From contig OZ024740.1 in assembly GCA_964016885.1 (NCBI GenBank), positions 238,514,001 to 238,578,000 of the forward strand: a stretch of DNA of 64,000 nt, read 5' to 3'. Under the pieces are notes generated by a model, which did no database searches, was not told where the DNA came from, and saw only the letters and a program-made list of their open reading frames with translations. This DNA comes from Eledone cirrhosa. Its lineage: Eukaryota. The position numbers and the translations under genes were made by a program. Positions 1 through 64,000 of the stretch are shown one piece after another. Each line of letters begins with the position of its first letter. Positions within the stretch are counted from its first letter, which is position 1.

Positions 1-139
1 TGGTTGGTGGTGGTGGTAGTGGTGGTGGTGGTAGTGGTGGTGGTAGTGGTGGTGGTGACATAATGGCAACTGAAATGGTATAAATTAGCACCAATATAAT
101 TAGTAAAGAATTAGATGGTAATACCGTAGTAGATGCAGT

Positions 140-3100
140 GGTGGTGTAAGGGTGGGTGTAGTAGTGGTGTGGTGGTGGTGTAATGGTGGGTGTGGTGGTG
201 GTGTAAGGGTGGGTGTAGTAGTGGTGTGGTGGTGGTGTAAGGGTGGGTGTAGTAGTAGTGTGGTGGTGGTGTAAGGGTGGGTGTAATAGTGGTGTGGTGG
301 TGGTGTAATGGTGGGTGTGGTGGTGGTGTAAGGGTGGGTGTAGTAGTGGTGTAAGGGTGGGTGTAGTGGTGGTGTAAAAGTGGGTGTAGTAGTAGATGCA
401 GTGGTGGTGTAAGGGTGGGTGTAGTAGTGGTGTGGTGGTGGTGTAAGGGTGGGTGTAGTAGTGGTGTGGTGGTGGTGTAAGGGTGGTGTGGTGGTGGTGT
501 AAGGGTGGTGTGGTGGTGTTATAAGGGTGGGTGTAGTAGTGGTGTTGTGGTGGTGTAAGGGTGGGTGTAGTAGTGGTGTGGTGGTGGTGTAAGGGTGGGT
601 GTAGTAGTGGTGTAGGGGTGGTGTAAGGGTGGGTGTAGTAGTGGTGTGGTGGTGGTGTAAGGGTGGGTGTAATAGTGGTGTGGTGGTGGTGTAAGGGTGG
701 ATGTAGTAGTGGTGTGGTGGTGGTGTAAGGGTGGGTGTAGTAGTGGTGTGGTGGTGGTGTAGTAGTGGTGTGGTGGTGGTGTAAGGGTGGGTGTAGTAGT
801 GGTGTGATGGTGGTGTATGGGTGGGTGTAATAGTGGTGTGGTGGTGGTGTAAGAGTGGGTGTAGTAGTGGTGTGGTGGTGGTGTATGGGTGGGTGTAATA
901 GTGGTGTGGTGGTGGTGTAAGGGTGGGTGTAGTAGTGGTGTGGTGGTGGTGTAAGGGTGGGTGTAGTGGTGGTGGTGTAAGGGTGGGTGTAATAGTGGTG
1001 TGGTGGTGGTGTAAGGGTGGGTGTAGTAGTGGTGTGGTGGTGGTGTAAGGGTGGGTGTAATAGTGGTGTGGTGGTGGTGTAAGGGTGGGTTTAGTAGTGG
1101 TGTGGTGGTGGTGTAAGGGTGGGTGTAGTAGTGGTGTAAAGGTGGGTGTAGGGGTGGTGTAAGGGTGGGTGTAGTAGTGGTGTGGTGGTGGTGTAAGGGT
1201 GGGTGTAGTAGTGGTGTAAAGGTGGGTGTAGGGGTGGTGTAAGGGTGGGTGTAGTAGTGGTGTGGTGGTGGTGTAAGGGTGGGTGTAAGGGTGGGTGTAG
1301 TAGTGGTGTGGTGGTGGTGTAAGGGTGGGTGTAGTAGTGGTGTAAAGGTGGGTGTAGGGGTGGTGTAAGGGTGGGTGTAGTAGTGGTGTAAGGGTGGGTG
1401 TAGTAGTGGTGTGGTGTAAGGGTGGGTGTAGTAGTGGTGTAAGGGTGGGTGTAGTAGTGGGGTGGTGGTGGTGTAAGGGTGGGTGTAGTAGTGGTGTGGT
1501 GGTGGTGTAAGAGTGGGTGTAGTAGTGGTGTAAAGGTGGGTGTAGGGGTGGTGTAAGGGTGGGTGTAGTAGTGGTGTGGTGGTGGTGTAAGGGTGGGTGT
1601 AGTAGTGGTGTAAAGGTGGGTGTAGGGGTGGTGTAAGGGTGGGTGTAGTAGTGGTGTGGTGGTGGTGTAAGGGTGGGTGTAGTAGTGGTGTGGTGGTGGT
1701 GTAAGGGTGGGTGTAGTAGTAGTGTGGTGGTGGTGTAAGGGTGGGTGTAATAGTAGTGTGGTGGTGGTGTAAGAGTGGGTGTAGTAGTGGTGTGGTGGTG
1801 GTGTAAGGGTGGGTGTAATAGTAGTGTGGTGGTGGTGTAAGAGTGGGTGTAGTAGTAGTGTGGTGGTGGTGTAAGAGTGGGTGTAGTAGTGGTGTGGTGG
1901 TGGTGTAAGGGTGGGTGTAGTAGTAGTGTGGTGGTGGTGTAAGGGTGGGTGTAGTAGTGGTGTGGTGGTGGTGTAAGGGTGGGTGTAGTAGTGGTGTGGT
2001 GGTGGTGTAAGGGTGGGTGTAGTAGTAGTGTGGTGGTGGTGTAAGGGTGGGTGTAATAGTAGTGGTGTGGTGGTGTAAGAGTGGGTGTAGTAGTGGTGTG
2101 GTGGTGGTGTAAGGGTGGGTGTAGTAGTGGTGTGGTGGTGGTGTAAGGGTGGGTGTAGTAGTGGTGTGGTGGTGGTGTAAGGGTGGGTGTAGTAGTAGTG
2201 TGGTGGTGGTGTAAGGGTGGGTGTAGTAGTGGTGTAAGGGTGGGTGTAGTAGCGGTGTGGTGGTGGTGTAAGGGTGGGTGTAGTAGTGGTGTGGTGGTGG
2301 TGTAAGGGTGGGTGTAGTAGTGGTGTGGTGGTGGTGTAAGGGTGGGTGTAGTAGTGGTGTGGTGGTGGTGTAAGGGTGGGTGTAGTAGTAGTGTGGTGGT
2401 GGTGTAATGGTGGGTGTAGTAGTGGTGTGGTGGTGGTGTAAGGGTGGGTGTAGTAGTAGTGTGGTGGTGGTGTAAGGGTGGGTGTAGTAGTGGTGTAAGG
2501 GTGGGTGTAGTAGCGGTGTGGTGGTGGTGTAAGGGTGGGTGTGGTAGTGGTGTCAGGGTGGGTGTAGTAGTGGTGTGGTGGTGGTTTAAGGGTGGGTGTA
2601 GTAGTGGGGTGGTGGTGGTGTAAGGGTTGGTGTAGTAGTGGTGTGGTGGTGGTGTAAGAGTGGGTGTAGTAGTGGTGTGGTGGTGGTGTAAGGGTTGGTG
2701 TAGTAGTGGTGTGGTGGTGGTGTAAGGGTGGGTGTAGTAGTGGTGTGGTGGTGGTTTAAGGGTGGGTGTAGTAGTGGTGTGGTGGTGGTGTAAGGGTGGG
2801 TGTAGTAGTGGTGTGGTGGTGGTGTAAGGGTGGGTGTAGTAGTAGTGTGGTGGTGGTGTAAGGGTGGGTGTAGTAGTGGTGTGGTGGTGGTGTAAGGGTG
2901 GGTGTAGTAGTAGTGTGGTGGTGGTGTAAGGGTGGGTGTAGTAGCGGTGTGGTGGTGGTGTAAGGGTGGGTGTGGTAGTGGTGTCAGGGTGGGTGTAGTA
3001 GTGGTGTGGTGGTGGTGTAAGGGTGGGTGTGGTAGTGGTGTCAGGGTGGGTGTAGTAGTGGTGTGGTGGTGGTTTAAGGGTGGGTGTAGTAGTGGGGTGG

Positions 3101-4540
3101 TGGTGGTGTAAGGGTTGGTGTAGTAGTGGTGTGGTGGTGGTGTAAGAGTGGGTGTAGTAGTGGTGTGGTGGTGGTGTAAGGGTTGGTGTAGTAGTGGTGT
3201 GGTGGTGGTGTAAGGGTGGGTGTAGTAGTGGTGTGGTGGTGGTTTAAGGGTGGGTGTAGTAGTGGTGTGGTGGTGGTGTAAGGGTGGGTGTAGTAGTGGT
3301 GTGGTGGTGGTGTAAGGGTGGGTGTAGTAGTAGTGTGGTGGTGGTGTAAGGGTGGGTGTAGTAGTGGTGTGGTGGTGGTGTAAGGGTGGGTGTAGTAGTA
3401 GTGTGGTGGTGGTGTAAGGGTGGGTGTAGTAGCGGTGTGGTGGTGGTGTAAGGGTGGGTGTGGTAGTGGTGTCAGGGTGGGTGTAGTAGTGGTGTGGTGG
3501 TGGTTTAAGGGTGGGTGTAGTAGTGGTGTGGTGGTGGTTTAAGGGTGGGTGTAGTAGTGGTGTGGTGGTGGTGTAAGAGTGGGTGTAGTAGTGGTGTGGT
3601 GGTGGTGTAAGGGTTGGTGTAGTAGTGGTGTGGTGGTGGTGTAAGGGTGGGTGTAGTAGTGGTGTGGTGGTGGTGTAAGGGTGGGTGTAGTAGTGGTGTG
3701 GTGGTGGTGTAAGGGTGGGTGTAGTAGTGGTGTGGTGGTGGTGTAAGGGTGGGTGTAGTAGTGGTGTGGTGGTGGTGTAAGGGTGGGTGTAGTAGCGGTG
3801 TGGTGGTGGTGTAAGGGTGGGTGTGGTAGTGGTGTCAGGGTGGGTGTAGTAGTGGTGTGGTGGTGGTTTAAGGGTGGGTGTAGTAGTGGTGTGGTGGTGG
3901 TGTAAGAGTGGGTGTAGTAGTGGTGTGGTGGTGGTGTAAGGGTTGGTGTAGTAGTGGTGTGGTGGTGGTGTAAGGGTGGGTGTAGTAGTGGTGTGGTGGT
4001 GGTGTAAGGGTGGGTGTAGTAGTGGTGTGGTGGTGGTGTAAGGGTGGGTGTAGTAGCGGTGTGGTGGTGGTGTAAGGGTGGGTGTGGTAGTGGTGTCAGG
4101 GTGGGTGTAGTAGTGGTGTGGTGGTGGTTTAAGGGTGGGTGTAGTAGTGGTGTGGTGGTGGTTTAAGGGTGGGTGTAGTAGTGGTGTGGTGGTGGTGTAA
4201 GAGTGGGTGTAGTAGTGGTGTGGTGGTGGTGTAAGGGTTGGTGTAGTAGTGGTGTGGTGGTGGTGTAAGGGTGGTGTGGTGGTGGTGTAAGTGTGGGTGT
4301 AATAATGGTGTGGTGGTGGTGTAAGGGTGGGTGTAGTAGTTTTGTGGTGGTGGTGTAAGGGTGGGTGTAGTAGTTTTGTGGTGGTGGTGTAAGGGTGAGT
4401 GTAGTAGTGGTGTGGTGGTGGTGTAGGGTGGGTGTAGTAGTGGTGTGGTGTTGGTGTAAGGGTGGGTGTAGTAGTGGTGTGGTTGTGGTGTAGTAGTGGT
4501 GTGGTGGTGGGTGTAATAGTGGTGTGGTGGTGTAAGGGTA
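140..4540 (+). repeat. G-rich tandem satellite, 34-bp unit GTAAGGGTGGGTGTAGTAGTGGTGTGGTGGTGGT with 23-bp short variants
   Basis: AAGGG recurs at 34-nt spacing (1941, 1975) and 23-nt spacing (2213, 2236); the + strand has almost no C; fades into (GGT)n at both ends. Confidence 0.95.
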
Positions 4541-4998
4541 ATGGTGATGGTGGTGGTGGCAGTGGTGACAGTGGTGGTCATGGTGATGGTGGCAGTGGTG
4601 GTGATAATGGTGGTGGCAGTGGTGGTGATGGTGGTGGTGGCATTGGTGGTGTCAGCATTTGTGGCAGTGATAGTGAAGGTGGCAGTAGTGGTGATGTGAG
4701 ATCAGTGATGACTTAATAGATGTTACTAAGTTGACATTTCAGAGAGGGTGACAGACTGACAGGACGAGAGGGAAGGCAGTATAGGAAGGAAGAAGAAAGA
4801 GAAAATGAGGGAGCAAAGAAGCAAAGGATGCAAGAGAGAGAGAGAGAGTAAGGGAGGAAAGTGACCAGACACAAATGAGAAAGAGAGAGACATGTGGAGA
4901 GAGTAAAAGACAGAGAGAGAAGGGAAATATCGATACAAACAAAATTGTGTTTGAGAGTGTATTAGTATGAGAAGTCATCTGTATATATGTGAGTAAGT

Positions 4999-5032
<34 letters not shown>

Positions 5033-5265
5033 GACTGTGTGAGTGACTGAGTGTGTGTGTGTCTGCAAAAAATAGAGAGCATCTAAGAAAGAGGGAGAGC
5101 AAGAAAGTTGTGTTTGTGTGTGAATATATATATACTATATATATATAAATATATATGATGTAGCTATATATATGTATATATATATGTATGATATGACTAT
5201 ATATTGTGCTCTTAGTGTGACATTGTTTACATAGTATAACTATATACCACGCATATGTATGTATG

Positions 5266-5301
<36 letters not shown>

Positions 5302-5363
5302 GTAATTCCGTCGGAAAGGTCCAGGAAAAACGAGTGCTCTATGTAGGTTACAGAGCTTAATAG

Positions 5364-5603
5364 TTATGTAATAAACAACATAAGCCAATTATTTCATTTA
5401 CCAGTGGTTTCTTGAAAGCAAACAAATTTTGCTTTCAATCATCAGAATGAAAAAATCCTGGTGTATTTATTGACATTGGATTTTAAAAACCAATGTCAAT
5501 AAATACACCAGGATTTTTTCATTGATGATTGAAAGCAAAATTTGTTTGCTTTCAAGAAACCACTGGTAAATGAAATAATTGCCTTATGTTGTTTATTACA
5601 TAA
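5364..5603. repeat. ~240-bp near-perfect palindrome: two head-to-head copies of a hammerhead-bearing, Penelope pLTR-like fragment
   Basis: 5364-~5480 is the reverse complement of ~5491-5603; centre ATTGGATTTTAAAAACCAAT; flanked by (TA)n. Confidence 0.9.
5392..5452 (-). ncRNA. Type I hammerhead ribozyme motif
   Basis: Minus strand: TTTCATT-CTGATGA-TTGAAAGCAAA..TTTGCTTTCAA-GAAAC-CACTG-GTA-AATGAAA; all core nucleotides and stems I-III present. The copy in the right arm has a 2-nt deletion that removes the C of CTGATGA. Confidence 0.85.
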
Positions 5604-5614
5604 TTATATATATA

Positions 5615-6345
5615 TCATCATCATCATCCTCACCATTCAACATCCATTTTCCACGCTAGCATGGGTTAGATGAGTTGTCCTGTTGTGAGCAATGCCAGGT
5701 CAGGTGACCATGTCATGCTCATTCAGAACAGGCTCGGTTTCTACAGCTGGATGCCCTTCCTAATGCCAACCTCATTTACAGTGTGGACTGGGTGCTTTTT
5801 ATTGTGACACCTACACGACCACTTTATAGTGTGGACTGGGCACTTTGGTGGGAGAGGTATGTGGGGATTGGGGAGATGGCTATTTGGGCATGTGTGAAGG
5901 GCAGAGTGTTAGGATGTGGGGGGTAAATGGATGGGGGCTGGAGGTGGTGCATATTATAAGTATGCTTCAACCTGTTCCCATGGGAAGACGGGTCTTCTAT
6001 ATTACTGCGTAACGACAGAAACCTTGATCCTGTGTCATTGCCTTTGAAAGATGCAATTGAGCAAGGTCAGCATTTATCACCTCATCCCAAGTCTTCCTGG
6101 GTCTCCCCACTCCATGACTTCCATTCACTTTGAGCGCTCTGCACCTTTTTATACAGCTGTCATCCTCCATATACATCACATGTCCATACCAACGCAATCT
6201 CCTCTCCTACACACTGTATCTAATTCCTCTTATGCCTAGTTTCTCTCTTCAGTTTGTTTATGCTTTGCCATTCACATATTACACATCCACTGGAACATGC
6301 AAGCTTCATTTCTTTTCAATCTACACAGGTCCTCTGCACACAACA
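5615..6345 (-). mobile_element. 5'-truncated RTE LINE 3' end
   Basis: [28 protein letters not shown] (ORF 5997-6197); (GAT)n tail; similar to the 3' end of the RTE at 19911-23340. Confidence 0.85.
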
Positions 6346-6370
6346 TTGCTGTTGTATGCATGTATATACA

Positions 6371-6448
6371 TAGGGTGTCCCAAAAGTCTCTAGATTATTT
6401 TGAATTATAATATATATAAAACGACCTAGTGTCTTTAGGGACACCCTG
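6371..6448. mobile_element. Tiny Tc1/mariner-type MITE
   Basis: TIRs AGGGTGTCCC / GGGACACCCT(G); TA on the right flank. Confidence 0.6.
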
Positions 6449-6499
6449 TATATAAGTGTGTGATGTATGAGAGTAACTATGTACCATAAGAATATACAT

Positions 6500-6915
6500 A
6501 TTTAAACACCCAAAAAATCATTAACCATTTTGCCAACAACAACCCTGAGTACATTTTTGATTTCCATGTGTCTAACACACGTGGACATGCCCACAAAGTC
6601 AGAAAACAGCACAGTTCCCATGACTTTCGGAAACATTTTTTCACGCTCAGAGTTGCTGAAGCATGGAACAAACTACCTGCATCAGTTGTTAGCTGTCGAG
6701 ACACTGCATCCTTTAAAACCTCCATGCTTCCCAAGATTCGCCAACACTACACCTAATGTTCCCCCTCCATACACATACACACATGTATATCATGACTCAT
6801 ACACTATTCACTTTCCTGACATTTGTATATTATTCTATGTACTATACATGCACCTTTGACGAGTTGTAGTGCACCTGAGCACTTTACACAAAAATTTCAT
6901 TATTATTATTATTAT
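6500..6915 (+). mobile_element. CR1-type LINE 3' fragment
   Basis: TRGHAHKVRK..FRKHFFTLRVAEAWNKLP (CR1 ORF2 C-terminus); (ATT)n tail; related copies at ~18830-18957 and 45690-46008. Confidence 0.85.
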
Positions 6916-6984
6916 TTCACATAGCTCCATATATATATTTGATCTTATGCATTAATAGCAGTATGTGTAAGCATATATGTATGT

Positions 6985-7105
6985 GAAGGCACGTGACTGA
7001 ATGTTTAGAGAATTGGATTCGCAATAGTAAGGTTCTGAGTTTGATTCCTGGACTGGGTGATGCATTTTGCCCTTGAGCAAGACACTTTATTTCATGTTGC
7101 TCCTT
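6985..7105 (+). mobile_element. tRNA-derived SINE head, degenerate
   Basis: Decayed A/B boxes followed by CCTTGAGCAAGACACTTTATTTC, as in the intact SINEs of this window. Confidence 0.6.
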
Positions 7106-7204
7106 CTACCAGGAGTTGCGACTGATAGATAGTATTAGCAATTGGAAAGACCAATGGAAACACTGTTTCCTCGGCCCAATTTGACAAAAGTCGATTGACT
7201 GACG

Positions 7205-7266
7205 ATATGTATGTGTGTGTATGTAATTATGTGTATATGTGTATGTGTATGTATGTGTGTGTGTGT

Positions 7267-7298
<32 letters not shown>

Positions 7299-7495
7299 GT
7301 GTGTGTATGTATGTGTATATGTGTGCGTATGTATGTATGTGTATATGTATATATGTGTGTGTGTGTATATGTGTATGCGTGTGTATCTCTGTGTATGTAT
7401 GTGTATATGTGTATGTATGTGTATATGTGTGTATGTATGTATATATGTATGTATGTGTATGTATGTATGTGTATATACGTGTGTGTGTGTGCATG
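7205..7495. repeat. (TG/TA)n compound microsatellite
   Basis: Direct reading. Confidence 0.95.
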
Positions 7496-7985
7496 CACAC
7501 ATATTTCTCATTAGCACCCTCGATCATGTTTGTTTCATCATCATCATCATCATCATCATCCGTACTCTATCTTCCACGATAGCATGGGTTTAGACAGGAA
7601 TTATACAACTTGAGTCAAGATTGGTTGTCTCGCTCGTATGGGACTGTCTGGCAGGTTTTCTATGGCTGGATGCCCTTCCTAATGCCAATATGTTTATATA
7701 TATATATCTTGTGTGCATGTTTACAGTTGTTAGTTTCACTTATTTCACTGCGTATATCTAATGTGATGGATTGGCAGAATCTTGAGTTCATATCTCACTG
7801 AGGTCATCTTTGCCTTTCATTCTTCTGTTGTTCACAAACTAAAGTACCAGTCAAGTACTCTGGTTGATATAATAAACTTTCCTCTCCTCTAAAATTGTTC
7901 CCCTCTCTTTCTGATGTTTAGTTCTAACTGAATTGTATGTATATGGATATTATGTGTGTGTATCTATCTATCTATCTATCTATCT

Positions 7986-9741
7986 ATCGCGGTCCATCCG
8001 ACAAGGGTGCCCTCTCTCCTCCCTTCTGTATGTAATGACTCTAGAGCCACTGCTGCGGAAGTTGGAGTTGTTGCAGGGCATCCGGTTGGAACCGGGATTG
8101 CGGGAAGCGGTGTCAGCCTACGCCGATGACATAACAGTAATGGTGTTGACGGCCTCGGAAATCGGGGCGATCAGCACTTTACTGGAGGAGTATGAAAGGT
8201 TTACAGGGGCTAAGCTGAACTGGGACAAGTCGATCGGTCTGCAACTCAGCACGTGGAGGGGCAGATCGATGCCCTCCGATGGCGTCGTCGGGCGCTGGAC
8301 GGAGGGCCCGGTGAAGTTGCTCGGGGTCTGGTTTGGACCAGACCTCCAGGTGGAGAAGAACTGGGGTGAGGTAACGAACAGGGTGTTTGCACTGACCCAG
8401 AAGTGAGCCGAGTGCAAACTGTCCCTGAAAGGTCGGGCGGAGGTGGCGAACACTTATATAGCGTCCGTCATCTACTACCGCCTGACCGTTGTGCCTTGCC
8501 CAAGGGAAACGCTCGCCAGAATGGAGCGCGCACTCTTCCAATTCCTTTGGAAGAAGCGGGCTCCTATGGTGAGGAGATCCATCTGCTGTCAACACCCTTC
8601 GAAAGGAGGGCTGGGGATGCCGTGGCTAATGATACGTAAACACGCATCAAGGCTACAGCACCTCCAGGTATTCCTCACCGGTCAACCAGTGTGGGCCCCG
8701 TTTGTGAGGCGAGCCTTTCCCAGACTCGTCTCACTCACCGAGCTGCAATCCTGGGTCAAGCAAAGACCGAGAAAACTGGGCGCCTGGCACACCAAGTGTG
8801 CCCAGGCGCTCACGGCTGTCAGTGGAGAATCCACCTCGTCATTCTATAGAAGGCTGGTGGTTAGCAGGTGCGATGACGCCCTCAGAGAAGCCCTAGGCAT
8901 GGAGGAAGACGAACTGGCCAACCTGTTCGGTAGGACATTCAGCCCGGGACCCATGGATAACTTCCAGAGGTCCCTGGCCTGGCAGTGCTACCGAGGGGCT
9001 CTGCTCGTTCGAGAAAGGCTCTACAGACACGGGCGCCCGGGTAGGGACCCCTCGAAAAAGATCTGTCCCAGATGCGTGTGCGACGAGGAAACCGTTGCAC
9101 ATGCATTGGTACACTGCTCGGGCATTGCCGATCTGTGGGGCTGTCGAACAACTGCTGTCAAGGGTGGGACCGTTCCGGTTGATCACCGAGTGTATTGTAA
9201 CGATCAAGCCGCCTCCCCTCTTCAAAAACGAAGGAGAGGCGGTGTTTCTGTGCGTAATAGCCATGGCGAAAGAGATTGTATGGTGGACGCGTCTGAAAGG
9301 ACTGAGGTCAGACACCTTTCTCTCTGGCCAACAACTGGTCCGTTTCTTCTGATATCATTTCGGAAGAAGGATCAGGATGGATAGAGAGGTGCTGCAACCC
9401 AGCCGTTTTTATGAAAGATGGGTGAAAGTGGCGAGAATGGCCCGTGTGAATGGGCCTTCCCTCTACATCAGACTATAGGTGAGGAAGATGAAAGATCAAG
9501 GGAGCACCCCCTCTCTGTGCTCCTGAGGAGAGGGTTGCACACTTTTTTTCGGGGGGGTGTGCGACCCCCCAAGGCGCCTCCTCCCTATTGAAGATTTTGT
9601 TACTAAATTTATTTTGTTACATTTTATTTTATTTTTATATCTTGTTATTGCCTCCTCCTTATTGAGGACGCCTTTTTATGTAAACTCCCCCCATTGTACT
9701 TGTCCCACTTTTTGATGCCATGGTGGCAAATAAAAAGAAAC
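7986..9741 (+). mobile_element. 5'-truncated Tx1/L1-clade non-LTR retrotransposon (ORF2 RT C-terminal half plus CCHC zinc knuckle), disabled
   Basis: RQGCPLS..AYADD..KLLGVWFG, GGLGMP, CPRCVCDEETVAHALVHC; in-frame TGA at 8404-8406 and a frameshift near 9140; AATAAAAAGAAA end; (TATC)n on both sides. Confidence 0.92.
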
Positions 9742-9765
9742 TTATCTATCTATCTATAATATATG

Positions 9766-9821
<56 letters not shown>

Positions 9822-10047
9822 GCGAAATCTATCTGTGCCTTGAACCTCGAGTGACACCTAAAGATAAAATTCTAGGTCACCACATTTATTGTGTTAACAA
9901 GTTCATGCGTGGACTGTCCCCTCAAGGTGGGGAGACAGGAAGTGATAGCTATATTAACCTTATACTTGTTATTTCAACTATTATTCATGTTAAATCCTTC
10001 TAACAAATTTTTCATTTTAACCCTTCGTTAAATTGGTAAATCCTGAC

Positions 10048-10078
<31 letters not shown>

Positions 10079-10892
10079 CGAAGTGGTATTTAAACAAAAA
10101 ATTAAAATAACACTCAGTCTATTTGATCTGATCATGGCTTTATTTGCCAACCTCAGCAATATACAGTTACCAAACACTTCACTTGCTTCGTAACCACCAA
10201 CAACAACAAACAATACTACTAGCTTCCTAGCAAGAAAACATTCACATAAAGAAGAGAAAACAGAACTTTTTGTAAAGAACAATTATATAAATATTTTTTT
10301 TAAATTCTTTTTACAGGTTATATATGAATGTCATTTTTATATATATTTTTATTATTATTATTCGTTTTACTGTATTATATGCCTGTATTAATAACACGTT
10401 TTACATCAAACACACATCATTTTCCTTGTCACACACCAACATGTTTTTGTCTGTGGTATATTCTGGATTCGGTTGGGTCTCTGCGGGATCACTTTTCGAC
10501 TGGTCAAGGTACGGCGAAAGCTATGAAACACATGATAATCAGCCCACGGTTACTTAATCGCTCGACTCACTGAGCACACACTCATGTCATAGCATAAACC
10601 TCAACTCACGGGAAGAGAATCTTATGTATGATAATACATCGAGATTCAACTGGTCAAGGTTCGACAATAGCTATTTAACACATGATAACAAGCTGTTTCG
10701 ACGGCTATTTCTGGACTGAGTCCAGAAATAGCCGTCGAAAAGGCTTGAGCTCTGCCGTCGGGATCATACTTTTTCCTATTACCCACTCTACTACCCTCAG
10801 TATTGAGTACTCTGGTGCGTTATGGTCCATCTGGTTCCTTACCACAATTCCTTTGTTATATATATATATATATAGTGTATTTTTGATTTCAA

Positions 10893-10939
10893 CGCTCTAA
10901 TGAGTCCTGCCCCATGGTGTGGATGAAACACTGTCAGCG
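10893..10939 (+). ncRNA. Minimal type I hammerhead motif with a G5A core variant
   Basis: CGCT-CTAATGA-GTCC..GGAT-GAAAC-ACT-GTC-AGCG, in a ~110-bp insert between (TA)n tracts. Confidence 0.7.
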
Positions 10940-10984
10940 AATAAAAATTGATTGATGTTATAAGCGCTCTTTGTTTTCTTTTAC

Positions 10985-11045
<61 letters not shown>

Positions 11046-11049
<4 letters not shown>

Positions 11050-11830
11050 AATACAATATCGGAGAAAGTTTTTTAGTGATACTCCGGCCAAATTCCAACT
11101 CACTCAACAAACATTAGGAAATAAGTGATTATATTCCCAATTATGTGTTCGGGGTGCTAACTAAAAGTATTGCGTGGAAAATTGGCTGTATTATTTCATA
11201 TGAGACATATCTAATATATCTTCCCAGACGGACGTCTCGTTTCATTATAGGATTCCTACAATTTGGGCGAAATTATACCAATTTATGTAGGAGCTTGTAT
11301 ACCATCAATAGATATATATTCAAGTGGGCTCCTATAATTCATCAGTGGGTGCCCCAATAATACTAATATTGATAATCTAACCAACATCAGCATTTAGCGA
11401 TAATCACTTTCTGTGCCTGAGGTATCTGTCAGGTAGCCAGTCCAACAGTTCTACAGAAGTGCTCAAACTGATTCAAAAAATGAGGAAGTGAATTACCGCC
11501 AAAAAAAACAATACATGCGCGTGACGATGAATTCTGAAAGGAATTCAGGCCACGTGCTAAGAACTCAATTGGAAATTGAAAAAATATCTATGTGTGTACA
11601 ACATTTGATGACACACACAGATATTTTCTCGGGCAAAATAACAGAATGAGATATAAGGACCAATCAATATTCATATATAAAAAATAAACAAAGAAATGCT
11701 AACCTTATACCGGGATTTTTTTCAAATCTGCTGCGCCAAGAGTAAATAAATAAATACAATATCGGAGAAAGTTTTTTAGCGATACTCCGGCCAAATTCCA
11801 ACTCACTCAACAAACATTAGGAAATAAGTG

Positions 11831-11837
<7 letters not shown>
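11046..11837 (-). mobile_element. Retrozyme-like non-coding element: 703-bp unit plus ~89-bp direct terminal repeat
   Basis: 11046-11134 matches 11749-11837 with one mismatch; no coherent ORF; internal hammerhead; (TA)n on both flanks. Confidence 0.75.
11223..11349 (-). ncRNA. Type I hammerhead ribozyme with a large branched stem II
   Basis: Minus strand: CCCA-CTGATGA-ATTATAGGA...TCCTATAAT-GAAAC-GAGACGTCC-GTC-TGGG; stem III loop contains the palindrome GACGTC. Confidence 0.85.
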
Positions 11838-11900
<63 letters not shown>

Positions 11901-42411: not shown

Positions 42412-44559
42412 GAGTGTGCGTGTATGTATGTATGTATGTGTATAGACTATTACAGACATACACAGTGCTGTATTAACCTTCTCCCTCCCGTCTTCAAGAT
42501 ACCAAGTGACCAACCTACCATAGCAACTATCAATACAGTTGGGGATGGTAGTGGTCAGTCTATTGTCCTGGCATTAAGACAAATGGTGTGGATTTTCTGC
42601 AGTGTCCAGCTTGCCCGACCGATGACTCATGGACGACAATTGCATGAGTCATGTCTCTTTAAAAACTGGACACTGGTCTTCCACAACTTATGAAATTTCT
42701 TTGTTAGTCTTACTCCCCATTAGTAACAGTGGAATAACGCCATTACTATTATTATCATCATTATTATTCATAACAGCATCTGTTTAATTTATTTTTCCAT
42801 GACGACAACTACTGAACCAATGTTAATAACATTATCACCAACACCACTATTACTCCTACCGTTATAGCTATCACCACCCCCTACTATTATTCACACCACT
42901 CCATAACCACCATTTCACAATCACTGATACTACTACCACCACCACCAACTACCATGATTATGAATGAGACAAATGAGACAACCTCTTCATGATCACTCAG
43001 CTTACTAGAAACAATAGCCAAATTTAAACTAAAACTAGACACTAATGTATGTATTTTTAAAATAACATATTAGATAATGTAATCCATGGAAAGCTATTCT
43101 TGAAAGAAGAAAAACAAAACTACATCACCCACCACAAAAATTAAACAAAACATACACACATAAACCACCAAAAAAACCCAGGATGGTCACAGCTTGAATA
43201 CCTTTGATTGTAGGTCTGCTGTATCAGGGCTGACTTGAGGCTAAACAACAATGGCAACTTGCATGATTACAGTAAGTGATAGTAGTTGTGCAGACTGACA
43301 TAATAAACAGCCTATCAATGGTTATTAGTCAGCTAAGGATTGCTGTCTTTAAGGGACGTATTGGTTAATGAAAGGCAGACACTATTGATTTTTTTTTTGT
43401 CTCTTAGCCCTAAAAATCTTTATTGATTAAACAACTGGTTCAGAGTTGCTAATATTAATAATAAGGGTAACAACAATTACTTGGTCAATAACAATTAATT
43501 ATTATGGATTCTTCAGTTCTGAGTTCAATCCTTCCAGAGACAACTTTACATTTCATCCTTCTAGGTCTGATAAAGTACTAGTTTAAAGGAATGGACTGAT
43601 GGAATCTTTAGAACTTTAGACTAGATGCTTTCAAGGTCTTTGCATTCTATGTTTGAATCTTGCCATGACCCAGTTGGGTGGCAGACTTAATCCATCATCC
43701 AGTTTGGCATCTTGGGTACCTTTATTAAACTCCACTTAAGCCCAGGTCTCTGGTTTGAGGATGACAAAAATAATTAAAAGGTGATGGGCACAGTTCTTCC
43801 TCCCGATTAAGTGATTAGTAAAAAAAATACAAGTTATTCTAGCCTCCATCAGTGTGTATTATGTTAATGTTTCTACATATGACTTTGCTTCAGTTAGAAA
43901 ATGTCTTTACATCTCAAATTACATTCTTGACTCTCCTGGATTGGTTTTGTCACAAACAGTATAGATGTGTGACACCTTTTGTATGTTACAAACTTTCTAT
44001 ATATGACACAATTTCAAAGTTACATTGACCACACCATCCACCACTATCTCCACTTATGTGTTTTCACTACCACATCCCACCCCTTTCCATTCCCCACTCA
44101 TCACCCTATCAAATTACACCACACTCTATATACATCTCCCTTCTTTAACTCCCACAGAGCAGGGGGCTCTTCCATTGGGACAAGGACCAAGAACTTCTCC
44201 AGCATTGGTGCCACAAAAGTGCACTGGGTACACTGTGTAAGGTGGTTGGTGACAGGAAGGGCACCCTATTGGAGAAACCATGTCAAAAAAGGGTTGAGAG
44301 GACCCTTCTGTTGTGTCATGGCATGACAACCTCCTACTGGGTCTGGCCTTGTCATGGTTGGAGGGTTTGCATGTTCCGTAGATCCAAGAGAGCATTATCA
44401 TTTGGAGCTTTGCTCCTGGTAGGACCACCCTCAGTGGGCTGGTCTCTCAGGGAGGTTCCAGACTAACAGTGACCTATGGCACATTGGCTCATCACCATGA
44501 TGGCAGCCTCATCATCTGACTATTTTCTGGAGGGCCAACAACCTGCCCAAGAGAATCCT

Positions 44560-46720
44560 CAACTTGCTACAATACTGACTAGAAGAAACAAGACTGCCCA
44601 ACATTGGAACAGACCTTTGTGCACCCTTGACCTGTGAGAAATTAACCTACACCACAAGTGTTGTGTTGCTAGGTGGAATGTCCTGTCACTCCTTCACCCC
44701 GGGGCTGCCACTTTACTGTCTCAAGAGCTATCCCACTACAACATCATACTGGCCTGGTAGCAGCAAGTTCATCATGGGAGAGCACACCTGGAATGGTCAC
44801 AATGACCAGTTGGGCCCCTGTGGTGTGGCACTGGTCATTCCTAAGCATGTCCACAAGTTGCTCCTCAGCTGGAACCTGGTACACAACCATTTACATGGGA
44901 AGATGATTGTCGTTGTCACCTATGCCCCTACAGAAGTCATAGTGGACACTGTCAAGGATGACTACTATGACTGGCTGCAACAGGTTTTAGGACAAATTCC
45001 ATTCTACATCATGATCATCTTGATAGACACCAATGCTACTACCTTCTCTTTTTCCAGGCTCCCTCCAACCAACCCACTCTAGACTCAGCCCGCTAACACA
45101 ACCTTCGCCGGCCCATCCACCAAGGTCAACAGTAATTACCCGCTGTTCCAACCTTTGTATCACCAACTCCTGGTTACCCTGCAAACTCATCTATCATTGG
45201 ACTTGGTAGAGTCCAAGTGGCAACACCCAGAAGGCGATCAACCACATCACCATCTTCCCTCACTGAAAGTCGTTTGTCATCAACTGCTAGACCTACAGAG
45301 GAGCTAAATTCAGCCCAATAACGACCATTAATTGCTGGCTGTGATACTCAAGTTGAAGCTGCAGGTGGACCCTACCTAACCATCATCACAGACACAACTA
45401 ACGACACTTGCAGACTCGATCCTGTTACCCTTGACAGTAAGGTGATAGAGGTAGTTAGAGTAAGTGACAGAATCATGAAGCTTAGAATAGCTGTAGGAAA
45501 TAGAATGGTAACAATTACATCTACCTATGCTCCACAGGCAGGACTTAGTAAAGACCAAAAGGTCAGGTTCATTTATCATGTACTGATGAAAGTGACTTCA
45601 TCATCCTGGCAGGCAACTTCACTGGACATGTGGGCCAATACCAGGATGGATTCTGTGGAGTTCATGGTGGTTATGGTTATGGCTCAAGTAATATAATAAT
45701 AATAATAATAATAATGAAATTATTGTGTAAAGTGCTCAGGTGCACTACAACTCGTCAATATAGTACATAGAATAATACACAAATGCCAGGGAAGTACATG
45801 TTTGTATGTGTTAGCTGTAGTGTTGGCGGATCTCGGGAAGCATGGAGGCCTTAAAGGATGCAGTGTCTCGACAGCTAACAACTGATGCAGGTAGTTTGTT
45901 CCATGCTTCAGCAACTCTGAGCGTGAAAAAATGTTTCCGAAAGTCATGGGAACTGTGCTGTTTTCTTACTTTGTGGGCATGTCCACGTGTGTTAGACACA
46001 TGGAAATCGAATGAAGAGGGATTGAGGCTCCTGGAATTCTGTGACATGAATGAACTAATCATTTGTCACATAAATTTCAGGAAACCAACCAGCGCCCCTG
46101 ATCTCATATCAATCAGGTGAACACAAGCCAAATTGATTACTTACTCGTTAGACGAGATAAATGTACTGTAATAAATACTAAGGTTTTCTCTGGGGGAAGA
46201 ATGCATCCCCCAACACAAGTTAGTTATTAGTGATAACATAAGACACATAAGACAAAACATAAGACAAAACAAGATACACAGGAAAATAAGGAGACAAAGG
46301 GTGTTGAAGCTAAAGGACAGTTAAATATAAATTTAGAAAGGCCTTACAGGATGCGGTAGATGAGAGGGGTGATGAGCTAGGTACATATAACATAGAGGAC
46401 AACTGGACATTTCTGTGTGACAACCTTTTGCAAACTACTTAAGAGACTTGTAGTTAGAGTAAAGCATCAGCCAGACAGAGGATGACCAGGGTGCAGAACA
46501 GCACAGTGGATGGAGCCACTAAAGCCAAGATACAGGCATTGAAAGATTGGTAAAATGGGGGTAGCAGAGATAGTACCCACTAGATAAGAGAGAAGCTACA
46601 TGACAGATGAGAGAGAGGATGTAAAAAGAAAGTTTGCCAATGTCTTGAAATGTGAAGTGTTCCGCATTACAAGACAGTGTGTTAGTGAGAATTGAGATGT
46701 TGAGGGAAAATGTCTCAGAA
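44560..46720 (+). mobile_element. Two degraded RTE endonuclease remnants; the second is interrupted by a CR1 3' fragment at 45690-46008 (minus)
   Basis: VVTYAPTE; RVSDRIMKLR..STYAPQAG..GYGS|NEEGLRLLEFCD continues across the CR1 insert. Confidence 0.75.
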
Positions 46721-47910
46721 ATTATGCTGTGTCCCCTTCGCTACTACTTCTTAGCTATTCTCTCCATCACTACACCACCTCCCTCCCATGCTAGTGATCA
46801 CACATCCACCACTATCACCGCTTAGGTATTCTCACCATCACTACATCCCCTGGGCTATCGGAAGTCACCCCATCCTCTTCTTCTCATTTCCTTGTCAAAT
46901 CACACCACACTTACAATTCACCCATAAATTCATATTTATCTCCCCTCTCCCCAACAGAGCAGAAAGAGCTCCTCATTTGGGATAATAACCGACAACCTCT
47001 CTAGTGTTGGTGTCATGAAATACACCTAGGGTACCATGTAAAGTGATTAGTGATAAAAAGGGCACTCTGCTATAGAAACCTTTTGCCAAAAAGGCTGAGT
47101 GGACCCCTTCAGTTGTGTAGGCAGCAGAACAGCCTCTTTAGTGTTGGCAATCTACATGATAAATACATGCAGAACATGCTGCAAAGTGGTTGGTGACAGG
47201 AAGAACATCCAGCCATAGAAAGCTTGCCAAATAAAGGGTTGGTAAACCCCTTCATTTGTATCAAAGCCATGCCAACCTCCCTAGTGCTGGTATCATGATA
47301 AAATGTATTCAGTAGAATGTGGGACCATATATGTGAGATACAGATCCTTGGCCTGTCTGTGAGATCAGGAGACCTACTTGAGGCTGGATCATTTCCAAGT
47401 TCTGAGGGTAGAAATCCAACCTTAGAAGTGCAGTTCTGGCTTTATGGACCATATAAGGGCACAATGATAGCATAGATAATTCTGTTAGATATATAGAAAC
47501 CAATATTTTGAACTGAAGCAGACACACACACACACATGTACCAATACAAACAACTAATATGTAGATAAGACATTTTTAGATGCTTAAATATATAAAAATG
47601 TGTGTTTACATACACAGTTCTTGCAGCTTCAGCAAAAACCTGTACTGTTTGTACAGATATGAATTTATAATATACTTTAGCTGCTTAGTGCCTAGTTTAA
47701 GATATAAACATTTAAATATAGTCTTCAAGTACTTTTTATACAAATATACAGTTACACTTCAAGCATTATAATGTATACACACATATATACATATAATATG
47801 TGTGTTTAAACAAAGAAAAATAATCTAATACAAAGAGTACATATGGGAGAGAATAAAAACACGAACAGCTCTCTTATATGAGTACTCTCTTTATTAACAT
47901 GGCTTTTTTT

Positions 47911-48344
47911 TTAATCCTTTCATTACCAGATTTCTAATGAAATACACTGCCTTTGGTTTTCAAATAATTTTGAAAATGGGTTTCCTCTGAAGGGTCTTTG
48001 GAGTAACATTACTCGACAGAGTGCGCAGCTTGGAGATCACAACTCCAAAACTAGGGACATGTTTGAATTTCACAAGGAAGAATCAGTGGATAGATTTTAT
48101 GGGCAAAACCAACTGGCAGGAGACCCAGAGGTAGACTCTGAGCAAGATGGTTGGATAACATCCATGACCTTGGCTGGTCTCACTTGGGGATAGTTACTCT
48201 AACAGGATCCACTGAAAGGAGTGTTTGAGGACTCTGTCTCCACGACCTTAAGTGGGCAAAGAAGAAGATAAACATTTTAAAATTAACCACATACTATCAC
48301 AGAATTAGGGGCAGTTTCAGGTGGTTTCATACCAAAAGGGTTAA
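47911..48344. mobile_element. piggyBac-like MITE with an internal RTE-like fragment; sister copy at 54312-54582
   Basis: TTAA-TCCTTT...AAAGGG-TTAA; both copies share ATTTCTAATGAAA.ACACT and GGTTTCA subterminal sequence. Confidence 0.65.
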
Positions 48345-48407
48345 AAATGTAAAATATATATATACTCACTTTTGAATCTGAAATTTTTTTTAGATACATA
48401 TGTATGT

Positions 48408-48440
<33 letters not shown>

Positions 48441-48448
<8 letters not shown>

Positions 48449-48622
48449 GTTGAGAAGGCAACACACCAGAGAGAGATATATAGTGCGTTATATTTTTAAT
48501 TATCGTGTCTATAGTCTGCCTTTCATAGGTTATAGATTCCATACACTGGTGGTCTTTTCCCTGTATTATTGATAACGCACTATATATCTCTCTCTGGTGT
48601 GTTGCCTTCTCAACATATTATA
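48441..48622. repeat. ~50-bp perfect inverted repeat with ~80-bp spacer
   Basis: TATAATATGTTGAGAAGGCAACACACCAGAGAGAGATATATAGTGCGTTAT and its reverse complement. Confidence 0.9.
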
Positions 48623-48882
48623 TTTTAAAGGGCTCAGGATCTCTTCCCCTTTGAGCACATTATTTACAGGGAATAACGACGGCCTATGCCTCCGTTAATT
48701 TATCGTGATATATATATATATATATATATAACAGAAGTCCGACAAGCTTTTGATTCCAGAGTTAGGCCAGATCGATACAGATCGAACCTTGAGCTGATCA
48801 ATTGAAAAACGCGCATCACAACTCAATAAATGTGATGAAGACCTAACACTTTGTGCTTTTTTAAAATTAATAGTATATATAT

Positions 48883-48934
<52 letters not shown>

Positions 48935-49099
48935 TAAGTCTTCACTCAAATCAAATTCATCTGACGAATGTTCTACTTAGAAACTTAATCATAGAAAAGT
49001 AGTAATATTTACACCTTTTGTATAAAAGTAGTAATATTTACACCAAATGTATTTTACATGTTTAACCCTTTTGGTATGAAACCACCTGAAACTGCCCTT

Positions 49100-49420
49100 G
49101 CAGTCACGAATGACCATGGGATTTGCACGTAGAAAGTTGCCTTCTGAGGCACAAGTATGGAAAGGTGCTTTTGTGGAAGACCTATGCATACCAGTCTCCC
49201 CTCTCCCTGTTGCTGATGTTGTCCGGGGAAAAGGCAAAGGCTGATACAGCTTGGCACCAGCAACATTGCAACTCATTTTTTTCCAGTTGAGTGAAATGGA
49301 GCAACTTGAAATAAAGTGTCTTGCTCAAGAAAACAATAATCCACCTGGTCTGGGAATTGAACTCACAAGCTCATGATTGTAAGCAAAATGGTCTAACTAC
49401 AAAACCACATGCCTTCACTT
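49100..49420 (-). mobile_element. tRNA-derived SINE, older family
   Basis: Minus strand GTGAAGGCATGTGG...GAGTTCAATTCCCAGACC..TTGAGCAAGACACTTTATTTC. Confidence 0.7.
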
Positions 49421-50703
49421 CTGTTTGTTCTTATATATATATATATATATATATAATGAAAATATAAGAAAAAAAAACAAGATGAAGTAGTTAGTTAATC
49501 CATTGTTTTATGATTGTTTGAGATCAAAATTATTGATGTGCTGACTATTCAATGGTAGTTATGCAACTCCATACCATCAGTCTCAAGAAAACATATTGAC
49601 CCTGCTATCTATCTTCAGAAAACAATCATTTATTAACTACTTCATCTTGTTTTATTTTTTCTTATTCTTTCATTGTAAAACATTATATATCTGATTCTCA
49701 TCATCATCATCGTTTAACGTCCATCTTCCACATTAGCATGGGTTAGATTCTGTAGTTTTGAATACTAAACAACAGATTTCGCTTTGCTTCAATGGGATAT
49801 TCACATCAACACTACATTGAATTCTAAATGGTTATAAATCCTATCCTGGTTAGTTAGAACACACATGAACACATATATATATATCTTTCATAATCATCAT
49901 CATCGTTTAATGCCCATCTTCTATGCTAGCATGGGTAGGTGGGGCTGTCCCTTTGTGAGAGATCAGGTCAGGGGGTACTGTGAATTTGCTCACACAGAAC
50001 TGATATATATTTACAAAAATCCATAATATATGTGTGTGTATGTGTGTGAGAGAGAGAGACACACACACATACAAGGAAAGAAGCAATTTTAAATACAAAT
50101 CTACATATGCACTCAAAGAATTATATATTTACATACATGCATATTATCGTTGAGGAAGATGAATAAACAGTAAAGAAGTGCAACACAGAGAGATTTCCAA
50201 TAAATGGAGGATTTGGTGTATTTATTCAGTGAAAATCAGAACAACTCTAACACTGCTCTAGGCACTTCAACAGGGCCATATCAGGGTAATCTTAATATCA
50301 GCCAGTATTTGACACTAGACCCAGCACTTTTGTACAAAATAAAGCTTCTATAAGTACTATATTCCCCCTTATTTTTCAGTGCTTTAAACCCATTTTTCCA
50401 TTGCTATGGGAAGAGAAATTGTTTTGTCAATTTAGACATATCTGTATCGTTGGAGTGATAAGATTTCAACTTTGATTTTAGAATGCACTCTCCTAATTTA
50501 CTATTGAGTGCTTAATTTCAAGAAATGAATTCAATTATAAGATCACTGATTAAAAAAAAAACTCTTGATACAGATATCTATATTTGTCAAAACCTATTTC
50601 ACCAATTTTAACACGGAGTGATGGATATAAAACAGTAATAGAATAAAAATAAATATAATTAATGATGTAGATAAATTTATATGTATGGGGAGATGTATGT
50701 GTA

Positions 50704-50753
<50 letters not shown>

Positions 50754-51323
50754 GTTTAGATATAATGGAAAATAACTAAATTGAAACAATGACAAATGTT
50801 AAAGGCCATAAACATAATGAAGTAAAGTGTGCAAAGTAAGAGTGAGATGAGAGAGAAATTTGTTTGAACAAAACATGAACAACTGAGATAGTACAGAGAG
50901 AAATCTAATATAGATGGAGATATATGTATGTCATATGACTTGGTACATACATTTTATGTATGTGTGCAAACATATACATACAAAATATATAGAACATACA
51001 ATTGGAAATGAATAAGTTGCTGATACAATCTATATGTATGTTAAAAACTCCAAAAATAATTATAAACTAGAAATAATGTTGATTTTTTGGGGGTTGGGTG
51101 GGGAGAAAAAATCTGAAATATTTTTTACAATATTTGTTTAAGATATTAACAAGTTGTTTTCTTTTTCTATATGTTGGGGGGTCAATGAAAAAAATTGTCA
51201 TGAAAACAATGAGTAAAATTCTCAAAAATATATTTCATTTTAGTAATAACAATAGTAATATTGCAGAGGTATATATAATATTCAAGAATATATTATTTGA
51301 GAAAGAAATAGTCTTGTTAATTA

Positions 51324-51390
<67 letters not shown>

Positions 51391-52469
51391 TAAAACACCT
51401 CAATAACATAGAACTCATGATGTGCATCATAGGCACATAGCTACACATTTTGAGGAAAGATACAGGTTATACCGACTCCAGTATTTGACGGGTGCTTATT
51501 TTACAACCCCCACCTCACCTCTCCACAGAAAGTCAACCTTGGTGGATTTGAACCCAGAAATAATAATAATAATAATAGTGAATTCTCTTTGCAATTTTTG
51601 AAAATCAAGAATATAAAATAATTGATTAAGCAAATAACTAATAAACAAACTTAACAGCTAATTAGAAGCTCAATTTTCTTCAAACACCATAAGTATTTTT
51701 GATTTAAAAGAAAAAAAAAAAAAGAAAAAAAGAAAACAACACACAAAATGTTTAACTGCAATTTTGTACAATTATTGAAACAAAGGATAAAGATTGCAGC
51801 AACTTTTGTAAATATTTATGAAACAAACAGATGTAGAAGTTGGTCATGTAATATTTTGTCTCTTCATTTAGAAATGTGTTGTCAAACTATCAGATGTGTC
51901 ACAGTGTAGTGGGCTGAGTACATTATATCAGAGTGGAGGGCAATGTATATACAATGTAGTTAACAGAATCTCTCTAGACTCGAACATAGAATATACAACA
52001 AGCAAGTGACCTCCAGAGGACTTAGATATTAAAGCGGTTCACATAAAAACTGGATTGAAGAAAGATAGAGAGTGAGAGAGAGAAAGAGAAAGAGAGAAAT
52101 GAAAAAATGAGAAGAGATGTTATGAGATTTAGCTGGTTCAGTTATGAAGGAAACCCTCAGTCAGAAACAGTCATTGATAGTAACAACTCAAAGGAACTTG
52201 ATTGGACTTTCTCTTCCAAAACACTGGAATTGATTTATTGAACATTTTCTTTTTTCTGATAGATGTTAGTGGGATATCACATTGTGTTGGTTGCTAAACA
52301 AATATCACATCATTTGTGTGAATGTGTTAGTGTGTGTGAATATGTTTGTGTGAATGTGTGTCTCAAGTGAGGGTAAAGTGAATCTAGCCTTGATAATAAT
52401 AGAAATAGTTTAGAATGGATCTCATGGAAGATTTTATTAGTACAGTACATCACGGTGTTTATTGTTATA

Positions 52470-52610
52470 TCATGAATCTTTGTTATCACCACTATCATCA
52501 GCACCATCATCGAGATCATCATCATCATCATCTTCATCATCTTCATCCTCATCATCATCACCAAGACCAAGATCGTCGTCATCTTCATCATCATCGTCAT
52601 CTTCTATAAC
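52470..52610 (-). CDS. USO1: USO1/p115 last coding exon (acidic tail)
   Basis: tcttctag|GTT; VIEDDDDDEDDDDLGLGDDDEDEDD...DNKDS*; 141 nt, phase 0; p115 proteins end in an acidic tail; AATAAA just downstream. Confidence 0.9.
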   Translation of the reverse strand, partial: VIEDDDDDEDDDDLGLGDDDEDEDDEDDDDDDLDDGADDSGDNKDS

Positions 52611-53118
52611 CTAGAAGACAAAGAAAAAATACCCATTATTATTCCTACTGAAAGACTATGAAAATGTGGATACAGTTGAATTGTTTGGAGGACCATTGGA
52701 CCATTTCTTGGTATACAAAACTTGTCTTGGTATATAGAGTACCATCTACTGTAGAACAGAGTAATTTGTCTCAGTATATAGAGTACCATCTACCATAGAA
52801 TAGGGTGGCTTCTCTGAGGTACTAAGTACAGTATACTATGGTATCTTGTCTGAGTATATAGAGTACCAACTACAGTTTCTATGTAGTGAAACATATTTGA
52901 AGTTATACTCCATGTGTCAAGAGTCAAAACAACTAACCACCAAGCCATCACATCTCTCCTGAATTAATCACACAAACCTCTACACTGATTACCATAATTT
53001 GAAAGGACATTTTTAGTAGAAAATCTTTCATATATAAAAAAAAATCCTTTAAATCATAACACTTTCAATTTAGTAATTTAACAATTTTCTTAAATGAGCA
53101 ACAGGAAATTTGACTTAC

Positions 53119-53277
53119 ATATCCAAACTCTTTTAATTTATCTTTGTATTTCTTCATCTTGGCATCTTGGTCAGACAGCAGTACCAACAAATCATCCTGT
53201 TCCTTCTTCAGTGCATCAGCATCAGATAGTAGATTAGCTTTATCACAATTTAGTGTACTTTTCTCCTCTTCCAGTTT
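53119..53277 (-). CDS. USO1: USO1/p115 penultimate exon (Uso1_p115_C coiled coil)
   Basis: tttcag|KLEEEK...LKKEQDDLLVLLSDQDAKMKKYKDKLKEFGY|gtaagt; matches the p115 signature KKEQDDLLVLLADQD; 159 nt. Confidence 0.95.
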
Positions 53278-54311
53278 CTGAAAGGTGACATATTAGGTAC
53301 AGTAAGAGGAAAACATTATATAGCATGCTAGAGAGCATATGAATTGGTTAGTTTTATATCAGAAATCATTTTAACATAGACTTGAGTTAAAATAATTTTG
53401 GAGCTATAACCACCACAACAGAAAACATGAAGGTTTAATAATTGAGCAATTACAATCTTGATTTAGTTGTATCTCATTCAGTTCTAGTTTATGTACAATA
53501 AGTTCTATATTACAATACTTTTCTGTGAATGCAGGCATGGATGAGTGGTTAGAGTTCACTGCACAATCATGAGATCTCAGTTTTGATCAGTCTGTACAAC
53601 ATCTCAAACAAATGTCTTCACCACAGCTGTGAGTTGACCAGAGTCGTATCAGTGAAATTGGGTAGATGGAAACTGTGAAAAGCAGGTCGGATTGATTGTG
53701 CTTATAATTCAATGATCCGATCTTGTTGATTATTGGGTCATGAAGATTCAGCTAGTGAATTATATTAAGGGTATAAGTGTTTGTGGGATACTCATCCACT
53801 TATAAGTTAAGTCACATATCAAATGTTCAGTTGATTGAACAATGGAATGTTCATTGTTGAAACCAACAGAGGATCTATCATCATCATTTTACAGTATTAA
53901 GATGATTGAATGGTGATTATAATTGGAGCAACAGAAGATAAATGATCAAGCAGACTTATAAACTATAATTTTGGGTGTTTCTTTCTTTTTCTGTATCTAG
54001 GACTCTATTGTCCAATGTGTTTGCCTTTTTTTAAAGGTTATGTGATGTGGAAAGTTGAGTAACCTAGAAATCTTTCTATATTCCAACCTATACTTCATTG
54101 CCCAACTTACTAAAAATAGCAGCCAAATTTCTACATCATAACACCATAAAAAAAACCAGTCACATTGGACGATGCAGTCCTAGATATTCAAAAAGAAGGT
54201 TACAACTGAAACACTGAAGATTATAGTTTTAAGCCTGCTCGTTCAAGGCTGCCCTAGGGCTAAACATCAATAAATGAGTATCAGTAAGTAGCTTAGAAGT
54301 AGCAGAAAAAG

Positions 54312-54582
54312 TTAACCCTTTTGTTGCCATATTTCTAATGAAAGACACTACTTAATGAAAAACACTCAATAACTATCAAATCATTTTGAAACTTATCAAG
54401 AATTTGGAGGGATTTAGCAATAATTCTTTCTCCTTACTAATCTGTTGTTTGGAACATATCTTAACAAAGGCTCTTAGATATAAAATCATGATGGAAGGTT
54501 TTAGATAAATATAAATCTTTAAAATGAACAGCCTTGTATCATAGAAACAGAGGTGGTTTCAGGCTGGTATCAGAAGGATTAA
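54312..54582. mobile_element. piggyBac-like MITE
   Basis: TTAA-CCCTTTTG...CAGAAGGA-TTAA. Confidence 0.65.
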
Positions 54583-57500
54583 GTGAAAAGCCAGATACTA
54601 GCTATGGGCAGAAGCAGAAACTACTAGAAGGTTGTGTCTGATGATATAAACACATTTGATGTCAGTGACAACAGGATGGATGTACTTATTGAAAGAAAAT
54701 AAGAAGAGAGCCAATATTAACAGATGGTAGATTATCATTTTTATAGTAATAAAGTTTCAAAATGTCATTTAGGAACACAGAAATATAGTAAAGGAATGAG
54801 TAACAGGCTCACAAAAAGCTGCTTACAAGGTGACAATGTTATTAATCACATTAAGAATACCTGCCATTCCTTCTTAAATTAGGTACTATAAATGTTATAT
54901 TTTTTCCTCTGCTCTTTAACTGTACTAGTTCGTCTCTTGCTTCATAAATGCCTCATCACTTTGACCATAAACTCGGGCACGACAGCCTGCAACATTGAGG
55001 AGTGGAAAATAGCTAAGTACTGGGATTTAACCGTCAGCTTCCTTTTCATGTTGCTTGTTATTGGGACCTCCAGTGTCCTCTGTAAAATTGGGAGGAGTGC
55101 ATCCTGCTTTCAGAAGATGCCTTCATGAAGTAGAATGGCTGATGAAGCAGGTGTTACTGGTCGTTTTCTATGCCAATGCATGGCCACCTTGTCAATGGGG
55201 TGCAGCTGAGATATACAGCCCAAGCAAGAGTGTAAAGTCTGCCCCCTCTTTCACTTTTTTCCATCATATAATTTTTCTCTCCCATGCCCAGCTTTTTTGT
55301 TTTATCTTTCTTCTTGTTTTTTATTTTAATCCTTTTGTATTCTTAAATACTTTTATTATTGTATATTTGTAAGCCATTTAGCAAGAGAAAGCTAAGCTAC
55401 TTTACTAATTTTCAATATTGTGATGTCTCGTATCTTGATTTGATGTTGGTAATGAGAAATAACCCTGTGAATATGAAAAAAATTATAAATTCTCAATACA
55501 TATATATTTCTGTCTTGTATTGGTATAAATAATGACTAATATCATTTATGTTTAATTGATAAATATGTTTGAATATAAGAATTGAATGGATACATAAATT
55601 TATACAATCTTTAAAAGAAGTTTGTATCTCACCTGTTTAAAAAAATAGTTTTAAAACTTGATTGAAAATAAAGAGAAAACAGAGTGCAAGATGCAGAGAA
55701 GATAGCAGGCAGGCATGAAAAGCAGAAGCAATTAAGTGGAATGAGAAATATTGTGTGAAGTATATAAGACAACATATGTGTTAATGAATACAAAAACAAG
55801 CAGAAATAATAACATTCAGTGAATTTGCCATGGTTATATGCAGGGACAGAGATGGACTACTACTTCAAAAGAAAATGTGATTAAATCTCCCATTTTTCAC
55901 TAATAACACTGCTGTCGTATCACTTATAATCACAATCTACAATAACTACACTACCATCATCAGTCTGTCAATTCCCCAATTTAAGACAAAATGATCCCTT
56001 TATAGAACATTGGAAACATTTTCATTTATATGTTTCTCAATATATGTGGTGAATCATTTCACAAATTAAGTTATTTGCATGAATTATTAAATGGTTATTG
56101 GAAGGACATCCAGCTGTAGAAAAATTGCTGCACAAAAGGTTGGGAGGACTCTTCAGCTGTGTCATAGACATGACAATTTCCCTAGTGTTAGTGTCACAAT
56201 AAAATGCACTTGGTAGTGCAGGATTGTATGTTGGACCCCTGTCCTACCCAAAGGTCAGAAGCTCCACCTGCATAATGACCAGGCTATGACAACATGTCCA
56301 ACCATTGCTAGCAGGGAAAATGAATGTTCGATGATGATGGAATTAAAGCAGGTATTTTCATAGCAGCAAGCTATCCCTTATACAAATGGCTAGATTATAG
56401 GATTGTACTTATTTTTAAGGAGTTAAGTAAAATCATATAACTTGTACAGCACCTTTATATCTAAACTTCTGTATATCAATATTTAAAAAAAATATCTAAA
56501 AAAGTATAACTATAAATTTATATAAACAGCAGAAATGTATTTGTATGAAGGATAATAACTGTTATCTGAAATTATTACAAAAATACCCATTTGCTAATTT
56601 CACAGCCTATATATATATATATGACGATTTTACACTTTATAAAATATATTTCGATTTTTTTTTCATCTAACTAAAAAATCAGTTTTTGTAAGGAAGAAGT
56701 ACATTTTAATCAAGCTCATGTTTACAGGGATTTATTTTATTGACTCTGTAGAGATGAAAGAAAAGAAAAAACTGCCTTCAATGAGTTTTGAACTGACAAC
56801 AGTGAGGTACTGAATTGTTGTAAAACTCATTCAAGTATTTTTTTAGTTTCATTCACTTTCACCTTCACTGCCTTTAAAAAACCAAATATTATTTGAAAAC
56901 AAAGTATGAGTTGAGGGAGAGCAATGTATAGGATTGATTAGAGAAAGTTAGAAAATTGTAAAAACCATTTCAAATTTGTAAGTGGAATTATAAATGTAAC
57001 ATATATCCTGCTCCTCCTCATCAAGACCATCACCACAACCATCATCATCATTGTTTTACATTTGTTTTTTGTTATACTAGCATGCATGTATATGTGTTTT
57101 AAGTTAGATGGCAGAAAAGCTGAAAACAAGGGGTTTGTCAATGTTCTATGACATGAGGATCAGAAGTGTGAGACATTCTGGATTACAAGGCAGTGTCTCA
57201 GTGTGAACCAAGATGTTGAGGAAAGGTATTTCAGGAATGACTCGGCATATTTAGCCTGACTGAAGTTCTGAAGAAAGAGGCATGGAAATGTTGTTGGTAG
57301 GTTATTAAATGTGGAGAACGAATGGGAATGAGAGGGACTATCTCCAGAAGACCTAACATAGAGACCAGTTATTGAGGCTGACACATTATATGGTTAACGA
57401 GGCCATGAGGATATGAAGCAAGGAACAGCCACAGGGCTATCTGGGATAATTACAGAGATACCGAAAATATCTGGCGAAGTAGGACTTGAGCTGTCACATG

Positions 57501-57980
57501 CATGGTCAATCAGGTAATACATGACAATGTCATACCAAATGATCAATGTAGCAGTATAATCATAAATTGTTATAAAGAAAAGATCCTCTACACAGCAGCT
57601 ACTACAGAGGCATAAAACTGATGTTCAGGTTATGAAAGCAATAGAGAGAGTTTTAGTACAAGTGATTAGGAATAAAATTAGTTTGGATTTGTGCCAGGAT
57701 GGAGATCAACCAGCATCCATTTCTCAATCAGGCAACAGCAAATTTCTAGTTAAGAGCAAACAACTATACTTAACATTTGTTGATTTAGAGAAGGGCTTTG
57801 ACAGAATATCATGCTCTTTAGTCTGGTGTACTTCAAGAAAACTAGGCATAGATGAATGACTTCAGAGAAGTGCAACTGAGTTGCTGTCAATAAAGTGAAA
57901 GTTGGCATTGGTTTCAGTGAAGAATTTAGTGTGGATGCCGATATGGATCAATGTTCAGTTCTCAGCTATACCCTTTAAAT

Positions 57981-58275
57981 CAGCGGTCACCAACTTTTCG
58001 AACCTCATGGACCACTAAATTCATAATTTTAAATCCTGCAGACCACTAATATGAATTTCTTTAAAAAGATAAATAAATTTGTAAAATAATGATCAGAGAA
58101 CTTCCATTTTGTCAAACAATACTGAAGTGTATGTGTGTCATATTGTCAGCAGATGATACATGTGTAAAATTCTTTCATGGATGTTAGTTCTTTACAGAGG
58201 AGAAACATTTAAAAAATATATTTTAAAATACATTATAAAATATATTTTAACCAAGTATTATTTTTGTTTTATTAC
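57981..58275 (+). mobile_element. hAT (Charlie-type) transposon left end
   Basis: Starts CAGCGGTCACCAACTTTT, with GGACCACTAA subterminal repeats. Confidence 0.65.
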
Positions 58276-58276
58276 T

Positions 58277-59020
58277 AACTAGCAGCAGTACCCAGCGTTG
58301 CCTGGGTAGGTAAAATGATATCTGCTTTGATGAAAAGGTGTTGATTTTAGCGACTGCTTCTCGATGACTCATCTATGGCCACACACAGGCTATGCGGGGA
58401 GGGTGGTGATGACCTCTATCACTGAGAAACGCGGTTGACTGACGAAGAGGCATGCTGGGGGAGGGAGGTAATGACCTCCAACACTAAGCCAAATTTCCTC
58501 ACGCTACTTGATTGGAAACCGATGAATTCTCAAATACACAACTAAAAGCTCAGACGACGTCAGTGGCCATCGTTTTGCCTTTGACCATCTATAAGATGTG
58601 CAATGACAGGTTCTATCATAGTATAAAAGTTGAATGAAATAAATTGATTTATGTGTGAGGTGGAGCCGAAGTTTCAAATTTGAACGAAATCGGCTGAAAA
58701 ATGTGGGAGCTAGAGCTGAATTTTCGAATATTTAAGTGGCTGCCACGCCGTTCCTGAACAAAAAATCCAAAATGTAAAGCCACTTTAAGACGTGAAATAA
58801 TAAGATCTCGCGTAGTGTAAAATTTAAACAAAGTAGGTTGATTAATGTGGGAGCTAGAGCCAATAAAGTGGAAATCTGAGTCTAAAAGTGGTATTTTTGA
58901 ATATTTAAGCGGCTGCCACGCCGTCCCTGAACAACAAATGCAAAATATAAAATTTGAACGAAATCGGTGGCAAAATGTGGGAGCTAGAGACAATCGGTGG
59001 CAAAATGGGAGAGCAAAACC
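58277..59020 (+). mobile_element. Helentron/DINE-1-like non-autonomous element
   Basis: AACTAG followed by the subterminal hairpin ACCCAG-CGTTGC-CTGGGT; internal repeats AAATTTGAACGAAATCGG..AATGTGGGAGCTAGAG. Confidence 0.55.
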
Positions 59021-59486
59021 TAGAATCAAGAAGGCTCAGAGTAATCTGCAGTGCATAGGAGAGAAGGTTGCACCGGTATGAACATGTAATGCTTGTGGAT
59101 GATTGTTGGTTAAAGAAGTACCAAGAGTTCCAAGTAGGAGGAGGACATGGAAGAGGAAGACCAAGAGAGACGACATGAGCAGAGATGGTGAAAGTCAATC
59201 TCAAGAAACTGAGTCTCACGAAGGAGATGACTAAGAAAAAAAAATAAGTGGAGTAATGCAATATTAGAAAGGACTTGTTTAACCCATGTCAGCATGAAAA
59301 TACAGATGTAAAAACAATGTTGATGATTATTATGCTGATATACACATGTATGTTTGTTTCTATACACATATATGCATATGCAAATAAAAATAAACTAAAT
59401 GTTAGGCTAATAAAAAGAAGAGGGCTGTTAATATAAAAGCTGTTAATAAAACCACTCCTGAACATTCTGCTCCATTTTGTTCTCAC

Positions 59487-59639
59487 CTTTATCTTATCCA
59501 AAAGTTTTAAATTTTCATCATTTGATTTTGTTAAACGTGTTTGTAAAGTAACCTTCTCAGCCTGCACTGCTTGAACTTGATTATTGAGAGCAAGCAATTT
59601 TTCTTCTGAACCCGAAGTCTCATCCATGCTGTCAGACTT
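59487..59639 (-). CDS. USO1: USO1/p115 coiled-coil exon
   Basis: ttgcag|KSDSMDETSGSEEKLLALNNQVQAVQAEKVTLQTRLTKSNDENLKLLDKIK|gtgaga; 153 nt, phase 0, joins in frame to 53277. Confidence 0.82.
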
Positions 59640-61140
59640 CTGCAATGATATTTGGAACTGGAGGTGGAGCCAATGCAGGCAGCAACAAACAAACATGGCA
59701 TGTAGACAAGATCAAGAATTGAAGAAGAGACATGAGCTTCCTAACCATGTACAATGAAGGGAAAGAGGGTAGTGGGGGAAGGCATATGAGAGTGAAGACA
59801 TTAGCAACATTTACAGATACATGCATTCTAGAGCATTTCTAGCATACATGCAAACTGAAAAATTAATTATATACAATTGTTGTCTACAATATTCAATCAA
59901 AAACATACATTCACTAGCAATATTTTTATATGAATTTCAGCAATATTTAATTTTCTATGCATGTAAATATTTGAATGTATGTCTGTGTGTACATATGTAT
60001 CATTATCATATATATATGCTTAAGTACTGACCAGTCTATGATGACATGTCTAACCCTTGCTAGCAGGGAATGTGAACATTAAATGAGCAAAAAAACAAAC
60101 TATACACATATACTAGATTGACTGAACCAACAAGAATGTGTGCTTGTACCTATGACACAGTGACAATATATGAACTATTAAGCTTTTTCAATCAGTAGTT
60201 GAATAATCTTTTGACTCTGACACCAGACACAATCTGCTGGTCTGATTGTTAAAAGAAAGGTTTCCTCTTGGTTAAGCACCTGTTCTCTTTTAAATAAAAT
60301 CACTTGATCAACAGGATGGCCCTTCTTATTAATTGTATTTTTATATTCTGACCTATTTTTTTTTATAGGTTTCAATCATTAGACAAGGGATATGCTGGTT
60401 GATCATATTAACCAGAGTACATATTATTTTCATGTCTGGTACTTATGTTATCAATGCTTTTGTTGAACTACTAATAAGCAGGATATAAGCAAACAGTAAA
60501 TATAAACATAGACACAGACATGCATATATATATATATATATGTTCCATGTTCTGGTATGATTTCTATGTTGGATACCCTTCCTAAAGCCAATCACTCTGC
60601 AGAGTGTATTGAGTGCATTTTATCGTGACTAAACACACACACACACATATATATAACTCACAAGATGTTATGCAGTGGAGCTGAACTCGAAACCACATGG
60701 TTGTGAAGTAAATTCTTTAACCATACGGTTATGCCTACACCTTTATTCAAACTTTTAAAAGTTGATATGCCAGTCTTTATGGCAACCTCTATGACAAACA
60801 AGCTAAAAAGCAAAACATTTTCAAACTGGACTCCACAAGCCTAAACTGTCACATCCCACTTTATGGCACATGTGATGTAGTGAACTTGAGCTTTTTCAAC
60901 TATGTATCAATATCATCATCATCGTTTAACGTCTATCTTCCATGCTAGCATGGGTTTAGACGGGAATTGTCCCACGTGAGGCAAGATTAGTTGAATATAT
61001 ACGTATATATATACACATACACAACTACTGACATAATTACAGATATATATATATATAAAAAGTAAACAAAAATAACAAACCAAATGACACAGTACAATGA
61101 TGAAATATATTAGTTTAACGCTTGAAATAATAGGAAAAGA

Positions 61141-61177
61141 GTATTAACATTTCGGACACTCGTCCTTCATCAGAAGA
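61141..61177 (-). ncRNA. Minimal hammerhead-like motif (PLE type), probably degenerate
   Basis: Minus strand CTGATGA-A-GGAC-GAGT-GTCC-GAAA-TGTTA; stem I is weak. Confidence 0.5.
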
Positions 61178-61324
61178 TAGAATTAGAAATAAAAAATGAA
61201 AGAGAAAGAGAGAGAAGAGGAAGGAATGGAAAAGAAAATTGAGAAATAAAACACTCGTGCATATTCAGTCAGTCATATATATATGGAGGAAGTTATAGTT
61301 CACTTGAAGCATTGTGTAATGAGG

Positions 61325-61463
61325 TATAAATGTTTGTATTTGTAAAGCCAAAACAATGCAGGTATGGACATAGAATATAAATGCAAATTCAAAAGATATT
61401 GTTGACAATTAGTCTTTTACTTTAAATTTATTTAAATGTCCTTAATTTTCGAGATAATATCTC
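61325..61463 (-). repeat. Inverted copy of the Penelope 3' terminal repeat
   Basis: Reverse complement of 63756-63894 with few mismatches. Confidence 0.92.
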
Positions 61464-61580
61464 GGCACTACCATGCTATTAGCTGTTAGTCGTGAAAGCA
61501 GGCGAAGGTGACGTCATTCGTCAACCTTCTCAATCGTAAAGCATCGTTTATTTCCGTATTACCACGCCCCCTTTTTTTTA

Positions 61581-62703
61581 ATTAAAGCATATAGATGTAA
61601 GTGGAGTTACTTAAATGAAATTTCTTTATTTTTTTTCACGTGTTTTTTAAAATTTTTTTTTTATTAAAGCATCTAGATGTTACTTAAATGAAATTTTTTA
61701 TTTTTTTTTTATTTTTATTAAAGCATATCGATGTTAGTGGAGTTACTTAAATGAAAATATAGGTGGCCCTTAAAAGAGCCAAATTAGAAAACAAATTTAA
61801 GTTAATTAGAAAACAAGTCATGGTTATCAAATAAATTGGATTTAATCATTTATATTTTCATAGTCATGGTTATCAATGTAGAAAACAAGTCATTTTCACC
61901 AACAGTGGAATTACTTCTGACAGCTAATACCATGAACTTAAATGAATTTTCACCAACAGTGGAGTTACTTCTGACAGCTAATACCATGAACTACATTTTC
62001 ATAGTCATGGTTATCATTTTCACCAACAGTGGAGTTAACTTAAATGAAAACATAGGTGGCCCTTAAAAGGGCCAAATTAGAAAACAAATATATGGCTATC
62101 AAATTTTTTTCACCAACCCTATACATTTATGAAGAAATGTTTAGAAAACAAATTTTTTCACCAACCTTATTCAAAAGCATGGATACAGTCCACATGGAGA
62201 CAAGAGACAGTCCCCATGGAGACAAGAGACAGTCCCCATGGAGATTAATGGTATCTGCTGTAGTAGCGGTAGTGATGGAAAAATGCGTGTATTATTACAA
62301 AGTGAAGATTAAAGTTTATTTATTTACACGTGGTGTTAGTAGGGATTGTCTCCATGGGGACTGTATCTATGCTTTTGAATAGGGTTGGTGAAAAAAATTT
62401 GATAACCATATATTTGTTTTCTAATATAGGTGGCCCTTAAAAGGGCCACCTATATTTTCATTTAAGTTAACTCCACTGTTGGTGAAAATGATAACCATGA
62501 CTATGAAAATATAAATGATTAAATCCAATTTATTTGATAACCATGACTTGTTTTCTAATTAACTTAAATTTGTTTTCTAATTTGGCCCTTTTAAGGGCCA
62601 CCTATATTTTCATTTAAGTAACTCCATTTACATCGATATACTTTAATAAAAAAAAAAAAAAAATTTCATTTAAGTAACTCCACTTACATCGATATGCTTT
62701 AAT
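61581..62703. repeat. ~1.1-kb foldback built from internally repeated modules
   Basis: ATTAAAGCAT..GGAGTTACTTAAATGAAA on the left is mirrored at 62640-62703; arms continue inward to ~62245/62345. Confidence 0.9.
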
Positions 62704-63894
62704 AGAAAAAAGCCACCAGCAGGGACCTGTTTGTACATTTCAGATCGGCCCTCCCAGCCGGTGCTAAGTTTGGATACATAAGGAACGAACTAACACGTAT
62801 CCGGAACAAATGCACCGACGCTAGAGACCAAGACACACACACCACACATTTCCTGGAAGTACTCAAACTGAACGGATACCCGACATCCACCACGAACCGT
62901 GCCAGAACGAACAGAGGACACCACACCCGAGGCACTAACACCTGCTTCCTGAAACTCCCACAGCCATCCGCAGAGCTATCAGATGAGAGGGACTAGATAT
63001 CCAACTAGCCCACTCAGGTCCTTCTCTACGCGGACAGCTAACCAAAAGACACTCCACCAGACATGACAGCCACTGCAGACTAGCCAACTGCCCCATCAAC
63101 GACACAGACCTATGCCACCAGGCTTATGTCATATACAGACTAGAGTGCGACAAATGCAGCAACTTCTACGTAGGTAGCACCACCAGACCACTTCACATAA
63201 GAATAAAAGAACACCTCAATACTAACGCTTCCTCATTTAAGAAACACCTAGTGAAATGCAAAAACACCGACAAAACCATAACAGTTAGGATAGAAACTAA
63301 GGAAAGAAACCTCGGCAATCTTAGAATTAAGGAAGCACTGATTATAGACAAAACACAACCACCAATTAATAATAGACTAGAACTCAACACCCAATTTATA
63401 ACTTGATAGAGCATCTAGCCCCATACTTCAACCCTCCTACCACACGCACGCACACACGCTTACACCTCCACTTATTCTCTCTCACACACACAAAGACCAG
63501 TTCTAACACGAGAGAGCATCTATCCCTCACATTTACGTATAGACATATCTTCTTACACTCACACCTTCACATATTCTCCCACACACTTAAACATACATGT
63601 ACAAAACTCCTTTTAAAGGGAGGCTATTCTTTATCCACCTAACCTTCACTCTTTGACATTAGAGATAGAACAGATACTCTATACCATTTTCTGTCAGCAT
63701 GACTTGGCAAGCTATTTAGAACACTGGTTTAACCGCTTTACTTCCATCTGAAGAAGAGATATTATCTCGAAAATTAAGGACATTTAAATAAATTTAAGGT
63801 AAAAGACTAATTGTCAACAATATCTTTTGCATTTGCATTTATATTCTATGTCCATACCTGCATTGTTTTGGCTTTACAAATACAAACGTTTATA
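62703..63894 (+). mobile_element. 5'-truncated Penelope-like element (RT thumb + GIY-YIG endonuclease + 3' pLTR)
   Basis: DLFVHFRSALP...VLKLNGYP; YVIYRLECDKCSNFYVGSTTRPLHIRIKEH...LRIKEALII..QPPINNR, stop at 63404-63406. Confidence 0.92.
63742..63782 (+). ncRNA. Ultra-minimal hammerhead motif in the Penelope pLTR
   Basis: CTGAAGA-A-GAGAT-ATT-ATCTC-GAAA-ATTA-AGGA; position matches that of known PLE hammerheads. Confidence 0.6.
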
Positions 63895-64000
63895 TATATA
63901 TATATAGGCAATATCAACATGATTCTGTGGTATATATAACATTTATGGCATCTAATTTTATGAAAACACTTTTACTACTCCTATTTGCTGTGTAATATGA

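What the first reader, a model, noticed from the sequence alone, without database searches (positions are those of the whole stretch)
61581..62703. Foldback element carrying four histone-mRNA-type stem-loops with no histone gene
Seen: GGC(C/T)CT-TTTA-AGGGCC-ACC at 61762-61780 (-), 62055-62073 (-), 62429-62450 (-) and 62584-62602 (+), inside a 1.1-kb modular palindrome. Known: a GGYYCU-UUUN-AGRRCC-ACC hairpin is the SLBP-bound 3' end of replication-dependent histone mRNAs. Caveat: the 5' flank is not the usual AAA and no clear purine-rich downstream element is visible. Inference: a mobile or virus-like element (e.g. a Maverick-like remnant) mimicking histone 3' ends for poly(A)-independent, S-phase-coupled RNA processing. 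Three copies are sense to the USO1 pre-mRNA.
Basis: partly seen in the sequence, partly recalled or inferred. Interest (0 to 1): 0.75.

Follow-up and report, generated by a model that had tools for sequence, protein, structure and literature searches.

The report
Merlin transposon carrying stolen histone ending
The four hairpins are copies of the end of a host histone H4 gene, likely picked up once by a family of Merlin jumping genes and spread to about 500 sites, and in this broken copy inside an intron they are likely passengers that the element's mirror-image arms are predicted to mask.

Summary
The four hairpins are real (0 in 100 shuffles; 2 of 4 reach the Rfam Histone3 cut-off). The element is not Maverick-like. 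It is a 1.25-kb non-autonomous Merlin DNA transposon in a USO1 intron: two head-to-head left ends, right tip lost. Its relatives have GG termini, 8-bp target duplications and an IS1595-type transposase.

The hairpin is likely captured, not mimicry. A 63-nt block (stem-loop, tail, host-type downstream element) is 94-97% identical to one host H4 gene end, and 505 exact 35-mers lie in the genome.

Against use: the block starts at the stem, so the A at -3 (37 of 37 host histone ends) is T. AATAAA precedes the hairpin in 18 of 19 transposase copies, close sisters lack it, and arm pairing is predicted to mask all four here. For use: it sits sense, about 135 nt after the transposase stop, and three diverged Helitron families conserve a canonical hairpin in that position. 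No RNA data were available.

The family is common beside histone genes; specificity over tubulin genes was not shown. This scan reported the capture, the Helitron hairpin and the giant relatives before, on other DNA of this genome.

The parts
61464..62712 (.). Non-autonomous Merlin foldback element; intact left terminus (5'-GG), right tip missing, so no target duplication at this copy
   Evidence: Left end matches termini of other copies; collinear with the left arm of TSD-flanked transposase copy L034 at 88-93%; right junction occurs once in the genome
61464..61620 (+).
   Evidence: 89-92% to both ends of L003 and the left end of L034
61719..61780 (-). Captured H4 3' block, copy 1 (stem-loop 61765-61780, tail, downstream element)
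   Evidence: 59 of 63 columns identical to the H4 end in L136; Histone3 28.0 bits
62028..62073 (-). Captured H4 3' block, copy 2, shorter (stem-loop 62058-62073, downstream element present)
   Evidence: 46 nt at 95.7% to the H4 end in L068; Histone3 34.5 bits
62247..62368 (-). Inverted scrap of the parent's 5' UTR and transposase N-terminus, showing that the right arm is a second left end
   Evidence: 62281-62368 matches L034:1503-1416 at 93%; 62247-62279 read on the minus strand gives 11 codons matching the N-terminal frame of L018 at 10 of 11 (read)
62423..62456 (.). 34-nt palindrome, likely from a local inversion; holds copy 3 (stem-loop 62432-62447, minus strand, no downstream element; its ACC is base-paired)
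   Evidence: Self-BLAST; flanks printed; Histone3 28.6 bits
62584..62645 (+). Captured H4 3' block, copy 4 (stem-loop 62584-62599), antisense to USO1
   Evidence: 59 of 63 columns identical to the H4 end in L136; Histone3 34.0 bits
62713..63403 (+). Flanking 5'-truncated Penelope-like retroelement remnant (GIY-YIG endonuclease); not part of the Merlin
   Evidence: GIY-YIG PF01541, E 2e-7; the Penelope label rests on recalled knowledge
61325..61463 (-). Inverted copy of the same retroelement's 3' terminal repeat (partner 63756-63894); the Merlin sits at its inner edge
   Evidence: 139 nt, 98% complementary

Best explanation
This is a broken non-autonomous Merlin DNA transposon whose arms hold a 63-nt block matching a host histone H4 gene end, likely captured once and likely carried as a passenger. 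Shown: Merlin ends, 8-bp target duplications and transposase in relatives; the match to one H4 end; about 500 genomic copies; frequent insertion next to histone genes; the missing 5' A's. Inferred: an ancestor sat near or was repaired against an H4 locus, a template switch copied the block from the first base of the stem onward (a 13-nt motif shared by hairpin-less sister arms and the H4 end could have guided it), and shuffling of the arm modules put it into both arms. Inferred for this copy: two left ends joined head to head, inserted into a Penelope-like remnant in a USO1 intron, then lost its right tip, so it would no longer move. Predicted: in USO1 pre-mRNA the arms pair into long double-stranded RNA that hides all hairpins from SLBP and U7.
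For: Family: at least 338 matches; 551 exact terminal 21-mers; DDE_Tnp_IS1595 E 2e-19 in intact ORF L046; exact 8-bp TSDs at L017, L020, L022, L026, L029 and at L034, L037/38, L050. Capture: 59/63 (window) and 62/64 (L046) identity to one H4 end; paralogous H4 genes share the first 36-39 nt and a diverged rest, so the block is native to the H4 family; no Merlin piece in that H4 gene's 10-kb window; genomic contigs X2 and X3 match that H4 locus without differences on both sides of the hairpin. Passenger: A at -3 in 37 of 37 host ends, T in the Merlin, 5' flank score -12 against host minimum -1.8; AATAAA upstream of the hairpin in 18 of 19 transposase copies; antisense copies in left arms; sisters L050 and L059 lack it yet have TSDs, L059's with one mismatch; none within 600 nt after the domain in 29 of 30 Pfam-found Merlin loci, the one hit being this family and L109, also of this family, showing it only; no Histone3 hit in 20 of 21 metagenome Merlin loci scanned. 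Masking: P = 0.00 for all four copies in full-length folds and for the three minus copies in prefix folds.
Against: The block is complete on its 3' side, and its 3' tail plus downstream element scores 14.1, near the host maximum of 15.2. It lies sense 95-285 nt (mostly about 135) after the transposase ORF in 19 of 30 transposase loci and folds with P = 0.975 if transcription starts inside the left inner copy. Three Helitron families only 55-60% alike in protein keep a canonical hairpin in the same position, so selection for such an end exists in this genome's transposons. With pairing limited to 150 nt the window hairpins fold at P = 0.97, so kinetic folding could expose them briefly. The tree did not settle whether L050 and L059 never had the block or lost it. 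The effect of the 5' flank change is taken from one secondary passage (PMC10388802); the primary papers were not held.
Confidence: 0.72

Rival explanations
1. In transposase-bearing parents the captured end works: U7 snRNP cleaves after the hairpin, SLBP binds, and transposase mRNA would be made poly(A)-free and limited to S phase (or stored in eggs), where cut-and-paste gains copies. The window's copy would still be a by-product.
For: Full stem-loop, tail and downstream element at host spacing; sense position about 135 nt after the stop in 19 of 30 loci and P(fold) 0.975; parallel conserved hairpin with AAAC/CAAC flank 200-290 nt after the helicase ORF in three Helitron families, no AATAAA in the 300 nt before it in 16 of 17 copies. 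Copy gain by S-phase transposition is recalled knowledge.
Against: No A at -3 or -2 (90 of 101 non-redundant sites have AATTT, a set that includes 3 host H4 ends), while two 5' adenines are described as part of the minimal wild-type-affinity SLBP site (PMC10388802 passage). AATAAA lies 44-88 nt upstream in 18 of 19. Host stop-to-hairpin distances are 19-67 nt (one H4 at 114 nt), shorter than here. Other Merlins lack it.
Confidence: 0.18
2. The block is kept for a DNA-level or positional reason: as part of the transposase-binding arm repeats, or because it would draw the element to histone locus bodies and so to insertion near histone genes.
For: 6 exact termini in 195.5 kb around histone genes against 0.036 expected; family pieces in 6 of 25 histone windows; one copy inserted 18 nt after an H2A stop codon (L245) and one about 60 nt past an H3 hairpin (L129).
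Against: Tubulin control also holds 2 insertions in 1 of 20 windows; 8 against 2 insertions gives P = 0.10 and cluster counts P = 0.23 (my hand counts), so a general liking for active genes explains it as well. Hairpin-less sisters transposed.
Confidence: 0.06
3. The direction was reversed or the likeness is convergent: a Merlin gave its sequence to the L136 H4 gene by recombination, or evolved a look-alike.
For: Sequence just downstream of the block at L136 is also multi-copy and occurs inside a Merlin derivative with hairpin-less ends (L030).
Against: Other H4 genes on two chromosomes share the block's first 36-39 nt and a diverged remainder; an intermediate H4 variant shows in contigs; no Merlin end near L136; 63 nt at 94-97% is far beyond the 16-nt motif.
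Confidence: 0.04

Closest known systems
Merlin superfamily DNA transposons (IS1016/IS1595-related), as described in PMC8101967 (passages read)
   Same: 5'-GG termini, 8-bp TSD, DDE_Tnp_IS1595 transposase of about 300 aa, internal tandem and mirrored repeats
   Different: Arms hold a captured histone H4 3' end ('histone' has 0 occurrences in that paper's main text); this copy is two left ends head to head and lacks its right tip; mirrored arms run about 750 nt, beyond the 24-462 bp TIR range quoted
Metazoan replication-dependent histone mRNA 3' end (Rfam RF00032; SLBP, U7 snRNP)
   Same: 6-bp stem, 4-nt loop of a type also used by host histone genes, 5-nt tail and downstream element identical to host H4 genes
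   Different: No histone ORF; 5' flank AATTT instead of A at -3/-2; present in both orientations; predicted masked by arm pairing; no RNA evidence
Gene-fragment-capturing non-autonomous transposons (Pack-MULE type) and Foldback elements with modular arms (recalled, not tested against a library)
   Same: Host sequence carried in a cut-and-paste element; long modular inverted arms
   Different: Merlin rather than Mutator; the captured piece is an RNA-processing signal and sits in the arms, not between them
Maverick/Polinton elements
   Same: Long inverted repeats
   Different: Parent encodes an IS1595-type transposase and makes 8-bp TSDs; no integrase, polymerase or capsid frame seen in the element

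Membership tests
Merlin superfamily | TIRs beginning 5'-GG | tested here: met
   Window left end and other copies
Merlin superfamily | 8- or 9-bp target-site duplication | tested here: met
   Family level: 5 exact and 1 one-mismatch among 14 end pairings listed (several pairings are nested or composite ends); L034, L037/38, L050; 6 of 6 giant units. Not testable at the window copy, whose right end is lost
Merlin superfamily | DDE_Tnp_IS1595 transposase in autonomous members | tested here: met
   PF12762 70.4 bits, cut-off 27, in L046; window copy is collinear with the arm of transposase copy L034
Histone mRNA 3' end (RF00032) | 16-nt stem-loop with conserved G2, U6-A11 pair and U at loop positions 1 and 3 | tested here: met
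   4 of 4 copies; host-profile score 32.1 within host range 22-33.3; 2 of 4 reach the Rfam cut-off
Histone mRNA 3' end (RF00032) | A-rich 5' flank needed for full SLBP affinity | tested here: not met
   Host A at -3 in 37/37 and at -2 in 34/37; element has T and T; PMC10388802 passage
Histone mRNA 3' end (RF00032) | Downstream element at host spacing | tested here: met
   3 of 4 copies carry the H4 downstream sequence, core at offset 14
Histone mRNA 3' end (RF00032) | Downstream element pairs with host U7 snRNA | tested here: inconclusive
   No U7 above cut-off; best candidate L121 29.7 bits, E 0.23, pairs poorly with host elements by eye
Histone mRNA 3' end (RF00032) | RNA ends 4-5 nt after the stem without poly(A), SLBP-bound, S-phase regulated | not testable with these tools
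   No RNA holder listed; the laid runs behave as genomic DNA
Maverick/Polinton | Retroviral-type integrase, protein-primed polymerase, 6-bp TSD (recalled) | tested here: not met
   Parent has an IS1595-type transposase and 8-bp TSDs; no long frame in the window element

The most novel reading that the evidence does not exclude
DNA transposons of this octopus-like genome have twice reached the histone mRNA pathway: this Merlin clade by capturing an H4 3' end, and Helitrons by keeping a canonical hairpin across three diverged families. Their transposase messages would end poly(A)-free under SLBP and U7 control and be tied to S phase, and the Merlin's signal might also steer insertions to histone loci. 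The probability given is for the Merlin end being used; for the Helitron hairpin alone I would put it near 0.5.
Probability: 0.2. Interest if true: 0.85.

Novelty: new variant of a known kind. Interest (0 to 1): 0.45.

Why it matters
If a passenger: it is a clean, traceable case of a DNA transposon spreading a host RNA-processing signal to about 500 sites, roughly ten times the number of real histone ends. That inflates Rfam Histone3 annotation and places possible U7 cleavage sites in introns. If used: replication-dependent histone mRNAs are the textbook holders of this 3' end, and a transposase message using it would give a direct mechanism for coupling transposition to replication. I found no such case in the held library; most subscription papers and Repbase were not searchable. 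The Helitron hairpin is the better test object.

Tried and rejected
RNA evidence: no RNA holder listed. Runs X1-X3 cover intergenic DNA evenly and behave as genomic DNA, X4 is uninformative. Laying X1-X3 on the window showed family modules but no listed contig bridging this copy's junctions, so the copy was neither confirmed nor excluded.
U7 snRNA: no match above cut-off.
Distant Merlins: no Histone3 hit in 20 of 21 metagenome loci scanned, only about 5 distinct ones with the 3' region covered; no viral relatives. The claim of note e1-9530552 was therefore not reproduced in this small sample.
Polarity within the clade: the DNA tree separates hairpin-less L050 and L059 but is midpoint-rooted; the protein tree was a quick search distorted by frameshifted rows. 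Unresolved.
Selection among copies: the 16-mer mutates freely (32 of 82 sites altered, no compensatory pair seen), but inserted copies are not expected to be under selection and anchor columns were fixed by my pattern, so this is uninformative.
Histone-specific targeting: not significant against tubulin.
Merlin-Penelope chimeric family: rejected, the right junction is unique.
Hammerhead-like motifs in the Penelope repeats: no Rfam hit at E 10.
Primary SLBP papers were not held. Supplements were not read; the table of Repbase Merlins in PMC8101967 could bear on novelty.

Full report
Observation. Rfam Histone3 gives 34.5, 34.0, 28.6 and 28.0 bits against a cut-off of 34. The mirrored arms are real. 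The window lies in a 3.0-Gb genome, which I take to be octopus-like from its size and repeats; that label was not tested. USO1 exons flank the element on the minus strand, so it is intronic.

What the element is. It belongs to a dispersed family: at least 338 matches and 551 exact terminal 21-mers. Other copies define the terminus, which in the window lies at 61464. Copies with both ends show 8-bp target duplications, and relatives encode a 300-aa DDE_Tnp_IS1595 transposase. These are the Merlin features given in PMC8101967 (passages). Both arms of the window copy map onto the left arm of transposase copy L034, the right one inverted and reaching into the 5' UTR, so it is two left ends head to head. 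The right tip is missing and its junction is unique. It sits between an inverted 139-nt terminal repeat and the GIY-YIG-bearing body of a Penelope-like remnant.

Where the hairpin comes from. I retrieved the host histone genes and their 3' ends. The element matches one H4 gene (L068 = L136) over 63-64 nt from the first base of the stem: 59/63 for two window copies and 62/64 for L046. H4 paralogues share the first 36-39 nt and a diverged remainder. That makes the block native to the H4 family and the direction histone to transposon likely. An exact 35-mer occurs 505 times. Hairpin-less sisters carry a 13-nt motif that also lies in the H4 end (read), a possible guide for a template switch; this is inference. 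Further pieces of the same H4 flank lie inside another Merlin derivative.

Is it used? For: stem-loop, tail and downstream element fit the host profile. In 19 of 30 transposase loci (not all independent) the hairpin lies sense within 400 nt of the ORF end, mostly at about 135 nt, and folds with P = 0.975 unless the transcript includes the left inner copy. Against: all 37 distinct host ends have A at -3 and 34 have A at -2, where the element has T and T. Two 5' adenines are named as part of the minimal full-affinity SLBP site (PMC10388802, passages). AATAAA lies upstream of the hairpin in 18 of those 19 loci. Left arms carry it antisense. L050 and L059 lack it and have target duplications. The other Merlin families of this genome and 20 metagenome loci show none. 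In the window copy all four hairpins have pairing probability 0.00 in full-length folds, and 0.97 if pairing is limited to 150 nt. No RNA run was listed.

Neighbourhood of histone genes. Twenty windows around histone genes (195.5 kb) hold 6 exact termini against 0.036 expected; the ends are not independent. With five more windows, family pieces lie in 6 of 25, two of which share one element. One copy sits 18 nt after the stop of an H2A gene that has internal stops. A control of 20 tubulin windows holds 2 insertions in 1 window. The difference is not significant (P = 0.10 by insertions, 0.23 by my cluster counts). The family favours such loci, which would give the chance for capture, but histone specificity is not shown.

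Helitrons. Following note e1-10325166, I searched for hairpins with a host-type 5' flank: 84 sites, of which I examined the first 30. Nineteen of the 30 are not histone genes and fall into three families; upstream frames are of the Pif1-type helicase kind, and the ends I read look like Helitron ends (label from recalled features). Their proteins are about 55-60% alike, and the best local match between their 3' regions is the 28-56-nt block holding the hairpin. This looks like selection, is independent of the Merlin capture, and is why I leave the functional reading open.

Giant relatives. Terminal motifs on chromosomes 1 and 2 come in pairs 22-48 kb apart. I chose six inward-facing pairs; all six have exact 8-bp duplications (one is low-complexity) and share 17-81% of their interior. 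Earlier notes reported this too.

Literature. Eight searches of the held library found no transposon with a histone 3' end (listings only unless stated). Passages were read in PMC8101967, PMC10388802, PMC13525598, PMC10954484, PMC5368982 and PMC13282606; the last lists two recently active Merlin families in Octopus vulgaris and does not mention histones. No supplements were read.

Verdict. A real histone H4 3' end riding in a Merlin family, likely a passenger (0.72), possibly used in transposase-bearing parents (0.18), and predicted silent in this copy. I reached the capture reading before consulting earlier notes; several notes on other copies in this genome say the same, which is repetition, not independent support.

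Noticed in passing
L164-L174, L179, L180, L188-L193 (e.g. G000:C1:136253188, C2:201418525, C3:53912082): Three diverged Helitron-like families keep a perfect histone stem-loop with canonical AAAC/CAAC 5' flank 200-290 nt after the helicase ORF, separate from the terminal hairpin and mostly without AATAAA. A better candidate for real SLBP/U7 use than the Merlin.
   Followed up: partly
G000:C1:304002455-304030868, C2:76985483-77016258, C1:155773157-155798793, C1:392475294-392498872, C2:36344526-36369825, C1:52713998-52740475: Giant 23.6-30.8-kb Merlin units with exact 8-bp TSDs and shared cargo of repeats and retroelement pieces; three carry the transposase near the left end.
   Followed up: partly
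L245:5950-6620 (G000:C7:7.88 Mb): A hairpin-bearing Merlin inserted 18 nt after an H2A stop codon, with what looks like an older Merlin ORF scrap beside it, pushing the native (mutated) hairpin away and supplying its own in sense orientation.
   Followed up: partly
L129, L130, L135, L137 (G000:C2:321.54-321.57 Mb, C7:93.73 Mb, C2:142.16 Mb): Several Merlin insertions within about 3 kb of histone genes, mostly downstream; some histone pairs are bracketed by outward-facing ends.
   Followed up: partly
L136:4588-5121 against L030:708-1049 and L135:155-368: Sequence downstream of the donor H4 end is multi-copy and occurs as cargo in a Merlin derivative with hairpin-less ends; contigs show a transposase fragment joined to it.
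   Followed up: partly
window 61140-61185 (-) and 63740-63780 (+): Hammerhead-ribozyme-like cores (CTGA..GAAA around a stem) in the Penelope-like terminal repeats; seen by eye, no Rfam hit.
   Followed up: no
L121 (G000:C3:314686447-314686503, -): Weak U7 snRNA candidate (29.7 bits) with an Sm-like site and 3' hairpin; complementarity to host downstream elements is poor.
   Followed up: partly
L125-L144: Host replication-dependent histone genes are dispersed as H3-H4 and H2A-H2B divergent pairs; their downstream element is an AAGT/TTGT core rather than the vertebrate purine-rich type (comparison recalled).
   Followed up: partly
window 138-4492: A 34-bp G/T-rich satellite of about 132 copies with extreme strand skew.
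   Followed up: no
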